Positions 1 to 64,000 of a DNA stretch of 64,000 bases are shown here, piece after piece; position 1 is the first letter of the stretch; each line of letters begins with the position of its first letter. Below the pieces are notes generated by a model that saw nothing but the letters and a program-made list of their open reading frames with translations, ran no database searches and was not told where the DNA came from. The position numbers and the translations under genes were made by a program. Source of the DNA: an uncultured Candidatus Saccharibacteria bacterium. GTDB lineage: Bacteria > Patescibacteriota > Minisyncoccia > Phycocordibacterales > Phycocordibacteraceae. The stretch spans positions 119,599-183,598 of the forward strand of contig CAYHLC010000001.1 in assembly GCA_964357395.1 (NCBI GenBank). The letters run 5' to 3'.

Positions 1-893
1 TTAAAAAAGACTCCAAAGACGCGTCCCAGGACTGCTTCCTCGACTCGGTGGTCGCCCGCGGCCTCGGGGGATATCGAGTGCGCCGCGAGTGACGGATTCT
101 CTATAACCGCTGTTGCAAGTGCCTCCTGGTCGCCGTAGAAGGTGAAGACCATTTCCTCTATGTACGGAACAGCGTGTGCCCCAACGAATGCCTCGAGGCG
201 CACCTCCTCGGGTATGCCTGCTTGCGACACTCTGACATCCTCGATTTGGTACGGACCAGCACCGATTGCCTCGAGGTTAAGTGTCGAGAAGGGGAACTCA
301 TCCTGGCTCACGTTCTGCCACAAGTGCTTGGGGAGTATGCCCATCGTCGTATTCTGAAGGAACGGAGCGTACGGGCTCTTGAGTGTAAAACTCACCGTGC
401 GCTCGTCCACTTCTGTAACAACAACACCCTCCCAGTTTGGACGCTTGGGACTCTTCAGTCCCGGGCTCTGTGCAAGCCCTATGGTAAAGGCGACGTCGGA
501 GGCTGTAATAGGCGTGCCGTCGTGGAATTCAGCGCCACTACGAATGGTAAATGTGTATGTTAAATGGTCGTCAGAAATGCTGTAGCTCTCTGCAATATCG
601 GGGATGAGCTCGCCCTCGGGGGTTGTGCGCATGAGCCCTGCATGGACGAGGGCGGTCATATCGCGGTCAGAGTCGGAGAGAGCGAGCAAAGGGTTAATGA
701 AGCGAGGGACACCAACGACACCCTCGTAGTACGTGCCGCCTCGAGCAGGGACCTCTGTGGTGAAGTGCAAGGAGACTTGCGCCAAAATGGTGCCAGCCGC
801 GAGGATTGCGATGCCACCCAAAATGGCCACCACCACCCAGTCGGATGGCGAAAAAGGAACACGTTGTAGGAATGAGGGCACTAAGGGCCGCAT
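1..893 (-). CDS. ABC transporter substrate-binding protein, family 5 (OppA/DppA-like); N-terminal ~297 aa, C-terminus beyond window edge
   Basis: Own translation of minus strand from ATG at 893 stays open to position 1: MRPLVPSFLQRVPFSPSDWVVVAILGGIAILAAG (signal anchor) ... YTFTIRSGAEFHDGTPITASDVAFTIGLAQSPGL, matching the conserved family-5 SBP motif region. Absent from ORF track because partial. Confidence 0.55.
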   Translation of the reverse strand, partial: MRPLVPSFLQRVPFSPSDWVVVAILGGIAILAAGTILAQVSLHFTTEVPARGGTYYEGVVGVPRFINPLLALSDSDRDMTALVHAGLMRTTPEGELIPDIAESYSISDDHLTYTFTIRSGAEFHDGTPITASDVAFTIGLAQSPGLKSPKRPNWEGVVVTEVDERTVSFTLKSPYAPFLQNTTMGILPKHLWQNVSQDEFPFSTLNLEAIGAGPYQIEDVRVSQAGIPEEVRLEAFVGAHAVPYIEEMVFTFYGDQEALATAVIENPSLAAHSISPEAAGDHRVEEAVLGRVFGVFF

Positions 894-905
894 GTTACGT
901 TCGAA

Positions 906-1142
906 TTACGCGAGCAATACCAAGAGGGAGGTTGCTGCGAACAACACTCCAAGCACAATCGTCGCGCGGAAGAGGAATAGCTCGGAACCGCGACGCTTGT
1001 AGTATGTCGAACCTCCTGCGTCTGTAAAGGCGCCACCCACTTGGGCGCCGCGTGTCTGCAAGAGTACTGTACCCACGATTAGGATCGAGAGTACAATCTG
1101 CACCACCGGGAGAAACCCGCTTAAGCTACTGAGGAGTGGCAT
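906..1142 (-). CDS. secG: preprotein translocase subunit SecG (78 aa)
   Basis: C-terminal part of track ORF 906..1526(-) from internal Met: MPLLSSLSGFLPVVQIVLSILIVGTVLLQTRGAQVGGAFTDAGGSTYYKRRGSE..., the SecG signature (TM helix, LLQ..G..GGAFG, second TM). The upstream part of that track ORF is antisense to groES and rejected. Confidence 0.6.
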   Translation of the reverse strand: MPLLSSLSGFLPVVQIVLSILIVGTVLLQTRGAQVGGAFTDAGGSTYYKRRGSELFLFRATIVLGVLFAATSLLVLLA

Positions 1143-1256
1143 ACCTTGGATCAGCGTATCGTAGCATGCGCGCCCCGGCCCGGCAACCAAGCTCCTGTTG
1201 AAACGAATACGCCAAACGTTGACCGCGCCGCCTACTTCCTTTATAGTTACGACACT

Positions 1257-1625
1257 ATGAAGAAAAAGACTAAGAAGGGAGTGAATGCTAAGAAACAGAA
1301 GAAGGTTGCAGTCAAGTCCAGCAGATCGACTGCTCCGATAGTCCCCCTCAATGATCGCGTCCTCGTCAGGCCACTCTCGGCCGATGATATGGCCACGACA
1401 ACAGCATCCGGCATTATTATTCCAGATTCGGCAAAGGAGAAGCCGGAGCAGGGCACCGTTATTGCGGTAGGGCCAGGCAAGTGGGAAGACGGCAAGCGCA
1501 CACCAGTTGGCGTATCTGTCGGTCACAAGGTTGTAGTCCGTGAATATTCGAAGAATGTCATTAAGATCAAGGGTGAAGAGTATTGGATTATTTCAGAGTC
1601 AGACGTTTTAGCGATCATCAACTAA
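1257..1625 (+). CDS. groES: co-chaperonin GroES with ~28-aa lysine-rich N-terminal extension
   Basis: ATG at 1257 gives MKKKTKKGVNAKKQKKVAVKSSRSTAPIVPLNDRVLVRP...EYSKNVIKIKGEEYWIISESDVLAII. Ends 1 nt before groEL. A TTGACC-17-TATAGT promoter ends 7 nt before the ATG. Confidence 0.9.
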   Translation: MKKKTKKGVNAKKQKKVAVKSSRSTAPIVPLNDRVLVRPLSADDMATTTASGIIIPDSAKEKPEQGTVIAVGPGKWEDGKRTPVGVSVGHKVVVREYSKNVIKIKGEEYWIISESDVLAIIN

Positions 1626-1626
1626 C

Positions 1627-3273
1627 ATGGCCAAAAAAATACTTTTCGACGCGGACGCACGCTCCGCTATTAAGGCAGGTATCGACGCTGCAGCACGCGC
1701 AGTCAAGGTGACCCTTGGTCCCCGTGGACGTAACGTCATTTTGGACAAGGGATACGGCGGCCCGCACATGACGAACGATGGCGTGACTATCGCCAAGGAG
1801 ATCTCGTTCAAAGACAAGTTTATGAACATGGGTGCGGAGATAGTGAAGGAGGTTGCAAATAAAACCAACGACCTAGCGGGTGACGGTACCACAACGTCAG
1901 TAGTCCTCTTCCAGGCACTCGTCGACGAGGGCATGAAGCAGACATCAATGGGCGTCAACGCGATGCTGATTCGCTCTGGTATGGAGAAGGCGGCCGAAGC
2001 AACGGTGAAGGCTCTGAAGGCGATAGCAAAGCCGGTCGCAGGTGACAAGGATATCAAGCAGGTGGCAACCATCTCCGCCGAGAGCGCAGAGATCGGCGAG
2101 ACCATTGCAGCAGTCATTGGTGAGGTAGGCCAGAACGGTGTCGTAACGGTAGAGGAATCTCCATCATTTGGAATAGAGAAGGAGGTGGTAGAGGGACTTG
2201 AGTTCGACCGCGGGTACGTCTCGGCGTACATGGTCACGAATCCAGAGAAGATGGAGGCGTCATACAAAGATGCGCAGATATTGATTACTGACAAGAAGAT
2301 CACCTCGGTGCAGGAGATCCTCCCAGTGCTCGAGGCGGTGGCACGTACTGGGAAGAAGGAGTTGGTGATTATCGCAGATGACGTGGAGGGCGAGGCACTG
2401 GCCACCTTCGTACTGAACCGCCTCAAAGGCGCGTTCAACGTCCTTGCAGTCAAGGCCCCAGGGTATGGCGATAGGAAGAAGGAGATGCTCCAGGACATCG
2501 CCATCATGACGGGCGGCACCGTCATTACTGAGGAAGTGGGACTCAAGCTCGACAAGACAGAGCTCACCATGCTCGGCCGCGCAGCAAAGGTGATCGCGAC
2601 CAAGGACTCGACTATTATCGTCGGAGGGAAGGGGACTAAGAAGGAGATCGACTCGCGCGTCGGCTCACTCAAGAAGCAGCTTGGTGATACTGATTCGAAG
2701 TTTGATAAGGAAAAGCTGGAGGAGCGCATCGCCAAGCTCTCGGGTGGCGTCGCGGTCATCCGTGTTGGTGCTGCAACGGAAACGGAGATGAAGTACTTGA
2801 AGGATAAGATCGAGGACGCAGTAAATGCTACGAAGGCAGCGATCGCAGAGGGTATCGTCCCAGGAGGCGGGACGGCGCTCGTAAAGGCCGCACAGAAAGT
2901 CGAGGCAGAGACGAACTGGGACAAGTTGAGCGCTGAGGAGGCGGTCGGCTACCGCATCGTCCTTGCTGCACTCGAGAAGCCCTTGAAGCAGATCGCAATG
3001 AACGCAGGCAAGGAGTCAGGCGAAGTCGTCGTTCAGGAGGTTAAGAAGGCAAAAGGCTTTGCAGGATACGATGCAGTCAAGGACGAGATCGTCCCTGACA
3101 TGATGGCTGCTGGCATTATCGACCCAGTCAAGGTGACACGCGGCGGTGTGCAGCATGCAGTATCAGCAGCAGCTATCCTCCTCACAACTGAAGCCGCGAT
3201 AGCAGACGAGCCAGAGGAGAAGCCTGCTGGTGGCGCCCCAGGTATGGGCGGCATGGGCGGAATGGACTACTAG
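1627..3273 (+). CDS. groL: chaperonin GroEL (548 aa) with C-terminal GGM repeats
   Basis: Track ORF; MAKKILFDADAR...GPRGRNV...DGTTT...AVKAPGYGDRKK...PGMGGMGGMDY. Confidence 0.97.
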   Translation: MAKKILFDADARSAIKAGIDAAARAVKVTLGPRGRNVILDKGYGGPHMTNDGVTIAKEISFKDKFMNMGAEIVKEVANKTNDLAGDGTTTSVVLFQALVDEGMKQTSMGVNAMLIRSGMEKAAEATVKALKAIAKPVAGDKDIKQVATISAESAEIGETIAAVIGEVGQNGVVTVEESPSFGIEKEVVEGLEFDRGYVSAYMVTNPEKMEASYKDAQILITDKKITSVQEILPVLEAVARTGKKELVIIADDVEGEALATFVLNRLKGAFNVLAVKAPGYGDRKKEMLQDIAIMTGGTVITEEVGLKLDKTELTMLGRAAKVIATKDSTIIVGGKGTKKEIDSRVGSLKKQLGDTDSKFDKEKLEERIAKLSGGVAVIRVGAATETEMKYLKDKIEDAVNATKAAIAEGIVPGGGTALVKAAQKVEAETNWDKLSAEEAVGYRIVLAALEKPLKQIAMNAGKESGEVVVQEVKKAKGFAGYDAVKDEIVPDMMAAGIIDPVKVTRGGVQHAVSAAAILLTTEAAIADEPEEKPAGGAPGMGGMGGMDY

Positions 3274-3501
3274 TTCCTATGGCCGAGAAGTGACCAAAAC
3301 CGCCAACACAAGGCGAACAAATGCAGTTCTCGCGCAAGCTCGTGGAGTGGTTGCAGTCGATACTTATGTTGGTGAGGGGAATTGTTGTTCCGCGACCGGC
3401 ATACAGAAGGCAGGAGACCTCGATAAAGAAGAAACCCCACCCACCACGTAGTAGTAAGATCAAGGGAGGGTTTCTCTAGATGCATTTGCTATAATGGGGG
3501 G

Positions 3502-4062
3502 ATGACACCCTTCTATATCGTTTTAGGCGTTGTTGTCGTCATCGGCCTGTACTTGGTCATGACCTACAACCGTTTTGTTACCCTCGTTAACCGCACCAAG
3601 GAGGCATGGGCCGACATCGACGTGCAGCTGAAGCGCCGGTACGACCTTATTCCTAACCTCGTCTCAACCGTGCAGGGCTATGCCGCGCACGAGAAGCAGG
3701 CGTTCGAGAATGTCACTAAGGCCCGCGCAGCTGCAATGGGGGCGCAATCAGTCGAGGATCACGCAAAAGCGGAGAACATGCTGACCGGGGCACTGAAGTC
3801 AATCTTCGCTATTGCTGAGGCGTACCCAGACCTGAAGGCGAACCAGAACTTCCTCGAGCTGCAGCGCGAGCTATCGGATACAGAGAACAAGATCCAGGCA
3901 GCGCGCCGCTTCTACAACGGCAATGTGCAGGATTTGAAGACCGCTCTCGAGCAGTTCCCCTCTAACATCGTCGGCAACATGTTCAGCTTCAAGGGCATGG
4001 ACTTCTTCCTGCTCGCCGCAGACGAGCAAGCCGCCAAGAATCCTGTCGCAGTGAAGTTTTAA
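3502..4062 (+). CDS. LemA family membrane protein
   Basis: Track ORF; N-terminal TM then NRFVTLVNRTKEAWADIDVQLKRRYDLIPNLV... typical of LemA. Confidence 0.85.
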   Translation: MTPFYIVLGVVVVIGLYLVMTYNRFVTLVNRTKEAWADIDVQLKRRYDLIPNLVSTVQGYAAHEKQAFENVTKARAAAMGAQSVEDHAKAENMLTGALKSIFAIAEAYPDLKANQNFLELQRELSDTENKIQAARRFYNGNVQDLKTALEQFPSNIVGNMFSFKGMDFFLLAADEQAAKNPVAVKF

Positions 4063-4070
4063 GATTCTGA

Positions 4071-4955
4071 ATGGCTACGCTCTACTCGCAAGCGGATAGC
4101 AATATACGTCGCACGTGGGTGTTGATGCTCACGTTCTTCATCGCGGTTGTCGGACTTGGGTGGGCGCTGTCCTTCGCGCTCGATAACCAGTTCATCCTCT
4201 ACGCTGCGGTCGGGCTCTCGTTGGTTATGAACGTCGGCTCGTACTGGTTTTCAGACAAGGTCGCCCTTAGCGCGAGTGGCGCCAAGCCCGCAGACGGACC
4301 AGAGTATGTAGAGCTCAACCGGATAGTAGAGAATCTTGCTATTACGGAAGGTATGCCAAAGCCGAATGTGTACATCATCAACGACCCCGCACCAAACGCG
4401 TTTGCTACCGGCCGGGACCCAAAGCATGGCGCTGTTGCAGTGACGACCGGCCTCCTCCGGATGATGGAGCGTTCAGAACTCGAGGGCGTACTTGCGCACG
4501 AACTCAGCCACATCAAGAATCGCGACACCCTGGTTATGACGGTGGTCGTCGTTCTTTTAGGAATCGTGACGCTCTTGTCGGATTTCTTCATCCGCTCACA
4601 AATGTTTGGTGGGGGAGACAGAGATAACAAGGCAGCTCCGTATCTAATGATCATCGGCATTGTGCTCGCGATACTCTCGCCAATCATTGCGCAGCTCATA
4701 CAACTCGCGATCTCTAGGCGGCGCGAGTTCCTCGCAGACGCCTCCGGCGCGCTTATGACTCGCTACCCAGAGGGCCTCGCGAGTGCTCTCACAAAAATAG
4801 GCGCCTACGCAGCGCCTATGCAGCGGGCCAACAATGCGACCGCGCACCTATTTATATCCAACCCCTTTGGCGCAGGCGCCATGAAGGGCATAGCCAAGTT
4901 CTTTATGACTCACCCTCCGGTAGAGGAGCGGGTTAGGGCTCTTCTCGGCAAGTGA
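4071..4955 (+). CDS. htpX: HtpX-like M48 zinc metalloprotease
   Basis: Track ORF; HELSHIKNRD (HExxH) plus polytopic membrane topology. Confidence 0.85.
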   Translation: MATLYSQADSNIRRTWVLMLTFFIAVVGLGWALSFALDNQFILYAAVGLSLVMNVGSYWFSDKVALSASGAKPADGPEYVELNRIVENLAITEGMPKPNVYIINDPAPNAFATGRDPKHGAVAVTTGLLRMMERSELEGVLAHELSHIKNRDTLVMTVVVVLLGIVTLLSDFFIRSQMFGGGDRDNKAAPYLMIIGIVLAILSPIIAQLIQLAISRRREFLADASGALMTRYPEGLASALTKIGAYAAPMQRANNATAHLFISNPFGAGAMKGIAKFFMTHPPVEERVRALLGK

Positions 4956-5184
4956 CCTACATTCCTACGAGCACCCTAAGAAACTCTGCCGCTTCATTTC
5001 CTGCGTTATCTGCTAATTGCTCTGCTTGGGTCAGCATCTGCTCGATAGCTGATACCTCTCCCTCTAATGCCTCGAAACGTCCCTCCATAGATGTTTGCTT
5101 AGGCTTATAATCTGACACTAGCCTTACCTATGCCTAGCGGTACGGGTTACGCATATGCTATACAAATAGAGCTACAGAGCAAAA

Positions 5185-5272
5185 GGAGACGTCGCATAGC
5201 GGTCTAGTGCACCACCTTGGAAAGGTGGCAATCGGGAAACCGGTTCGAGAGTTCGAATCTCTCCGTCTCCGC
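5185..5272 (+). tRNA. tRNA-Ser (anticodon GGA), class II with long variable arm
   Basis: Hand fold: acceptor GGAGACG/CGTCTCC, anticodon stem CCACC/GGTGG, loop TTGGAAA, variable arm CAATCGGGAAACCGGTTC, T-loop TTCGAAT. 3' end is G-CC (no full CCA). Confidence 0.85.
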
Positions 5273-5330
5273 CGAGCAGGGTGTCGCCGAGGTTAGGATG
5301 CCGCCATTGTTAGTCTGATACCATCTCCCT

Positions 5331-5756
5331 ATGGACACTTTCTCAGAATCCGACTTCGACATAAAGAAGTCATTGATCCTGCCCGTCAATTCGAAACGGG
5401 AATTGTTTGTACAGGATCGCCGCGGGCACAAAAAACCGGATTGGGGTTATTTTGGAGGCGGTATCGAACCAGGCGAGACCCCACTTGAGGCGGTGATACG
5501 GGAGAGTAAGGAAGAGCTTTGTATAAATCTTAAGGAATCCGATTTGGTACCGCTCGGAATTTCAACAACCAGTTGGGATGATGTGAAGATGCTCCGGTAT
5601 TTATATCTTTACCGAACGGATCAGGTGGAGTTTGATGTCCGCGAGGGTAAGGGTGGGCTGTGGCTCACGTTTGATGAGGCGCGAGAGCGTATGGATGGGA
5701 GGGATCTACTAGATGATGTGGTCGCGAGGATCAATCGCGCCCTCGACGCAGCGTAG
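5331..5756 (+). CDS. NUDIX hydrolase
   Basis: Nudix box GGGIEPGETPLEAVIRESKEELCI. Confidence 0.8.
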   Translation: MDTFSESDFDIKKSLILPVNSKRELFVQDRRGHKKPDWGYFGGGIEPGETPLEAVIRESKEELCINLKESDLVPLGISTTSWDDVKMLRYLYLYRTDQVEFDVREGKGGLWLTFDEARERMDGRDLLDDVVARINRALDAA

Positions 5757-5794
5757 GGGAGTGCACTACTCTGGCGTGATGCTGCAAAAAGCCG

Positions 5795-6808
5795 TTGTAT
5801 TATAGGGGCATGAATGGTGTAAACCCGCAGTACGTCATCGCCGGGATAGGCGTACTTATTATTATTGGTATCGCCGGCTATAGCGCGCTCGGCCCCTCAG
5901 CCGTCACTACTGACGAGCCGGTAGTTGCGGTGTCTGGCCCGGAGGGGACAGAGGAAGTGGCTACAGTACAGCCATCAGAGACAACTACTACTCCGAAACC
6001 TACGACACCAAAGCCAACTTCGCCAACACCAAACCCTTCGACCGGTGCGGGATCTCCAGCCGCACCTTCGACCCCAGCTGAAACGCCGGCAGCTCCACCA
6101 GAATCCACACCACCGGTAGCTCCGACAGCACCAACGGCTCCAGCGGCATACAACCCAGGCTTTCAAGCATCGACTCGCGTGCACCCTGGTATTCCGTCAG
6201 AAAACGAGCGTGCCACGCTGCCATCTTGCGATGGCAAAAAGTTTACTATCGACCCAGTCAATTTCGGTGCGGTAACGTCGATCACTGCAAATGGGAGCTT
6301 CAGCGGCGTCGCCCCGCATGAGTATGCAGTTATTCGACTCAACACCACTGGCACTGAGGCCATGTACGACCTTACCGCGCCACAGGACGTGTGGGTGACG
6401 TCTTTGGTGCAAGAGAGTGGACTCTCCGTCGACTCGAGCGATACCACCATTTACTTTGCGCTATGCAAAGATGTGATCGGCTACACTACGCACATCAAGG
6501 AACTCTCTACACAGACATACAAGATACTGACCGACTCATACTGCTTCGGCAAGCCGCATACGGGACCTAATGCCTGCAAGATCGAGATACTCCAACTGAT
6601 CGGTGGTGGCTCGTCGCTCGGCAAGGTAGGTAGGCTTGAGGGCGCCTTTGGGCTCGGCGTTATTGACCTTAGGACAGAGCGAGGCCTCATGAATCCAAGC
6701 GTATACTCGGTTATTACGAACTTTGCTCGCTGCCCCTTCAGCTACTTCACCAACGCAGAGGCGTTCAACAACAAGCTCACCGGCACTTCGGACCTGTGTG
6801 TGCAGTAG
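5795..6808 (+). CDS. hypothetical membrane-anchored protein with Pro/Thr-rich linker and Cys-containing C-terminal domain
   Basis: Track ORF; N-terminal TM (VIAGIGVLIIIGIAGY), ~90-aa PT-rich low-complexity linker, then globular domain with 6 Cys. No recognised family. Confidence 0.55.
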   Translation: MYYRGMNGVNPQYVIAGIGVLIIIGIAGYSALGPSAVTTDEPVVAVSGPEGTEEVATVQPSETTTTPKPTTPKPTSPTPNPSTGAGSPAAPSTPAETPAAPPESTPPVAPTAPTAPAAYNPGFQASTRVHPGIPSENERATLPSCDGKKFTIDPVNFGAVTSITANGSFSGVAPHEYAVIRLNTTGTEAMYDLTAPQDVWVTSLVQESGLSVDSSDTTIYFALCKDVIGYTTHIKELSTQTYKILTDSYCFGKPHTGPNACKIEILQLIGGGSSLGKVGRLEGAFGLGVIDLRTERGLMNPSVYSVITNFARCPFSYFTNAEAFNNKLTGTSDLCVQ

Positions 6809-6838
6809 CCTGCGAGCCCATTTCATGCTATAGTACTA

Positions 6839-7125
6839 GGAGCGTCAGGTAGTCGCTCTTTGAGAGAGGAAAGTCCGAACACACCCCCGCAAGGGGAGAA
6901 TCGTAGCGGGTAACCCCCGTCCAGTCCTCGGGCACGAGGCTGAGAGGTGCGAACAGAAACGATCCGGTTTAGTCCGGCTGAAACGGCAAAATCCTTACGT
7001 GTGTGCAAGGCCGTGCCCCACGAGCAATCGAGGGGAGTGCCGCAAAGATCCTGCTGGTAACAGTAGGGCAAGACAAATGGCTATCACCCGCAAGGGTACA
7101 GAATTCGGCTTATCGACGCGAAGTG
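6839..7125 (+). ncRNA. rnpB: RNase P RNA (bacterial type, minimal ~290 nt)
   Basis: Universally conserved P4 strands present: GAGGAAAGTCCG (6863-6874) and ACAGAATTCGGCTTATCG (7098-7115). P2 AGTCGC present, tiny P3 hairpin CTCTTTGAGAG. 5' GCGTC pairs 3' GACGC as P1. TATAGT -10 box at 6829-6834. Ends approximate. Confidence 0.75.
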
Positions 7126-7138
7126 CCCACAAGTGAGA

Positions 7139-7167
7139 ACACCCCTTATCGGGGGTGTTTTCTTTTT
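7139..7167 (+). terminator. rho-independent terminator after rnpB
   Basis: ACACCCC-TTATC-GGGGGTG followed by TTTTCTTTTT. Confidence 0.8.
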
Positions 7168-7205
7168 GGAGGGTATACTGGAGAGATACTAATAGTAAGT
7201 TATTT

Positions 7206-9479
7206 ATGGATACCACACGTTCGTTCCTATCCCTTTGGTCGTACCGCCTCTATATTGGGGCACTTTTCGTGCTGCCGTGGCTCGTTATTCCATCTTCAGT
7301 AGTCCCGTTTGCCTCATTCAAGATGGCACTCGCTGCCGGCCTTATTGGTCTCTCCGTCGTTCTTGCTATTGCAGCGGCGCTCTGGCGCGGCCAGATCAGC
7401 GTCCCATGGAGCATGCTCATGATCTCCGTGTGGGGAGTTGTGGGTGCGTATCTAGTCTCCACGCTGTTCGTACCGTCACCGATCAGCTCACTCATCGGTG
7501 CGGACCTCGCAGTCGACACGGTATTCTTTGTGGCACTCCTCGGTACAGCGCTCATGGTGCCGTTTTATGTCTTTGAGTCGCGGGCGGACTTCATGCGTGC
7601 GTTCTTTGTGGTTCTGGTTTCATCATGGGTCGTCGCTATTATCCACATACTCCGACTCCTTGTGGGGCCAGAGTTCCTCGCCTTCGGCGTGTACGGTTCG
7701 ACGCTCTTTTCGGTCCTCGGTAAGTGGAATGACCTTGGCCTCTTCTTTGGCCTCATCTCAGCACTCAGCCTCATTACGCTCGAAGCGCTGCCGCTCCAGG
7801 CAGTGTACGCCTGGGTTCTCCGCGTCTCTCTCGTAGTGTCGCTGTTCTTTGTTGCTCTCACTAACTTTATTCCAGTATGGGTGTTCCTTGGCCTCCTCGC
7901 GCTCGGCGTGGTGCTATACCGCGCGGTACTTGTTCGAGGTGCCGGAGGTGGCTTCTCACTCCCAGCTACAGCTGTCCTGCTCCTCGCCATCGTATGCACG
8001 CTCTTTACGGGTATCGGCACAGGCCTTTCGGCCGCAACCTCGACCGAGCAGATCGAGGCACGTCCGTCGCTCGGAGCAACGATGTCTGTCGTCAGCTCCG
8101 TACTGAACGAGAGCCCTCTGATCGGCTCTGGTCCCAATACCTTTATCTACGGCTGGGACAAGTATCGACCGCTGAGCCTCAATGGTTCCGTATTCTGGAA
8201 TGCGGACTTCAATGCTGGGGTCGGCTTTATCCCCACATCGCTCGCAACTGGTGGACTCCTCGCAGGAGCAGCATGGCTCCTCTTCATAGGCCTCTTTGTG
8301 ATTATGGGAGTGCGTGGACTACTCCTTGCACCACCAACCGACCCATCGACGTACTACCTCATGCTGGCCTCGTTCACTGCGGGACTCTACGTCCTCATTA
8401 TGGCGCTCCTCTACATTCCGAGCCCGGTCGTACTACTTATCGGCTTTGCAGCGATTGGTATGTGTGCAGCTTTGTACCACCGCGAACGCGGGGGTAGCGT
8501 GTGGACCATCGTGTTTGCCGAGCGCCCACGCCTTGGGTTTGTTGCAGTGCTCTCACTGACCATCAAGCTTATACTCGTCGTGCTGTTCCTCGCCGGAGTT
8601 GGCATGGCGTTCACCTCTGCTGTTGCATACGAGCGAGCATATGCCGCCGCACAAACTGCAGATACTCGAGGGGTCGCGATGGAGCATATCGCAGCAAGTA
8701 TTGCGGCAATGCCAACAGAGCGAGCACACCGCCTGGCGGTTGCTATCGAGCTCGCTCGACTCGACTCTGTAATCCAAGGCGCTTCCGGAGCTCCTTCGGA
8801 GACTGCACAAGCTGAGTTTCAGACCCGCCTTGGTTCCGCAGTAGAGCATGGACTTGCGGCAACAAATGGGGATGCTCGCGACTATCGAAACTGGCTCTCT
8901 CTCGGCAATGCGTACCACAGCGTTGTTGCGCTTAATGTCGATGGCGCCTATGAGTCAGCAAAAAACGCATACCAGCGTGCTGCAGAACTGAACCCGATAA
9001 TCCCTACAGTGCCGTACGCACAAGCTCAGCTCGAGATCTCACGTCAGCAGAGCGGAGCCTCGCGCCCGTTCCTCGAGTCAGCAATTAGCCTTAAGGCGGA
9101 CTTCGTCCCAGCTCTCGTGCTCCTCGCACAGCTCGAACTCGCAGAGGGGAACCTCCCGCAGGCAATCGAGCGCGCCGAGGCAGCCTCGGTTTTTGAGCCA
9201 ACAAACCCACTCCTGCAGTTCCAAACTGGTGTGCTGAAGTTCGAGCAGAAGGACTATGCGGGGGCCCGCACCGCGTTCGACGCTGCTCTAGAGCTCGCGC
9301 CTGACTACTCGAACGCTCGGTACTACCTCGGCCGGACACTCTTTGCTACTGCTGACGTGCCTGGCGCGATAGCAGCGTTCGAGGAGGTGCTACGTCTGAA
9401 CCCTGAGAACACGGAGGTCGCGGCAATTATTGAGTCGCTCAAAACCGGTGATGATCCGTTTGCCGCTCCAAAAGAGTAG
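7206..9479 (+). CDS. O-antigen ligase (Wzy_C)-like polytopic membrane protein with C-terminal TPR repeats
   Basis: Track ORF 7155..9479 trimmed to Met at 7206 (MDTTRSFLSL) because 7155 overlaps the rnpB terminator. ~12 TM helices then TPR-like repeats (AYQRAAELNP, AFDAALELAPDYSNARYYLG, AFEEVLRLNPEN). Confidence 0.7.
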   Translation: MDTTRSFLSLWSYRLYIGALFVLPWLVIPSSVVPFASFKMALAAGLIGLSVVLAIAAALWRGQISVPWSMLMISVWGVVGAYLVSTLFVPSPISSLIGADLAVDTVFFVALLGTALMVPFYVFESRADFMRAFFVVLVSSWVVAIIHILRLLVGPEFLAFGVYGSTLFSVLGKWNDLGLFFGLISALSLITLEALPLQAVYAWVLRVSLVVSLFFVALTNFIPVWVFLGLLALGVVLYRAVLVRGAGGGFSLPATAVLLLAIVCTLFTGIGTGLSAATSTEQIEARPSLGATMSVVSSVLNESPLIGSGPNTFIYGWDKYRPLSLNGSVFWNADFNAGVGFIPTSLATGGLLAGAAWLLFIGLFVIMGVRGLLLAPPTDPSTYYLMLASFTAGLYVLIMALLYIPSPVVLLIGFAAIGMCAALYHRERGGSVWTIVFAERPRLGFVAVLSLTIKLILVVLFLAGVGMAFTSAVAYERAYAAAQTADTRGVAMEHIAASIAAMPTERAHRLAVAIELARLDSVIQGASGAPSETAQAEFQTRLGSAVEHGLAATNGDARDYRNWLSLGNAYHSVVALNVDGAYESAKNAYQRAAELNPIIPTVPYAQAQLEISRQQSGASRPFLESAISLKADFVPALVLLAQLELAEGNLPQAIERAEAASVFEPTNPLLQFQTGVLKFEQKDYAGARTAFDAALELAPDYSNARYYLGRTLFATADVPGAIAAFEEVLRLNPENTEVAAIIESLKTGDDPFAAPKE

Positions 9480-9485
9480 TACGTA

Positions 9486-11120
9486 ATGGTCCGTCGATTC
9501 CTCGCTACGCTAACCCAAGAGATACGCGGCCTCCATGAGGCCGCGTATCTCTTGGCGTTCTTTACGCTACTCTCCCAGATCCTCGCACTCCTTCGGGATC
9601 GAACTTTCGCTCACTTCTTCGGTGCGGGGCCGACCTTGGACGCGTACTTTGCTGCATTCCGTATTCCCGACACTGTGTTTGCGGCGCTCACCCTTTTTGT
9701 TTCCTCGTTCGCGCTGGTGCCGCTCCTTGCAGGGCGGAGCGCTGAAGAGCAGGGGAAGGTCCTTGGGCCAGTCTTGCTCATCTTTGGAGTAGTGGCAGCT
9801 GCTATTGCAGCTACCCTCTTTGTTGCAGCACCGGTCCTGATAGCAGCGCTCATGCCCGGATTTGCAGCAGAGACAGAGGCGCAAGCGCTGCTCCTGACAC
9901 GTATTATGCTGTTGCAACCACTCCTCCTCGGCCTGTCATCGATAGCGGCATCGATCATACAGGCGTCGCGTATGTTCATGCTCTTTGCACTCGCGCCCAT
10001 TTTCTACAACATAGGCATCATTGCTGGCGCCCTATTTCTGTACCCCACGCTTGGTGTTGCAGGACTCGGTTGGGGAGTCGTCATTGGCGCGGTCATGCAC
10101 CTACTCGTGCAGGCAGTGCCACTCTTCTTTGGTAGCACACGACTCGTCCTTGGCTTTAGTAATGTGTGGCTGACCATCCGCAAGGTGGTCCTACCATCAG
10201 TACCGCGCTCCGCAGCACTGTTAGGGAATCAGCTTCTGATGCTCATATTTGCTGGCATAGCATCGGTCGTATCGGTCGGCGCGGTATCAGCACTTTCGTT
10301 CGCATTCAACCTTCAGTCAGTACCGCTTACCGTGATTGGTGTCTCCTATGCGGCAGCCCTCTTTCCCGCCCTCTCAGCTATGGTACAGGCGGGGGACCGT
10401 GCGGGGTTTAGCCGAGAGCTGTGGACGACGGTCAAGCATGTTGCCTTCTGGCTTTTGCCAGCGACTGTCCTATTTGTGGTGCTACGAGCGCACATCGTGC
10501 GTGTCATCCTCGGTTCAGGCGCCTTTTCGTGGGATGACACTCGGCTTACCGCCGCGGTACTCGCACTCTTTGTACTCTCACTTTTGCCGCAGGCACTCAT
10601 CCTCCTTTTCTCACGAACGTACTACGCTTCACAGCGAACTGCAGTTCCGGTATTGGTAAATGTCGGTGCGGCGATAGTGGCTGGCGTCGGTGCGTGGGGG
10701 CTCTTCGCTGTAGTCACGAACAACACAACAGCGCTATACTTCCTCGAGTCTCTCTTCCGGGTGGACGGAATACCAGGTACCGCTGTTCTGGTCGTGCCGC
10801 TCGCATACTCTACAGCGATGCTCCTCGCCAGCTTAGTATTTGGATTATTGCTGAAGAACGAGACGAAGCCTGAGGGCGTGTGGCTGTCCCTCGGAACCTC
10901 ATTTGTAGCCTCTGTCATTGGTGGCTTGGCGAGCTACACTGCGCTACAGTACTTCGGACCGCTCCTCCCAACGAACACCTTTTTCGGTATCTTCCTCCAG
11001 GGAGTAGGAGCTGGGGTGGTTGGCATGGTAGCCTGGGGCACAGTTCTAGCCCTATTGCGCTCTGCAGAGCTCTCTGAGGTACTAGCACTCCTGTACCGCA
11101 AGTATGCAAAACGTTCGTAA
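9486..11120 (+). CDS. murJ: lipid II flippase MurJ
   Basis: Track ORF; 14-TM MOP-family pattern; N-terminus LLAFFTLLSQILALLRDRTFAHFFGAGPTLDAYFAAFRIPD typical of MurJ/MviN. Confidence 0.8.
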   Translation: MVRRFLATLTQEIRGLHEAAYLLAFFTLLSQILALLRDRTFAHFFGAGPTLDAYFAAFRIPDTVFAALTLFVSSFALVPLLAGRSAEEQGKVLGPVLLIFGVVAAAIAATLFVAAPVLIAALMPGFAAETEAQALLLTRIMLLQPLLLGLSSIAASIIQASRMFMLFALAPIFYNIGIIAGALFLYPTLGVAGLGWGVVIGAVMHLLVQAVPLFFGSTRLVLGFSNVWLTIRKVVLPSVPRSAALLGNQLLMLIFAGIASVVSVGAVSALSFAFNLQSVPLTVIGVSYAAALFPALSAMVQAGDRAGFSRELWTTVKHVAFWLLPATVLFVVLRAHIVRVILGSGAFSWDDTRLTAAVLALFVLSLLPQALILLFSRTYYASQRTAVPVLVNVGAAIVAGVGAWGLFAVVTNNTTALYFLESLFRVDGIPGTAVLVVPLAYSTAMLLASLVFGLLLKNETKPEGVWLSLGTSFVASVIGGLASYTALQYFGPLLPTNTFFGIFLQGVGAGVVGMVAWGTVLALLRSAELSEVLALLYRKYAKRS

Positions 11121-12900
11121 CTTTTCTATTATCGCGCACATCGACCATGGCAAGTCGACACTTGCCGACCGAATGCTCGAGATCACCAAGACCATAGAGG
11201 TACGCAAAATGCGTGACCAGGTCTTAGACGGTATGGACCTCGAGCGAGAGCGTGGGATCACCATCAAAATGCAACCAGTCCGAATGGCCTACACCCTAGA
11301 CACTACACCCTATACCCTCAATCTTATTGATACACCGGGACATATTGATTTCGCTTACGAAGTTTCTAGAGCCCTTACTGCAGTCGAGGGAGTGTTGCTA
11401 CTCGTCGACGCGACGCAGGGCGTGCAGGCGCAGACCTTGGCCACCTTGCGTATGGCGCAGGATGCGGGGTGCACTATCATTCCAGTTCTCACCAAGATCG
11501 ATTCGGGAGCAGCACGCATACCCGAAGTGCGACTTTCGCTCGCCCACCTCCTTGGTGTTGAGGAGGACACCGTGCTCGCCGTTTCCGGAAGAACAGGTGA
11601 GGGGGTGGAGGACCTTATTAAGGCAATCATCGCGCGAGTACCTGCACCGAAGAGCGACTACAAGGGTGCGGGTGGCAAGGCGCTCGTCTTTGACTTTTCA
11701 TACTCTGAGCATCGAGGTGTGGTGGCATATGTGCGAGTCCTCGATGGTGTCATATCTGCCAGGGAGGTAGCGGAACTCGTCGGCGTACAAAAAAAGTTTC
11801 CAGTCCCCGACGTGGGGTACCTCACGCCAGGGGAGGTGAAGGCGGATCGTATCGAGGCAGGAGACATCGGGTATGTAGTCACAACACTCAAGGAGCCGGG
11901 CTCCGGCGTCGTCGGAGATACGCTACGCACTTTTGGTATTGCACTACCCCCCCTACCGGGGTATCAGAATCCGCGCCCCGTTGTGTGGGCCTCTGTGTAT
12001 CCGGAATCGCAAGACGAGTTCACCCCTCTAAAGCACGCGCTCTCGCGACTCAAGCTTGCAGACGCAGCCCTCTCCTTTGAGGAGGATGGCTCGTCGATAC
12101 TCGGCAAGGGCTTTCGTTGCGGCTTCCTCGGCATGCTGCATATGGAGATCGTGACGGAGCGACTGAAACGCGAGTATAGCCTCACTCCAGTTATCACCAC
12201 TCCGTCGATCACCTACGAGATAACCACAACGCAAGGGGAGACGAAGCAGATCTTCTCTCCAACACAGTTTCCGAATGATGGCACCGTAGAGAGCGTGCGT
12301 GAGCAGTGGGTCAAGGCGACTATCATGACCCCACCCGAGTACCTCTCGGGCATCACACAGCTCCTCTACGAGCATGAAGGTGACATCACCAATACGGACA
12401 TGTTTGATGAGCGACTCGAGCTTACCGTGCTCATGCCGCTTCGGGAGTTGATGCGCGACTTCTTTGACATACTGAAGAGCGTATCCAAGGGCTATGCATC
12501 ATTGGCATACGAGTTCGCAGACCTGCGGAGCGCGGACGTGGTCCGGCTCGACATACTGGTCGCAGAGGATTTGGTAGCGGCGTTCTCGCGCGTGGTGTCG
12601 CGCCGACGACTCGAGACGGAAGCACGTTCAGCGGTGGAGCGACTGAAGGAGCTCTTGCCGCGGCAGATGTTCGTCGTTAAGATCCAGGCGAAGGCGGATG
12701 GGCGCATCGTAGCTTCGGAATCGATTAGTGCGTTTAAGAAAGACGTGACGGGGTATCTGTATGGCGGCGACGTGACTCGCAAAATGAAATTGCTTGAAAA
12801 GCAGAAGAAGGGCAAGGAGCGCCGCGGCGAGCAGGGCTCAAATAAAATGCACATCCCGCAGGATGTGTTCCTCAAGATGGTCCGCCCGAAGGACGACTAG
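11104..12900 (+). CDS. lepA: elongation factor 4 (LepA)
   Basis: NFSIIAHIDHGKSTLADRML, DTPGHIDF, and LepA C-terminal domain; overlaps murJ end by 17 nt. Confidence 0.95.
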   Translation: MQNVRNFSIIAHIDHGKSTLADRMLEITKTIEVRKMRDQVLDGMDLERERGITIKMQPVRMAYTLDTTPYTLNLIDTPGHIDFAYEVSRALTAVEGVLLLVDATQGVQAQTLATLRMAQDAGCTIIPVLTKIDSGAARIPEVRLSLAHLLGVEEDTVLAVSGRTGEGVEDLIKAIIARVPAPKSDYKGAGGKALVFDFSYSEHRGVVAYVRVLDGVISAREVAELVGVQKKFPVPDVGYLTPGEVKADRIEAGDIGYVVTTLKEPGSGVVGDTLRTFGIALPPLPGYQNPRPVVWASVYPESQDEFTPLKHALSRLKLADAALSFEEDGSSILGKGFRCGFLGMLHMEIVTERLKREYSLTPVITTPSITYEITTTQGETKQIFSPTQFPNDGTVESVREQWVKATIMTPPEYLSGITQLLYEHEGDITNTDMFDERLELTVLMPLRELMRDFFDILKSVSKGYASLAYEFADLRSADVVRLDILVAEDLVAAFSRVVSRRRLETEARSAVERLKELLPRQMFVVKIQAKADGRIVASESISAFKKDVTGYLYGGDVTRKMKLLEKQKKGKERRGEQGSNKMHIPQDVFLKMVRPKDD

Positions 12901-13004
12901 TACACCATCGGGATGTAGAGCGCGATCATTGAAATGATGACGAGGACTGCAACAATTGCCCACACCACCTTGATAACCTTTTTTGTTCGTTTATCGAAAA
13001 GCAT
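12897..13004 (-). CDS. small membrane protein (35 aa), hypothetical
   Basis: Own translation: MLFDKRTKKVIKVVWAIVAVLVIISMIALYIPMVY (K-rich N-terminus plus one TM). Stop overlaps lepA stop on the opposite strand (CTAG). Below the ORF-track size cut-off. Confidence 0.3.
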   Translation of the reverse strand: MLFDKRTKKVIKVVWAIVAVLVIISMIALYIPMVY

Positions 13005-13028
13005 ACAAATAGGATTATACTAGTAAGT

Positions 13029-13403
13029 ATGGCAACGCGCCAGGTACGCCGAATTGTGACGCGCTACTCGCTCTGGGCAGGTATAGCTATCGCTATGGTC
13101 TTGCTCGCGCTCCTCACTCGGGGCACGTGGGGTGTGTATAGCAAGATGCAAGAGGCGGCTGTACTCAAGGCCAATGCATTGCAGGAGCGCGAGGCACTCC
13201 TCGAGCGCCAAGGCGAGCTCACGGGCACCATTGCAGCTCTGGAGACCCCTCGCGGGGTGGAGGAGGAGATACGGACCCGCTACTCCGTCGTCATGCCCGG
13301 CGAGACCGAGTACGTCCTTATGGACCAGGTAACTGCTACGACGGCAGGCTCCGCCCCTTCTGAAGGCTTTTGGGATAGCCTGAAGTCCTGGTTCGGCCTC
13401 TAG
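13029..13403 (+). CDS. septum formation initiator (FtsB/DivIC-like) protein
   Basis: N-terminal TM (YSLWAGIAIAMVLLALLT) then coiled coil QEAAVLKANALQEREALLERQGELTGTIAALETPRGVEEEIRTRYSVVMPGETEYV, as in FtsB/DivIC. TATACT 8 nt before ATG. Confidence 0.5.
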   Translation: MATRQVRRIVTRYSLWAGIAIAMVLLALLTRGTWGVYSKMQEAAVLKANALQEREALLERQGELTGTIAALETPRGVEEEIRTRYSVVMPGETEYVLMDQVTATTAGSAPSEGFWDSLKSWFGL

Positions 13404-13404
13404 G

Positions 13405-13477
13405 GTGCAGGATCGGAGAATCGAACTCCGGCCTAATGCTTGGGAAGCACTCGTTCTGCCACTAAACTAATCCTGCA
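13405..13477 (-). tRNA. tRNA-Gly (anticodon CCC)
   Basis: Reverse-complement fold: acceptor GCAGGAT/ATCCTGC, anticodon stem AGTGC/GCATT, loop TTCCCAA, T-arm CGGAG-TTCGATT-CTCCG. 3' end CCC not CCA. Its 3' end abuts the stop codon of the convergent ftsB-like gene. Confidence 0.8.
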
Positions 13478-13527
13478 GACGCCACTTTTGGGCCTATGTT
13501 ATACTAGCAAAGCATTACAAAAATACC

Positions 13528-13764
13528 ATGGATGTAGTTATCTATTCGACACCAACGTGCCACTTCTGCGCGCTCAGCAAGGAATACTTCACTTCACATA
13601 ACATCGCATTTACCAATTACGACGTCTCGTCCGACTTTGAAAAGAGGCAGGAGATGATCGAGATGACCGGCCAGATGGGCGTCCCTGTCATCCGCATTGG
13701 CAACGACGTGGTCATCGGCTTCGACAAGCCCAAGCTCGCCGAGCTGCTAAACATCACAGAATAA
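13528..13764 (+). CDS. glutaredoxin/NrdH-like redoxin (78 aa)
   Basis: VVIYSTPTCHFCALSKEYF (CxxC in thioredoxin-fold context) ... GVPVIRIGNDVVIGFD. Confidence 0.8.
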   Translation: MDVVIYSTPTCHFCALSKEYFTSHNIAFTNYDVSSDFEKRQEMIEMTGQMGVPVIRIGNDVVIGFDKPKLAELLNITE

Positions 13765-13781
13765 GGCATACTAGGGGAGCC

Positions 13782-13853
13782 GCCCTCGTAGTTCAATGGA
13801 TAGAACCTCCGCGTCCTAAGCGGGTGATCTCAGTTCGATTCTGGGCGAGGGCA
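13782..13853 (+). tRNA. tRNA-Arg (anticodon CCT)
   Basis: Acceptor GCCCTCG/CGAGGGC, D-arm GTTC-AATGGAT-GAAC, anticodon stem TCCGC/GCGGG, loop GTCCTAA, T-arm CTCAG-TTCGATT-CTGGG. No encoded CCA. Confidence 0.8.
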
Positions 13854-13879
13854 CATAGTTTCGGGTTATAATAGTGGAC

Positions 13880-14203
13880 ATGATGGATGAGAAGAAGATC
13901 GAGGCCATGTACGAGGCCGTGATGGAGAACAACCGTATGCTGAAGAGCGCTCGACGCACGGCAATGGTGGGCGGTATTATCAAGTTTATATTCTGGATCT
14001 TCCTCCTCCTTATCCTGCCGTACCTCACGTGGCTCTACTTGCAGCCGTACCTCGACACGATCATGGGGCAGTACCAGACATTGCAGAACCAGAGTGGGGT
14101 AGTGAGTACGCAAGCTGCGGACCTACAAGAGCAGCTGAACAGCTTTGGCTCGTTCGATCTCCGTGAGATATACGACAAGTACTTTGCCCCAAAGGCTGAG
14201 TAA
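13880..14203 (+). CDS. hypothetical membrane protein
   Basis: Track ORF 13874 (GTG) trimmed to ATG 13880, which lies 7 nt after TATAAT (13867-13872). One TM (IIKFIFWIFLLLILPYLTWLYL). Confidence 0.5.
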   Translation: MMDEKKIEAMYEAVMENNRMLKSARRTAMVGGIIKFIFWIFLLLILPYLTWLYLQPYLDTIMGQYQTLQNQSGVVSTQAADLQEQLNSFGSFDLREIYDKYFAPKAE

Positions 14204-14364
14204 TGTTACATTTGGTGAGCGCGAGCCGGGATAAGGAAACCTTGTCCCGACTGCGTTCTGATCAAATGCGGCTACGCCCTTTTGTTCGGGCCATTGGAAA
14301 AGTAAGCGAGCTTCCTTTTCCGCAGCCCTCCAAAAGTCGCGCTCCGCGCTTGAGTAAGCAACTT

Positions 14365-14441
14365 GCCGGGATAGCTCAGTTAGTTAGAGCATTCCCCTGA
14401 AGAGGGAAGGGTCGTCAGTGCAAGTCTGACTCCCGGCACCA
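14365..14441 (+). tRNA. tRNA-Phe (anticodon GAA), CCA encoded
   Basis: Acceptor GCCGGGA/TCCCGGC, D-arm GCTC-AGTTAGTTA-GAGC, anticodon stem TTCCC/GGGAA, loop CTGAAGA, T-loop GTGCAAG, ACCA end. Confidence 0.9.
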
Positions 14442-15059
14442 ATGCAGGTTTTGGTAATACACGGGGCAGGAGGATTCGTCAGTCTTAACAGGGCTGACTT
14501 TGTAGCGGCACTGCGGCAGAAAAAGGTGAGTCTCAACGACCTCCGCCGCAAGGAGGACTGGAAGTCCAATCTATCCAAAGAGCTCGGCGCTAACTACGAC
14601 GTCCTCTATGCCCGCATGCCGGACAGCGATTCGCCGCAGTACATGGCTTGGGCAGCGTGGTTCGAGCAGATGCTACCCCTCCTCGATCCGGAAGTAGTGT
14701 TCATTGGTCACTCACTCGGGGCACTTTTCCTAGTAAAGTATCTGTCCGAGAACAAGATTACAAACACTGTGCGCTCACTGCACCTAGCAGCTAGCCCATA
14801 CACTGGCCCCGAGGTCCATTCGCAATTGGGAGGGCGGCTGGTGGATGGCAAGTGGCTTATGGCCAGCGACCTGGGTCTGCTCGCAGATCAGTGCAACAAA
14901 ATATACTTTTACCACAGTGTCGACGATCCTGCGGTGCCATACTCGGCAGCGGAAGCGTACATGGCAAAACTACCGCACGCGGTACTGCGCACATACGAAG
15001 GGCTCGGACACCTACGAGTAGAGATACTGCCCGGACTTGCTGAAGATATAAAAAGCTAG
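14442..15059 (+). CDS. alpha/beta-fold serine hydrolase (YdeN/RBBP9-like)
   Basis: MQVLVIHGAGGF N-terminus, nucleophile elbow GHSLG, Asp/His downstream. ATG begins at the nucleotide immediately after the tRNA-Phe CCA. Confidence 0.7.
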   Translation: MQVLVIHGAGGFVSLNRADFVAALRQKKVSLNDLRRKEDWKSNLSKELGANYDVLYARMPDSDSPQYMAWAAWFEQMLPLLDPEVVFIGHSLGALFLVKYLSENKITNTVRSLHLAASPYTGPEVHSQLGGRLVDGKWLMASDLGLLADQCNKIYFYHSVDDPAVPYSAAEAYMAKLPHAVLRTYEGLGHLRVEILPGLAEDIKS

Positions 15060-15538
15060 TTGCCGCGGACCTTGAGCTTGGTCTGGCGGTCCTTGTTGAT
15101 CTTTGGGAGGCGGATGGTGAGGAGCCCATGCTTCTGGTCTGCCTCGGCCATGTCGACATCAATCTCTGCTGGGAGTACCACTGTGCGACTGAATGCCCCC
15201 CAGAAGAGCTCGCGGTACACATAGTCGTTCTCCTCAATCTCTTTCTGCTCGATACGCTTGCCCGCTATGGTGACCATGTCGCGGGTTATGGAGATATCGA
15301 TCTCCTCCGGCTTCACACCAGCGACTAGCGCCTTGATGACTATCTCGTCCGGACTCTGGTACACGTCTACAGTCAGCTGTGCCTCACCGACGTCCTCGCG
15401 GATACTAGGCATGGCTGCAACTGAGCCGGTAGGGGTAAGGCGGCGCGCCTGCTGCGGTGCCTCCTCCTGAAAGGCATCAAAGTCGATGTCAAAGCTCGCA
15501 CCCGTGAGTCTGTCGAAAAATGATGGTTTCTTTGCCAT
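15056..15538 (-). CDS. Hsp20/alpha-crystallin small heat-shock protein
   Basis: Alpha-crystallin domain: DVYQSPDEIVIKALVAGVKPEEIDISI...YRELFWGAFSRTVVLPAEID...GLLTIRLPK. Confidence 0.9.
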   Translation of the reverse strand: MAKKPSFFDRLTGASFDIDFDAFQEEAPQQARRLTPTGSVAAMPSIREDVGEAQLTVDVYQSPDEIVIKALVAGVKPEEIDISITRDMVTIAGKRIEQKEIEENDYVYRELFWGAFSRTVVLPAEIDVDMAEADQKHGLLTIRLPKINKDRQTKLKVRGN

Positions 15539-15542
15539 ACGA

Positions 15543-16268
15543 TTAGTTTAGAGTAATGCGTTCCCACCACGCAGGTGGGCGGAGGAGCCTGATGCGCTCG
15601 AGTGCAAGCAGGATACTAATGATGCCAACCCATACTCCAAGGAATACGGTCAGCACGGTGCCTGCTCCCGTTGTAATTATAAGGAAATTAAAGAGTGCGT
15701 GCAATGAAGTAGCAAGGATAAGTCCTATCCCAATGTAGGTAATCTTTTCCGAGCGAGTACGAAAGTAGGTGAATCCGAGTGCTGCGCCAACGACAGCGGA
15801 GCCGAGTACGTGGATCAGCGTCGCCCCAATGAAGCGCATGTTGGCAGTGATGGCTCCTTCGAGCGCGGCGTGTTCGAAAAACGGTGTAATGAGGAACAGA
15901 GTGTTCTCGAGTGCAGCAAATCCGAGCGCGACGGTGATCATATAGATGACCATGTCCATCGGCTCGTCGACCGCCCTGTTGCGCAGCACCAAGAGCCACG
16001 CGAGGCCGAACTTAGCAACCTCCTCTATGAGTGCCCAGATCGCGAGGAGCCCGAACCCAAGGGGGAGCATGTCGCTTGCCACTTTCTGGAAGGGCAGCAC
16101 GACAGCAACCGCGAGCATGCCGGTGAGGAATGCAAAGAGGAGCCGCATCCGAGGCTCTGGATGCTCCCAGTCCTCGAATAGCCAAAAGCCGAGCCATATC
16201 AACACAGGCACCAGGCCGAGCATCCCTGCGCCAAGCGCGGCGTATGCGGTCGCTAAGAGGTTAGACAC
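15543..16268 (-). CDS. PrsW-family intramembrane protease
   Basis: Conserved motifs ALIEEVAKF (EExxK), FAALENTLF (FxxxE), HALFN plus 7 TM helices. Confidence 0.75.
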   Translation of the reverse strand: MSNLLATAYAALGAGMLGLVPVLIWLGFWLFEDWEHPEPRMRLLFAFLTGMLAVAVVLPFQKVASDMLPLGFGLLAIWALIEEVAKFGLAWLLVLRNRAVDEPMDMVIYMITVALGFAALENTLFLITPFFEHAALEGAITANMRFIGATLIHVLGSAVVGAALGFTYFRTRSEKITYIGIGLILATSLHALFNFLIITTGAGTVLTVFLGVWVGIISILLALERIRLLRPPAWWERITLN

Positions 16269-16447
16269 CCAATTATTGTATCGCGATTATCGGGGCCACC
16301 AGTGTTGCTTGTCGTGCACCTGCCTTATATGTTTCTCATAGTCATGTTGTGAAATGCCCGACCAGTCACATCCTGGGTGGCTGCACATGATAAGTGTCTC
16401 CTCGTTACATATTCTCTCCATACTTTAAGATTATCGCCAGTAAGTAA

Positions 16448-16474
16448 TAAAAATGCCCCTTGTCGGGGCTTTTG
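16448..16474 (-). terminator. rho-independent terminator downstream of valS (bidirectional hairpin)
   Basis: GCCCC-TTGTC-GGGGC with T-run on plus strand and A-run upstream (T-run when read on minus strand). Confidence 0.6.
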
Positions 16475-16590
16475 CGTTTCTGTGCGGAACATCGACGCTC
16501 ACCCCAAGGAATGGGCTATGACGACCACGACAGACGATGATCCGAGGACCATAGACACATGGTACACGCGCATATCTGCGTGTCAATCGT

Positions 16591-18705
16591 TTATTGAACG
16601 CCTATCGCGCCTGGCCACTGAGCGACCATCAGCATGTCGGAGTCCCTTAGGGGCAGCGACTGCCACACTTCCTCCGTAACGAATGGCATAAACGGGTGCA
16701 GCATCTTGAGGCACGTCGTAAGGATGGTGTAGAGCTTCCAGGCGGTCGCGCGCTGCGCCACCGCGTCGGTGCCCTTCAGTACCACCTTAGAGCGTTCGAT
16801 AATCTCGTCCGCAAAGGTGTGCCACACGTAGTGGTAGGCGCGATCTGCAGCAAGGTCGATGCGGTACTCCTCCAGGTTGCGAGTGACGTCTGCGACAACC
16901 CTGTTCAGCTCCGCTAGGTCCTCCTCATCCTGCTCGGATAGGTCGTGCTTCTCCGTCAGGTCCGTGCCCTCCGTGTTCTCCAAGACGAAGCGGGTGATAT
17001 TCCAGATCTTGTTAGCAAAGTTCTTGTACCCACGGATCTTGTCCTCGCGGAGCGCGAGGTCGGAGCCGGGCGGATTGCCCACCACAAGGCCGATGCGCAG
17101 AGCATCAGTACCAAACTTGCTTGTGAGGTCAAGTGGATTAGTTACATTGCCCTTCGACTTACTCATCTTCTTGCCGTGTTGATCGTTAACCAGGCCATGC
17201 AGGTACACGGTGTGGAATGGCGCCCTCGATGCAAGATAGAGGCCAAAGATGATCATGCGCGGCACCCACTTAAAGATGAGGTCGTGCCCGGTCTCCATCA
17301 CATCCGTTGGGTAATACTGGCTGGTGTTAGGGAAGTCGGTGACGAGTAGTGGCCACTGTCCGGATGAGAACCAGGTATCAAAGGTGTCCGGGTCCTTGAT
17401 CCATCCATCGCCCGGGGAGGTGAGTGACGCCTTTGTCTCGCCGCCCTTAAACCACGCAGGAATAGGGATGCCCCACACGATCTGGCGCGAGATGTTCCAG
17501 TCCAAGGTGTTCTCCATCCAGTAGCGGAAGATCTTCTCGTAGTTATCAGGAATGAACTTTACATCGCCATCCCTGACCGACTTGAGCGCCATCTCCGCAA
17601 GGGGCTTCATTTTAACGAACCATTGGTCCTTAACCTGCGGCTCGATGAGCTGCTCGCACTTATAGCAGCGCTTGGTAGCGTGCATGTATTTGTCATCGAT
17701 ATGATCCACCAATCCCTTGGCCTGCAGCTTCTCCATTATCTTGGGGCGTGCATCCAAGATCTTCAGTCCTGCAAACTCGCCAGCAATGGGCAGCAGCTTT
17801 CCGCGCCAGTCGATAACTTGCTCCAGCGGCAGGTCAAACTTTTGTGCCAGCTCAAAGTCGTGTTGGTCGTGCCATGGCGTAATAGTCATCACGCCTGTGC
17901 CGAATGTCATATCGTGACCTGGGTCGTGGAGCACCGTTGCAGTAATAGGTCCGTTGATCCACTCAAGGTCTATCTGCTGACCGTGCGAGTATTGTTTGTA
18001 TCGTTCATCGGCAGGGTTGATAACAACATGCTTATCGCCAAACTTGGTCTCTGGTCGGACAGTACCAATAACGAATGGTCCGTACTTGAGGTAATAAAAG
18101 GGGTCGTTCTGATCCTTCCAGCTCGTCTCGACGTCGGAGAGGGAGGTCTGATGCTTTGGGCACCAGTTAACGGTACGGAGTCCGCGGTACACTAATCCGT
18201 CGTCAAACATCTTAACGAAAGTCTCCTGCACGCGGGTGACGATGTCGGGGTCCAAGGTAAAGCGCTCGCGGCTCCAATCGCAGGAAGCCCCGAGGCTGCG
18301 AACCTGGTTTTCCATCACGCCTTTGTTGTGGATGGTGAAGTCGTATATCTCCTTATAGAGCTCCTGCGGGTCCATACCAAAGCGGGATCGGCCCTCCTTC
18401 TCTAGCTTCTTTTCGTACACCACTTGTGTCTCGAATCCTGCATGATCTGCCCCGGGAATCCAAAGAGCTCTCTTGCCCTGCATGCGGGCAAAGCGGGTCA
18501 TAATGTCCTCCAATGTTATGAAGAGCGCGTGGCCAGCGTGCAAGGAGCCATTGGCGTTCGGTGGCGGCATAACGATGGTGTAGGGCTCGCCATCCTTGTT
18601 GGGCAAGTTGTCGGGGTTGAAGTAGCCCGAGTCCTCCCACTTCTTATATATAGAGGCCTCCGTCGCGGCGGCGTCGTAGGGCTTGAGGAACTTCGGGTCC
18701 ATCAT
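16591..18705 (-). CDS. valS: valyl-tRNA synthetase, short form (704 aa, lacks C-terminal coiled-coil)
   Basis: PPPNANGSLHAGHA (HIGH), KMSKS; editing and catalytic domains ordered as in ValS. Confidence 0.88.
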   Translation of the reverse strand: MMDPKFLKPYDAAATEASIYKKWEDSGYFNPDNLPNKDGEPYTIVMPPPNANGSLHAGHALFITLEDIMTRFARMQGKRALWIPGADHAGFETQVVYEKKLEKEGRSRFGMDPQELYKEIYDFTIHNKGVMENQVRSLGASCDWSRERFTLDPDIVTRVQETFVKMFDDGLVYRGLRTVNWCPKHQTSLSDVETSWKDQNDPFYYLKYGPFVIGTVRPETKFGDKHVVINPADERYKQYSHGQQIDLEWINGPITATVLHDPGHDMTFGTGVMTITPWHDQHDFELAQKFDLPLEQVIDWRGKLLPIAGEFAGLKILDARPKIMEKLQAKGLVDHIDDKYMHATKRCYKCEQLIEPQVKDQWFVKMKPLAEMALKSVRDGDVKFIPDNYEKIFRYWMENTLDWNISRQIVWGIPIPAWFKGGETKASLTSPGDGWIKDPDTFDTWFSSGQWPLLVTDFPNTSQYYPTDVMETGHDLIFKWVPRMIIFGLYLASRAPFHTVYLHGLVNDQHGKKMSKSKGNVTNPLDLTSKFGTDALRIGLVVGNPPGSDLALREDKIRGYKNFANKIWNITRFVLENTEGTDLTEKHDLSEQDEEDLAELNRVVADVTRNLEEYRIDLAADRAYHYVWHTFADEIIERSKVVLKGTDAVAQRATAWKLYTILTTCLKMLHPFMPFVTEEVWQSLPLRDSDMLMVAQWPGAIGVQ

Positions 18706-18711
18706 GTAAGT

Positions 18712-19764
18712 CTATCGCGAAGCGAGGCGTTGCGCACCCTCAGCTTTCAGTTCGTTGCCTGGCAGGCCGGCGCTGTGGCGGAGGTATGCGGCCATACCAA
18801 TCATTATCGAGTTATCGAGGTGGAGCTTGCCGGCAGGGTAGGCGAGGTGCACATCACTAAACTCAGCCGCGATAAGCTCCTCGAGTCCCCGCCGGATATC
18901 GCGGCTTGCAGAAACGCCACCACCAACTGCAAGAGTGCGCGCTCCTGTTTCCTCTAGGGCCTTCTTCGTCTTAGCAACTATGACATCGCGCGCAGCATCC
19001 TGGAACGCCTGTGCGACATGCTCCTTGTCCTCCTCCGTTAGCTGCTCCATCTTCTTCAGCTTGTAGAGCACCGCAGTCTTGAGGCCAGAGAAGGAGAAGT
19101 CGCACGAGTCCTCATGTATGAGTGGGCGAGGAAAGACGATGTCGTGCGTAGCGTTGCGCTCAGTCGCTTTCTTGTGTAGCGCCTCGATCTTTGGTCCACC
19201 TGGATACTCGAGTCCCAGCATGCGTGCCACCTTGTCGAACGCCTCGCCAACGGCATCGTCCTTGGTCTTGCCGATCAGCTCGTACTCGAACCACTTTTTC
19301 ATCAACACTAACTCGGTGTGTCCGCCTGATATCAGTAGGCCAAGGACGGGGAACTCTATATTACCGAGTGCGTAAGTGTCAGGGCCCCCAGTTACCATGC
19401 CGCTAACAATATGGCCCTCCATATGGTCGGTGCCATAGACAGGCACGCCCCACTCCTGCCCTAGCTTCTTTGCAAACTCGATGCCGGTCCAGAGTGCAGG
19501 CTCGAGGCCCGGCCCCTGTGTGACCGCTATCAGCTCCACTCCGTCTGCGGCCTTCCGCACTTGTTCCAATAATGTAGGCAAGTTCTTGATATGCTCGCGC
19601 TTGGCAAGGGTAGGGAACACGCCGCCATACTCGGCATGCAAGTGCGCTTGTGAGTACAGGGCGTCGCCAAGGACGGTAAAGGTGGCGCCGCTAGTATCGC
19701 CCGTACACTCGAGTACTGATATCGCAGTCTCGTCGCACGAGGTCTCGATGGATAGGATATTCAT
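18712..19764 (-). CDS. tsaD: tRNA N6-adenosine threonylcarbamoyltransferase TsaD (Kae1/YgjD)
   Basis: MNILSIETSCDETAISV, HMEGH metal site, GGVSAS. Confidence 0.92.
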   Translation of the reverse strand: MNILSIETSCDETAISVLECTGDTSGATFTVLGDALYSQAHLHAEYGGVFPTLAKREHIKNLPTLLEQVRKAADGVELIAVTQGPGLEPALWTGIEFAKKLGQEWGVPVYGTDHMEGHIVSGMVTGGPDTYALGNIEFPVLGLLISGGHTELVLMKKWFEYELIGKTKDDAVGEAFDKVARMLGLEYPGGPKIEALHKKATERNATHDIVFPRPLIHEDSCDFSFSGLKTAVLYKLKKMEQLTEEDKEHVAQAFQDAARDVIVAKTKKALEETGARTLAVGGGVSASRDIRRGLEELIAAEFSDVHLAYPAGKLHLDNSIMIGMAAYLRHSAGLPGNELKAEGAQRLASR

Positions 19765-19794
19765 CTGTGGTACTGTGAGTCTAGCAAAAATCGT

Positions 19795-20349
19795 ATGAAT
19801 CAGCGAGACGACCTACTAGTGTGGATGGACCTTGAGATGACCTCGCTCCTCGACCCAAACATCGACACTATTACCGAAGTTGCAGCCATAATTACAGACA
19901 AGGACCTAAACATTGTTGCGGAAGGGGAGCCGGTCGTAATTAAGGCGGACATGACCCGCTTCGACCAGATCCCTGCAGACGTGCTCGCTATACACCAAAA
20001 GTCGGGAATCATCGAGCGAGTACGCGAGAGCACTACCACAATGGCAGAGGCAGAGGAGCAGGTACTCGCATTCGTATCGCAGTACTGCACGCCGGGGAGT
20101 GCGCCACTCTGTGGCAACTCGATGACACTGGACCGCACCTTTATGCGGCTGCAAATGCCAAAGTTCTACGGCTACCTGCACTATCGCAATATTGATGTAA
20201 CGGCGATCAAGGAGTTGGCACGCCGTTGGCGACCAGAGCTGTACGAGGAGGCGCAGAAGATGAAAGAGGGCAAGACCCATCGCGCCCTCGACGACGTCCG
20301 TGGCTCGATAGCCGAACTCAAGTTCTACCGCGACAACTGGCTTAAATAA
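19795..20349 (+). CDS. orn: oligoribonuclease
   Basis: DEDDh exonuclease motifs: LVWMDLEMTSL, H at FYGYLHYRNIDV, DDV. Divergent from tsaD with only a 30-nt spacer. Confidence 0.88.
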   Translation: MNQRDDLLVWMDLEMTSLLDPNIDTITEVAAIITDKDLNIVAEGEPVVIKADMTRFDQIPADVLAIHQKSGIIERVRESTTTMAEAEEQVLAFVSQYCTPGSAPLCGNSMTLDRTFMRLQMPKFYGYLHYRNIDVTAIKELARRWRPELYEEAQKMKEGKTHRALDDVRGSIAELKFYRDNWLK

Positions 20350-20377
20350 GAAAAGCCGGCTTCCGCCGGCTGTATCG

Positions 20378-20452
20378 GGTGGGCGATACAAGACTCGAAC
20401 TTGTAACCCTCTCAACGTCAATGAGATGCTCTACCAATTGAGCTAATCGCCC
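20378..20452 (-). tRNA. tRNA-Val (anticodon GAC)
   Basis: Reverse-complement fold: acceptor GGGCGAT/ATCGCCC, D-arm GCTC-AATTGGTA-GAGC, anticodon stem TCTCA/TGAGA, loop TTGACGT, T-arm CAAGT-TCGAGTC-TTG. Confidence 0.85.
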
Positions 20453-20498
20453 AAATACCGGCTTATTTTTGCACTATTTAGGGCTACTGGCAATGCTG

Positions 20499-20527
20499 CA
20501 TAACCCACTTGACCTCTGAATATGAAG
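20499..20527 (+). promoter_or_regulatory. sigma70-like promoter TTGACC-N17-TATGAT
   Basis: Canonical spacing; drives a short unit ending at the terminator 20754..20777. Confidence 0.5.
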
Positions 20528-20630
20528 GACGTATGATCCCTTAATGCCTTGATTAAGAAGCAAGGTATCTCTGAAAGAAGGTCTCTTTCTAGGAAAGGGG
20601 AATTCTCTTGGGGGTTGTAATCAAAAAGAT

Positions 20631-20750
20631 ATGGGATTTGACGGTTCAGGATTTGAGGCGACATCGTACAACGAAGATGCCGGTTGCCCTGCTTGCAGTG
20701 GCGAAAAGGCTCCTCATAGCGACGGCTGCGCGTTCAAGAAGAAAAGATAG
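20631..20750 (+). CDS. small Cys-containing ORF (39 aa), hypothetical
   Basis: Own translation: MGFDGSGFEATSYNEDAGCPACSGEKAPHSDGCAFKKKR; directly followed by a strong terminator. Confidence 0.25.
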   Translation: MGFDGSGFEATSYNEDAGCPACSGEKAPHSDGCAFKKKR

Positions 20751-20753
20751 TCC

Positions 20754-20777
20754 AAAGGCCCCGAAAGGGGCTTTTTG
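20754..20777 (+). terminator. rho-independent terminator
   Basis: AGGCCCC-GAAA-GGGGCT followed by TTTTT. Confidence 0.75.
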
Positions 20778-20828
20778 TTATATACCCCATGAGATGACGC
20801 AGGCTATCTCACGGGGTATACTCCCCAA

Positions 20829-21374
20829 ATGATCTGGCTGTATCCAACTGATACGCTTTTTGGGCTTGGGGCCGATGCTACGGACCCGGCTGCTATCGCT
20901 GTGCTCCGCGAGCTGAAGGGGAGCCCGGGAGAAAAGCACATTTCGATAGTAGTCGCCGACCTAGCAATGATGCGGCAGTATGCGGAAGTAACTCCGCTAG
21001 CGGAAAAGCTGGCTGCTGCGTTCCTACCTGGCAAGCTGACACTCGTACTGAACGCTAAGAACTTGCCGAAGGACCTGTCGGAAGATGGCACTATCGGCAT
21101 ACGCATTCCGAACCACCCGGTGCCGCTCGCGCTGGTGCGCAAGCTCGGCAAGCCCATTACGGCGACGTCGGCTAACGTTTCGGGGCAGCCGTGCATGATG
21201 AGCGTGCCGGAGATACACGACCAGTTTGGAGACAAGTACTACCTACTCAAGCGCGAGGACGAGTGGCCGATGTGGCTACCACCATCCGCCCCCTCAACTG
21301 TTGTGGACGCCCGTGGTGACACCCCAATTGTGATCAGAGAGGGCGCGATCACTACTCAGCAAATATTCTTCTAG
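20829..21374 (+). CDS. tsaC: L-threonylcarbamoyladenylate synthase TsaC/YrdC
   Basis: YrdC-domain pattern: YPTDTLFGLGADATDP...GKLTLVLNAKN...KPITATSANVSGQP; ATG 6 nt after TATACT. Confidence 0.85.
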   Translation: MIWLYPTDTLFGLGADATDPAAIAVLRELKGSPGEKHISIVVADLAMMRQYAEVTPLAEKLAAAFLPGKLTLVLNAKNLPKDLSEDGTIGIRIPNHPVPLALVRKLGKPITATSANVSGQPCMMSVPEIHDQFGDKYYLLKREDEWPMWLPPSAPSTVVDARGDTPIVIREGAITTQQIFF

Positions 21375-21445
21375 ATATTATAAGCTACGATCGTACATAA
21401 TAATGTCGAGCTTGTGTAGTGGGGGTGGTGACGTAGAATAGGGGA

Positions 21446-22126
21446 ATGAAACTCACTCTGATCGGCAAACGCGTTGAGGCGGAGGCGGTAACGTCGTTTG
21501 TTTGGCAGCCAGAGGTACCACTCGCGTGGGAGGCGGGGCAGTATCTAGAGTACACGCTCCCGCACGAGAATCCGGACGAGCGGGGGATACAACGCTGGTT
21601 CACCATCGCGTCCGCGCCATACGAGGGCACGCCAATGATCACTACCCGGGTAGCACCCGATAGGAGTAGCACCTTCAAGGTCGCTTTGCAGACGCTCGAG
21701 CCGGGAGCGACTATTGAAGTCGACGCCCCTGAGGGGGACTTTGTGCTCGGCGATCCGACTGCCGAATACGTTTTCATTGCTGGCGGTATCGGCGTTACCC
21801 CATTCCACTCGATACTGAAAGAAGCCGATCATGCCGGGACAAGGTTGAAGGTCACACTGCTCTATGCCAACCGCAGCGCCGATGTTCCGTTCGGGGCGGA
21901 GCTCGACTCGTTTGCTGCGCACAACTCAAACTTGAAGATCATATACCTCACCGACCCCGAGCGGATAGACGAGTTGTCGATCAGGAAGTATGTGCCGAAC
22001 CTCGCGTCCTCCATGCTCTATGTATCTGGTCCAGAGAAGATGGTAAAGGGCATAGCGGCCGAATTGGTACGGCTCGGCGCGACAGAAGGAAATATCAAGA
22101 TGGACGACTTCCCAGGGTACGACTAG
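21446..22126 (+). CDS. FAD/NAD(P)-binding oxidoreductase (ferredoxin-NADP reductase-like)
   Basis: RWFTIAS (RxYS-type FAD site), GGIGVTP NAD(P) motif; 226 aa. Confidence 0.7.
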   Translation: MKLTLIGKRVEAEAVTSFVWQPEVPLAWEAGQYLEYTLPHENPDERGIQRWFTIASAPYEGTPMITTRVAPDRSSTFKVALQTLEPGATIEVDAPEGDFVLGDPTAEYVFIAGGIGVTPFHSILKEADHAGTRLKVTLLYANRSADVPFGAELDSFAAHNSNLKIIYLTDPERIDELSIRKYVPNLASSMLYVSGPEKMVKGIAAELVRLGATEGNIKMDDFPGYD

Positions 22127-22277
22127 CCAAAGCTGCAATGTGGTGTATACTAGCTGCAGCTCTGGTCCTATAACCCTAGGACTGACTGTTCAGAGATTGC
22201 GAGAGGGGATACCCTCCGAAAAACCCGTCAGGGGTCAGTCTTTGTATGTCAGAATTAGGACTTGGCCCGAGTTATAT

Positions 22278-24047
22278 ATGCAGATACATAACATACCAAG
22301 AGCACCACTCCGCTTCGCACTACACGTTTCGAAGCCTTTTTGGCCGTGGGCACTACTGACGATTGCTTTTGGTGTGATCGCTGGCACCATGGACACGGCG
22401 ACGTACTACGTATTTAAGCAATTGGTCGACACCGCAGAGGCGTACACCCTCGGCGCTAGTGTCCAGTCAGTGATGCTCTTTTGGGTGCTGATATATGCAG
22501 TCACGGCTGTCGGGCACAACTTTATGTGGAGAGTCTCAGGCCTCTCGGCCATGCAATGGTTTACTGGCTCACGTAAGTACTCGACCGATCTGCTGTACCG
22601 CTACCTTGCCGAGCACTCGACGCCCTACTTCAACAACCGCTTTGCTGGCTCGATTGCCAACAAGATCGCAAACGCCTCGGGCGGTGTGCAGGGTTTGTAC
22701 GAGACCATCATGTGGAGTTACCTAAACGTCGCGATCGCGATCACCGGTGCCACATACCTGATCCTAACAGTAAGCCAGACATTGGCAGGAATATTTATTG
22801 GTTGGATAGTGCTCCTCCTTGTTGCCAACTACTTCCTGTCAAAGAGGACTACACTCTATTCCGAGCGCCGCGCAGAAGTAAAGTCGAGGGTCAATGGAAT
22901 GGTGGTCGACATCATCACCAACATGCGTGCAGTCAAGAGCTTTGCACAGGGACAGGAAGAAATTGCGAGAGTGGAGGGGGGAACAGAGGAGATCAAGCGT
23001 GCCACCATCCTTAGTTGGTTTTATGGCGACATGCTACTTGTGTTTAACGCGGTGGTGATGGGCCTCTTTGCCGTTAGCATGATCGCGGGCGCGTGGTACC
23101 TGTGGAGCATCAGCATGATGTCGACTGGCGAGTTTGTGATGATCCTTACGATATTGAACGGAATTATCGGCTGGTTTACTCACATTGGACAATCAATGCG
23201 TGCGTTTGCCGAGCGGTATGGCGAGGTGGAGGAGGGGCTCGACGAGATCCTCGTTCCGCACGAGATAGTGGACGCGGAGGGCGCCAAGGATCTGACACTC
23301 GAGAAGGGCGACGTCGTCTTCGATAATGTCACCTTCAAGTACACTACGCAGAACGTGTTTGAGGACTTCAACCTTACCATTCCTGCGGGACAGCGCGTAG
23401 GCATCGTCGGTCCATCGGGCGCTGGCAAGACCTCGCTCGTTGCACTCTTGATGCGCCAGCACGATGTGAACGTCGCGGGGCGGATCACCGTAAGCGGGCA
23501 GGACATACGTGACCTAACCCAGGACTCGCTGCACGAGGCCATAGCCCTCGTGCCGCAGGAGCCGAACCTCTTCCACCGCTCGATACGCGACAACATCGCC
23601 TATGGTCGCCCAGACGCGACCGATGAGCAGGTGCATGAGGCAGCACGTAAGGCGCAGGCGCACGAGTTCATTATGGCTCTGCCGGATGGATACAAGACGT
23701 TGGTGGGCGAGCGCGGCATCAAGCTCTCTGGCGGACAGCGCCAGAGGGTGGCTATTGCTCGCGCGATACTGAAGGCCGCACCGTTCCTGATACTCGACGA
23801 GGCAACATCATCATTGGACTCCGAGTCAGAGGCAGAGATCCAGACAGCCCTCCACGAGCTGATGCAGGGGAAGACGGTGATCGCTATCGCGCACCGCCTC
23901 TCGACGATCAAGGAGATGGATCGTATCGTGGTCATGGACGGCGGCGCCATTACTGAGGACGGCACACACGCTGAGCTCGTTGGTATTAAGGACGGGCTCT
24001 ATGCCCGCCTCTGGACCCACCAAGCTGGCGGCTTCCTCGAAGACTAA
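22278..24047 (+). CDS. ABC exporter, fused permease/ATPase (MsbA-like)
   Basis: Track ORF 22140 trimmed to Met 22278 before the first TM. 6 TM then Walker A GPSGAGKTS, signature LSGGQRQRVAIARA, Walker B ILDEATSSLD. Confidence 0.85.
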   Translation: MQIHNIPRAPLRFALHVSKPFWPWALLTIAFGVIAGTMDTATYYVFKQLVDTAEAYTLGASVQSVMLFWVLIYAVTAVGHNFMWRVSGLSAMQWFTGSRKYSTDLLYRYLAEHSTPYFNNRFAGSIANKIANASGGVQGLYETIMWSYLNVAIAITGATYLILTVSQTLAGIFIGWIVLLLVANYFLSKRTTLYSERRAEVKSRVNGMVVDIITNMRAVKSFAQGQEEIARVEGGTEEIKRATILSWFYGDMLLVFNAVVMGLFAVSMIAGAWYLWSISMMSTGEFVMILTILNGIIGWFTHIGQSMRAFAERYGEVEEGLDEILVPHEIVDAEGAKDLTLEKGDVVFDNVTFKYTTQNVFEDFNLTIPAGQRVGIVGPSGAGKTSLVALLMRQHDVNVAGRITVSGQDIRDLTQDSLHEAIALVPQEPNLFHRSIRDNIAYGRPDATDEQVHEAARKAQAHEFIMALPDGYKTLVGERGIKLSGGQRQRVAIARAILKAAPFLILDEATSSLDSESEAEIQTALHELMQGKTVIAIAHRLSTIKEMDRIVVMDGGAITEDGTHAELVGIKDGLYARLWTHQAGGFLED

Positions 24048-24066
24048 GCACAAATACTGCTCAGGA

Positions 24067-24423
24067 TTACTCTTGCTGCTTATCAAGCTTTGCAGCAGCT
24101 TCTGGTGTGGACACCGTTTTGCTCATGAGCAGTAGCTGCACAATTGCGTATGCAACGAGCAAATACACAAACATTGCAAGCAATGTTGTCCACTCGAAAA
24201 TGCTGCCCTGCACCACAGTTCTCGGAAACACCGCAAGAAACGGTGCCGTGAAGGGCCACGTGAGGCTATAGACGAGGCTCGTGAATCCCGCGTCCGCATT
24301 TGCTGCCATAAGCTTTAGCACAAAGCGGAAGGCGAGGAGTGCCTCAATCAAAGAGAGCAGATACCATACGATCTGAGTCCCCTTGAAAAGTGGTTTTGTG
24401 GTCGGCGAGTTGTAGGAATCCAT
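24067..24423 (-). CDS. YggT-like small membrane protein
   Basis: 118 aa, 3-4 TM. Weak resemblance to YggT/Ycf19. Confidence 0.4.
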   Translation of the reverse strand: MDSYNSPTTKPLFKGTQIVWYLLSLIEALLAFRFVLKLMAANADAGFTSLVYSLTWPFTAPFLAVFPRTVVQGSIFEWTTLLAMFVYLLVAYAIVQLLLMSKTVSTPEAAAKLDKQQE

Positions 24424-24444
24424 GAATGAGTGTGAATTGGTAAC

Positions 24445-24696
24445 TTATGAGCGACGAACCGCTTTTACAATTGCGATAAGTACGCACGCGCCAAGGATTG
24501 CAACTAAGAGGCTGTATAGGTCAAACCCTTGCACACCACTCTCGCCCACAATACTCATGAGCCATCCTCCAACAACCGCACCAACAACGCCAACGACGAC
24601 ATTCAAGACTGCGCCCTGCTCTGCGTCAGTCTTCATAATCATTGAGGCAATCCATCCAACCAATGCACCAAATACAATCCAAAGTATGAGTCCCAT
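24445..24696 (-). CDS. GlsB/YeaQ/YmgE family membrane protein
   Basis: MGLILWIVFGALVGWIASMIMKTD...VVGVVGAVVGGWL...LVAILGACVLIAIVKAV, the classic transglycosylase-associated small protein pattern. Confidence 0.8.
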   Translation of the reverse strand: MGLILWIVFGALVGWIASMIMKTDAEQGAVLNVVVGVVGAVVGGWLMSIVGESGVQGFDLYSLLVAILGACVLIAIVKAVRRS

Positions 24697-24701
24697 AGAG
24701 T

Positions 24702-25769
24702 TTATTTAGTTTTAAATGTTATACGGTCGCCGCGAACAACGCCTGTTGCGTTTTGGACTATCAGTCGAGCATAGTACGTGGTATTTGGCGTCAGGCCTGT
24801 AACCGGTGCGCTAACAGTTGCGGTGCTCTGTGTGCCCGCAGCCGGTAGGTGTGCAGTTTCATTGAGGAGTGATGCTACAAAGTTTGCGTCAGTACTATAC
24901 TCGAACCAGTACGTAACGGCCGCACCGTTTGGAGTTACCGTACCGCGGAGTGTGGCGCTCGTCCCTGTAACCACAGTAGCTGAGCCTGTGTTAGCTCCAG
25001 GCGCAGATGCTGCTTGCGGCCCAAGGGTTCTAAAGGTAAGTATCGAGCCGTTTACTGTGCCGAATTGATTTTGTGTGTTAATGCGGAAGTGATACGTGGT
25101 CAGTGGCTGTAGATTTGAGAGTGACTGTGATGCTGGGACTTTTGCCACGCCATCCCCGACTGGCACAAACGGGGTCGTGTTTCCTAACGCTGCGGTGGTG
25201 CCGTACTCAAACCAGTACTGCGTTGCGGCACTGTTCGGTGTCACTTCGCCACTCAAATTTGCGGTCATCCTGGTAATGTCAGAAGCGGCAAGCGTCTTGG
25301 TGGTTGGTGCTGAACCAACTGGTGCTGGGTTGTCATGTGTGGTGACAAATGTCCGTATGGTACCTGCAGTGTCGCCGTGCTGATTGGATGCCACGACTCG
25401 GGAGTGATACGTTGTGTCTTTTGTGAGCCCGGCAATAAATGCAGGGGAGGGGATGCTTGTGTAACCGGAACCGAGGTTCTGTGTCGTTGTTTTGCTTCCC
25501 AATGAGGCAGATGTGCCGTATTCATACCAATAGCTGGTAAGGGCGCCGTTTGGTGTAATACTGCCCGTCACGACAGCAGCAGTGTCTGATGGTACTGCAA
25601 GCGAGTCAGTAGTGGCAACCGGTGCCCCCGGAGTAAACTCCTCCGTGTTGACCCCCGTTGGAGTGGAGGTTGCAGTCTGCGACGTCGTGTCTACCGTCGT
25701 GGCGTAGTAGGCGAGTCCAGCGAGTAAGACGATGACGATTCCAATAATTATTACTGTGTTTTGGTTCAT
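24702..25769 (-). CDS. membrane-anchored surface protein with three tandem FN3-like ~95-aa repeats
   Basis: N-terminal TM then three repeats each with TPNG(A)..T.YW(Y/F)EYGT...L...T.YH.R..A.N..G...G.I.TF.T. Confidence 0.65.
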   Translation of the reverse strand: MNQNTVIIIGIVIVLLAGLAYYATTVDTTSQTATSTPTGVNTEEFTPGAPVATTDSLAVPSDTAAVVTGSITPNGALTSYWYEYGTSASLGSKTTTQNLGSGYTSIPSPAFIAGLTKDTTYHSRVVASNQHGDTAGTIRTFVTTHDNPAPVGSAPTTKTLAASDITRMTANLSGEVTPNSAATQYWFEYGTTAALGNTTPFVPVGDGVAKVPASQSLSNLQPLTTYHFRINTQNQFGTVNGSILTFRTLGPQAASAPGANTGSATVVTGTSATLRGTVTPNGAAVTYWFEYSTDANFVASLLNETAHLPAAGTQSTATVSAPVTGLTPNTTYYARLIVQNATGVVRGDRITFKTK

Positions 25770-25886
25770 GACAAAATGATTATTAAAAGGCTAAATACCT
25801 TAAAGTCTAATCATAGAGGTATTGCCATGAAAGCCACATGAAGCTCCTTCATGAAGGCCTAAAACAAAGATTAATTAATTTGGGTG

Positions 25887-26255
25887 TTATTTCCGCAAGA
25901 TCTTGTCCATCGTGCGGCCGCGAGCGAGCTCGTCAACCAGCTTGTCCATATAGCGGATGGCCTGCATCGTAGGCTCCTTGATATCCTCCACCCGTACGCC
26001 GCAGATAAGGCCCGTAACTAGCCTCCGTTTCGGATTCAGCTTAGGCGCCTTCTTAAAGAATGTTTGGAGGTCCGTACCTTTCTTAATCTGCACCTCGAGC
26101 CCCTTTTGCGTATATCCAGTCAGCCAGCAGAGGACCTCGTCGAGCTCCTTCTTAGTCCTACCCTTCCTCTTAACCTTGGTCAGATACAGGCCATAGATCA
26201 GCGCAAAGCTGTATGCGTACACTCGCTCCAGAGTCTTCTTGCTTGCGGGCTTCAT
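25887..26255 (-). CDS. DUF2200 domain protein
   Basis: RVYAYSFALIYGLYLTKVKRKGRTKKELDEVLCWLTGYTQKGLE...LICGVRVEDIKEPTMQAIRYMDKLVDELARGRTMDKILRK matches the DUF2200 pattern. Confidence 0.75.
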   Translation of the reverse strand: MKPASKKTLERVYAYSFALIYGLYLTKVKRKGRTKKELDEVLCWLTGYTQKGLEVQIKKGTDLQTFFKKAPKLNPKRRLVTGLICGVRVEDIKEPTMQAIRYMDKLVDELARGRTMDKILRK

Positions 26256-26258
26256 GAC

Positions 26259-26741
26259 TTAGCCACGGCGGGCAGCCTCGATGGCTGCTATATCAATCTT
26301 CTGCATCTGCATCATCGCGTCGAAGGCGCGCTTGCCCTCCGCACCCCCAGCTGCAATAGCATCGGTTAGGGCACGCGGCGTTATCTGCCACGAGACTCCC
26401 CAGCGATCCTTACACCACCCGCACGCACTCTCTACGCCGCCGTTCCCAACAATTGCGTTCCAATACTTATCAGTCTCTTCCTGGTTATCAGTAGCGATCT
26501 GGAAGGAGAACGCCTCGCTCTGCTTAAAGGCGGTGCCGCCATTCAATCCGATGCAGGGGATACCAAAGACGGTGAACTCGACCGTGAGCACGTCGCCCTC
26601 CTTACCGTCGGGGAAGTCCGAAGGCGCCTTATAGATAGCCCCCACCTTACTATCAGGGAACGTAGCTGCATAGAACTCGGCTGCCGCCTGCGCATCTCTG
26701 TCATACCAAAGGCATATTGTGTTTTTTGGTTGTGTGTTCAT
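26259..26741 (-). CDS. PhnB-like VOC-family protein (3-demethylubiquinone-9 3-methyltransferase domain)
   Basis: Track ORF 26259..26828 trimmed to Met 26741 (MNTQPKNTICLWYDRDAQ...); conserved GIPCIGLNGG...ACGWCKDRWGVSWQI. Confidence 0.7.
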   Translation of the reverse strand: MNTQPKNTICLWYDRDAQAAAEFYAATFPDSKVGAIYKAPSDFPDGKEGDVLTVEFTVFGIPCIGLNGGTAFKQSEAFSFQIATDNQEETDKYWNAIVGNGGVESACGWCKDRWGVSWQITPRALTDAIAAGGAEGKRAFDAMMQMQKIDIAAIEAARRG

Positions 26742-26866
26742 GATAAGGAGCATTGTAACAAATCGTCTATGAAAATTGCCCCGAAGGGGCATTTTTCTGT
26801 GAGCGGCACCCTGCCGTGGCAGGTGCACTTGGATTTTCTAGAACGCTTCGCGTTAAGAAAAATCTC

Positions 26867-26955
26867 GGCGGAGAGGGAGGGATTCGAACCCTCGAAGAGG
26901 TTTCCCCCTTGCTGGTTTTCGAAACCAGTGCGTTCGACCACTCTGCCACCTCTCC
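26867..26955 (-). tRNA. tRNA-Ser (anticodon CGA), class II
   Basis: Reverse-complement fold: acceptor GGAGAGG/CCTCTCC, anticodon stem CTGGT/ACCAG, loop TTCGAAA, long variable arm, T-arm GAGGG-TTCGAAT-CCCTC. Confidence 0.85.
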
Positions 26956-27023
26956 AGGTTTTGCTCCGTGACGAACTGTTCGATTCTAGCATTTCGGGGC
27001 CAAAATGCTATATTTCCCACTGA

Positions 27024-27095
27024 GGCCCTATCGTCTAACGGTTAGGACACCAGCTTTTCAAGCTGAGAACCCGGGTTCGACTCCCGGTAGGGTCA
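27024..27095 (+). tRNA. tRNA-Glu (anticodon TTC)
   Basis: Acceptor GGCCCTA/TAGGGTC, D-arm GTCT-AACGGTTA-GGAC, anticodon loop TTTTCAA, T-arm CCGGG-TTCGACT-CCCGG. Confidence 0.8.
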
Positions 27096-27211
27096 TGCAG
27101 ACAAACCAATCCCATCGCGGTGGAATAATCATGCAAATACTGCCTGGCATTACCTCCCCTCATATAGTTGAGCTACTATTAAGAAAGAGGTTACCTTGGG
27201 TGATCTGTCGT

Positions 27212-27240
27212 TTGAGTGGCGTCCCTCAGCGACATATAAT
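27212..27240 (+). promoter_or_regulatory. canonical sigma70-type promoter TTGAGT-N17-TATAAT for the 801-aa island gene
   Basis: -35 27212-27217, -10 27235-27240, ATG at 27252 (near-leaderless). Confidence 0.55.
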
Positions 27241-27251
27241 GTACGCAGCAT

Positions 27252-29657
27252 ATGGATTTATCGCTCCTAAAGGTCAAGATAAAACAACTAATCGGAAAGG
27301 TCGGAACGATTCTTAAACTCAATGCCTTAAATAACAACAGGCTTGATATAGAGATAACAAAGGAAAAGATTGAGGCAAAGATAGAGGCTGACTCTATTAT
27401 TGGACAAATCGGCCAGCTTAATCAGACCCACACAGAAATTGGGAGTATTAGTGTGGTTTTACAGGGCGATCAGTTACCTGAAGATATTAAGCAGTTGCTT
27501 GGCGTTGCACAACCCGAAGCTCCACTTCTTCCGGCCTCTCCTGAATCAACAGGCGGTGACGTTCCAGTTCCAGGTAACGCAAGAGCAAAGAAGCTTAAGG
27601 TCTTGCTAGAGAATTTCGTTAGCGAGCATAATGAAGACCAAACCTTTCTTCTTGGAGTTGGACAACTCCTATTTTTTTACAGGCATCGCTCAAACATAGA
27701 TTTTTCTGAAGCAGAACTTATTTTGTTGCTTCGCTCTTCGCTCAAGCACGGCTTTCCTTTTTGGTACTGGTCGTTTCTTTATCGTGAAAAATTCAGTAAT
27801 GTAATTCCTCTAATAAAAGAGAGCTACAAAACGAATGACGTAAAGATCCGTATCGAACTAGTTCGTGTTCTAACAAGATTTACTGAAACTGCTGAGGAGC
27901 TATGTGCTCTTGCGGAAACAGAAAAGAATGAAGAGATTCTTGGCGCTATGGTTGCCGCATTGTTTGAGGGGAAAAACGAAGACCACGCGCAACGTGTTAT
28001 TTCCAATGCAATCTCCCGTCGGTTAGTACCTAGGGTTGAGCTCGATCGGATTAAGCTGCTTAGTGCGGAACTGGGCGCGAGTGAAAAAAGATTTCTAAGA
28101 CAGATTGTTATTGACGGATGGCCTGAGGAAAAAGTATTTGCGTTGAATTTGCTTAGCGTCTCTCCTTCGCCCGATGACCTTCATGTGATTGAAAATGTAA
28201 TTGATAATTTGCGATATCCGAAAGCTGTAGTTAGTGCACTACATTGTGTTTCTCGCATTGGCAGAACAGGCAAAATTGAAGTGATTAAAAAGCTGATAGA
28301 TGAGACAAGATCTGAAGAGATATTCATGCAGGCTTTGGAGGTACTTGCTCTACTTAAGGAAAAGAGCGCGTTCCCAGCCCTTTTTGACTTAGTAAAAAAA
28401 CCGGAAAGCGTTCATTGGCGGCTGACTGATTTAAATACTTGGACCTACGGCAGGAAGCTTGATGAAGCGGCCGTAGGCACATTTGATAAAAGTCATTACG
28501 AGTTGGTTGTAAAGGAGATTCTTTCAAAAAAGATTTGGGATGAAAACTGGGGCCTCTATGCATGGAGACCCCTGCACTTCCTTAAGTCTATAGAAGACCC
28601 CGAGGTGCGCTCTTTAATAGAGGTCGAAACCCGATTAAACGAAATGCCAGAATGGCGCGAAGTAGTTGAGGGTAGTAGGGGGGATCGAGAGATTGAGATA
28701 AGTGACGCTTCATCCTTGGTGGCTAAAGTTGGTACTTCAGATTTCGCTTTATCTGAACGATCCTTTAAGGCTTTATGGAAGCTCATTCCTTCATCAGAGG
28801 CTTTGGATTACCAAGAATATATTGAGAACTTGAGGATGGACCTGGCTGAAAGGTTAGTCGAGATTCGTAAGGATGAAACACTGCCACCTGAACAAAAAAA
28901 CTTATTGAAGAATGACTTGGACTACTTCCTTGGAGATAACACGCTTGCTTTTGGAGACCTGAGAACTGCTGGAAGTGTCTCACGTGGCAAAAAAAGGGAT
29001 GATGAAAAGAGTAAATTGGATAGACTGATAGAAGATATAAGTAAATTTGATTCTATTGAGAGCAGCTTCGTGGCTTTTGTTCTGACAAGCCAGAATCAGA
29101 GAACGTATGATTTCTTGATCACTCAGATCGGAAGACCTTTCGAGAAATTGTATTCCACTCTATCTGCGAAGTGGGGTGAGGTAGATAAGACACAGCTTAA
29201 ACCATTACTTGATAGCATAGTGAACAACAACCCCAACATCCTCATTAAATTGCGAGCTATTGAAGCGGGTTTAAGAATCGGAATATTTGACCGAGAGGAA
29301 GCACGGCTTACGGTTTTGGATGCACTTATGCCTGTTCGAGAGAAGCTCAAAAAGGAAGGTCGCGTGAATGAGAATAGCTTTATAACGCAGATTGCCTACA
29401 ACTCATGCATAAATACTTTGGCGGAAATTGGAAATCCAAATGATCTGCACTTCATTGAAGAGTCAGCTAACAGAGAACTAATAGTCTTTAGGAGCTACGC
29501 AAACTTTTCTGATATTCATAGCATTGAGGCGATTGAAAAGCTTCTAAATGTAATAGAGCTCACTACAGATGAAAAGGACATAAAATACGCACGTTTGGCC
29601 CTTGATAGTCTTGATTACAGATGGTCAGCAAAGGTGCTGGGGTTTGAGGCAAGTTAG
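27252..29657 (+). CDS. large alpha-helical HEAT/PBS-lyase-like repeat protein (801 aa) on an AT-rich island
   Basis: Track ORF; nucleotide composition ~40% GC versus ~58% flanks. HEAT-like repeat units (VSALHCVSRIGRTGKIEVIKKLID, QALEVLALLKEKSAFPALFDLV, CINTLAEIGNPNDLHFIEE, AIEAGLRIGIF). No enzymatic motif recognised. Confidence 0.7.
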   Translation: MDLSLLKVKIKQLIGKVGTILKLNALNNNRLDIEITKEKIEAKIEADSIIGQIGQLNQTHTEIGSISVVLQGDQLPEDIKQLLGVAQPEAPLLPASPESTGGDVPVPGNARAKKLKVLLENFVSEHNEDQTFLLGVGQLLFFYRHRSNIDFSEAELILLLRSSLKHGFPFWYWSFLYREKFSNVIPLIKESYKTNDVKIRIELVRVLTRFTETAEELCALAETEKNEEILGAMVAALFEGKNEDHAQRVISNAISRRLVPRVELDRIKLLSAELGASEKRFLRQIVIDGWPEEKVFALNLLSVSPSPDDLHVIENVIDNLRYPKAVVSALHCVSRIGRTGKIEVIKKLIDETRSEEIFMQALEVLALLKEKSAFPALFDLVKKPESVHWRLTDLNTWTYGRKLDEAAVGTFDKSHYELVVKEILSKKIWDENWGLYAWRPLHFLKSIEDPEVRSLIEVETRLNEMPEWREVVEGSRGDREIEISDASSLVAKVGTSDFALSERSFKALWKLIPSSEALDYQEYIENLRMDLAERLVEIRKDETLPPEQKNLLKNDLDYFLGDNTLAFGDLRTAGSVSRGKKRDDEKSKLDRLIEDISKFDSIESSFVAFVLTSQNQRTYDFLITQIGRPFEKLYSTLSAKWGEVDKTQLKPLLDSIVNNNPNILIKLRAIEAGLRIGIFDREEARLTVLDALMPVREKLKKEGRVNENSFITQIAYNSCINTLAEIGNPNDLHFIEESANRELIVFRSYANFSDIHSIEAIEKLLNVIELTTDEKDIKYARLALDSLDYRWSAKVLGFEAS

Positions 29658-29686
29658 TGGGGAATGGTGTCAGATACTATGTGTAA

Positions 29687-29980
29687 ATGAGAAGAGAGTT
29701 TCGCTTCAGTGCGAAGGTACAGGTATATCCAGGCCCGGGAGGGTGGAGGGTGGTGGCTTTGCCAAAGCTTGCGTCGGTGCGGATAGGGGCGCGGCGGGGG
29801 AGGAGGAAGAAGAGTTGGAACTTCTTTAATGTATCCACCACCATCGGCAAGACGACATGGACTAGCAGCCTCTGGCCGAAGCAGAAGGAGGGCGTGTATC
29901 TCATCGTCATCAAGAAGCCCGTACTAAAGAAGGAGGGGATTATGGACGGCGACAAGGTCAGCGTAACGATCACCTACTAG
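29687..29980 (+). CDS. DUF1905 domain protein
   Basis: YPGPGGWRVVALPK...TTIGKTTWTSSLWPKQKEGVYLIVIKKPVLKKEGIMDGDKVSVTI matches DUF1905. Confidence 0.75.
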   Translation: MRREFRFSAKVQVYPGPGGWRVVALPKLASVRIGARRGRRKKSWNFFNVSTTIGKTTWTSSLWPKQKEGVYLIVIKKPVLKKEGIMDGDKVSVTITY

Positions 29981-30000
29981 CCGTTTGCTACACTGATAGT

Positions 30001-30162
30001 ATGGACAAAATAAAGATAGAGAATCATACGTTCGGCTTCGGAATCTGGGTTATCGGATGGCTCTTTACTATCGGATACCTCAAGCTCGCATTTTGGAACG
30101 GAGTACTCGCAGTTATCGTCTGGCCGTACTTCCTCGGCGTCTCGTTTAGTTCGGTACTGTGA
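30001..30162 (+). CDS. small two-TM membrane protein (53 aa), hypothetical
   Basis: Own translation: MDKIKIENHTFGFGIWVIGWLFTIGYLKLAFWNGVLAVIVWPYFLGVSFSSVL. Stop overlaps the GTG start of the next gene (ctGTGAag); ATG 6 nt after TACACT. Confidence 0.4.
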   Translation: MDKIKIENHTFGFGIWVIGWLFTIGYLKLAFWNGVLAVIVWPYFLGVSFSSVL

Positions 30163-30866
30163 AGCTGCTACTCACATCCAGCGGATTCATTGGGAGCACC
30201 TTGGAAAAGGACTTTTGGGAGCTCGTCGGCGACCGCAAGAACCTAAAGGTGGCAATCATTCCTAATGCTACCGATCCTATTGAGTGGGTTGCCGAAAAGG
30301 AGGGCGACCCGGTAAGTGCATATGTAGCGAGGCTGACACGCGGAAATGATGTGAACTATGGAAAAGGGAAGGACTATGACTACTTCAAAAGCAAAGGCTG
30401 CGAGGTGGTCATTGTCGACCTGAAGGAGGATTCCGCAGAGGTGAGGAGAAAGCTCGAGAGTGTCGACATAATCGATGTGTGGGGAGGCGACGGTAACTGG
30501 CTACTCGATTGGGCAAAGAACGCGAAGTTGGACACGTACCTCAAAGAGATATTGGACAAGGGTGTGGTGTATGTCGGCGCGAGCGCGGGGAGTTGTCTAC
30601 TCACGCCAGACATTGGCCTCGGTTGGTGGACTCCGGAATGGAAATCGGATCATATAGGACTAGGAGTCGTTGATTTTACAATCGCCCCTCATCAAAAGGA
30701 AAGTGAGCTGGCAGAGAAAGTGCAAAAATATACCGAGCAGAGAAAGCAACTGCAGACAATAATCGATTTTCCTTGGAAGATATATCTACTCCAGGACGAC
30801 CAAGCGATTAAGGTTGATGGCGATACAGTTGAGCATATTGGGGAAGGGGAACGAAGGTCGATCTAA
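30159..30866 (+). CDS. peptidase S51 / class-I glutamine amidotransferase-like (dipeptidase E-like)
   Basis: Track ORF (GTG start); VAIIPNATDP, GASAGSCLL nucleophile elbow, His downstream. Confidence 0.7.
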   Translation: MKLLLTSSGFIGSTLEKDFWELVGDRKNLKVAIIPNATDPIEWVAEKEGDPVSAYVARLTRGNDVNYGKGKDYDYFKSKGCEVVIVDLKEDSAEVRRKLESVDIIDVWGGDGNWLLDWAKNAKLDTYLKEILDKGVVYVGASAGSCLLTPDIGLGWWTPEWKSDHIGLGVVDFTIAPHQKESELAEKVQKYTEQRKQLQTIIDFPWKIYLLQDDQAIKVDGDTVEHIGEGERRSI

Positions 30867-30904
30867 GCTGAAGTAGCAGCTGCGAGCGATGATAGGATGT
30901 ACTC

Positions 30905-32938
30905 ATGATCAGTCAGCAGCTCTTGGAGCATGCACGCGAGCAACTCGCCGCTGGCGTGTCGCCCGAAGCGCTCGAGCAAGAGCTACTGAAGCATGGTTGG
31001 GCAGCAGATGGTGTTAAGGAGGCAATCACGGCTGCGTCGAACTCGACGATCATAACTCCGCGTATCACGCCACTCCCGGCGCACGCTGCGGTGCCTCAGA
31101 TGCCCGCAATGACGGGTGGGCGGGGTGGCGAGTGGATGCTACTTACCGGCATTGCGGTAGGAATTGGCGCGCTTATGTATTGGGGCCTCAGTATGGTCGT
31201 ACCGCCGGAGCTATCGCTCTTTACGCTATTCGAGCCAGAGGCACAGGGTATGTGGTTTTACTTCCTTATCCCGGGTGTTGTTATTGGCCTACTTGCGCTC
31301 GGCGCGAGCTCCGTGTGGGGTGTGCGAGTCATCTGGGCTGAGGGTAAGCCGATACACGGGTTCCTGCTCGGAGTGTCGGTGTACCTCCTGCTCCTCTTTG
31401 GAATAGTAGAGGCAGCGCAATACGCCGCAGCGCAGTATGCAAACACACTTCCTGAAGACGGACCTTTTGTTGTTGGACTCATGTTCTCTAGCTCGTTTCT
31501 GTACTCGGCGCAGATCTTTTATGGCCTCCTCGTCATACTGATGCTGGTGCTGATTGTTGCCTCGCGTCGAAGGCAGCGCGAGCCGCTAAAAAAGCGCGCG
31601 CCGTGGGTGGTGTATGCACGCGGAGCTATTATCGCTGCTGGTGTAGTACTAACGCTGTACGTGTTCGGTGCAGCAGCGCCGGTAGCTCTCATAACTGGAG
31701 AGCAGTGGGTGTGCAATGCCGTGTACCCAAAGCAGATTAAGACGAGGTGCTTCCTAACCAACACTGCAACCCTAAGCGAGACCTCTGCACCATCTGGCGA
31801 ATTTGTTATCGAGAAGAGTGGCTACGCAGAGATCAAGGACCTGCACGATATTGGAGGCAAGCTGGCATACGCGTTCGAGAACGATGACGGAACGTCCGGC
31901 GTTGTGTACGACGGCAAGGTGGTGAGTGGCGCGTATAGCAAAGTAGGAATACTGCCTATCGAGGACCTGGGCGGCAAGCTGGCATACGAAGCGATAAAAG
32001 GCGATAAGACGATAATAGTCTACGACGGCGACGAGTACGGACTGGAGTACGACAGAGCACATAGCCCTACCCTAGTTGGAGGCAAGCTGGCGTTCCTCGC
32101 GCAGAAGGGGACAGTGCGCCCCGACATTAAGCAGGTAGTGGTGTGGGACGGCAAGGAGTATGGCACCGAGTACGCGGGCACAGGCAACATTATGGATATC
32201 GACGGCCAGCTGGGATATCAGGGGGGTACGCTCAATAATCAGTATCTTGTTGTAGGAGATACGAAGTACGGACCGTACCAGTTCATCAGCTGGACCAAGT
32301 ACGAGGGTGGGCACACAGTGTCGAAGGTGAGGAAGAACGATGAGCAGCTGTACCTCGTCGACGGAGTGGAGATAGGCAATACGGACTACGACTACCTCAC
32401 CGACATGTACGCATTTGTTGATGGCAAGTTTGCGTTCGCTGGGGCAAGGAACAAAGAGCTGTTTGTTGTGTACGACGGCAAGGAGGTAGGAGTCGGAAGC
32501 GGGTCATCAGAGGTCGGGCCATTCCGCATTAACAACAAGCTCGCATACATCGACGTAAATGTCGACGGGACAGCGCAGCTCTTCGTCGACGGCGTCGCGA
32601 CGGGGCCGGTCTTCGAGGACCGAGTTAACAATGTTGCCGTTTCAGAGCAGGGCAAGGTGGCAATACAAACAGAGAGCGAGACCAAGGAGATGGCGGTGTA
32701 TATCGATGGCAAGGAGGTGTACCGCGGCAAGGGCGGCAACCCGTTCGGCTTCTTCGGCGAGCGGCTGTTGGTGTGGGTCAAGGAGGACGGGCTCGACGGA
32801 CTTTGGATCGACGGCAAGGTGGTTGGTAAGGGCTTCTTCGGCTTTAGTTATATCGAACTCGTGAATGGGAGGTTCGTCATAGTGGGGAGTGTCCGCGTGG
32901 GTGACAAGATAGAGAGGTCGCTCCTTATAGAGCAATAA
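30905..32938 (+). CDS. polytopic membrane protein with ~9 tandem ~35-aa beta-repeats (WG/KLAY-type)
   Basis: N-terminal helical domain, 5-6 TM, then repeats of form GGKLAY.a..dG...vVYDGKEyG.EYD. Confidence 0.6.
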   Translation: MISQQLLEHAREQLAAGVSPEALEQELLKHGWAADGVKEAITAASNSTIITPRITPLPAHAAVPQMPAMTGGRGGEWMLLTGIAVGIGALMYWGLSMVVPPELSLFTLFEPEAQGMWFYFLIPGVVIGLLALGASSVWGVRVIWAEGKPIHGFLLGVSVYLLLLFGIVEAAQYAAAQYANTLPEDGPFVVGLMFSSSFLYSAQIFYGLLVILMLVLIVASRRRQREPLKKRAPWVVYARGAIIAAGVVLTLYVFGAAAPVALITGEQWVCNAVYPKQIKTRCFLTNTATLSETSAPSGEFVIEKSGYAEIKDLHDIGGKLAYAFENDDGTSGVVYDGKVVSGAYSKVGILPIEDLGGKLAYEAIKGDKTIIVYDGDEYGLEYDRAHSPTLVGGKLAFLAQKGTVRPDIKQVVVWDGKEYGTEYAGTGNIMDIDGQLGYQGGTLNNQYLVVGDTKYGPYQFISWTKYEGGHTVSKVRKNDEQLYLVDGVEIGNTDYDYLTDMYAFVDGKFAFAGARNKELFVVYDGKEVGVGSGSSEVGPFRINNKLAYIDVNVDGTAQLFVDGVATGPVFEDRVNNVAVSEQGKVAIQTESETKEMAVYIDGKEVYRGKGGNPFGFFGERLLVWVKEDGLDGLWIDGKVVGKGFFGFSYIELVNGRFVIVGSVRVGDKIERSLLIEQ

Positions 32939-32972
32939 CCGCTTCATTGACGGAACATCTGAAGTTGGTAGT

Positions 32973-33155
32973 ATGTCCAATAATATGGCTTGGACGATGC
33001 ATGAAGGTGTGCTCCACGGGCCCCACCAGGAGGCAAATCTTGTGTACGAGCTATGGTGCATGGCGGACTGTGGCTATACAGCCGCAGATGGCCCCGAGCC
33101 GGACGAGTGCCCGCGCTGTGGCGAGGGCGACGTGGTGCGTCGTGTTAAGCAGTAG
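32973..33155 (+). CDS. small zinc-ribbon protein (60 aa)
   Basis: CMADCGYTAADGPEPDECPRCGEG, two CxxC-type pairs. Confidence 0.4.
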   Translation: MSNNMAWTMHEGVLHGPHQEANLVYELWCMADCGYTAADGPEPDECPRCGEGDVVRRVKQ

Positions 33156-33197
33156 TCCTGTCATGGCAGGCCTTTGCGAGCGTCCTAAAGATAGGAC

Positions 33198-33971
33198 ATG
33201 AAAGCGCTTTCCATTGTTGGCGGAATAGCACTACTCCTCTTTATTGCGGGAGTCTTGGCATACACAGTGTCGGATCCGAACACTGGTGGGCCGGTATCAA
33301 ACACAGATGATGCGGCTATTCGCAAAGTCGTAATGGAGTTCGGACTGAAGATGAAAGAGGTATCACTGCTTGCTACAACTGCTGATCGCGAGGCAGCAAT
33401 GATGGAGCATTATGGCCTGTACGTCACACCGGAGTTGAGGCTGGCATGGGCACCGGAGGGAGCTGAGGCGCTCGGTAGGTACACATCGAGCCCGTGGCCC
33501 GACAGCATCAACATTGTCGAGGTACGTCAGCAGGGCGATGGGTATAGGGTCGAAGGCAATGTGCTGGAGGTCGCTAACTCGGCCGAAGGCAGTGAGCCCG
33601 AGCCTGTGGCCACGTATCCGGTGAGCCTCCGGATGGAGAAGCGGGGCGAGGCATGGATGATTGCAGAGGCTATTAAGGGCGCGTACAGCGAGCTCCCGCA
33701 CCGGCAAGTAGTAATCGGCTTTTGGGAGTGCCTGCCGAGCGGGGATACGAGCGGGCCGCAGACGCTGGAGTGCGCGCTCGGAATTGCTATCGATCAGTCG
33801 GACGGACATATGGCCATTGATACCTCGCTCATGTCTACATACCCAGCAGACTTTCCGACTGGAACCAAGGTGCGGGTGAGTGGCGTAGTGACCCCTGCTA
33901 ATCAGCTGAGTAGCGAGCAGAAGTACGACATCGACGGCATCATCCGCGCCACGACGATTGAGAAGATCTAG
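33198..33971 (+). CDS. hypothetical membrane-anchored protein
   Basis: Track ORF; N-terminal TM, no recognised domain. Confidence 0.5.
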   Translation: MKALSIVGGIALLLFIAGVLAYTVSDPNTGGPVSNTDDAAIRKVVMEFGLKMKEVSLLATTADREAAMMEHYGLYVTPELRLAWAPEGAEALGRYTSSPWPDSINIVEVRQQGDGYRVEGNVLEVANSAEGSEPEPVATYPVSLRMEKRGEAWMIAEAIKGAYSELPHRQVVIGFWECLPSGDTSGPQTLECALGIAIDQSDGHMAIDTSLMSTYPADFPTGTKVRVSGVVTPANQLSSEQKYDIDGIIRATTIEKI

Positions 33972-34009
33972 CTCATGACGCCACTGGCGGTTTGATACAC
34001 TGTAGGGGT

Positions 34010-34435
34010 ATGGAAATAAACTATATCGCCATAGTGGTTGCGGCAGTAGCGCAATTTATTGTAGGAGGGATCTGGTACATGCCACTTTTTGGCAAGATGT
34101 GGGGAGAGATGCACGGGTTTGATAAGGTCGCGCCCGAAGTACAAAAGCAGATGAGCAAGGACATGATGCCACTCCTTGTGGTGCAGGCATTCTTGGCACT
34201 CGTGACGAGCGCAGTCTTTGGCATCCTCGTTGCGTACATGACACTTCCGCAGGACTGGACCCTATGGTGCCTCGCAGCACTTTATTGGCTCGGCTTTGCG
34301 GCTCCATCCCAAGTCAGCTTAGTTATCTTTGGTGGCACAGAGCCGAAGTGGGTGGTTAAGAAGACGTTGATCGCAATCGGAGGCTCGCTGCTCTGCTTCC
34401 TCGCGATGGCAGCAGTCTTCGTACTCCTTGGCTAA
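34010..34435 (+). CDS. DUF1761 family membrane protein
   Basis: Track ORF 33992 trimmed to MEINYIAIVVAAVAQFIVGGIWYMPLFGKMWG..., the typical DUF1761 N-terminus. Confidence 0.65.
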   Translation: MEINYIAIVVAAVAQFIVGGIWYMPLFGKMWGEMHGFDKVAPEVQKQMSKDMMPLLVVQAFLALVTSAVFGILVAYMTLPQDWTLWCLAALYWLGFAAPSQVSLVIFGGTEPKWVVKKTLIAIGGSLLCFLAMAAVFVLLG

Positions 34436-35094
34436 TGGGTCTGCGGTGCCGAAGGAGGCAATACTGAGTGCGATTTGATCAGGTCGAATAGGTACACACC
34501 GCTTGCTAGGAAGAGCAGTGCGGTATGCACGGCCATCCCGCCAGCAAAAGATGACTCGAAGTAGAGGATCGGGAGTGACGCAAGATTGCCAATTATCGCT
34601 AGGCTTCCGGCCACTATTAGGAACGAGGGGAGCAGTAGTGCAGTAGCTAAAGGCATGCGAGCGCCCCAAACAAGCAATCCACATGCAGCAGTGCTACACA
34701 GAAAGCTGAGGAGCGTTACTGGCGAGGATGTGAGCGGGACCCACCGCCATGCATCCGTAGTGGGGAGTGATGGTATCAGTCCAAAATAGTATGCGATCTC
34801 AGAAGACATTCCCGCAAGGATTGAGCCTACAATTAATATTGCCGATAGTGCGCTAATAGCCCAGAACCATATGCGTATACTGCCGGATGTTTTATGTGTT
34901 GTTACAGCAATTTTGGCTAGCAATAGTGTTGCGCCACTAAGTATAAAGAGTATTGCGGTAGGAAGTTTCATGCTCGTCTCGAGGGGGCCAAAGTGGGTGA
35001 CGGTCGGCATGTACCAGATCCAACTAATAGCAACCAGTAGTCCTACCGCGCTTACCATCCAAGGCACGGTTGCGAGGAATCTAACGTGGTTCAT
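34432..35094 (-). CDS. hypothetical polytopic membrane protein
   Basis: Track ORF; ~6 TM; 4-nt convergent overlap with previous gene. Confidence 0.5.
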   Translation of the reverse strand: MNHVRFLATVPWMVSAVGLLVAISWIWYMPTVTHFGPLETSMKLPTAILFILSGATLLLAKIAVTTHKTSGSIRIWFWAISALSAILIVGSILAGMSSEIAYYFGLIPSLPTTDAWRWVPLTSSPVTLLSFLCSTAACGLLVWGARMPLATALLLPSFLIVAGSLAIIGNLASLPILYFESSFAGGMAVHTALLFLASGVYLFDLIKSHSVLPPSAPQTH

Positions 35095-35140
35095 ATATGC
35101 TCAGTATAGCGTGGCTTGAAAATTTGATACCCTGGCCTGT

Positions 35141-35743
35141 ATGAGTCCCGCGCTACTCAAGAAGGCGATACTGCACCTAAGGAAGGACGTGCGCCTGAAG
35201 GGTATCGAGGCGCACCGGCCCGAGTTCACCCGGTCACGCGATCCGTTTGAGGCGCTCTGTCGCGCTATCGTGGGGCAGCAGCTCTCAGTCAAGGCCGCGG
35301 CGACTATCTACGCGCGCTTCGGTACCATATATGGTACTGCGCCAACGCCGCGAGCAGTCAGCAAAACACCAATTGCAAAACTGCGAGCAGCTGGACTCTC
35401 GGGGCAAAAAGCGTCCTACGTCCAGGACCTGGCACGGAAGTTCCTAGACTGCACCATAGAGCCAAGCAAGTTTGGCAAGATGACTGACGAGGAGATACGC
35501 GCGCACCTAGTTGCGGTAAAGGGGATAGGACGCTGGACCGCAGACATGTTCCTCATGTTTACCCTCCACAGGCCGGACGTGCTGCCAACAGGGGACCTCG
35601 GCATACAAAAGGGGATGCAAAAGGTCTTTAAGCTTAAGAAGCTCCCAAGCCCTGACCAGATGCAGAAGCTGGCCGCCCCATGGGCCCCGCACCGCTCCGT
35701 TGCCTGCTATTACCTATGGCACCTGCTTGACAAACAAGCATAA
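35141..35743 (+). CDS. alkA: DNA-3-methyladenine glycosylase II (HhH-GPD, AlkA-like)
   Basis: HhH-GPD motif VKGIGRWTADMFLMF...LPTGDLGIQKGM with catalytic Asp. Confidence 0.8.
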   Translation: MSPALLKKAILHLRKDVRLKGIEAHRPEFTRSRDPFEALCRAIVGQQLSVKAAATIYARFGTIYGTAPTPRAVSKTPIAKLRAAGLSGQKASYVQDLARKFLDCTIEPSKFGKMTDEEIRAHLVAVKGIGRWTADMFLMFTLHRPDVLPTGDLGIQKGMQKVFKLKKLPSPDQMQKLAAPWAPHRSVACYYLWHLLDKQA

Positions 35744-35788
35744 TATGATAGTGTAACCACTGCGTAATTAGCAAAGTAAGATGTACAT

Positions 35789-35974
35789 ATGAGCGACGAA
35801 AGTTTGAATAGGTGGTTCAGGTTCCCAAGGGTTGGTGCATGGGCCGTAGGTGGTGTTGCACTTGGTGTAGTAGCAAATTACCTTTTTGAGGTAGAGGGCA
35901 TCCTACTACCAATCATTGGCGGCGCAGTTGGATTAGTTAAGGGAGTAGCGGACGAGCAGGGGCGCAACCTTTAG
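35789..35974 (+). CDS. small hypothetical protein (61 aa)
   Basis: Track ORF followed directly by a strong terminator; Gly-rich hydrophobic. Confidence 0.4.
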   Translation: MSDESLNRWFRFPRVGAWAVGGVALGVVANYLFEVEGILLPIIGGAVGLVKGVADEQGRNL

Positions 35975-35990
35975 CATAAGAAGAGCAGGA

Positions 35991-36012
35991 AGGGCCCGAA
36001 AGGGCCTTTTTT
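35991..36012 (+). terminator. rho-independent terminator
   Basis: AGGGCCC-GAAA-GGGCCT then TTTTTT. Confidence 0.8.
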
Positions 36013-36032
36013 GTATGTGATACATTGCGGGC

Positions 36033-36578
36033 ATGAAGCTATATAGGTTTAGCCCGATCGCCGACAAGGCGCAGCTACTAGAGGCTATAAAGGCAGCCCA
36101 CCTTGGGTGCTTCCGCCTCTGCAAGCAATCCCTCGGGCACTACCTGCCTATAGCGGGGAACATGGGCATCTTTTGCCACTACGACGAGGAGTATGAGCGA
36201 TTGATTGCTATCCGCAAGGAGATGGCAGAGACTTCTAACAACTTCAACCAAAAGTACTTCAAGCTCCACGAGCCGATAGTCATTCCTGCTGAGGGCGACG
36301 TGCCTGAGACGACATACACGTACCTATATATCCGCAGGCCGGACCCATATCGCGCGCAGATTGGTGACGTCGACTTTGTGCTTAGTGTAGAGGAATATGC
36401 AAAGCTAAAGGAATCGCTCCAGAGCGGCACCAAGATCAAGGGCGCACGAATCTTTGAAAGAGCGGACCTCGACATGGTGGAGTTGCACGACCCAGACATC
36501 GACGCACTAGCATACATCAACGTGCAGTCTATGGCCGAGGCGGTGCGAGTCAAGCTCTCTGACGCGACCAATCTCTAA
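36033..36578 (+). CDS. hypothetical protein (181 aa)
   Basis: Track ORF, ATG 7 nt after TGTGATACA extended -10; no recognised family. Confidence 0.5.
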   Translation: MKLYRFSPIADKAQLLEAIKAAHLGCFRLCKQSLGHYLPIAGNMGIFCHYDEEYERLIAIRKEMAETSNNFNQKYFKLHEPIVIPAEGDVPETTYTYLYIRRPDPYRAQIGDVDFVLSVEEYAKLKESLQSGTKIKGARIFERADLDMVELHDPDIDALAYINVQSMAEAVRVKLSDATNL

Positions 36579-37105
36579 GCTTTCTTATTCCAGCCAAGTT
36601 TATCGAATAGCCAGTCCTTGTACACATTGAAGTGCTGCATCACCTTCTGCTTCACCTCCTTGTAGTTGGTAGGGCCGACCAGGCGACCAGCATAGGCATT
36701 CTTGAACTGGAAGTACGCCACAATGCCTGCGGTGACGTATATAAAGTCCAAGAGGAGTCCGTCGAGTACGTGCCCGCTGATCCAATCGATAGCAAAGATG
36801 GTAGCAGCGAGCCCCGCCCAGCCTATGCCAGAAACAACGCAGCCTGCGCGCTCTAAGGTACCCAGCGTGCGGCCGGATACTACCGCGAGCTCGGGTTTTA
36901 CATCAGAGGGCTGCACACCGCCATGGTGTTGGTGGTGGTCATGCCCCGCGTGAGCTGTGCGCACAACACCCTCGCGTTGACAATCGAGACAGAACCGCGG
37001 AGCACTCTCCGCCTCTATCGGTATAGATATGTCCGCAGAGTGCCCGCGCTCCGAACGGGGCATCTCTTTGTCATTGCCACCGTGCAAGCCCTCGCGATCC
37101 TCCAT
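36575..37105 (-). CDS. hypothetical protein with His-rich segment and C-terminal 2-TM domain
   Basis: HAGHDHHQHHGG low-complexity His cluster; immediately downstream of trxB (2-nt gap). Confidence 0.45.
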   Translation of the reverse strand: MEDREGLHGGNDKEMPRSERGHSADISIPIEAESAPRFCLDCQREGVVRTAHAGHDHHQHHGGVQPSDVKPELAVVSGRTLGTLERAGCVVSGIGWAGLAATIFAIDWISGHVLDGLLLDFIYVTAGIVAYFQFKNAYAGRLVGPTNYKEVKQKVMQHFNVYKDWLFDKLGWNKKA

Positions 37106-37106
37106 G

Positions 37107-38021
37107 CTAGCTAGTCTTTAGGGCGATATAGATATCCTCGAGCGCCTTGACGGCATCGCCTGCAGCAATGTTGTTTTGGTGATAGAGCGCCGTAGTGCAG
37201 TCGCCTGCGGCCCAGATGCCGCTCGCGGATGTGCGCTGGGTCCACGGGTCGATAACCACGCGGCCCTGCTCGTTTAGGTCGACGACACCCTTCAGATACT
37301 CAGTAGATGGGATAAGGCCGATCTCTACGAAGATGCCACCTGTAGCAAGCTCATGCTCTCCGGATGCGTCCTTGTAGGTAAGTGACTTAACAAACTTCTC
37401 GCCCTTAACCTCTACTATCTCCGTATTAGGAATCGCTGTCATCTTAGGGTCGGCCGTAACCATCTTGACCGTTACAGGGTCCGCGCGGAAGTCGCTACGA
37501 GCAAGCAAGGTTACTGACTTGCAGTAGGCGAGTAGCTGCGCCGCTGTCTCAAAGGCGGCGTTCCCACCACCAATCACTGCTACGTCGGCGCCACTGAATA
37601 GGGGACCATCGCAGGTCGCGCAGTAGGTGAGGCCCTTGTGCTCGTATTGGTCGGCGCCAGGCGCGTCGAGCTTGCGGCGCTGGCCGCCAGTAGTAACAAG
37701 GATCGTGCGGGCCTCAAACGACTTGCCCGTACTAGTTCCGATCAGGAAATGGTCACCCTGCTTCTCCACCTTGGTAACCCGAGTACCAGTGATGATTGTC
37801 ACCACATCGCCCGCATAGGTGCGTACATGTTGCTCTAGGATCTTGGCCAGGTCGGGGCCGGGGATGTGCGGCGTGCCTATCCAGTTCTGTACGTCAGCTG
37901 AGTCGATAGACTGGCCACCAAAGTTTTCAGTAATAAGAACAGTCTTCAGGAGCTTACGAGCTGCATAGACGCCTGCTGCGCATCCTGCTGGGCCGCCTCC
38001 AATTATTGCCAAATCAAACAT
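37107..38021 (-). CDS. trxB: thioredoxin-disulfide reductase
   Basis: GGGPAGCAAGVYAAR FAD site, redox-active CATCDG, GGGNAA NADPH site. Confidence 0.92.
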   Translation of the reverse strand: MFDLAIIGGGPAGCAAGVYAARKLLKTVLITENFGGQSIDSADVQNWIGTPHIPGPDLAKILEQHVRTYAGDVVTIITGTRVTKVEKQGDHFLIGTSTGKSFEARTILVTTGGQRRKLDAPGADQYEHKGLTYCATCDGPLFSGADVAVIGGGNAAFETAAQLLAYCKSVTLLARSDFRADPVTVKMVTADPKMTAIPNTEIVEVKGEKFVKSLTYKDASGEHELATGGIFVEIGLIPSTEYLKGVVDLNEQGRVVIDPWTQRTSASGIWAAGDCTTALYHQNNIAAGDAVKALEDIYIALKTS

Positions 38022-38075
38022 GTCCTTGCAGTGTAGCGCGCGGACATGAAACTAAAAAGTAGGGGATATCCCCGC

Positions 38076-38249
38076 TTAGTGCAGCAGGTCGTTCTTGCCG
38101 GGAGACGTATGATCGTCTCTAAATTCCTCGTGGTCGTCAGCAGGAAGGTGGCTCGCCCAATACCACCCGAGGGCAACAATAAGAGCGCCCATGACAACGC
38201 CTGACCATATTAGGACCTCGCCGAGGTCTGCTGCTTCTGGAGCTGCCAT
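38076..38249 (-). CDS. small membrane protein (57 aa), hypothetical, immediately after ftsZ
   Basis: Own translation: MAAPEAADLGEVLIWSGVVMGALIVALGWYWASHLPADDHEEFRDDHTSPGKNDLLH. Start codon directly abuts the ftsZ stop (TAGATG on minus strand). Different frame from track ORF 38003..38197. Confidence 0.35.
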   Translation of the reverse strand: MAAPEAADLGEVLIWSGVVMGALIVALGWYWASHLPADDHEEFRDDHTSPGKNDLLH

Positions 38250-39425
38250 CTAGCTCTTTTTGTTACGGCGAAGGAATGCTGGGACGCCCCACTCGTCATC
38301 CTCATCGACTGCTTTTGGCGCGGTCTCCTTGGGTGCCGCTATTGGCGGTACTGCCTCCTCATCCTTCGGACTCATAACGGAGTTGTAGAGCTTGCCGACA
38401 GCGCCCTCGTCGTCCTTCTTCTCCTTCTTAACAGGCATCTGGAAGAGTGGCGTGCGGCTCTGTGCGCCTTCCTCTGGGAACCCGGTAGCAATAACCGTGA
38501 CGCGGATCTCGCCCTTCCTCAGGCGCTCGTCCTTGGATGAGCCAAAGATGACCTTGGCGTTCTTGTCGATAGACTCGGTAACGATCTGCGCTGCTGCCTG
38601 GACCTCGAGGAGGCCGAGATCCTCGCCACCTGCGATAGACAAGAGGACGCCCTTCGCGCCATTGATCGAGATGTCGAGGAGGGGAGAGTTGATAGCGAGG
38701 CGTGCAGCTTCCTCGGCGCGCTTGTCGCCGGATGCAACGCCGACACCCATAAGGGCCGAGCCGGCGTCCTCCATAACCGCCTTGATGTCGGCGAAGTCGA
38801 GGTTGATAGAGCCTGGGGTGGTGATTAAATCAGAAACACCCTCGACTGCCTGGCGCAGCACCTCGTCGCACATGGCGAACGCAGAGCGGACCGTGGTCTC
38901 CTTATCAACAACAGCGAGGAGGCGATCGTTCGGAATCACGATGAGCGCGTCCACTTCCTTACGCAGTTCGTCGAGTCCCTGCTCTGCAAGGCGCATGCGC
39001 TGCTGACCCTCGAACGAGAACGGCTTTGTAACAACTGCAACAGTGAGTGCACCGCTTTCCTTGGCGATGCGCGCGATAACAGGGGCCGCACCGGTGCCGG
39101 TACCGCCACCCATACCGCCTGCAATAAAGACCATGTCGGAATTGCGGAGAACGTCCTGGATCTCTGACTGCGTCTCCTCTGCTGCGCGCTTGCCGACTGC
39201 AGGGTTCATACCTGCGCCAAGGCCGCGTGTCAGATTCTTGCCAATGTGGATCTTGGTGCGCGCTGCTGATTGCTGCAAGTCCTGTGCGTCGGTGTTCACC
39301 ACAACAAAGTCCACGCCCTTCACTTTGGACTGAACCATGTGATTAACGGCGTTCTTGCCTGAGCCTCCAATACCTACGACGCGGATGCGTGCGGATGACT
39401 CAAGTTCTTGGTGGATTTGGGGCAT
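38250..39425 (-). CDS. ftsZ: cell division GTPase FtsZ
   Basis: GGGTGTGAAPVIA tubulin signature, NTDAQ, T7 loop. Confidence 0.97.
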   Translation of the reverse strand: MPQIHQELESSARIRVVGIGGSGKNAVNHMVQSKVKGVDFVVVNTDAQDLQQSAARTKIHIGKNLTRGLGAGMNPAVGKRAAEETQSEIQDVLRNSDMVFIAGGMGGGTGTGAAPVIARIAKESGALTVAVVTKPFSFEGQQRMRLAEQGLDELRKEVDALIVIPNDRLLAVVDKETTVRSAFAMCDEVLRQAVEGVSDLITTPGSINLDFADIKAVMEDAGSALMGVGVASGDKRAEEAARLAINSPLLDISINGAKGVLLSIAGGEDLGLLEVQAAAQIVTESIDKNAKVIFGSSKDERLRKGEIRVTVIATGFPEEGAQSRTPLFQMPVKKEKKDDEGAVGKLYNSVMSPKDEEAVPPIAAPKETAPKAVDEDDEWGVPAFLRRNKKS

Positions 39426-39568
39426 AGGTTAGGGATTCAATAAGTCCACTCATCATAGAGTAAAAGGGGGCTGGGCGCCAACCCTTGACTTTCCGGCGTA
39501 ACCGTTATAGGGTTCAGCGGGTATCTATAATACAGATTAACAATTAATCAAGCTTTTAAAGCAAAAAC

Positions 39569-39874
39569 ATGTTTTCAGCACCAGAAGCAGTACAGGAAGC
39601 AGCGCCAGTAGCAGCAGCGCCTGCAGCAACTCCGGTTGCCGAGTCGGGGTTTATTACCCATGATCCAGCAGGCCACCTCGAGCTCAACTTTGGGGTCGTC
39701 GACCTCAACAATTGGACGCTTGGAGAGCTTGGCGTTGCCGCGATACTCTTTGGCATAGTTCTTGGGTTGAACGCAGGTAACTCACATGAGTTGAAAGGCA
39801 CACAAGGAAGTATCGCAGGATTAAGCGGCTTTGTAGGCGTCATGGGAGTACTTGCACACGCAGTCGGAGTATAA
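39569..39874 (+). CDS. hypothetical protein (101 aa) on opposite strand between ftsA and ftsZ
   Basis: Track ORF; Ala/Pro-rich N-terminus, hydrophobic C-terminus; followed by a bidirectional terminator. Confidence 0.35.
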   Translation: MFSAPEAVQEAAPVAAAPAATPVAESGFITHDPAGHLELNFGVVDLNNWTLGELGVAAILFGIVLGLNAGNSHELKGTQGSIAGLSGFVGVMGVLAHAVGV

Positions 39875-39885
39875 AGAATGCCACA

Positions 39886-39917
39886 ACAAAAAATCCCACC
39901 GCGAGGTGGGATTTTTT
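39886..39917. terminator. bidirectional rho-independent terminator (serves ftsA on minus and the 39569 ORF on plus)
   Basis: AAAAAA-ATCCCACC-GCGA-GGTGGGAT-TTTTTT. Confidence 0.8.
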
Positions 39918-39918
39918 G

Positions 39919-41124
39919 TTAGGGGAGGAACTGGCGGAGGAACGAACCAACTGACTTGCCAAAGTGGGCGGCAGCGGCCTTGAAGTGTGGTCCGCCGATG
40001 CCATCGGCACCGGTCAGGCCCCAGATGGTGAGGCCATAGGCAACTGCCCAGGTAGAGTCCTTGATCTTCGCATCAGACGGGATCTGCAGCGATGCGATCT
40101 TGGAGTGGAGCTTCAGCGAGTGCTCGGCGATCTCCTTGATAGGGCCGATACCTGCACCACCTCCGCTCAATATTATTCCAGCAGGGAGGAGCTGGTCCTT
40201 GCCGAGCTTCTTCAAGTGGTTATCAATAAGCTCGAATATGTCGGTGAGCCTCGCAGCGAGGATGTCGTCTAACTTCTTTTTTGGATAGGTAGTGTGGGTG
40301 ATAGCACCGAGCTTCAGCTGCTCAGCTTCCTCGAGGGAGATACGGAGCCCAAGCGCGATATCCTTGGTGATATCCATCGATCCGATGCGGAAGACCTTCA
40401 CTGATACGGGAATGCCGTTATCAAAAATAACTATCGATACTGTTTCGGAGCCGATGTTAGCAAGGACGCACCCTGCCTTCTTCTCTGCGTTTGACAAGGA
40501 GACGATAGAACCTGCAAGCGGGGAGGCCATCACGTCCGAGACGCCAATGTTGGCAGCCTCGACCGCGTCCACCATATCTGCGACGTGCTGCTCTAGGCAG
40601 GTAACGTACAGTGTCTCGACGCCGAGCTTGGTACCCTTCATGCCTTGCGGGCGGCCCATTACCTCCGTGCCATCGACAGTGTAGGCGAGTGGGACGGTGT
40701 GGAGGACGCGGCGATTTTGGAAGCGGACCGTAGCGTGGTCCCTAGCCACATCTATAGCTTTCTCGATATCCAGGTCTGTTACCTCGGCGTCCGCACGTGC
40801 GATGATGGTCTCGCCCTTGCCGCGCACCTCATCGAGTCCGATGCCGCCTATCGAGAGGAACGCGTCGCGGATACGGACCCCGGCGACCTTCTCTGCTTGG
40901 TTTGCGGCGACACGTATCGCCCGAGCCACATCGTCCACATTGACTATGTAGCCATGGCGGAGACCCTTTGATTCCGCGCAGCCGGTACCTATGATGCGGG
41001 GGTAGCCCTTAGTTCCCTCATCTCGCGCGACGACGACGCGCACGCTGTGCGTGCCGACGTCGATTCCCACTGCGATCCGTCCTGCCATTTGTTTTTTCTG
41101 AATCACGCGGATGCACGAGGCCAA
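39919..41124 (-). CDS. ftsA: cell division protein FtsA
   Basis: Actin-fold: IAVGIDVGTHSVRVVV, DIG...; start may be the internal Met at 41088 (MAGRIAVGIDVGT). Confidence 0.9.
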   Translation of the reverse strand: MASCIRVIQKKQMAGRIAVGIDVGTHSVRVVVARDEGTKGYPRIIGTGCAESKGLRHGYIVNVDDVARAIRVAANQAEKVAGVRIRDAFLSIGGIGLDEVRGKGETIIARADAEVTDLDIEKAIDVARDHATVRFQNRRVLHTVPLAYTVDGTEVMGRPQGMKGTKLGVETLYVTCLEQHVADMVDAVEAANIGVSDVMASPLAGSIVSLSNAEKKAGCVLANIGSETVSIVIFDNGIPVSVKVFRIGSMDITKDIALGLRISLEEAEQLKLGAITHTTYPKKKLDDILAARLTDIFELIDNHLKKLGKDQLLPAGIILSGGGAGIGPIKEIAEHSLKLHSKIASLQIPSDAKIKDSTWAVAYGLTIWGLTGADGIGGPHFKAAAAHFGKSVGSFLRQFLP

Positions 41125-41458
41125 AACGGCGACAGTACTTGCGCTCCTCAGATTCCATTATACGCCCGTGATCGAGCCCTCGGAGGTGCAGCATGCCGTG
41201 GATAACAAGAAAGGGGAGATACTGGGCTGCGGCCATGCCCCACTCTTTGGCATGACTTGCAACCTCCGACTTGCACATAATGATCTCGCCCGAATTCTTG
41301 GAAAGTGGGAACGAGAGTATGTCGGTAGCTTTGTTGATCTTCCGGTGCGCGCGGTTTAGCACCTTCATCTTTGCCGGTGTGACGTAAGCGACTGATAGAT
41401 CAAAACGCCGTCCTAGGACGGCGTTTTTGTATTTCGTAATTGTTGCTGCCGAGAGCAC
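41018..41458 (-). CDS. ybeY: rRNA maturation RNase YbeY (unusually long C-terminal tail overlapping ftsA start)
   Basis: TDILSFPL and HGMLHLRGLDHG (H3xH5xH zinc site). In-frame Arg-rich tail continues 70-107 nt into ftsA. Confidence 0.7.
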   Translation of the reverse strand: MLSAATITKYKNAVLGRRFDLSVAYVTPAKMKVLNRAHRKINKATDILSFPLSKNSGEIIMCKSEVASHAKEWGMAAAQYLPFLVIHGMLHLRGLDHGRIMESEERKYCRRFGLVHPRDSEKTNGRTDRSGNRRRHAQRARRRRAR

Positions 41459-41460
41459 GG

Positions 41461-41706
41461 TTAGCGGCGTGGGCCGCGTATTACCTCCTTGATGAGGCCG
41501 AGGCGCTCCTGCTCTGCCTGTGTCTCCTTCTTGGTGATGCGGCGGATAGCGGACTTCTTGCGCTTGGTCTTGGACTTGAGGCGGTCATGGTAGCGAGCGC
41601 CCTTAACCCTACGGATGATACCCGCGCCCTGGACGCGCTTCTGGAATCGGCGGATGAGGGACATCGAGTTCTCTGTCCCACTCTTTACGACCGTAACATT
41701 AATCAT
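41461..41706 (-). CDS. rpsU: 30S ribosomal protein S21
   Basis: Track ORF 41461..41796 trimmed to Met 41706: MINVTVVKSGTENSMSLIRRFQKRVQGAGIIRRVKGARYHDRLKSKTKRKK, the S21 pattern. Stop 2 nt before ybeY start. Confidence 0.65.
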   Translation of the reverse strand: MINVTVVKSGTENSMSLIRRFQKRVQGAGIIRRVKGARYHDRLKSKTKRKKSAIRRITKKETQAEQERLGLIKEVIRGPRR

Positions 41707-41882
41707 GACCTGACTAGTTAACCATAGCCTTAGCCCTTTTGCAATCCAGATACCCCTGTCCCCACCGAGAAAGTCCTTCTTGAAAAACTCATCCAAAAAG
41801 GCTATTATGGGTGGGTCTTTCGGTTTTGGTTAACCGAGAGGGAATCACATCCAAGGGCAACCCTCCGCGAGGAGGGTTGTTT

Positions 41883-42500
41883 CTATTTAGGGCTCTTATC
41901 GTCGCGGTGCCGTAGCTCCCGTCCCCAGATATCCTCCTCCAAATCCAGAACATCGAAATAGCCATCGGCGCCGGTCCGCAGCTCCTGCGAGACATTGTTC
42001 TTAGAGGAGAAAATATACACCTTCTTGCTGTTATTTCTTAGATAAGCTACTAGAGCAAGAAAGTCAGAGTCGCCTGTAAACAGGACAGCAGTTTCATACT
42101 TAGATCTAAAGTGCATCGCGTCGATTGTCATTTCGACATCCATGTTCCCTTTTTCTTCTACTGACTCACCGTGCTCGTTCGTCACTGTAATCCGCTTCAA
42201 CTCCTTCTTCCTGACGGTAAACTTTAACCCCTTTTTGAGGTATGTGTAGAATTTATGCTTCCCTTCAGTACTGTACGATCTGGTGCCCTCGGCCGGATAG
42301 GCAGTATAGTACAGAACGTGCATCTCGGTTCCAGAGAACTTGGCCTTTATGAAAGCGGTGAGTTTTGCATAGTCTAAGAATCTACCTTTTGCCTTCTGTG
42401 CAGCCCAAAGGTTGGAGGCATCTATGAAGACATCAATCCTGTTTGCCACCGACCCACTATACTCCTCAGTAAGATGACTGAACAACTGACCCCCGTTCAA
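41883..42500 (-). CDS. NYN-domain (LabA/PIN-like) putative RNase
   Basis: IDVFIDASNLW..., YYTAY, and D-rich NYN motifs; gene body noticeably AT-richer (~45% GC) than flanks. Confidence 0.75.
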   Translation of the reverse strand: MNGGQLFSHLTEEYSGSVANRIDVFIDASNLWAAQKAKGRFLDYAKLTAFIKAKFSGTEMHVLYYTAYPAEGTRSYSTEGKHKFYTYLKKGLKFTVRKKELKRITVTNEHGESVEEKGNMDVEMTIDAMHFRSKYETAVLFTGDSDFLALVAYLRNNSKKVYIFSSKNNVSQELRTGADGYFDVLDLEEDIWGRELRHRDDKSPK

Positions 42501-42736
42501 TGGGCAGTCCCGTAATGGATGCGATTGTGTCTACTGGCGGTGGCGCATCTATCCAAGTTGGTGAAGATGGATTGGTATCCAGGAGCGCGCCCCCGATGAT
42601 AAATACAATTGATAGTATGCCAAAAAACAAAGGTACCCCCCTAAAGCTTTCTGAGTCAAATTACTAGACCCTCAAGGTCTGATGAATACATGACATTGGA
42701 TGTCGTGTAAGAAAAGCGAAGTGCTAGAGTAAAGCC

Positions 42737-43519
42737 ATGGCGCTACTAAGCTATGACGAGTATGTACAGAGCCATCATCAGTGGCCCTATACCTACATCA
42801 TACGGAAAGGGGACCAGGCACTCTACTACTTTGGCGAGGCGCACTCGTTCGACCCGGCGCACCCTGAGTGGCAGGTGCTAAAAAAGTTTTGGGCCGAGTT
42901 CCTTAAAGAATCTGAAGGCAAGGACAGGATTGTTTGTATCGAGGGCGGCGTGGGACATCGGCAGGGCGCAACAACTGAGCGTGACTCGATACTGCAAGGC
43001 GGAGGGATGGGACTCAGCGAGTTTAATGCAGAGGCTGCAGGTATACCAGTCGTCACTACGGAGCCTCCGGTTACCTACGAACGCGCTGAGCTTGAGAAGT
43101 TGTTTAGTCGCGAGGAGATCCAATATAACTACTTTGTGCGTCAGGCCTATCAGTGGACACAGATGTTAGAGCCGCGAGAGCCGTTTGATGTCTATATGCG
43201 GCGCTTCCTGCATTACGAAGAGGAGCGTAGCGGTTGGGCCGACTTTGACTTCAGTCTTGAAGCGATGCTGAAGTTGCATCGTGAGATGCATGGTAAAGAG
43301 CTTGATCTGACAGACACTGACTTTTTGTACGATCTCAATAACCCTGTAGATCTGAAAACAAAAAATAGTCACGTCTCCCGTGCAGAGAGCATAATCCGCG
43401 ATGAGTATTGCGCCGACGCAATTGCAGGGTACATCAAAAAAGGTACATCGGTCTTCGTGCACTTTGGCGGCACGCACGCGGTGATGCAGGAGCCCCACCT
43501 CCGCGAGCTCCTCGCGTAA
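42737..43519 (+). CDS. TraB/GumN-family-like protein (hypothetical hydrolase)
   Basis: N-terminal LYYFGEAHS and C-terminal SVFVHFGGTHAVMQEPHL resemble the paired G.(A/T)H motifs of TraB/GumN/ChaN-like proteins. ATG 6 nt after TAGAGT. Confidence 0.4.
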   Translation: MALLSYDEYVQSHHQWPYTYIIRKGDQALYYFGEAHSFDPAHPEWQVLKKFWAEFLKESEGKDRIVCIEGGVGHRQGATTERDSILQGGGMGLSEFNAEAAGIPVVTTEPPVTYERAELEKLFSREEIQYNYFVRQAYQWTQMLEPREPFDVYMRRFLHYEEERSGWADFDFSLEAMLKLHREMHGKELDLTDTDFLYDLNNPVDLKTKNSHVSRAESIIRDEYCADAIAGYIKKGTSVFVHFGGTHAVMQEPHLRELLA

Positions 43520-43526
43520 CCCCGAA

Positions 43527-44675
43527 CTATTTGCGGGAGCGGTTGATGGACTGGATCAGCTTATCGACCGTGACTGAGGCCTGCATCTGGGAGGTAGAGG
43601 AGCGGACTATGACGGTGTTATCGAGCGCCTCGCGCTGGCCGATGATAGCGATATACGGAACACCGAGCATCTTGGCCCGCTCCATCTGCTCCCGAAGGGT
43701 CTCAGCGAGGAGTGCCTGCCGTACAGAGACCCGCGCGCGCCAGAGAGCTTCGAGTAGGGTAAAGGCTTTCAGCTTGGCAGCCTCGCCGACATGGACCACG
43801 TAGCATTGCGCTTGCTCGAACTCCTCGTCCAGCTCAACCTCCTGCGGGACAGTGACCGCGATGCCGACTGCGGCGGTGGCGCCGATCTTCTTATTGGCAA
43901 ACTCGTCAAACCGACCGCCCTCTGCAACTACCGAGCGCACACCTTTCTGCATGCCAGTTACAGCGAAGAGGAGTTCCGACTCGATGCCGGGCGCGGAAGG
44001 GAGGTGTGGTGCGAGTGTATACGCGATACCAACTGACTCGAAGAGGGCCAAGGTGTCCATCATGACCTTCCTAGAGTTCTCTGACAGGTAGTCGATGGGG
44101 CGCGGCAACCGCTCCCGCAAACTATCATCACTTGCGAGTAGCGCACGGTACGCTGCGTCTGGATCTTTGGTTGCGCTCTCCTTGGTATCTCCTGATAGAG
44201 CGTCGCTGTTGCGCTTGAAAAAGGACGTGAGCTCGCGCGTGAAGCGTCTGCGCGACTCACCATCGCCAACAGAGGAGACCATCACTTGGCACTCCTCGAA
44301 CCCGGAGAGCTCGGCTATCGAGAGCGCGGTCTTGACCACCAGCGCGTGCGAGAGCGAGTGCCGACCACTCGTTACAGAAAAGGTGAGTGTGGTGCCGCCG
44401 CCTTTCTTCGTGAGTCCCCATGACTGCGCGGGCTTGCCCCGTGAGATAGCCTCTGTCATCTCATGGGGCTTGCCACCTGCCTGCGCAGGCAGGCCTGCAG
44501 GAGTAGCGGAAAGAAGTGCCATCACTGCAGCGGTGTGGTGGTCGACGTCGCCCTGATCCGCGATGGCGCGTCGGCTAAGAGTGATCGCGGGAGAGGTAAA
44601 TCCGTATGCCGAGGCAACCTGCATTACAGCTTTGTCTAAAGACTCACGACGCGTGCCTCGCTCGAGTGATCTCAT
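43527..44675 (-). CDS. class II aminoacyl-tRNA synthetase-like protein (HisS or HisZ-like, divergent)
   Basis: Motif-3-like GGRFDEFANKKIGATAAVGIAV and anticodon-binding-domain pattern GVPYIAIIGQREALDNTVIVRS; N-terminal motifs 1/2 not recognisable by eye. Confidence 0.5.
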   Translation of the reverse strand: MRSLERGTRRESLDKAVMQVASAYGFTSPAITLSRRAIADQGDVDHHTAAVMALLSATPAGLPAQAGGKPHEMTEAISRGKPAQSWGLTKKGGGTTLTFSVTSGRHSLSHALVVKTALSIAELSGFEECQVMVSSVGDGESRRRFTRELTSFFKRNSDALSGDTKESATKDPDAAYRALLASDDSLRERLPRPIDYLSENSRKVMMDTLALFESVGIAYTLAPHLPSAPGIESELLFAVTGMQKGVRSVVAEGGRFDEFANKKIGATAAVGIAVTVPQEVELDEEFEQAQCYVVHVGEAAKLKAFTLLEALWRARVSVRQALLAETLREQMERAKMLGVPYIAIIGQREALDNTVIVRSSTSQMQASVTVDKLIQSINRSRK

Positions 44676-45259
44676 CTGGTTTGTAGTGATCCTGGTAATA
44701 CATCGATCCTGTTCGGTGGAAAGAGGCGGACCAGCGCGCGGCCAACGAGGTCACGCTTTGGCAGCGGGCCCCACACACGCGAGTCAGACGACTCGTCGCG
44801 GTTGTCGCCCATGACGAAGTACTCGTCGCCCTCGAGTGTGTAGGTAGCAAACTCGGGACGCACGTTGCTGATGTCGATGAATGACTGATCCAGCACCTCA
44901 GGCTCACTGCCATCCTTGCTGACACTAATTGTGTTGCCCTGAATATCGACGGTCTCGCCCGGGAGGCCAATGATGCGCTTGATGAAGTAGATAGATTCGT
45001 CCTTGGGGTAGCGGAGTATCACCACGTCGCCACGCTTGGGCTCCTCGAAGCGGTAGGTAAGTTGGTCCACAATCAAATACTCGCCGGTATAGAAGGTCGG
45101 CTCCATCGATGCGCCGCGCACAATGAATGGCTGCGCTACAAACCAACGAATCGGAATGACAATAATGAGAGCAATGAGTGCAAAGGAGAGGATGTCGCTA
45201 CCAATTCCTTTTTCTCCACCAGGCATACGTGCAGTGTAGGCGAGGAGTTGCTTACACAC
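44672..45259 (-). CDS. lepB: signal peptidase I
   Basis: RGASMEPT (Ser nucleophile), Lys box YFIKRIIGLPGE, GDNRDESSDSRVWGPL. Confidence 0.9.
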   Translation of the reverse strand: MCKQLLAYTARMPGGEKGIGSDILSFALIALIIVIPIRWFVAQPFIVRGASMEPTFYTGEYLIVDQLTYRFEEPKRGDVVILRYPKDESIYFIKRIIGLPGETVDIQGNTISVSKDGSEPEVLDQSFIDISNVRPEFATYTLEGDEYFVMGDNRDESSDSRVWGPLPKRDLVGRALVRLFPPNRIDVLPGSLQTR

Positions 45260-45291
45260 AAGCGTTTTTTTGTGTCATGATGTGTGTATCC

Positions 45292-45885
45292 ATGGCAACA
45301 CACATTATTGTCGGATTAGGAAACCCGGGAGCTGAGTATGAGGGCACACGGCACAACACAGGACGCATGTTAGTCGAGAGGTTGCACGCGACACACGACT
45401 TTGGCGAGTGGAAAACGGAAAAGAAGCCCAAAATGCGCTGGGCGAGGGGTAGTATTGCTGGGAAGAAGGCCACACTGGTAGCCCCCGACACCTTTATGAA
45501 CAACTCGGGGCAGGCGGTCGCCCACTTTGTGAAGAATAAATCGGGGGCCGGTAACACTATAGTTGTATACGATGATCTCGACCTACCCTTGGGGACTATC
45601 AAGATCAGCCACGACCGCAGCTCGGGCGGGCACAACGGTGTTCAGTCTGTAATCCGGTCCCTCAAAACACAAGCATTTGTCCGTATCCGTGTCGGCGTCT
45701 CGCCAGCGAGCGCGAAGGGGGTCGCACGGAAGCCAAGTGGGGAGGATAAGGTGCTGAAGTTCCTCCTAGGCAAGTTTACGGGTAGCGAGCTTGCAGAGCT
45801 CAAGAAGACCTTTAAGAAGGCGATAGAGGCAGTGGAGACGATAGTAAGTGAGGGCTACCAGGCGGGCATGACAGCGCACAATTAG
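45292..45885 (+). CDS. pth: peptidyl-tRNA hydrolase
   Basis: Track ORF 45178 trimmed to MATHIIVGLGNPGAEYEGTRHNTG...; catalytic His/Asp pattern of Pth. Confidence 0.9.
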   Translation: MATHIIVGLGNPGAEYEGTRHNTGRMLVERLHATHDFGEWKTEKKPKMRWARGSIAGKKATLVAPDTFMNNSGQAVAHFVKNKSGAGNTIVVYDDLDLPLGTIKISHDRSSGGHNGVQSVIRSLKTQAFVRIRVGVSPASAKGVARKPSGEDKVLKFLLGKFTGSELAELKKTFKKAIEAVETIVSEGYQAGMTAHN

Positions 45886-45903
45886 TGTGGTATAGTCTGG
45901 CCG

Positions 45904-46110
45904 ATGGAAAGGTCAGGAGCATTCCTCTCAAGGTGGAACTACCTACTCGGCGGCGCTATGATCGCCAGCGGGGCTTTGTGGGGTGTTATTGAGCAGGATA
46001 TCAACATCTTCTACTGCGCACTCGGTGCTGGCGCAGTGTGGGTACTCTTTACCGCGATGTCCCAAGCGGCAACAGAACCAGGCTTAACGAGGATGGGCCC
46101 ACGCGGCTAG
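45904..46110 (+). CDS. small membrane protein (68 aa), hypothetical
   Basis: Track ORF; ATG 7 nt after TGGTATAGT extended -10; two TM. Confidence 0.4.
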   Translation: MERSGAFLSRWNYLLGGAMIASGALWGVIEQDINIFYCALGAGAVWVLFTAMSQAATEPGLTRMGPRG

Positions 46111-46325
46111 TATGCAGACTGATCCACTACCAAAGTTAACTGCGGACTACAATGCGGTAGTAGTGCTTGAAAGTGTTGCTACCAGGCCAGAGGACAAAGC
46201 ATCTTTCTCTTGGCTGCGGTTTATATACTATTGCGCGATCGCTACGGCTATTGGCGCTGGTGTCACCTACCACTAACAGAATTGAGCGTTTGACAGCGCT
46301 AAGCAGCTCGGGTACTCTCCTCTGG

Positions 46326-46619
46326 ATGGGAAAGTTTGATATCAAGAACGAAAACCACCTCGGCATGTTGGGTGAGGTTATGGAGGTCACCAAGCCGCAT
46401 TACTGGTACGCAATTGCGATAGCCGCTGCCGGTGCTGCAGCTGGCTGGGCCTTTACCGGCGGAGAGCCAGGGGGACCACTTGTTGGTGGGGTAGGAAGCG
46501 GACTCCTCGGTCTACTCGCCATCCATTTTATGAAGCGCGCGAATACGATCGCAGCGATTGACGTGATATTGGAAGCGAATCCGGACATGATAGACGAACT
46601 GAAAGAAAACCCGGCATAG
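46326..46619 (+). CDS. small membrane protein (97 aa), hypothetical
   Basis: Track ORF 46167 trimmed to MGKFDIKNENHLG...; Gly/Ala-rich TM; stop codon lies in the loop of a terminator hairpin. Confidence 0.45.
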   Translation: MGKFDIKNENHLGMLGEVMEVTKPHYWYAIAIAAAGAAAGWAFTGGEPGGPLVGGVGSGLLGLLAIHFMKRANTIAAIDVILEANPDMIDELKENPA

Positions 46620-46637
46620 ACCGGGTTTTCTTTTTTC
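46606..46637. terminator. bidirectional terminator shared by convergent 46326 ORF and rpsA
   Basis: AAAACCCGG-CATAGA-CCGGGTTTT followed by CTTTTTTC. Confidence 0.8.
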
Positions 46638-46646
46638 TCGCTGACT

Positions 46647-47750
46647 TTATTTCTTCGCCTTGGTGAAGGAGAGCGTCATGCGATGCTCCTTCGGCTCGAA
46701 GAGGGTAATAGCAAAGGTGTAGGTCTTGCCGAGAGAGAGCGCCTCGCGGAGCTTTGCCTCCGACTCGAACTCTGATACATGCACCAAGCCCGCGACTCCT
46801 TCCTCAATAGAGGCGAGCGCACCGTACTTGTTGTACTTGATGATAGCGGCATTCACCGTGTCGTCCTTCTTGTACTTCGTGCTTGCTGTGACCCATGGGT
46901 CCTCAGAAAGCTGCTTCAGGGAGAGCGAGATCTTACCGTCCTTGATATCAATGACCTTGACCTTGACCTCCTCGCCGACCTTGGCAAAGACGCGCGGGTC
47001 CTCCACCAAGCCCCAGTCGATTTCTGAGATGTGGACCAAGCCCTCCAAGCCCTCGCGTACCTTAACAAAGATACCGAAGTCCACGATGCCAGTTACAGTT
47101 CCCTCCAACACGTCGCCGACTGTGTAGTCGCCGGCCAAGACCTCCTTGCCACCGTCGCCACCACCGCGCTCGCTGAAGATCAGCTTGCCCTCACGTGGAT
47201 CGGCAGTAATAATAGAGACCTGCAGTGTCTGTCCGATCAACTTCTTCAGTTCGTCCAGAATCAAATGCTTCTCGCCGCCAGTGACGCGCGGGTAGTGCTC
47301 GGGCTTCAGTTGCGATGCGGGGAGGAAACCTTGGATACCCTGCCATGCAATGATGAGGCCACCCTTGTTGGCGTCCTTGACCATGAGGTCGAACACGGTG
47401 CCACCTGCGATCGCCTTTTCCGCGTCGCCCCAGATCATCGCCTGGCGAGCTTCCTTTAGTGAGAGCTCGATATAGCCCTCCTTATTAGAGGTGCGTACGA
47501 CCTTGGCTGACACAGTGTCGCCGAGTGCAACCTTCTTCAGCACATCACGCGCTGAGAGGTACTCCTTGCCGTAAATAATACCGGTGCCGAATGGGGGCAG
47601 GTCGATATACACCTTGCCTGACTGCAGGGCGATAACGGGACCCTCGAGCGTGTCGCCCACAACGGGCGGATTAGCGGACTCCCCTAACAGGGTGTCCATG
47701 AGCGTCGGCTCCTTAACTTCCTCTACTTTCTTAGATGCTTTTTTAGCCAT
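46647..47750 (-). CDS. rpsA: 30S ribosomal protein S1 (4 S1 domains, short form)
   Basis: Track ORF trimmed to MAKKASKKVEE; repeated S1-domain motifs (GDTLEGPVIALQ..., GTVFDLMVKD..., GDVLEGTVTGIVDFGIFVKV..., VNAAIIKYNKYGALASI...). Confidence 0.88.
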   Translation of the reverse strand: MAKKASKKVEEVKEPTLMDTLLGESANPPVVGDTLEGPVIALQSGKVYIDLPPFGTGIIYGKEYLSARDVLKKVALGDTVSAKVVRTSNKEGYIELSLKEARQAMIWGDAEKAIAGGTVFDLMVKDANKGGLIIAWQGIQGFLPASQLKPEHYPRVTGGEKHLILDELKKLIGQTLQVSIITADPREGKLIFSERGGGDGGKEVLAGDYTVGDVLEGTVTGIVDFGIFVKVREGLEGLVHISEIDWGLVEDPRVFAKVGEEVKVKVIDIKDGKISLSLKQLSEDPWVTASTKYKKDDTVNAAIIKYNKYGALASIEEGVAGLVHVSEFESEAKLREALSLGKTYTFAITLFEPKEHRMTLSFTKAKK

Positions 47751-47933
47751 GAACCAGTAATCAGGGCGGGTATCCGATGCGTTACCGCAAAGGAGGGTTA
47801 TTCCGTCCCAAAGTGATTGGTATCTGAGGAGCATAGCACGCTGCGCGTGCCCACTCAAGCTGGGCAGTATCTGTCAGAATCCCGGGTTTCTGACATATTT
47901 GACAGGCAGGGGGTGGAACGTACCATAAGCGGT

Positions 47934-48182
47934 ATGGCCGAGGAACCGCCCTTAACGAAGCAGGAGATGGAAGCGGCTACGCGCTTTGTGATTCGTTGCC
48001 TCACCCTTGTTGCCGGGGTATACCTCGCGCTCCAGGTCGCGCACGAGTATGAGTTTCTGCCGGACTTTATTGATTTTGGCTCATTCGAATCCCCGTGGTG
48101 GAGGTTCGCACTCATTGTATTCGGTGCTGGTCTCGTGACTGGAGGAAGGGGGAAGCGAGGCGGCACTACTCCGAACCCCTAG
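47934..48182 (+). CDS. small membrane protein (82 aa), hypothetical
   Basis: Track ORF 47817 trimmed to MAEEPPLTKQEMEAATRFVIRCLTLVAGVYLALQV...; followed by terminator hairpin. Confidence 0.4.
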   Translation: MAEEPPLTKQEMEAATRFVIRCLTLVAGVYLALQVAHEYEFLPDFIDFGSFESPWWRFALIVFGAGLVTGGRGKRGGTTPNP

Positions 48183-48185
48183 CTT

Positions 48186-48216
48186 AAACAGCCCGAGGTC
48201 GGACCTCGGGCTGTTT
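48186..48216 (+). terminator. terminator hairpin
   Basis: CAGCCCGAGG-TCGGA-CCTCGGGCTG then TTT. Confidence 0.6.
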
Positions 48217-48422
48217 GCAGGTTTGACATGGCTAGGGCGTAGCGCATAATGGCGGCATGGCAGGATTCGAGAATGCACCAAATAGACTTGAGGGTAGCGT
48301 TTGGTGCTCGGGGTGCACATCTCGCGTAAGTGCTTTTTCATTGGACGGTGGACAAAGCTGGACCAAGTATGTGCACTCGCCTTGCGACGATGAATAGCAC
48401 CAACCTCTGATATACTCGACGC

Positions 48423-49046
48423 ATGGTTATACAGAAAGTAGGAGGGTACTGCTTCAAGATCTCTGCAGGTCCAGTCACGGTGGCACTCAACCCGCCAGGG
48501 ACAAAGAGCAAGCTGAAGGTCAACAAGTTCGGATCGAACTTGGTGATGATTGCCGTGCGGAACGATGATTGGGATGGAGCGGAGACAGCGAGCCACGGGG
48601 ACAAGGAGCCGTTCGTCATCTCGGGCCCCGGTGCATACGAGGTAGGCGATATCACGGTGTCCGGCTTTGCAACTGCAACTGACTATGATGGCCACAAGGA
48701 AGTGGGGAACACGGCGTACGTATTTGAGATGGACGGCATCAAGGTACTCGCGCTCGGTGCGATATCGAATGGAAAATTGCCGCAGGACCTGCGCGCCGAG
48801 CTCGACGATATCGGCATCGTGCTTGTCCCGGTTGGCGACGGTACCCTAGATCCGAAAGCCGCGCACGAGCTGGTGGTGGCCTTGGAGCCCAAAATCATAA
48901 TCCCGTACGGAGTCGGCAAGGATGGCGACGCTGCCGTTAAGGCCTTCTGCAAGGCCGAGGGCGAGAGTCCAAAGGAGGAGGAAAAGCTCACCATTCGCGC
49001 TAAAGAAGTCCAAGAAAAGGACGGCGACGTAGTACTATTGGCGTAA
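48423..49046 (+). CDS. MBL-fold metallo-hydrolase
   Basis: Beta-lactamase-fold pattern with conserved H/D (AVRNDDWDG..., LVPVGDG, ...); ATG 6 nt after TATACT. Confidence 0.7.
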   Translation: MVIQKVGGYCFKISAGPVTVALNPPGTKSKLKVNKFGSNLVMIAVRNDDWDGAETASHGDKEPFVISGPGAYEVGDITVSGFATATDYDGHKEVGNTAYVFEMDGIKVLALGAISNGKLPQDLRAELDDIGIVLVPVGDGTLDPKAAHELVVALEPKIIIPYGVGKDGDAAVKAFCKAEGESPKEEEKLTIRAKEVQEKDGDVVLLA

Positions 49047-49240
49047 TGTTCCTCAGTTATATAGAGCGACTGCGCGGGGAGCCGCCAGAGGTGCGGCGGC
49101 AGGCAGTCTTTTGGCTGACGACATGGATCGTCGCAATTATCGTGCTTATATATGTGGCGTATCTCTTTTTGGTCCCATCCTTTATGCCGACAGCTGAGCC
49201 AGAAAACCTCATAACCCCGCCATACCAAGCCACAAATTAG
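49046..49240 (+). CDS. small membrane protein (64 aa)
   Basis: Track ORF; TAATG overlap with previous gene; one TM. Confidence 0.4.
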   Translation: MFLSYIERLRGEPPEVRRQAVFWLTTWIVAIIVLIYVAYLFLVPSFMPTAEPENLITPPYQATN

Positions 49241-49278
49241 GCTGATTTTTTGGTCATTGTGTGATAAAATGAGAGGAT

Positions 49279-51762
49279 ATGGCCCGTAAAAAGGGAGACG
49301 ATTCTGTTGACTCTACCGAGGCGGAGGGGGCACCCGAGCGCATAAATGTTATCTCGCAATCGATCACGGATGAGATGCGTAAGTCGTACCTCGACTACGC
49401 GATGTCCGTTATCACCAGCCGCGCCCTCCCAGACGTGCGCGACGGACTAAAGCCGGTGCATCGCCGCATCCTCTACGCCATGCACGACATGGGCCTCACC
49501 TCGAGTGCCAAGTTCCGCAAGTCAGCAACGGTGGTGGGAGAGGTCTTGGGTAAGTACCACCCGCACGGCGACACGGCTGTGTATGACGCCCTGGCAAAGT
49601 TGGTACAAGACTTCACCACCCGCTATCCACTCATCCTCGGGCAAGGCAACTTTGGGTCACTCGACGGCGACAGTCCCGCTGCGATGCGTTACACCGAGGC
49701 CAAGATGTCTGCGGTTTCGGGCGAGCTCTTGAGGGACTTGGAAAAGGAGACTGTCTCGTGGCGCCCCAACTACGACTCGAGTAGGAAGGAGCCGGAGGTA
49801 TTGCCTGCAGCGGCGCCAAATATACTACTGAACGGAACTTTGGGTATCGCCGTTGGTATGGCGACCAACATGCCTCCGCACAACCTCACCGAAGTGGGGG
49901 ACGCGACGACACATCTTATCGACAACCCCGACGCTGACACCGACGATCTACTCGGATTCATCAAGGGTCCCGACTTCCCAACTGGCGCAGTCGCCTTCAA
50001 CCAAGCTGATATCAAGCATGCGTACACCAGCGGTCGTGGGCCTGTGGTTGTGCGCGGCGAGGCAGAGATAACCGAAGACAAAAAGGGCAACAGCATCATC
50101 GTCATCACCTCTATCCCATACCGCGTCAACAAGGCGGACCTCATAGTCAAGATGGCCGACCTGGTGCGCGAAAAGAAGTTGGAAGGTATTCGCGATATCC
50201 GCGACGAGTCGACCAAGGACGTCCGCATTGTTATCGAGATCAAGAACAACGCACAGCCGCAGGCGGTCCTCAACTATCTCTACAAACACACACAGCTCGA
50301 GGAGGCATTCCACTACAACATGGTCCTCCTCGTTGATGGCGTCCCCGAGACGCTCTCCCTCTCGGGCATACTCGGGAACTTTATCGAGCACCGCAAGGTA
50401 GTTATTAAGCGTCGAACTGAGTACGATCTCAAGATTGCCAAGGCTCGCGAGCACATCCTTCTCGGACTCAGTAAGGCGCTCGACCATATCGACGAGATCA
50501 TCAAGCTCATCAAGGCAGCCAAGGATGTCCCCGCAGCCCAGCTTGCACTCATGACCAAGTTCAAGTTCTCTGAGCTACAGGCCAATGCGATTTTGGAGAT
50601 GCGCCTCTCGAAGCTGGCTGGCCTTGAGCGCAAAAAGATTGAGGACGAGCTGAAGGCGGTGCAAGCGCTCATCAAGGAATTAGAGGAGATACTCTCGTCG
50701 GCAAAAAAGATATTGGCCGTGGTTAAGAAGGAGCTGGTCGCGCTGAAAGAGAAGTTCGGTGACGACAGGCGTACCAAGATCGTCAAGGGCGGCGTCAAGA
50801 ACATGAGTCAGGAGGATTTGGTTGCAGACGAGGCAGCGATGCTCACCCTCACTTCGTCTGGCTATATCAAGCGCACCAACCCTGGTGAGTACAAGAAGCA
50901 GAACCGCGGTGGTGTAGGCGTCATCGACCTCAACACGAAGGACGAGGACTTCGTCACGCTCTTTTTGGAAGCGTCGACGCACGACCATGTGCTGTTCTTC
51001 TCTGACAAAGGCAAGGTGTATCAGACACGCATGTTCGACATCCCTGAGGGGCGCCGCGCTACGAAGGGCAAGTCTATTATGAATGTGCTCCCGCTCTCGC
51101 AGGAAGAGAAGATCACCTCCGTCGTGACCATGCCAAAGGATATGAAGTCGAAGGCTGAGGCAACCGCATTTATGCTGGTAACCGAAAAGGGCGTCGCAAA
51201 GAAGGTGAAGGCGGACCAGTTTGGCGAAGTACGCCGCTCGGGCATCATCGCTATGACTTTACAGACAGGGGATAGGCTCATCGCCGCGCTCCCCGTTATG
51301 AAGAGCGACACCGTGATGCTCACCACCTCCGGCGGACAGGCAATACGATTCAAAGAGAGCGACATCCGGGAGATGGGCCGCACTGCGGCGGGCGTACGCG
51401 CTATGAAGGTGGGCGGCAAGGGTATGATCGTCGGCGCTGATGTGGTACGGAACGAAGCTGAGTCAGACTTTGTAGTGCTTACCGACAAGGGCTACGGCAA
51501 GAAAACAAAAGTGAAGGAGTACAAAGTTCAAGGCCGCGGCGGCTCCGGTATCAAGACGGCTAACGTAACAGCAAAGACGGGCCCCGTCATCGCTGGACGC
51601 GTCGTCACACCCGCAATGATGGAGATAATCGTCGCGTCGCAAAAGGGGCAGGTGATCCGCACAGAACTAAAGCAGGTGCCGTGCCTCTCCCGCGCGACGC
51701 AAGGAGTGCGTATCATGAAGCTCTACGAAGGGGACAAGCTGGCCGCCTTCACCGCGTTTTAG
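49279..51762 (+). CDS. gyrA: DNA gyrase subunit A
   Basis: Active-site region [26 protein letters not shown], catalytic Tyr [11 protein letters not shown]-terminal beta-pinwheel repeats. Confidence 0.97.
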
Positions 51763-51771
51763 TGCAACTGT

Positions 51772-52056
51772 ATGGCAAGAATGTTTGAGGGGCTAGGCAA
51801 GTACCTAGACAATGCCGAGAAGGAAGGGAAGATAACACCACAAGAGCGGTGGCGCTTGGGTGTGTTGTATACCGCAGGCATTGGCTTGGTGCTGACTTCG
51901 ATAGTCGGGCATGTTGTAGAGATGGGCCTTAAGGACGCTGAGTATACGGATCTGATCCCGCACATGTATATCGACCTAGCGGGCCTTGCGGGCGCGGTGA
52001 CCTGGACAGGTGCAGCACTCTACTTTATTGCCGCACTTTCAAAGAAGAAGAATTAG
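51772..52056 (+). CDS. small two-TM membrane protein, paralog A
   Basis: MARMFEGLGKYLDNAEKEGKITPQERWRLGVLYTAGIGLVLTS...; paralogous to the next gene. Confidence 0.5.
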   Translation: MARMFEGLGKYLDNAEKEGKITPQERWRLGVLYTAGIGLVLTSIVGHVVEMGLKDAEYTDLIPHMYIDLAGLAGAVTWTGAALYFIAALSKKKN

Positions 52057-52102
52057 CTCCTGCCGCCTTCACCGCGTTCTAGTTGACAGTGGCAGCGCGT
52101 CG

Positions 52103-52408
52103 ATGTATGGTTCCTGCATGAAAGGACCATTCGAATACCTCAACAGCCACCTCCAGAAGACTGAGGACGCTGGCCTCATTACCCCAAGTGAGCGAGGTAT
52201 TATTGTGTGGGGCGCTATCCTCGGCATAACTGCCGGCTTAACAGGTTCAGTAGGGGCTGCAGATAAGTTCTTTAAGCTCGGCATTTTCGATAAAGCAACT
52301 GATCAAACACTCTCAGAGATTGCTATTGCTGGGTACTCAGTCGCCGCACTCTCAATGATTTCCGCCGTGTATTTTATCCTCCGTAATAATGGTGGTCAGA
52401 ATAAGTAG
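52103..52408 (+). CDS. small two-TM membrane protein, paralog B
   Basis: MYGSCMKGPFEYLNSHLQKTEDAGLITPSERGIIVWGAILGITAGLTGS... aligns with paralog A (F..L......G.ITP.ER...V...A.G..L); start 52103 or 52118. Confidence 0.45.
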   Translation: MYGSCMKGPFEYLNSHLQKTEDAGLITPSERGIIVWGAILGITAGLTGSVGAADKFFKLGIFDKATDQTLSEIAIAGYSVAALSMISAVYFILRNNGGQNK

Positions 52409-52431
52409 CCGAGTTCGCTACTAGGGCAACT

Positions 52432-52758
52432 ATGGCAGAGGGAATTATTGACAATACGGCGTATTCCGAGGCGGCACGCATTGAGGTGTCCAGCAATATA
52501 TACATGCGGCAGGTGGCAGTCGCAGTGGGACTCACGTTGCTTGCAGATTTCATTCTCTATACCTGGAGCATGGGTGGGGCAGTTGGTGCAGTGGGCAAGG
52601 AAGCTGCGCTAGAGGCGTTCTATTTTCGGGCGGCTGTTGTTAACGCAGCTATTCTGATCCCCACAACGATCGTAGCGGGTGCGGGCCACCGCATGCGAAA
52701 GCGTGGAATCATGGGGCCGGCAGAAAAGCCTGAGAAAAAGAACGAGGACGAAGGCTAG
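52432..52758 (+). CDS. hypothetical membrane protein (108 aa)
   Basis: Track ORF; ATG 7 nt after TACTAG. Confidence 0.45.
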   Translation: MAEGIIDNTAYSEAARIEVSSNIYMRQVAVAVGLTLLADFILYTWSMGGAVGAVGKEAALEAFYFRAAVVNAAILIPTTIVAGAGHRMRKRGIMGPAEKPEKKNEDEG

Positions 52759-52800
52759 TGGAATTTGCTTTTTGCTAAACTTTGTGTCATTATATTAGAT

Positions 52801-53184
52801 ATGGGTGGCTTTGTATCAGGCACTGAGCGTACGAAAAAACGAGTAAAGCGGGAGACTCGACACACACTGAAGAGTAGAACTGTGCTCTTGTGTGGCGCTC
52901 TCGTAGCGCTTGGGTTCCCTGGCTATCTACTGTATGTAGACGGCCCTGCGGTCGCTTGGCTCCTCTCTACGTCTGCGATGGAAAAGTTTTTTATTCTTGA
53001 CGTTAATGTCCAGTTCGGATTGTTGGTGGCGGCCGGATTTGGGGCTCTTGCCATTCTCAGTCGAATTCTCGGCCCGCGCACCAGCTCGAGTCGCTACTAC
53101 GAAACGAGTACGCCCGAGAAGGCTCCAGATACGGAAGATGATGGGGTGCTCGAGCCGCCGCATTTCGTCAGGTGGTACGACTAG
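52801..53184 (+). CDS. hypothetical membrane protein
   Basis: Track ORF 52765 trimmed to Met 52801. Confidence 0.4.
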   Translation: MGGFVSGTERTKKRVKRETRHTLKSRTVLLCGALVALGFPGYLLYVDGPAVAWLLSTSAMEKFFILDVNVQFGLLVAAGFGALAILSRILGPRTSSSRYYETSTPEKAPDTEDDGVLEPPHFVRWYD

Positions 53185-53222
53185 TAACAAGCCGCAGAAG
53201 CGGGGATTTTCATTGGTACAAT

Positions 53223-53759
53223 ATGGGGATGTTACTCGCGGACCCGCGTGAGGTCTTAAAGTTCGTGACGCTGCGCCCCGGCTACCGGGTTGCAGACTTT
53301 GGTGCGGGCTCTGGCGCGTACACATCGGTACTCCTCGAGCGTATTGGTACGGAGGGGAAGGTGTACGCCTTGGACGCGCTGCCGCAGTCCTTGGAGCGGA
53401 TACGCCACAGCGCTGAGGGGAGCGGCAAGAAGTGTATGACCTTGAACTGCGAGTTCGAGTCGGCGCTGCCAATGAAGGAAAACTTGTTGGACCTCGCCAT
53501 TCTTGCTAACACGCTACACCATGTCGACCCGCACGCGCGGCAGAGCTTCGTGTCGGAGTTGGCGCGCGTCGTTGTGCCAGGTGGTGAGGTCCTGATTGTT
53601 GATTGGGCAGGGTCGTTCAATAACATGGGGCCGGCGCGCTCGATGATCGTCACTCCCGTAGATGCGGTACGACTCTTCCGCGCATCAGGTTTCAACACTG
53701 GCGACATGCTCCCCGCGGGTACACACCAGTACGCATTCGTAGCCACTTTGCCAAGGTAG
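53223..53759 (+). CDS. class I SAM-dependent methyltransferase
   Basis: Motif I VADFGAGSGAYT, motif post-I, LIVDW. Confidence 0.7.
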   Translation: MGMLLADPREVLKFVTLRPGYRVADFGAGSGAYTSVLLERIGTEGKVYALDALPQSLERIRHSAEGSGKKCMTLNCEFESALPMKENLLDLAILANTLHHVDPHARQSFVSELARVVVPGGEVLIVDWAGSFNNMGPARSMIVTPVDAVRLFRASGFNTGDMLPAGTHQYAFVATLPR

Positions 53760-53779
53760 AATAAAGTAGAAAGACGTAG

Positions 53780-55069
53780 ATGAAACCATTTCAGGCGGCA
53801 GTACTCGGAATCTTCCTCTTCCTCGCCTTGGTTGGCGTCTTTGTGTTTGCCACCTTTACCTCCTCACGCCAGGATGCTATCGGTGAGGTGGTCATCTGGG
53901 GCTCCTTGCCGCAGGACATTGTGGACGACCTCCTTACTATTGTGCGCGGAACACGAGATGATTTTAATGGAGTGACGTATCGCGATTTTACTAAGGAAGA
54001 GCTAATGCCGACCCTGGTGCAGGCTATCGCCTCGGGCCGCGGGCCGGACCTCATACTCTTCCCGTCCTCTGCGTTTGTTAAGGATGGCGACAAGCTGCAA
54101 CCTATTTCCTACAGCACCGTGCCCCGCAGGACCTTTCAAGACACCTTTGTCGAGGCAGGCGAGATATTCCTCACCGCAGAGGGCATCGCTGCGCTTCCCA
54201 TGACTATCGATCCAACGGTTATGTACTGGAACCGCACCATGTTTGCAAACGCAAGTATTGCGCGTCCACCAAAGTATTGGGACGAACTTGCAACACAGGC
54301 GCCAAAGTTGACTAAGAAGCAGCCGAACGGATCTCTCATAACAAGCGCGGCTCCGCTCGGCAGCTGGGACAACGCGACTCATCCTAAGGAAATATTGGTA
54401 ACGCTGCTACGCCAGCTCGGCACTACGGTTATTACTCGCGATGAGGAGGGGCTGTATCGCAATGTACTAGCGGGTACGAATGATGCGGAGGTGTCACCTG
54501 CAGAGTCTGCCATCCACTACCTGGTAGACTTTGCAGACCCCGTTAAGCCGAACTATAGCTGGAACCGATCGCAGAAGAACGCCAGGGACGCGTTCCTCGC
54601 TGGCACTCTCGCGCTCTACTTCGGGCCAGCGTCCGAGCTGCTCTCCATCCGTGAGTCGAACCCGAACCTTAACTTTGATGTCGCACCTATGCCGATAGCC
54701 CGTGGGGGCGGCGAGGGAGTCTATGCCGACGTGGAGGCACTCGCGGTGCCGCGAGGCGCGGCGAACCCTGGTGGAGCGACGGCAGTCGCACTCATCCTCG
54801 TATCAGCGCCGATATCGACCGAACTTGCCAAGGCGACACGCCTCCCATCACCCCGCCGCGATGTGCAGCTGGACGCATCCGCGGATCAATACTTAACCAC
54901 GTTCCGCGCATCGGCGCTCAAGGCGTTCGCATTCATGGACCCAGACCCGAGTGCCTCGAGTGCGATATTTAGTCGTATGATCGATAATGTTGCCTCGGGC
55001 CGCTCGCGTATATCCGAGGCCATCCGAGCTGCGGATGAAGAGTTGCGAGTCCTTATTCGGGTGCAATAA
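53780..55069 (+). CDS. extracellular solute-binding protein (family 1-like), orphan
   Basis: N-terminal TM/signal, ~400-aa periplasmic-binding-fold pattern; no permease or ATPase gene adjacent. Confidence 0.5.
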   Translation: MKPFQAAVLGIFLFLALVGVFVFATFTSSRQDAIGEVVIWGSLPQDIVDDLLTIVRGTRDDFNGVTYRDFTKEELMPTLVQAIASGRGPDLILFPSSAFVKDGDKLQPISYSTVPRRTFQDTFVEAGEIFLTAEGIAALPMTIDPTVMYWNRTMFANASIARPPKYWDELATQAPKLTKKQPNGSLITSAAPLGSWDNATHPKEILVTLLRQLGTTVITRDEEGLYRNVLAGTNDAEVSPAESAIHYLVDFADPVKPNYSWNRSQKNARDAFLAGTLALYFGPASELLSIRESNPNLNFDVAPMPIARGGGEGVYADVEALAVPRGAANPGGATAVALILVSAPISTELAKATRLPSPRRDVQLDASADQYLTTFRASALKAFAFMDPDPSASSAIFSRMIDNVASGRSRISEAIRAADEELRVLIRVQ

Positions 55070-55076
55070 TGTGTCT

Positions 55077-55400
55077 ATGATCAAAAGAGCATTTGCACTC
55101 ATTGTGCCCACACTCCTCCTTTCGCCTATCGTGGCGCTCGCTGCACTTACGAACCCGCTGCAGACTGCGAGTCTCTCACAATTCCTCACGATGCTCCTGC
55201 GACTCGTTGCAGAGATAGCCTCGCCGATCATCGTCCTTATGATTGTGTACATCGGCTTCCTGTTCATTACCGCGCAGGGCAATCCGGATAAGCTGAAGAA
55301 GGCCAGAGAGTACTTCCTCTGGGCTATGATCGGCGCCTTGCTCGTCCTTGGCGCGTACGCACTCTCGCTCGCTATCGAAGGGACCGTAAGCCAACTCTAG
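55077..55400 (+). CDS. VirB2/TrbC-like (T4SS-pilin-like) small protein, paralog 1
   Basis: Signal-like N-terminus MIKRAFALIVPTLLLSPIVALAA, helix LLRLVAEIASPIIVLMIVYIGFLFITAQ, loop GNPDKLKKAREY, helix FLWAMIGALLVLGAYALSLAI. Confidence 0.55.
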   Translation: MIKRAFALIVPTLLLSPIVALAALTNPLQTASLSQFLTMLLRLVAEIASPIIVLMIVYIGFLFITAQGNPDKLKKAREYFLWAMIGALLVLGAYALSLAIEGTVSQL

Positions 55401-55401
55401 T

Positions 55402-55671
55402 ATGCCGCAAGTAGGACAAAAGCCAGAGAATCTGACAGAGCTCATACAGATGCTCACGAGCATCGTAGGAGCGTTCATCCCCGTTGCGGTCGGGTTCTGC
55501 GTTGTTGCTTTTGCATGGGGGCTGATGACCGTCCTGATGGATACGGACAACGCGGATAAGCGCAAAGAGGGCTCGAAACGTATGATCTGGAGTGTCCTCG
55601 CGCTCTTCGTCGTCCTCTCCCTTGGCGGCATCATTGAGATTCTGAAGGCCACACTACTTGGTGAACAATAA
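55402..55671 (+). CDS. VirB2/TrbC-like small protein, paralog 2
   Basis: LTELIQMLTSIVGAFIPVAVGFCVVAFAWGLMTVLM - DTDNADKRKEGSKR - MIWSVLALFVVLSLGGIIEIL. Confidence 0.55.
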   Translation: MPQVGQKPENLTELIQMLTSIVGAFIPVAVGFCVVAFAWGLMTVLMDTDNADKRKEGSKRMIWSVLALFVVLSLGGIIEILKATLLGEQ

Positions 55672-55767
55672 GAGCTACGGCTATCCACACGGTACTCGCT
55701 TGGGGGTCTTGAGCGGGTAGCAGCAGGGTACACTGTAAGAAGTTAATAATATATTGATACTAATTAC

Positions 55768-56109
55768 ATGAACACGCTTTTGAAAGTTGGCTCTATTGCA
55801 TTCCTCGCGGCCCTCCCGGTTGCGGCGTTTGCAGATACATTAATCGATGTGGCAAACACTATCGGAGATATCGTCGGCATCGTAACGCCTATCGTCGTTG
55901 CTATCGCCCTCATCCTCTTCTTCTGGAACCTCGCTATGTACTTCATAGGCAAGGAGGAGGACAAGAAGAAGGCCGTCTCCGGCATGATCTACGGCGTCCT
56001 GATCCTCTTCGTCATGGTATCGATCTGGGGTATCGTCAACGTCTTGCAAGACACCTTTAACGTCGGTGGTACGCAGACGGTCACACCGCCTAACGTACAA
56101 GGCATCTAA
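55768..56109 (+). CDS. VirB2/TrbC-like small protein, paralog 3 (clear signal peptide)
   Basis: MNTLLKVGSIAFLAALPVAAFA | DTLIDVANTIGDIVGIVTPIVVAIALILFFWNLAMYFI - GKEEDKKKAVSG - MIYGVLILFVMVSIWGIVNVL; ATG 6 nt after GATACT. Confidence 0.6.
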   Translation: MNTLLKVGSIAFLAALPVAAFADTLIDVANTIGDIVGIVTPIVVAIALILFFWNLAMYFIGKEEDKKKAVSGMIYGVLILFVMVSIWGIVNVLQDTFNVGGTQTVTPPNVQGI

Positions 56110-56114
56110 GTACT

Positions 56115-56312
56115 GTGGAGGATAGGAAGAGCATACTCGAGACCGTGAAGCCGAGTGACGCTCTAGTGCGCCTCGGCTCTCGGCAATCTGGATTCCGTAT
56201 GTGGGCGGTGGTCATAGCCGTGCTCTTCCTCTTTGGTGTTGTGATAGTTGCTGCAAGCATCTTTAACTCAACTGGTGCATCTAATGAGCCAGTACCATCA
56301 GTAAGTATCTAG
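56115..56312 (+). CDS. small TM protein (65 aa, GTG start)
   Basis: Track ORF; one TM (WAVVIAVLFLFGVVIVAASIF). Confidence 0.3.
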   Translation: MEDRKSILETVKPSDALVRLGSRQSGFRMWAVVIAVLFLFGVVIVAASIFNSTGASNEPVPSVSI

Positions 56313-56313
56313 T

Positions 56314-56559
56314 ATGGACGCACTCACCGGATTCGTCGACAACTTAGTGCGGCTCATCATCCAGCCGCTCGTCGTGCTGCTCCTCACTGCAGGCGTGGCG
56401 TACTTCATTTGGGGCGTTGGTACGTACCTATGGAAAGGGGAGAAGGGCGAGGATCGATCGAAGGCCGCGCAGAACATGCTCTGGGGCCTCATCGGCCTCG
56501 TCATCATGGTCGCTGTCGTTGGCCTCCTCGAAATCCTAACCTCCACCTTCGGGGTCTAG
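56314..56559 (+). CDS. VirB2/TrbC-like small protein, paralog 4
   Basis: LVRLIIQPLVVLLLTAGVAYFIWGVGTYLW - KGEKGEDRSKAAQN - MLWGLIGLVIMVAVVGLLEIL. Confidence 0.55.
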   Translation: MDALTGFVDNLVRLIIQPLVVLLLTAGVAYFIWGVGTYLWKGEKGEDRSKAAQNMLWGLIGLVIMVAVVGLLEILTSTFGV

Positions 56560-56593
56560 CCGAGGCGTGATACATTAAACCTGCTCCTCGCTC

Positions 56594-56677
56594 GGGCGAG
56601 TGGTGAAATTGGCAGACACGCCAGCCTTAGGAGCTGGTCCTCGCAAGAGGGTGGAGGTTCAAGTCCTCTCTCGCCCA
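56594..56677 (+). tRNA. tRNA-Leu (anticodon TAG), class II
   Basis: Acceptor GGGCGAG/CTCGCCC, anticodon stem CCAGC/GCTGG, loop CTTAGGA, long variable arm TCCTCGCAAGAGGGT, T-arm GGAGG-TTCAAGT-CCTCT. Confidence 0.9.
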
Positions 56678-56684
56678 CAGAATA

Positions 56685-56705
56685 AGGCCCAACTGGGCCT
56701 TTGTT
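56685..56705 (+). terminator. rho-independent terminator after tRNA-Leu
   Basis: AGGCCC-AACT-GGGCCT then TTGTT. Confidence 0.7.
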
Positions 56706-56769
56706 CATAGGTGCATAAAGTGCTTGCGGTGCCTCCTTGCCGGGTGTAGGATAGGCAGATACCACGTGC

Positions 56770-56798
56770 TTGACTATACTAGAACAGCATGGTATAAT
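56770..56798 (+). promoter_or_regulatory. promoter TTGACT-N17-TATAAT, start codon 6 nt downstream
   Basis: Canonical hexamers and spacing; ATG at 56805. Confidence 0.55.
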
Positions 56799-56804
56799 GC
56801 AAAT

Positions 56805-56993
56805 ATGTGTGGATACTTCATACACCCTGAGGAGGGTTTCACCCTAAAAGGGGGTCTTACTATTTTTGGCGCCGTTTTCTTGTTAGGGTGTATAGCTACG
56901 TACGTCCTTGTCGATAAGGATACTGTACCAAGCAAGTTGATCCTTGAAATTTTGGGCGGATCTTCCTCTAATGGGCCTACCTACGAAACCTAA
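56805..56993 (+). CDS. small TM protein (62 aa), hypothetical
   Basis: MCGYFIHPEEGFTLKGGLTIFGAVFLLGCIATYVLV...; lies in an AT-rich segment. Confidence 0.4.
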   Translation: MCGYFIHPEEGFTLKGGLTIFGAVFLLGCIATYVLVDKDTVPSKLILEILGGSSSNGPTYET

Positions 56994-57490
56994 CGAAATT
57001 ATATGGCAAGAGAGGATTCATACCGCCCCACACGAACTGAGTTTATCCTAATTGCAGCTATTCTCTTGTTGGTAGTTGCGGGTATCAATATTGCGCCAGG
57101 GGAAGGCGCGGCAATCGATGCGTCGGAAGGTAAGTTTACTCCAAAGAGCAATCCTGATTTATACCCTAATTAAATTGTGTGGCATTTGAAGGAGACCAAC
57201 ACAAGCCAGAGCCTAATTATCTCCTCAGAGGCGCGCTATTCATTTTTGCAGCTGTCTCGATATTTATAATGCTCGGCATATCCGGTCCTTCGGGCATTGA
57301 GCTTGAGTGAGAGCATACATCCTGCAGAAGCGGGGTTTTTGTTTTGAGGCCTTTAATTAATCTGTATATCTGTTAGTATTCTGACTGTCCCCGATGAGGG
57401 GGCGGAGTGAACTACTCGCGCCCATAAGCGAAGCTTTTGGGCGCTGCACTCGGACGCCATGAGTGCAAGCACTCGCGGCGTCACTCGTTT

Positions 57491-57566
57491 GCGCCCATAG
57501 CTCAGCTGGTAGAGCAACCGACTCTTAATCGGCAGGTCCTTGGTTCGAATCCAAGTGGGCGCACCA
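57491..57566 (+). tRNA. tRNA-Lys (anticodon CTT), CCA encoded
   Basis: Acceptor GCGCCCA/TGGGCGC, D-arm GCTC-AGCTGGTA-GAGC, anticodon loop CTCTTAA, T-loop TTCGAAT. Confidence 0.9.
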
Positions 57567-57571
57567 AGAAC

Positions 57572-57600
57572 AAAACATCCCACCTGCGTGGGATTTTTGT
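57572..57600 (+). terminator. rho-independent terminator after tRNA-Lys
   Basis: ATCCCAC-CTGC-GTGGGAT then TTTTGTT. Confidence 0.85.
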
Positions 57601-57737
57601 TACTTGGTGCGAGACGGAGCCGTGTTTTCTGTTTCAGAAAACGGGCGAGTCGGGGCCTGCGTGCGCAAGCGAACGGAGGTGAGCTTGTGACATGTGGGCC
57701 ACTTGTGCGGGACGGAGCCAAGTCTTGTGCATTGTAC

Positions 57738-57767
57738 TATTCGCGCGAATTAGAGCATGAGGGTTTG
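57738..57767 (+). promoter_or_regulatory. conserved ~30-nt motif with perfect palindrome TTCGCGCGAA (copy 1), upstream of HAD hydrolase gene
   Basis: TATTCGCGCGAATTAGAGCATGAGGGTTTG; 31/33 identical to copy at 59074..59102. Confidence 0.5.
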
Positions 57768-57806
57768 CGGGCTTGTGACGGTCATTAGGCAAGGTACACT
57801 TATGCA

Positions 57807-58538
57807 ATGCTGCAGTTGCCGAAGGCAGTTTTGTTTGATATCGACGATACATTGACCCACAGCTATGAAGAGCCGGCTCAGGAGTTGGTGGCAGACCTCG
57901 ACTCACTCATAGCCAGAATCCCTGTTGCTATTGTCTCCGCGGCCAGCTTTACACGCATTGAAAAGCACTTCCTCAGCGTCCTAGTGTCGCACCAAAAGGA
58001 GGGCAAGTTGTATATCTTTTCCAACAATGCGTCCCAATGTTTTTTGTTCAGAAACTCGCAGTGGGAGCTAGAGTACGCATTTGGCATGACGGATGAGGAG
58101 CGCGGGAGCATAAAGGCTGCAATTAGTGAGAGCGCAGCAGAGCTTGGTATCGAGCACAACGTCATTGATAGGGAGACAAAGATTGTGTACCACGGCGTCT
58201 CAAACGATGCTCACCAAGATATAAAGAAGGCATGGGACCCTGATATGGCAAAGCGGAGTGGTATGAAGTCGGCACTCGAAAAGCGCATATCAGGGTATGA
58301 GATCTTGATTGGGGGCACGCACACGCTCGATATCACCAAGCAGGGGGTCAACAAGTCGTACGCGGTGGAGTGGCTCGCAAAGGACCTCAAGGTCGCGCCC
58401 GCAGAGATGCTCTTTGTTGGTGACGCACTGTACGAGGGCGGAAACGACGCTGTCGTAATCCCAACTGGCATACAGACCCGCCAGGTGGCCGGCCCACACG
58501 AGACACATGTACTTATCAAAGAACTACTTACACTCTAA
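57807..58538 (+). CDS. HAD-superfamily hydrolase (Cof/HAD-IIB-like)
   Basis: Motif I VLFDIDDTLT, motif II/III and C-terminal GD..ND. Confidence 0.8.
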   Translation: MLQLPKAVLFDIDDTLTHSYEEPAQELVADLDSLIARIPVAIVSAASFTRIEKHFLSVLVSHQKEGKLYIFSNNASQCFLFRNSQWELEYAFGMTDEERGSIKAAISESAAELGIEHNVIDRETKIVYHGVSNDAHQDIKKAWDPDMAKRSGMKSALEKRISGYEILIGGTHTLDITKQGVNKSYAVEWLAKDLKVAPAEMLFVGDALYEGGNDAVVIPTGIQTRQVAGPHETHVLIKELLTL

Positions 58539-58540
58539 GT

Positions 58541-59050
58541 ATGAAATGGATAGGAATTACCGGTAGTTGGCGTGCGACAAGCGCCGAGGTGGAGCGGGAC
58601 GTACGCGACTTTGTGCGCACAGCGATAGAGCGCGGAGACGGTATCGTTACTGGCGGAGCACTGAACGTCGACTACTTCGCAACCGACGAGGCGCTGAAGT
58701 ATGACTCCGGGGCGGATCGAATAAAGACCTTCCTCCCCGCGACGCTGGATCGGTACGCCGCCCACTACCGCAAGCGGGCAGGGGAAGGGGTGATAACGAG
58801 CGAGCAGGCAGAACAGCTTGTGGCACAACTAACTGAGGTCAAGCGGAGGAATCCGAATGCGCTTATAGAGAACCTGACTAACGAGATTGTAGACAAGACT
58901 AACTATTACAATCGGAATACCGACGTTGTCGACGCATCAGACGAACTGGCCGCATTCCAAGTCAACGAGAGCAAGGGTGCGCAGGACACGATAGACAAAG
59001 CCAGGGCGCAAGGGAAGCCGGTGACTCTCAAACAGTACACCATTCAGTAG
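58541..59050 (+). CDS. Rossmann-fold protein of the DprA/LOG (SLOG)-like type
   Basis: GITGSWRATSAEVERDVRDFVRTAIERGDGIVTGGALNVDYFATDEAL resembles the DprA/Smf and LOG nucleotide-binding core (hGiTG...ivSGgA.GiD); function unknown. Confidence 0.4.
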   Translation: MKWIGITGSWRATSAEVERDVRDFVRTAIERGDGIVTGGALNVDYFATDEALKYDSGADRIKTFLPATLDRYAAHYRKRAGEGVITSEQAEQLVAQLTEVKRRNPNALIENLTNEIVDKTNYYNRNTDVVDASDELAAFQVNESKGAQDTIDKARAQGKPVTLKQYTIQ

Positions 59051-59073
59051 CTCTGTACATTTCCTTATTTCCT

Positions 59074-59102
59074 TATTCGCGCGAATTAGATAATGAGGGT
59101 TG
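59074..59102 (+). promoter_or_regulatory. conserved motif with palindrome TTCGCGCGAA (copy 2), upstream of def
   Basis: TTATTCGCGCGAATTAGATAATGAGGGTTGG; preceded by tandem TTCCTTATT x2. Confidence 0.5.
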
Positions 59103-59154
59103 GTTGAGGGTTGTGAAAGTGCGTGCAGCGTTTTGGGTTTGATATAGTAGCCAC

Positions 59155-59709
59155 ATGAGTACAGATTTCGTTGCGAGGCTGAAGGCTCTAGAGAGGGTAT
59201 TGATGGAAGTGCCGGAGCTTACCTATGCAGGGAACCTGGTGCTGCGCACCCCAGCTGCAGAGGTCACAGTAGATGAGGGTAAGGACATAGCTTCGAGGCT
59301 GGAGGACGCACTCCTAAAGTATCGTGCTATTACTGGCACCGGCCGTGGACTTGCTGCGCCGCAAATTGGTGTTGGCAAGGCGGTGTTTATTACGTACCTG
59401 GAGGACAAGATTGAAGTGTTCTTGAACCCTAGGATTGTCGGGAAGTCGGGGGAGACCAGTATGTATAAAGAGCTCTGCATGAGCGTCGGCGTGGTGGCAG
59501 CTGATGTGGAGCGTCCGCAATGGATAGTGCTCGCATGGACCGACTTGGAGGGCAATGCGCATGAGGAGAAGTTCGATTCCTTTAAGGCACGCCTCTACCA
59601 GCACGAGGAGGCGCACCTCCGTGGCCTCCTCAACATTGACGAGGCAGTGTCGGGAGGTATCGAGCTTGCCAACTTTGACCCACTTAAGGAGCAGCTCCGT
59701 CCCAAATAG
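59155..59709 (+). CDS. def: peptide deformylase
   Basis: Motif 1 GRGLAAPQIG, motif 2 ELCMS, motif 3 QHEEAHLRG. Confidence 0.9.
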   Translation: MSTDFVARLKALERVLMEVPELTYAGNLVLRTPAAEVTVDEGKDIASRLEDALLKYRAITGTGRGLAAPQIGVGKAVFITYLEDKIEVFLNPRIVGKSGETSMYKELCMSVGVVAADVERPQWIVLAWTDLEGNAHEEKFDSFKARLYQHEEAHLRGLLNIDEAVSGGIELANFDPLKEQLRPK

Positions 59710-59785
59710 ATTGACAGTTGTAGGGTGGCTGATACGATTAGTGGATGACGCACAAGACATTTCTCGAGCTCTTCGGCTTTAGACG

Positions 59786-59863
59786 GGGTCTTGGCGACTT
59801 CTCTTGCTAGCAGTAACTTCCGAAGAGAATCCACCAAGACCCACCAAAAAAGGGTCTTATTTT
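59786..59863 (+). promoter_or_regulatory. alternative-hairpin element (possible attenuator/terminator) between def and ybaK
   Basis: Long hairpin GGGTCTTGG(59786-94)...CCAAGACCC(59834-42) with nested TTCTCTT/AAGAGAA, versus terminator-like hairpin AAGACCC(59836-42)-ACCAAAAAA-GGGTCTT(59852-58)+ATTTT. The two share the CCAAGACCC strand, so they are mutually exclusive. Confidence 0.4.
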
Positions 59864-59877
59864 ATAACCAGCAAACT

Positions 59878-59994
59878 ATGAGTTACGAAAACAAAATCAT
59901 CTTAGAATCAGCAACAGTGGACGAGCCCACATGCCGACACGGCGTGCGGCTCCCGAAGTCCAACTGCAATGCGTGTAAGAACGGTTACTTATAA
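59878..59994 (+). CDS. small Cys-containing ORF (38 aa), hypothetical
   Basis: Own translation: MSYENKIILESATVDEPTCRHGVRLPKSNCNACKNGYL (C..H...C..C). Confidence 0.25.
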   Translation: MSYENKIILESATVDEPTCRHGVRLPKSNCNACKNGYL

Positions 59995-60003
59995 ACTAAC
60001 AGA

Positions 60004-60555
60004 ATGCTTATGGAGCTTGGAACCTTAAAGATTGTGAGTGTGGCAGAGGGTCAGGAATTGTTGGCACCCACAGTAGCCGCAGCCCTCGCTTGGTTGGAGA
60101 TTGCTGAGGTAGGAGTAACAGAGATCGATCCCACGCTGTCGGACACAGCGGCGTTCTGCGAACATTACAAGGTAGCTATGAGCCAGGCTGCTAACTGCGT
60201 GGTGCTGGAGGCCAAGCGGGCAGACCGGGTGTGGTACGCAGCGTGCGTGATCCTCGGGACCACACGTGCTGACATTAACGGCATAGCACGGAAGACTTTG
60301 GATGCGCGGAAGGTGTCCTTCGCCCCCATGGACCAAGCAGTATCTAAGACGGGCATGGAGTATGGAGCTATTACGCCGGTTGGCCTACCTGCAGACTGGT
60401 CCATACTGATAGACAGGGCGGTAGCGGATTCGGAATACGTCATCATCGGGAGCGGGGTACGGAAGTCGAAGCTGGTGGTGCCAGGCAGCTTCCTTGCCAA
60501 GCTACCAAACGTGCAGGTTATCGATGGCCTCGGCCGCGTACCACCGCAACTCTAA
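60004..60555 (+). CDS. ybaK: YbaK/ProX-type aminoacyl-tRNA deacylase (Cys-tRNA(Pro) deacylase)
   Basis: YbaK-domain pattern: NCVVLEAKR, GAITPVG, VIIGSGVRKSKL. Confidence 0.75.
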   Translation: MLMELGTLKIVSVAEGQELLAPTVAAALAWLEIAEVGVTEIDPTLSDTAAFCEHYKVAMSQAANCVVLEAKRADRVWYAACVILGTTRADINGIARKTLDARKVSFAPMDQAVSKTGMEYGAITPVGLPADWSILIDRAVADSEYVIIGSGVRKSKLVVPGSFLAKLPNVQVIDGLGRVPPQL

Positions 60556-60751
60556 CCGTTGATTGCGCTTTGCAAAGCGAGTGCGCAGGCTGCGCAGAAG
60601 GCTGCTGCAAGGATCACTGTAGTTCCAGTTCTAACCGTAATGTGCTGCGTGCCATCTGCCTCGCAGCCCGATACCTCACTGGCGTTGCAGCGGATCTTAC
60701 CTGACGAGCGGGTCCGCGTCACCTCGAGTTTTCCTTCTGGTGCTGACATAG

Positions 60752-60837
60752 TGCCGGGGGTGGGAGTCGAACCCACAAACACCTTGCGGTGTTACAAATT
60801 TTAAGTCTGCTGCGTACACCAATTCCGCCACCCCGGC
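60752..60837 (-). tRNA. tRNA-Leu (anticodon TAA), class II
   Basis: Reverse-complement fold: acceptor GCCGGGG/CCCCGGC, 3-bp D-stem GCG/CGC, anticodon stem GCAGA/TTTGT (two G-U pairs), loop CTTAAAA, variable arm ACACC-GCAA-GGTGT, T-arm GTGGG-TTCGACT-CCCAC. Confidence 0.75.
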
Positions 60838-60857
60838 GCACTATAGTTCTACCACAA

Positions 60858-61517
60858 CTAATTGCCCCGGACTATGTCGATTTTCATGCGGTAGGCGCCA
60901 ATGATAGCGAGTACAGAAAAGCCGATACCTATGCCCGCGATCGCGTACCAGTTACCGCTCACGATCACGTCGCCAAATGCGGTGTAGAGAACAATGAAGG
61001 GTACCTGCACCGCCATATGCACCACGATGTAATACCAGTAGGGGATCCGGGTTAAGCCGGCTGCGTACGCAAAGAGGTCCATAAACCCCATGAAGTACAC
61101 ACGCGCCTTGGCAAAGCTCCACTTATCACCGAGCTGCCCCAAGACCTGGTCGACCATAGGCCGTTGGGAGGTAGACGTGAAGTAGTTAAGAACAGAGCGG
61201 CCAAAGAATCTGCTGATGAAGAAGGCGATAGTAGAGCCGATCAGATCTCCGAGGAATACATATGCAAATCCGGTCCAGAATCCGAATACTGCGCCGGAGA
61301 TGGGGTAGATAATGGCACCACCAAGCGGTGCTACTACTATCGTTGTCGCTTTCAGCAAGATCACAATAAGTGGCGCAAATATACCCGCGTCCGCCACTTT
61401 GTCGCGCAGTGTGTCGAGGCCGACTGTAACTGTGATGATGTATGCGACACCAACCGTCACGGCGATAATACCGAGGTTCCAAAACGCTTCCTTTGCTGAC
61501 GGCTTAGTGTCTTCCAT
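60858..61517 (-). CDS. DedA/TVP38 family membrane protein
   Basis: Track ORF trimmed to MEDTKPSAKE; DedA core ...GFAYVFLGDLIGSTIAFFISRFFGR... and re-entrant loops. Confidence 0.75.
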   Translation of the reverse strand: MEDTKPSAKEAFWNLGIIAVTVGVAYIITVTVGLDTLRDKVADAGIFAPLIVILLKATTIVVAPLGGAIIYPISGAVFGFWTGFAYVFLGDLIGSTIAFFISRFFGRSVLNYFTSTSQRPMVDQVLGQLGDKWSFAKARVYFMGFMDLFAYAAGLTRIPYWYYIVVHMAVQVPFIVLYTAFGDVIVSGNWYAIAGIGIGFSVLAIIGAYRMKIDIVRGN

Positions 61518-61604
61518 TTTGAGGCCACGGCGGGAATCGCACCCGCGCATAAAGGATTTGCAGTCCTCTGCCTTGCTACTTGGCTACGTGGCCGCTTCCC
61601 AATA

Positions 61605-61919
61605 TTACTCTATCGGTGGGGCTTCACCAACTATAACGCCGCCGATGTTTGGGTCTTGCTGGAAGGTGAAGTAGGGGATCATCCTCATCTTAATCGTCTT
61701 TTTAACATGATCGCGGAAGTCCTCGCGCACGCGATTCAGAAACTCCAAGGCAGGGGCTGCTGCCGAGTCGGGGAATATGCTCACAAAGATTATGCCGCGC
61801 ATACCGCGCTCGCCAAGCTGGACCTTGGTGACGGTGATCAGCGACCGCCTATTGGACTCGCGGTTTATAAACTCGGCTGCAGCTTGTGCTATCGCGGATA
61901 CGACCTTGGCGTTATCCAT
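61605..61919 (-). CDS. rbfA: ribosome-binding factor A
   Basis: Track ORF 61605..62132 trimmed to Met 61919: [49 protein letters not shown]..., the RbfA KH-like pattern. Overlaps infB end by 8 nt. Confidence 0.75.
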   Translation of the reverse strand: MDNAKVVSAIAQAAAEFINRESNRRSLITVTKVQLGERGMRGIIFVSIFPDSAAAPALEFLNRVREDFRDHVKKTIKMRMIPYFTFQQDPNIGGVIVGEAPPIE

Positions 61920-63417
61920 GTTTCTTACCACCGATCTGCACCATATCGCCACCGACGATATCCGCCTTACTATCGATCTGCATACCAAACTCGAGGCCCT
62001 CGGCCACAGTAGAGACGTTAGAGCGCTGCTGCTGCAGGTTGCTAATCTTGCCGTGGCCGATCTCAAGGCCGCGTCGGAAGATGGATACCTGCTCGCCGAG
62101 CTTGATAACACCACTCTCAACCTTTGCTCCAACGACGTGCTTGGAGCCTGCAGCAGAAAAGAGCTTGATTATCTTGGCAGTACCGGTTATTGCTTCTGCA
62201 CTCCGATCCGGTGCGTGCCTGATCAGCTCCGCTGCGAGCCACTCTGAGAGCTCATAGATAATCGCACGTGACTCGAGCATGATCCGCTGGCGCTCCGCGA
62301 GGTCCTTGGCAGATGGGTCCACCTTTATGTTGAAGGCGAGTATCGCCGAAGGGGAGAATCCGATAAGTAACTTAACATCATTCTCGTTTACTGCGCCGAC
62401 GCCGGTCGCCACGGTTAAGACCTCGACATCAGGGTGTGTCACCTTGGCGAGTTCGTACTGCAGCGCCTCGATAGAACCCTGTGTGTCTGCCTTCAGCACC
62501 ACGCGCATCACTACTTTGTCGGTGTTTTCGGCGTTGGATCGTGTAGCGTCGCTGTTCTTCCTCGCAATAGTAGCTGCGACTACCATTTCCTCTGCCTCCT
62601 TCTTTGTGCTAACCACGGTGACGGTGGAGCCGACGACAGGCTCGGCAGTAAATCCGGTGAGGCGCGCGGGCTTGCCGCACTCTAGGGAGTCGACCCGCTT
62701 GCCTGCAAAGTTCTCGATCGAGCGGAGCGGTGCGTAGGCGGTGCCAGTCACTGCAAATCCACCAGTTTGTAGTGTGCCCTGGCGGATGATAACGGTTGCT
62801 GCGGTGCCGCTCTTCGCGTCGCGAGACGACTCGATAACCACTGCCTCTACCGCAGCTCCAGGGTCGGCCTTCAGCTCCTGCACTTCTGCAACGAGGAGGA
62901 TGAGGTCCATGAGTTCCGGAATGCCCTCGCCGCTTTTGCCAGAGACTGCTGCCCACGGAACATCGCCGCCGAGTCCCTCCAGGTAGACACCTTCGCGCAG
63001 CACCGTCTCCTTGGCCTTTTCGATATTAGCCGTGTCCTTATCAATCTTGGTAAATGCGACAATCATCGGGACCCCAGCATCGTTGATAGCCTTGATGGCC
63101 TCTTGGGTTTGCGGCTTGACGCCATCGTCTGCTGCAACAATAAGGATGGCGATGTCTGCTGCGCGTGCAGAGCGGCGACGCATAGCACCAAAGGCCTCGT
63201 GGCCTGGTGTGTCGATAAAGGTGATCAGATGCTCACCGCTAGCATTCTTGTGGACTGCCTCATATGCAGAAACGCGCTGGGTGATACCGCCGTGCTCGCC
63301 ACCCGCGACATTAGCCTTTCGGATGTAGTCGAGGAGGGTAGTCTTGCCGTGGTCGATGTGACCAACAATGGCAACTACAGGCTGTACCGGCGTACTCATT
63401 GATAAAGGAAAGCACAA
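61912..63417 (-). CDS. infB: translation initiation factor IF-2, N-terminally minimal form (501 aa)
   Basis: G domain at extreme N-terminus ([30 protein letters not shown]), followed by IF2 domains II-IV. Confidence 0.92.
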
Positions 63418-63425
63418 AAAACGGC

Positions 63426-63920
63426 TTACTGCAAACTCTTTTTGGCGTCCTCGATGGATGCGCGTTCATCGTCGGAGAGCTCACGCTCCGACTTGAACTC
63501 TGAGACCTCCTTGGCATAGACGCGCACGCCATCGCGAGAGTGGATGCCCGAGAGGACGACGCCGTCGCCCCTCTCGTTGAGGAGTGTGGCAGCAAAGCTC
63601 TGCTGACCGCCACCGCTCTGGAACGGATCAAAGCGGCGGACCGAAACGCCACGGATCGAGCCCTGCAGCCGTTCATCTAAATTATTGAGTGCCGTCTCGG
63701 TCGTTGCTGCGTGCTCCTCGACTTTCGCTATCCGCTCCGTGTTCTTGTGTATTACTGGCTCCAAGCTCTTGCCATCGGTCCCGCGGGTGAGCACCGTAAG
63801 TCGGCGAGAGAGTAGTACTGTCTGCACAAGGGCGAGCACCAAGAGGACGAGGACTATGTCGAGGAGTGGATCCGACATGACCCTTGCTGCAATCGTATCC
63901 AAAATACTTTGCAAATTCAT
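63426..63920 (-). CDS. DUF4446 family protein
   Basis: N-terminal TM, coiled coil, then RRFDPFQSGGGQQSFAATLLNERGDGVVLSGIHSRDGVRVYAK, typical of DUF4446. Confidence 0.65.
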   Translation of the reverse strand: MNLQSILDTIAARVMSDPLLDIVLVLLVLALVQTVLLSRRLTVLTRGTDGKSLEPVIHKNTERIAKVEEHAATTETALNNLDERLQGSIRGVSVRRFDPFQSGGGQQSFAATLLNERGDGVVLSGIHSRDGVRVYAKEVSEFKSERELSDDERASIEDAKKSLQ

Positions 63921-63943
63921 GCTGAAAATAATAGTATCACGGT

Positions 63944-64000
63944 ATGCCTATACGTCGGACCTACCTCGACTACGCCTCTGCGGCGCCCCTCGTGCCGAAA
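63944..64000 (+). CDS. cysteine desulfurase (NifS/IscS-like), N-terminal 19 codons only
   Basis: MPIRRTYLDYASAAPLVPK..., the typical desulfurase N-terminus; ATG 6 nt after TAGTAT; runs off window end. Confidence 0.45.
   Translation, partial: MPIRRTYLDYASAAPLVPK

Follow-up and report, generated by a model that had tools for sequence, protein, structure and literature searches.

A 28-nt element occurs twice in the window, the whole 64,000-nt stretch of DNA that was analysed, once upstream of a gene for a HAD-IIB family hydrolase and once upstream of the peptide deformylase gene def. The repeat is real and not a chance match, and the element is specific to the host lineage. By analogy with palindromes around an ArsR-family gene on another contig, the copies may be a duplicated operator-like site recognised by a winged-helix regulator that acts as a dimer; we put this forward tentatively, as the best of several explanations. 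The host is represented by a Hainich groundwater Patescibacteria MAG.

The repeat pair and its genomic context

Copy 1 (57738-57765) and copy 2 (59074-59101) are identical at 26/28 positions (93%) and lie 1336 nt apart, as found by a repeat search of the 64-kb window. They sit where the sequence-only reading had placed them and, as it stated, both are non-coding and upstream of genes. Its distances of 40 and 53 nt to the start codons are close to the 39 nt (HAD) and 51-52 nt (def) found here. The claimed length of 33 nt with 31/33 identity does not hold, as the consensus as written comprises 30 nt and is identical at 27/30. The features of the locus are as follows.

57491..57601, + strand: tRNA-Lys(CUU) and intrinsic terminator, left landmark
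57600..57737, + strand: non-coding stretch from the tRNA-Lys terminator to copy 1
57738..57765, + strand: repeat copy 1, 28-nt core TATTCGCGCGAATTAGAGCATGAGGGTT (gapped extent 57734-57779)
57773..57809, + strand: putative leaderless HAD promoter (-35 TTGTGA 57773-78, 16-nt spacer, -10 TACACT 57795-57800, 6 nt, ATG 57807)
57807..58538, + strand: HAD-IIB family hydrolase, phosphomannomutase-like (Pfam, NCBIfam), first bracketed gene
58541..59050, + strand: 169-aa protein with a DprA-like (SLOG/Rossmann) domain, second bracketed gene
59074..59101, + strand: repeat copy 2, 28-nt core TATTCGCGCGAATTAGATAATGAGGGTT (gapped extent 59054-59117)
59140..59157, + strand: putative leaderless def promoter (extended -10 TGaTATAGT 59140-48, 6 nt, ATG 59155)
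59155..59709, + strand: peptide deformylase (def), downstream of copy 2

With up to three mismatches, the pattern TATTCGCGCGAATTAGANNATGAGGGTT matched only the two known copies in 64 kb, and 100 dinucleotide shuffles yielded no match at all, which bears out the earlier judgement that a chance origin is unlikely. Both copies are unchanged in independent assemblies of the same population (L001, L002, L003). When a 2-nt indel is allowed, their similarity reaches a common TTGTGA (57773-78 and 59111-16), and the repeat unit is therefore about 45 nt long; sequence-model matches to this unit in the window lie at 57734-57779 (copy 1) and 59070-59117 (copy 2). No third copy was found in about 75 kb of the genome, including about 10.8 kb of added flank, and the two known ones are intergenic. 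Whereas identity is 93% over the central 28 nt, the flanks have diverged through indels and short tandem slippage, an uneven conservation that is compatible with constraint on the centre.

The 10-bp core TTCGCGCGAA is a perfect palindrome, as had been noticed before. Taken alone it is unsurprising (3 matches with at most one mismatch versus 3.0 expected), and thus significance rests on the whole 28-mer. Perfect symmetry extends to 12 bp, ATTCGCGCGAAT, at 57739-57750 and 59075-59086, and an 18-bp near-palindrome, CT(t/-)ATTCGCGCGAATTAG, surrounds this core in both copies. The palindrome of the host copies can be described as approximately 8-2-8 with degenerate outer arms. An imperfect palindrome of 36 nt (59063-59098) is moreover centred on copy 2 and has TTTCCTTA twice on the left and TGAGGGTTG twice on the right. 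Judged by its symmetry, the palindrome is a plausible protein-dimer site.

The non-coding stretch at 57600..57737 is partly conserved in the relatives L034 and L036; it holds a repeated GTGCG(A/G)GACGGAGCC and a hairpin that shows compensatory changes. HAD homologues are widespread in Paceibacterota. The second bracketed gene is called DprA-like only, because its score is below the family cut-offs; it has its own TACACT-N6-ATG signal within the end of the HAD gene. A terminator scan placed intrinsic terminators at 57319 and 57577 and none at either copy. The copies were rejected as intrinsic terminators, since no U-tract follows the palindrome and canonical terminators exist in this genome.

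Position relative to putative leaderless promoters

Genes in this genome are mostly leaderless and carry the signal TGnTAnnnT-N6-ATG without a conserved -35 element, the -10 box lying 6-7 nt upstream of the ATG. This signal precedes 23 of the 65 called starts versus 6% of all ATGs and is conserved in the relatives L009, L010 and L034. The -35 hexamer TTGTGA of the HAD promoter is the rightmost part of copy 1 in its extended form, and the layout TTGTGAC-N16-TAnnnT-N6-ATG is also found at the orthologous position in L034. The def promoter is kept in L009 as TGgTATAGT-N6-ATG, though L009 lacks the repeat.

Relative to the putative starts, the 28-mer spans -69..-42 at HAD and -81..-54 at def, which puts the palindrome centres at -62.5 and -74.5, respectively; the -10 boxes follow 29-41 nt downstream of the 28-mer. 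As the genes are leaderless, each copy is thereby located upstream of its core promoter, and the palindromes overlap neither -35 nor -10. The suggestion that the motif occupies the place of a -35 element is therefore not tenable, the 28-mers ending 42 and 54 nt upstream of the starts. The offsets of the two sites to their own promoters differ by 12 bp.

Related palindromes around an ArsR-family gene

Seven pattern matches were obtained in public metagenome contigs, and only L016/L018 was meaningful. On this CPR-like contig, the same core with ATGAGGG arms occurs three times around an ArsR-family regulator gene, whose product scores 28 bits for HTH_5 against a cut-off of 22 in L016. The sites have the form ATATCCCTCATTCG-NN-CGAATGAGGGATAT, a 14-2-14 palindrome, and all three fall within 1.4 kb, 33 nt before the ArsR gene, 15 nt after it and 35 nt before a neighbouring gene. 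From its layout, this arrangement looks like an operator set. In L016, the palindromes form perfect 40-48-bp hairpins (dG -49.7, z -9.9), two of them directly after stop codons. The identity of the core is given by construction, because the sites were found with the host-motif pattern, so that independent evidence comes from the architecture and the arms only. The similarity of copy 2 to the L016 arms continues beyond the pattern used for the search (left arm, p=0.0006). The outer half-sites of the host copies match the L016 consensus at 6-9 of 14 positions only.

A cognate ArsR-family gene often adjoins its operator. The cognate HTH regulator that the sequence-only reading proposed to look for nearby did not turn up: no HTH gene was seen near the copies in translations of 60-420 aa ORFs read by eye, and tblastn with the L016 ArsR protein detected no relative in the 64-kb window or the approximately 10.8 kb of extra flank.

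ArsR/SmtB proteins bind 12-2-12 imperfect inverted repeats near promoters (PMC8790569). Like such operators, the host core is palindromic around a central dinucleotide and present in one or two copies near promoters. In contrast, the host palindrome is shorter (~8-2-8) with degenerate outer arms, the sites are located 40-80 bp upstream of the promoters and not over them, and no ArsR gene was found in the host fragment (window plus ~10.8 kb flank).

Class I activator sites of E. coli, exemplified by CRP, are centred at -61.5 or -72.5. The host centres at -62.5 and -74.5 resemble them, with both the starts and the activator being putative here. Unlike CRP/FNR sites, the host sites have an unrelated sequence and occupy positions 12 bp, not 10-11 bp, apart.

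The copies as possible duplicated operator-like sites

According to the operator reading, the repeat would be a locally duplicated cis-element whose working part comprises the 18-bp near-palindrome CTnATTCGCGCGAATTAG and the adjoining ATGAGGG unit. Each site, centred at -62.5 or -74.5, might be bound by a dimeric (winged-)helix-turn-helix protein, by analogy of the ArsR/SmtB type, encoded outside the window. The sites could act as upstream (class-I-type) activator sites. Alternatively, they might serve as roadblocks or insulators, setting HAD apart from the tRNA-Lys/non-coding transcript, and def apart from the HAD-DprA-like unit. DNA looping, with the two sites bridged over their spacing of 1336 bp, is a further possibility. 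One copy was probably made from the other via a short segmental duplication, independent convergence being less likely, because the near-identity of the copies extends to their non-palindromic 3' part and to a TTGTGA whose place does not suit def. Neither a significant RNA fold nor an Rfam match was found, which points to a role at the DNA level.

Several observations speak against the operator reading. Only two copies are known in about 75 kb, and no regulator gene turned up in the ORF translations or by tblastn in the window and added flank. The palindrome overlaps neither core promoter, unlike the L016 sites; the 12-bp difference in offset does not correspond to a whole helical turn; and the def promoter is intact in L009 without the element. 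Moreover, 26/28 identity including the non-symmetric 3' half exceeds the needs of regulon sites, and a recent functionless duplication would account for it equally well. The earlier notion of a shared regulator site is strengthened in one part by the operator-like architecture of which L016/L018 provides an analogue. A regulon would have the motif upstream of several genes, and two copies were seen in about 75 kb.

Possible recombination or duplication at the tRNA-Lys locus

The main rival to the operator reading, in our view an unlikely one, takes the copies as direct repeats at the ends of a HAD + DprA-like block that was inserted or rearranged at a tRNA-Lys hotspot; they would be att-like, relic or still in use, and any promoter effect incidental. 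It draws on a geometry that the sequence-only reading overlooked. As a direct repeat, the copies enclose precisely the two-gene block of HAD and DprA-like genes, which begins 172 nt past tRNA-Lys, and this arrangement beside a tRNA gene supports a recombination or duplication origin. Furthermore, the near-perfect identity begins and ends abruptly, and only two copies are known. The TTGTGA of copy 2 looks like passenger sequence, because it is a -35 element only at copy 1.

Each lineage has another gene in the slot that separates the tRNA-Lys region from the DprA-like gene, namely HAD here, a DUF6886-like gene in L034 and a methyltransferase gene in L036. Synteny of HAD, DprA-like and def was not detected outside the closest clade among the relatives compared, nor did these relatives contain a further copy of the repeat. 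In L034, L036 and L009, an unrelated but conserved repeat of ~30 nt occupies equivalent places, namely on both sides of the DprA-like gene and ahead of def. It likewise brackets the DprA-like gene as a direct repeat in L034 and L036, and L009 has one copy, before def, as expected of an unoccupied site. A repeat matching the 3' end of a tRNA is a classic mark of integration into a tRNA gene, and the sister-repeat copy L034a matches the adjacent tRNA-Lys 3' end at 16/18 positions, a score that none of 300 shuffles reached.

On the other side, no integrase or recombinase gene was seen near the locus, neither among the Pfam-marked calls of L001 (~50-63 kb) nor among the 60-420 aa ORFs read by eye; Pfam scans covered the proteins next to the repeat, and the other window proteins were read by eye. 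The composition of the HAD and DprA-like genes is native in GC and GC3 (GC3 z -0.14 and +0.23), and a foreign origin of the bracketed genes was rejected (z within about 1). In contrast to the sister repeat, the host repeat has no significant similarity to the host tRNA-Lys (p=0.38 and 0.68). The DprA-like gene is kept at the locus in three lineages and hence is not recent cargo. In the relatives, the repeats enclose this conserved gene rather than the variable neighbour. Conservation of the sister repeat between species that share just 77% identity in the DprA-like protein argues for function and not for a scar, and the maintenance of this repeat at equivalent places indicates that these positions tend to carry a selected cis-element. 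Finally, no relative displays an empty site consisting of tRNA-Lys, one copy and then def.

Taken as tRNA-linked attL/attR sites, the host copies fit in that direct repeats of tens of bp flank a block beside tRNA-Lys at a locus whose content, as in tRNA-linked islands, varies between lineages; the resemblance of one repeat copy to the tRNA-Lys 3' end is confined to the sister lineage. They differ in that the host repeat is not tRNA-derived, the cargo is native and includes a locus-conserved gene, and no integrase was seen near the locus.

Homology of the host repeat to the sister repeat was rejected (p 0.06-0.9; sequence-model cross-searches empty). The bracketing repeats by lineage are TATTCGCGCGAA... 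here and the partly tRNA-derived GGTTCCAAC...CCATAGGG in the sister lineages. Conceivably, though we consider it improbable, the DprA-like gene beside tRNA-Lys always lies between two ~30-nt repeats in this Paceibacterota clade, and the entire repeat sequence is exchanged from one lineage to the next while the neighbouring slot turns over. This would amount to cassette-like recombination at lineage-specific sites without an integrase, or to a co-evolving boundary-binding protein that insulates leaderless units.

Extragenic palindromes, promoter modules and RNA elements

There is little probability that the copies are REP- or MITE-like extragenic palindromes or gene-end hairpins or insulators, i.e. 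decayed palindromes of the L016 type behind genes, which would act on transcript 3' ends or merely propagate. The DprA-like gene ends 12-24 nt before copy 2, which is the centre of the imperfect 36-nt palindrome described above, and the L016 versions are the perfect hairpins of which two directly follow stop codons. All five sister-repeat copies begin 0-4 nt after a stop codon, one of them between two convergent genes, a place without any promoter to serve. However, the host copies have the core and the right arm in common and not both arms, folding of their RNAs does not surpass that of shuffled sequences (z -0.09 and -1.49) and differs between the two, and the palindrome is not followed by a U-tract. 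Only two copies occur in ~75 kb, and neither target-site duplications nor a RAYT or transposase gene were seen. The host copies are like REP elements in being short, imperfect, intergenic palindromes of lineage-specific sequence after stop codons, and unlike them in their number, the lack of conservation of both arms, the lack of a stable hairpin and the lack of a visible RAYT gene.

It is very improbable that the repeat is a promoter module, providing -35/-10 elements for a housekeeping or alternative sigma factor and giving rise to leadered HAD and def mRNAs or to antisense transcripts; on either strand, starts would then be expected 5-10 nt past the TAGANNAT box. Indeed, TTAGATAAT and TTAGAGCAT retain A2 and T6 of the -10 hexamer, copy 2 has a minus-strand consensus match (TTCACA-16-CATTAT), and the right end of copy 1 supplies the -35 TTGTGA of HAD. 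But the consensus scan found 1 such site with 1.1 expected by chance, detecting no plus-strand sigma-70 core promoter (-35/-10 with a 16-18 nt spacer) inside the repeat, and neither copy has an acceptable -35 16-18 nt upstream of the putative -10. The minus-strand site is far weaker in copy 1, no Shine-Dalgarno sequence is present for a leadered mRNA, and the promoters of this genome follow TGnTAnnnT-N6-ATG without a conserved -35.

Least probable of all is a transcribed RNA element (leader, riboswitch-like element, sRNA or small ORF): although copy 1 ends the conserved, possibly transcribed non-coding region after tRNA-Lys and the DprA-like gene would have copy 2 in its 3' UTR, Rfam 15 finds only tRNA over 57100-59400 even at E<=10, neither copy folds significantly or has a structure in common with the other, the sister repeat has no consensus structure, the motif-internal ATG opens ORFs of 33 and 4 codons that are not conserved between the copies, and the leaderless starts leave the element outside the HAD and def mRNAs.

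Comparison with known elements and public sequences

A tRNA-like origin was suggested by TTAGAGCAT, which matches a 9-mer of the tRNA-Phe D-arm, and was rejected, as alignments to tRNA-Lys were not significant. Integron attC sites consist of R''/R' core sites (RYYYAAC / GTTRRRY) in an imperfect palindrome of 55-140 nt and are served by an integrase. The copies do not fit, having no AAC/GTT core pair and too short a palindrome, with no integrase seen near the locus. In a comparison by eye, none of the dif/Xer 11-6-11, attC and parS/NBS palindromes, of the CIRCE, LexA, Fur, Rex, CRP/FNR and LacI-type operators, or of the sigma-54, ECF, sigma-B, sigma-H and ComX cin-box promoters fits. A Fur-like GATAATGA in copy 2 was dismissed, being absent from copy 1.

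Public genome contigs yielded five pattern matches (Verrucomicrobia, Gammaproteobacteria, Acidobacteria), about the chance number as estimated by hand. Among public viral contigs there were 15 chance matches to the 15-mer, mostly coding; none of the three public collections contained a further copy of the repeat. In the viral contigs the sister motif had no match, and the L016 core had one, in a coding region.

Implications

At present this is a well-documented but ordinary-looking pair of cis-elements, known from two copies. Patescibacteria/CPR possess few regulators and cannot be cultured on their own, and to our knowledge the control of their transcription is barely known. If the operator reading is true, it would provide a concrete operator sequence together with a candidate regulator family (ArsR-like) for these bacteria. 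The leaderless signal TGnTAnnnT-N6-ATG would represent a promoter grammar of the lineage, and the two adjacent, individually promoted units with a common upstream site would make a small test case. The tRNA-Lys-linked locus, with its turnover of genes and repeats, would likewise bear on how reduced genomes are rearranged.

The repeat and its gene context

A repeat search of the window returned two 28-nt copies with 93% identity, 1336 nt apart, placed among the genes as follows.

Features around the two repeat copies (window positions)
57491-57566, tRNA-Lys(CUU), followed by an intrinsic terminator
between this terminator and copy 1, about 140 nt of non-coding DNA
57738-57765, copy 1, TATTCGCGCGAATTAGAGCATGAGGGTT, read in the sequence
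57807-58538, HAD-IIB hydrolase gene
58541-59050, gene for a DprA-like protein of 169 aa
59074-59101, copy 2, TATTCGCGCGAATTAGATAATGAGGGTT, read in the sequence
59155-59709, def
next after def, gene for a YbaK-like deacylase

Because of this order, the copies form a direct repeat that encloses a block of two genes, a geometry absent from the sequence-only reading. The paired motif upstream of two genes that it described is real: with up to three mismatches the consensus occurs at two sites only in 64 kb, both being the known copies, and in 0 of 100 shuffles. However, this consensus comprises 30 nt with 27/30 matches rather than the 31/33 originally counted. The perfect palindrome also stood: it reaches 12 bp and, as a near-palindrome, 18 bp, but the 10-bp core by itself is nothing unusual. 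When a 2-nt indel is allowed, the likeness extends to a TTGTGA common to both copies, giving a unit of approximately 45 nt. Conservation is uneven: the centre is closely kept, whereas the flanks have slipped. Copy 2 is flanked on either side by short tandem units (TTTCCTTA twice and TGAGGGTTG twice) and lies in the middle of an imperfect palindrome of 36 nt.

DNA identical to the locus is present in Hainich groundwater assemblies (well H41), and its deformylase carries the label Patescibacteria group bacterium. Sequence models built from both copies found no third copy in the window, the related contigs or about 10.8 kb of extra flank. A species-representative genome collection, which does not include the source genome, gave five matches in unrelated phyla, approximately the hand-estimated chance number, and scans of viral contigs gave chance matches only. 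Neither the motif nor conserved synteny was seen around homologues of HAD (62% identity at most) or of def (78% at most). The repeat is a lineage-specific element.

Several other features were seen in the window. A 24-bp inverted repeat at 57560-57611 takes in the tRNA-Lys terminator and the tRNA 3′ end (CGCACCAAG...CTTGGTGCG), an arrangement also found after tRNA-Lys in the related contig L034. A series of small membrane proteins with T4SS-pilin (PF18895/TrbC-like) matches occupies 54987-56559, immediately upstream of the tRNA-Leu and tRNA-Lys genes, and a prepilin-like ORF of 56 aa lies at 57003-57173. A second repeat of 32 nt (30/32), itself a hairpin (CCCCATGAGAT-N10-ATCTCACGGGG), occurs in inverted orientation at 20785-20816 and 44437-44468, 23.6 kb apart; one copy adjoins the -10 box that serves the gene at 20829, and the other falls within a long ORF (43527-44675) that may in fact begin at a later start codon. 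Internal repeats at 31853-32823 in the 677-aa gene 30905-32938, with periods of about 110 and 330 nt (GTTGTGTACGACGGCAAGG, GGAGGCAAGCTGGCATACG), suggest a repeat-domain protein.

Position relative to promoters

A TAnnnT resembling a -10 box, in many cases with TGn in front, stands 6-7 nt 5′ of 23 of the 65 called start codons as compared with 6% of all ATGs (TGnTAnnnT examples: 3485-3504, 20811-20831, 48405-48425 and 59140-59157). Window genes with this signal have neither a Shine-Dalgarno sequence nor a clear -35 consensus. HAD is preceded by TTGTGA-N16-TACACT-N6-ATG, the DprA-like gene by TACACT-N6-ATG and def by TGaTATAGT-N6-ATG. The -10/ATG layout is retained in L034, ahead of def in contig L009 (protein 78% identical) and ahead of the HAD homologue on L010. 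We infer from such patterns that leaderless promoters are apparently in use in this genome, with transcription from the ATG.

Counted from these presumed starts, the 28-mer covers -69 to -42 at HAD and -81 to -54 at def, with palindrome centres at -62.5 and -74.5; the sites thus lie off the promoters and are offset to one another by 12 bp. The repeat therefore lies 5′ of both core promoters rather than forming a -35 element, contrary to one earlier proposal. Its sole part at a -35 position is the TTGTGA that ends extended copy 1 on the right; in copy 2 this hexamer is separated from the def -10 by 26 nt, a distance at which it cannot act as -35. That the repeat is a promoter module is very improbable. 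The only sigma-70-like match of the region is an antisense TTCACA-16-CATTAT within copy 2 (59090-59117, minus strand), a match count at chance level, and this site is far weaker in copy 1.

Related loci

The DprA-like protein is highly conserved through Paceibacterota (65-81% identity, hundreds of clusters). Its nearest relatives are on contigs L034 (81%) and L036 (80%), where the locus is partly retained. In L034, tRNA-Lys(UUU) and a terminator precede a homologous non-coding stretch, a DUF6886-like gene and the DprA-like gene; L036 begins within the homologous stretch and continues with a methyltransferase and the DprA-like gene. Each lineage hence has an unrelated gene of its own between the tRNA-Lys region and the gene for the DprA-like protein (HAD, 57807-58538; L034, 1446-1979; L036, 126-932), and with this lineage-specific content the locus resembles a hotspot of local rearrangement.

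The non-coding stretch is conserved in all three lineages (window 57600-57737; L034 1186-1300; L036 1-110). GTGCG(A/G)GACGGAGCC occurs in it twice, at 57607 and 57705, a hairpin at 57623-57644 keeps 7 pairs relative to L034 by changes on both sides, and in L036 the stretch ends in an intrinsic terminator. Window positions 57600-57737 have no Rfam match. The stretch is a candidate for an unannotated small RNA.

In L034 and L036 the DprA-like gene has on either side a copy of a different direct repeat, GGTTCCAAC-N3-GT(C/A)CCATAGGG-N-CCAC (that is, GGTTCCAAC-N3-GTMCCATAGGG-N-CCAC), without detectable similarity to the window repeat.

Copies of the sister repeat
L034, 1980-2010 and 2535-2565
L036, 936-965 and 1495-1524
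L009, 857-885, before def

It is kept between L034 and L036 despite only 77% identity of their DprA-like proteins; the more distant relatives L035, L037 and L038 lack flanking repeats. All five copies start 0-4 nt after a stop codon, one lies between convergent genes, and the next -10 follows at no fixed distance (32, 33, 37 and 48 nt). A consensus RNA structure is absent. Copy L034a matches the 3′ end of the adjoining tRNA-Lys at 16/18 positions, a score reached by 0 of 300 shuffles.

A similar palindrome around an ArsR-family gene

A metagenome scan yielded L016/L018, a CPR-like contig coding for VKOR and DsbA-like proteins, in which the ATTCGCGCGAAT core of the window repeat centres a perfect 48-bp palindrome of ATGAGGG/CCCTCAT units (fold dG -49.7, z -9.9). 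A model of the two window copies and the first two L016 copies revealed a third. All three (11227-11266, 11575-11618 and 12565-12605, likewise in L018) share a 14-2-14 palindrome, ATATCCCTCATTCG-NN-CGAATGAGGGATAT, and are placed 33 nt before an 86-aa ArsR-family gene (Pfam HTH_5, above cut-off), 15 nt after it and 35 nt before its oppositely oriented neighbour; DsbA-like and VKOR genes lie beside it. Probably this set represents a repressor with its operators, a layout in agreement with the 12-2-12 inverted-repeat operators of the ArsR/SmtB family (PMC8790569). The window copies share with L016 the inner core, identical by construction as L016 was found by searching with the window motif, the following AG and the second ATGAGGG unit in register. 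Outside the searched pattern, the arms of copy 2 resemble those of L016 (left arm, p=0.0006). In contrast, the outer half-sites of the window copies are degenerate.

Interpretation

We favour a putative DNA-level protein-binding role because of the palindrome, the uneven conservation, the lack of RNA signal, the L016 analogue and the fact that sister lineages likewise tend to have a conserved element at these places. Tentatively, both copies may be operator-like binding sites. A regulatory function, as proposed from the sequence only, is thus partly supported by the palindrome and L016 but unproven. There are just two copies, no regulator gene was found near the repeat among translated ORFs of 60-420 aa or by tblastn with the L016 ArsR protein, the offset sites do not overlap the promoters and the def promoter is independent, all of which count against a simple operator, as does an identity of the copies more typical of recent duplication.

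It is possible, though doubtful, that the copies are recombination or duplication junctions at a tRNA-linked locus. In favour are the direct-repeat layout next to a tRNA gene, the exchange of genes in the neighbouring slot and the resemblance of the sister repeat to tRNA; however, no integrase is visible among the ORFs inspected near the locus, the bracketed genes are not foreign in composition, the window repeat is not tRNA-derived and no empty site was found. The two ideas are not exclusive, as a functional site may have been copied by a short duplication. A REP-like or gene-end element, as the stop-codon proximity of the sister repeat might recall, is improbable, and an RNA element scarcely credible, with no RNA signal for the copies in Rfam or folding. 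The most noteworthy part of the finding is the wider pattern, in which the repeat pair around the DprA-like gene is exchanged for another from one lineage to the next.
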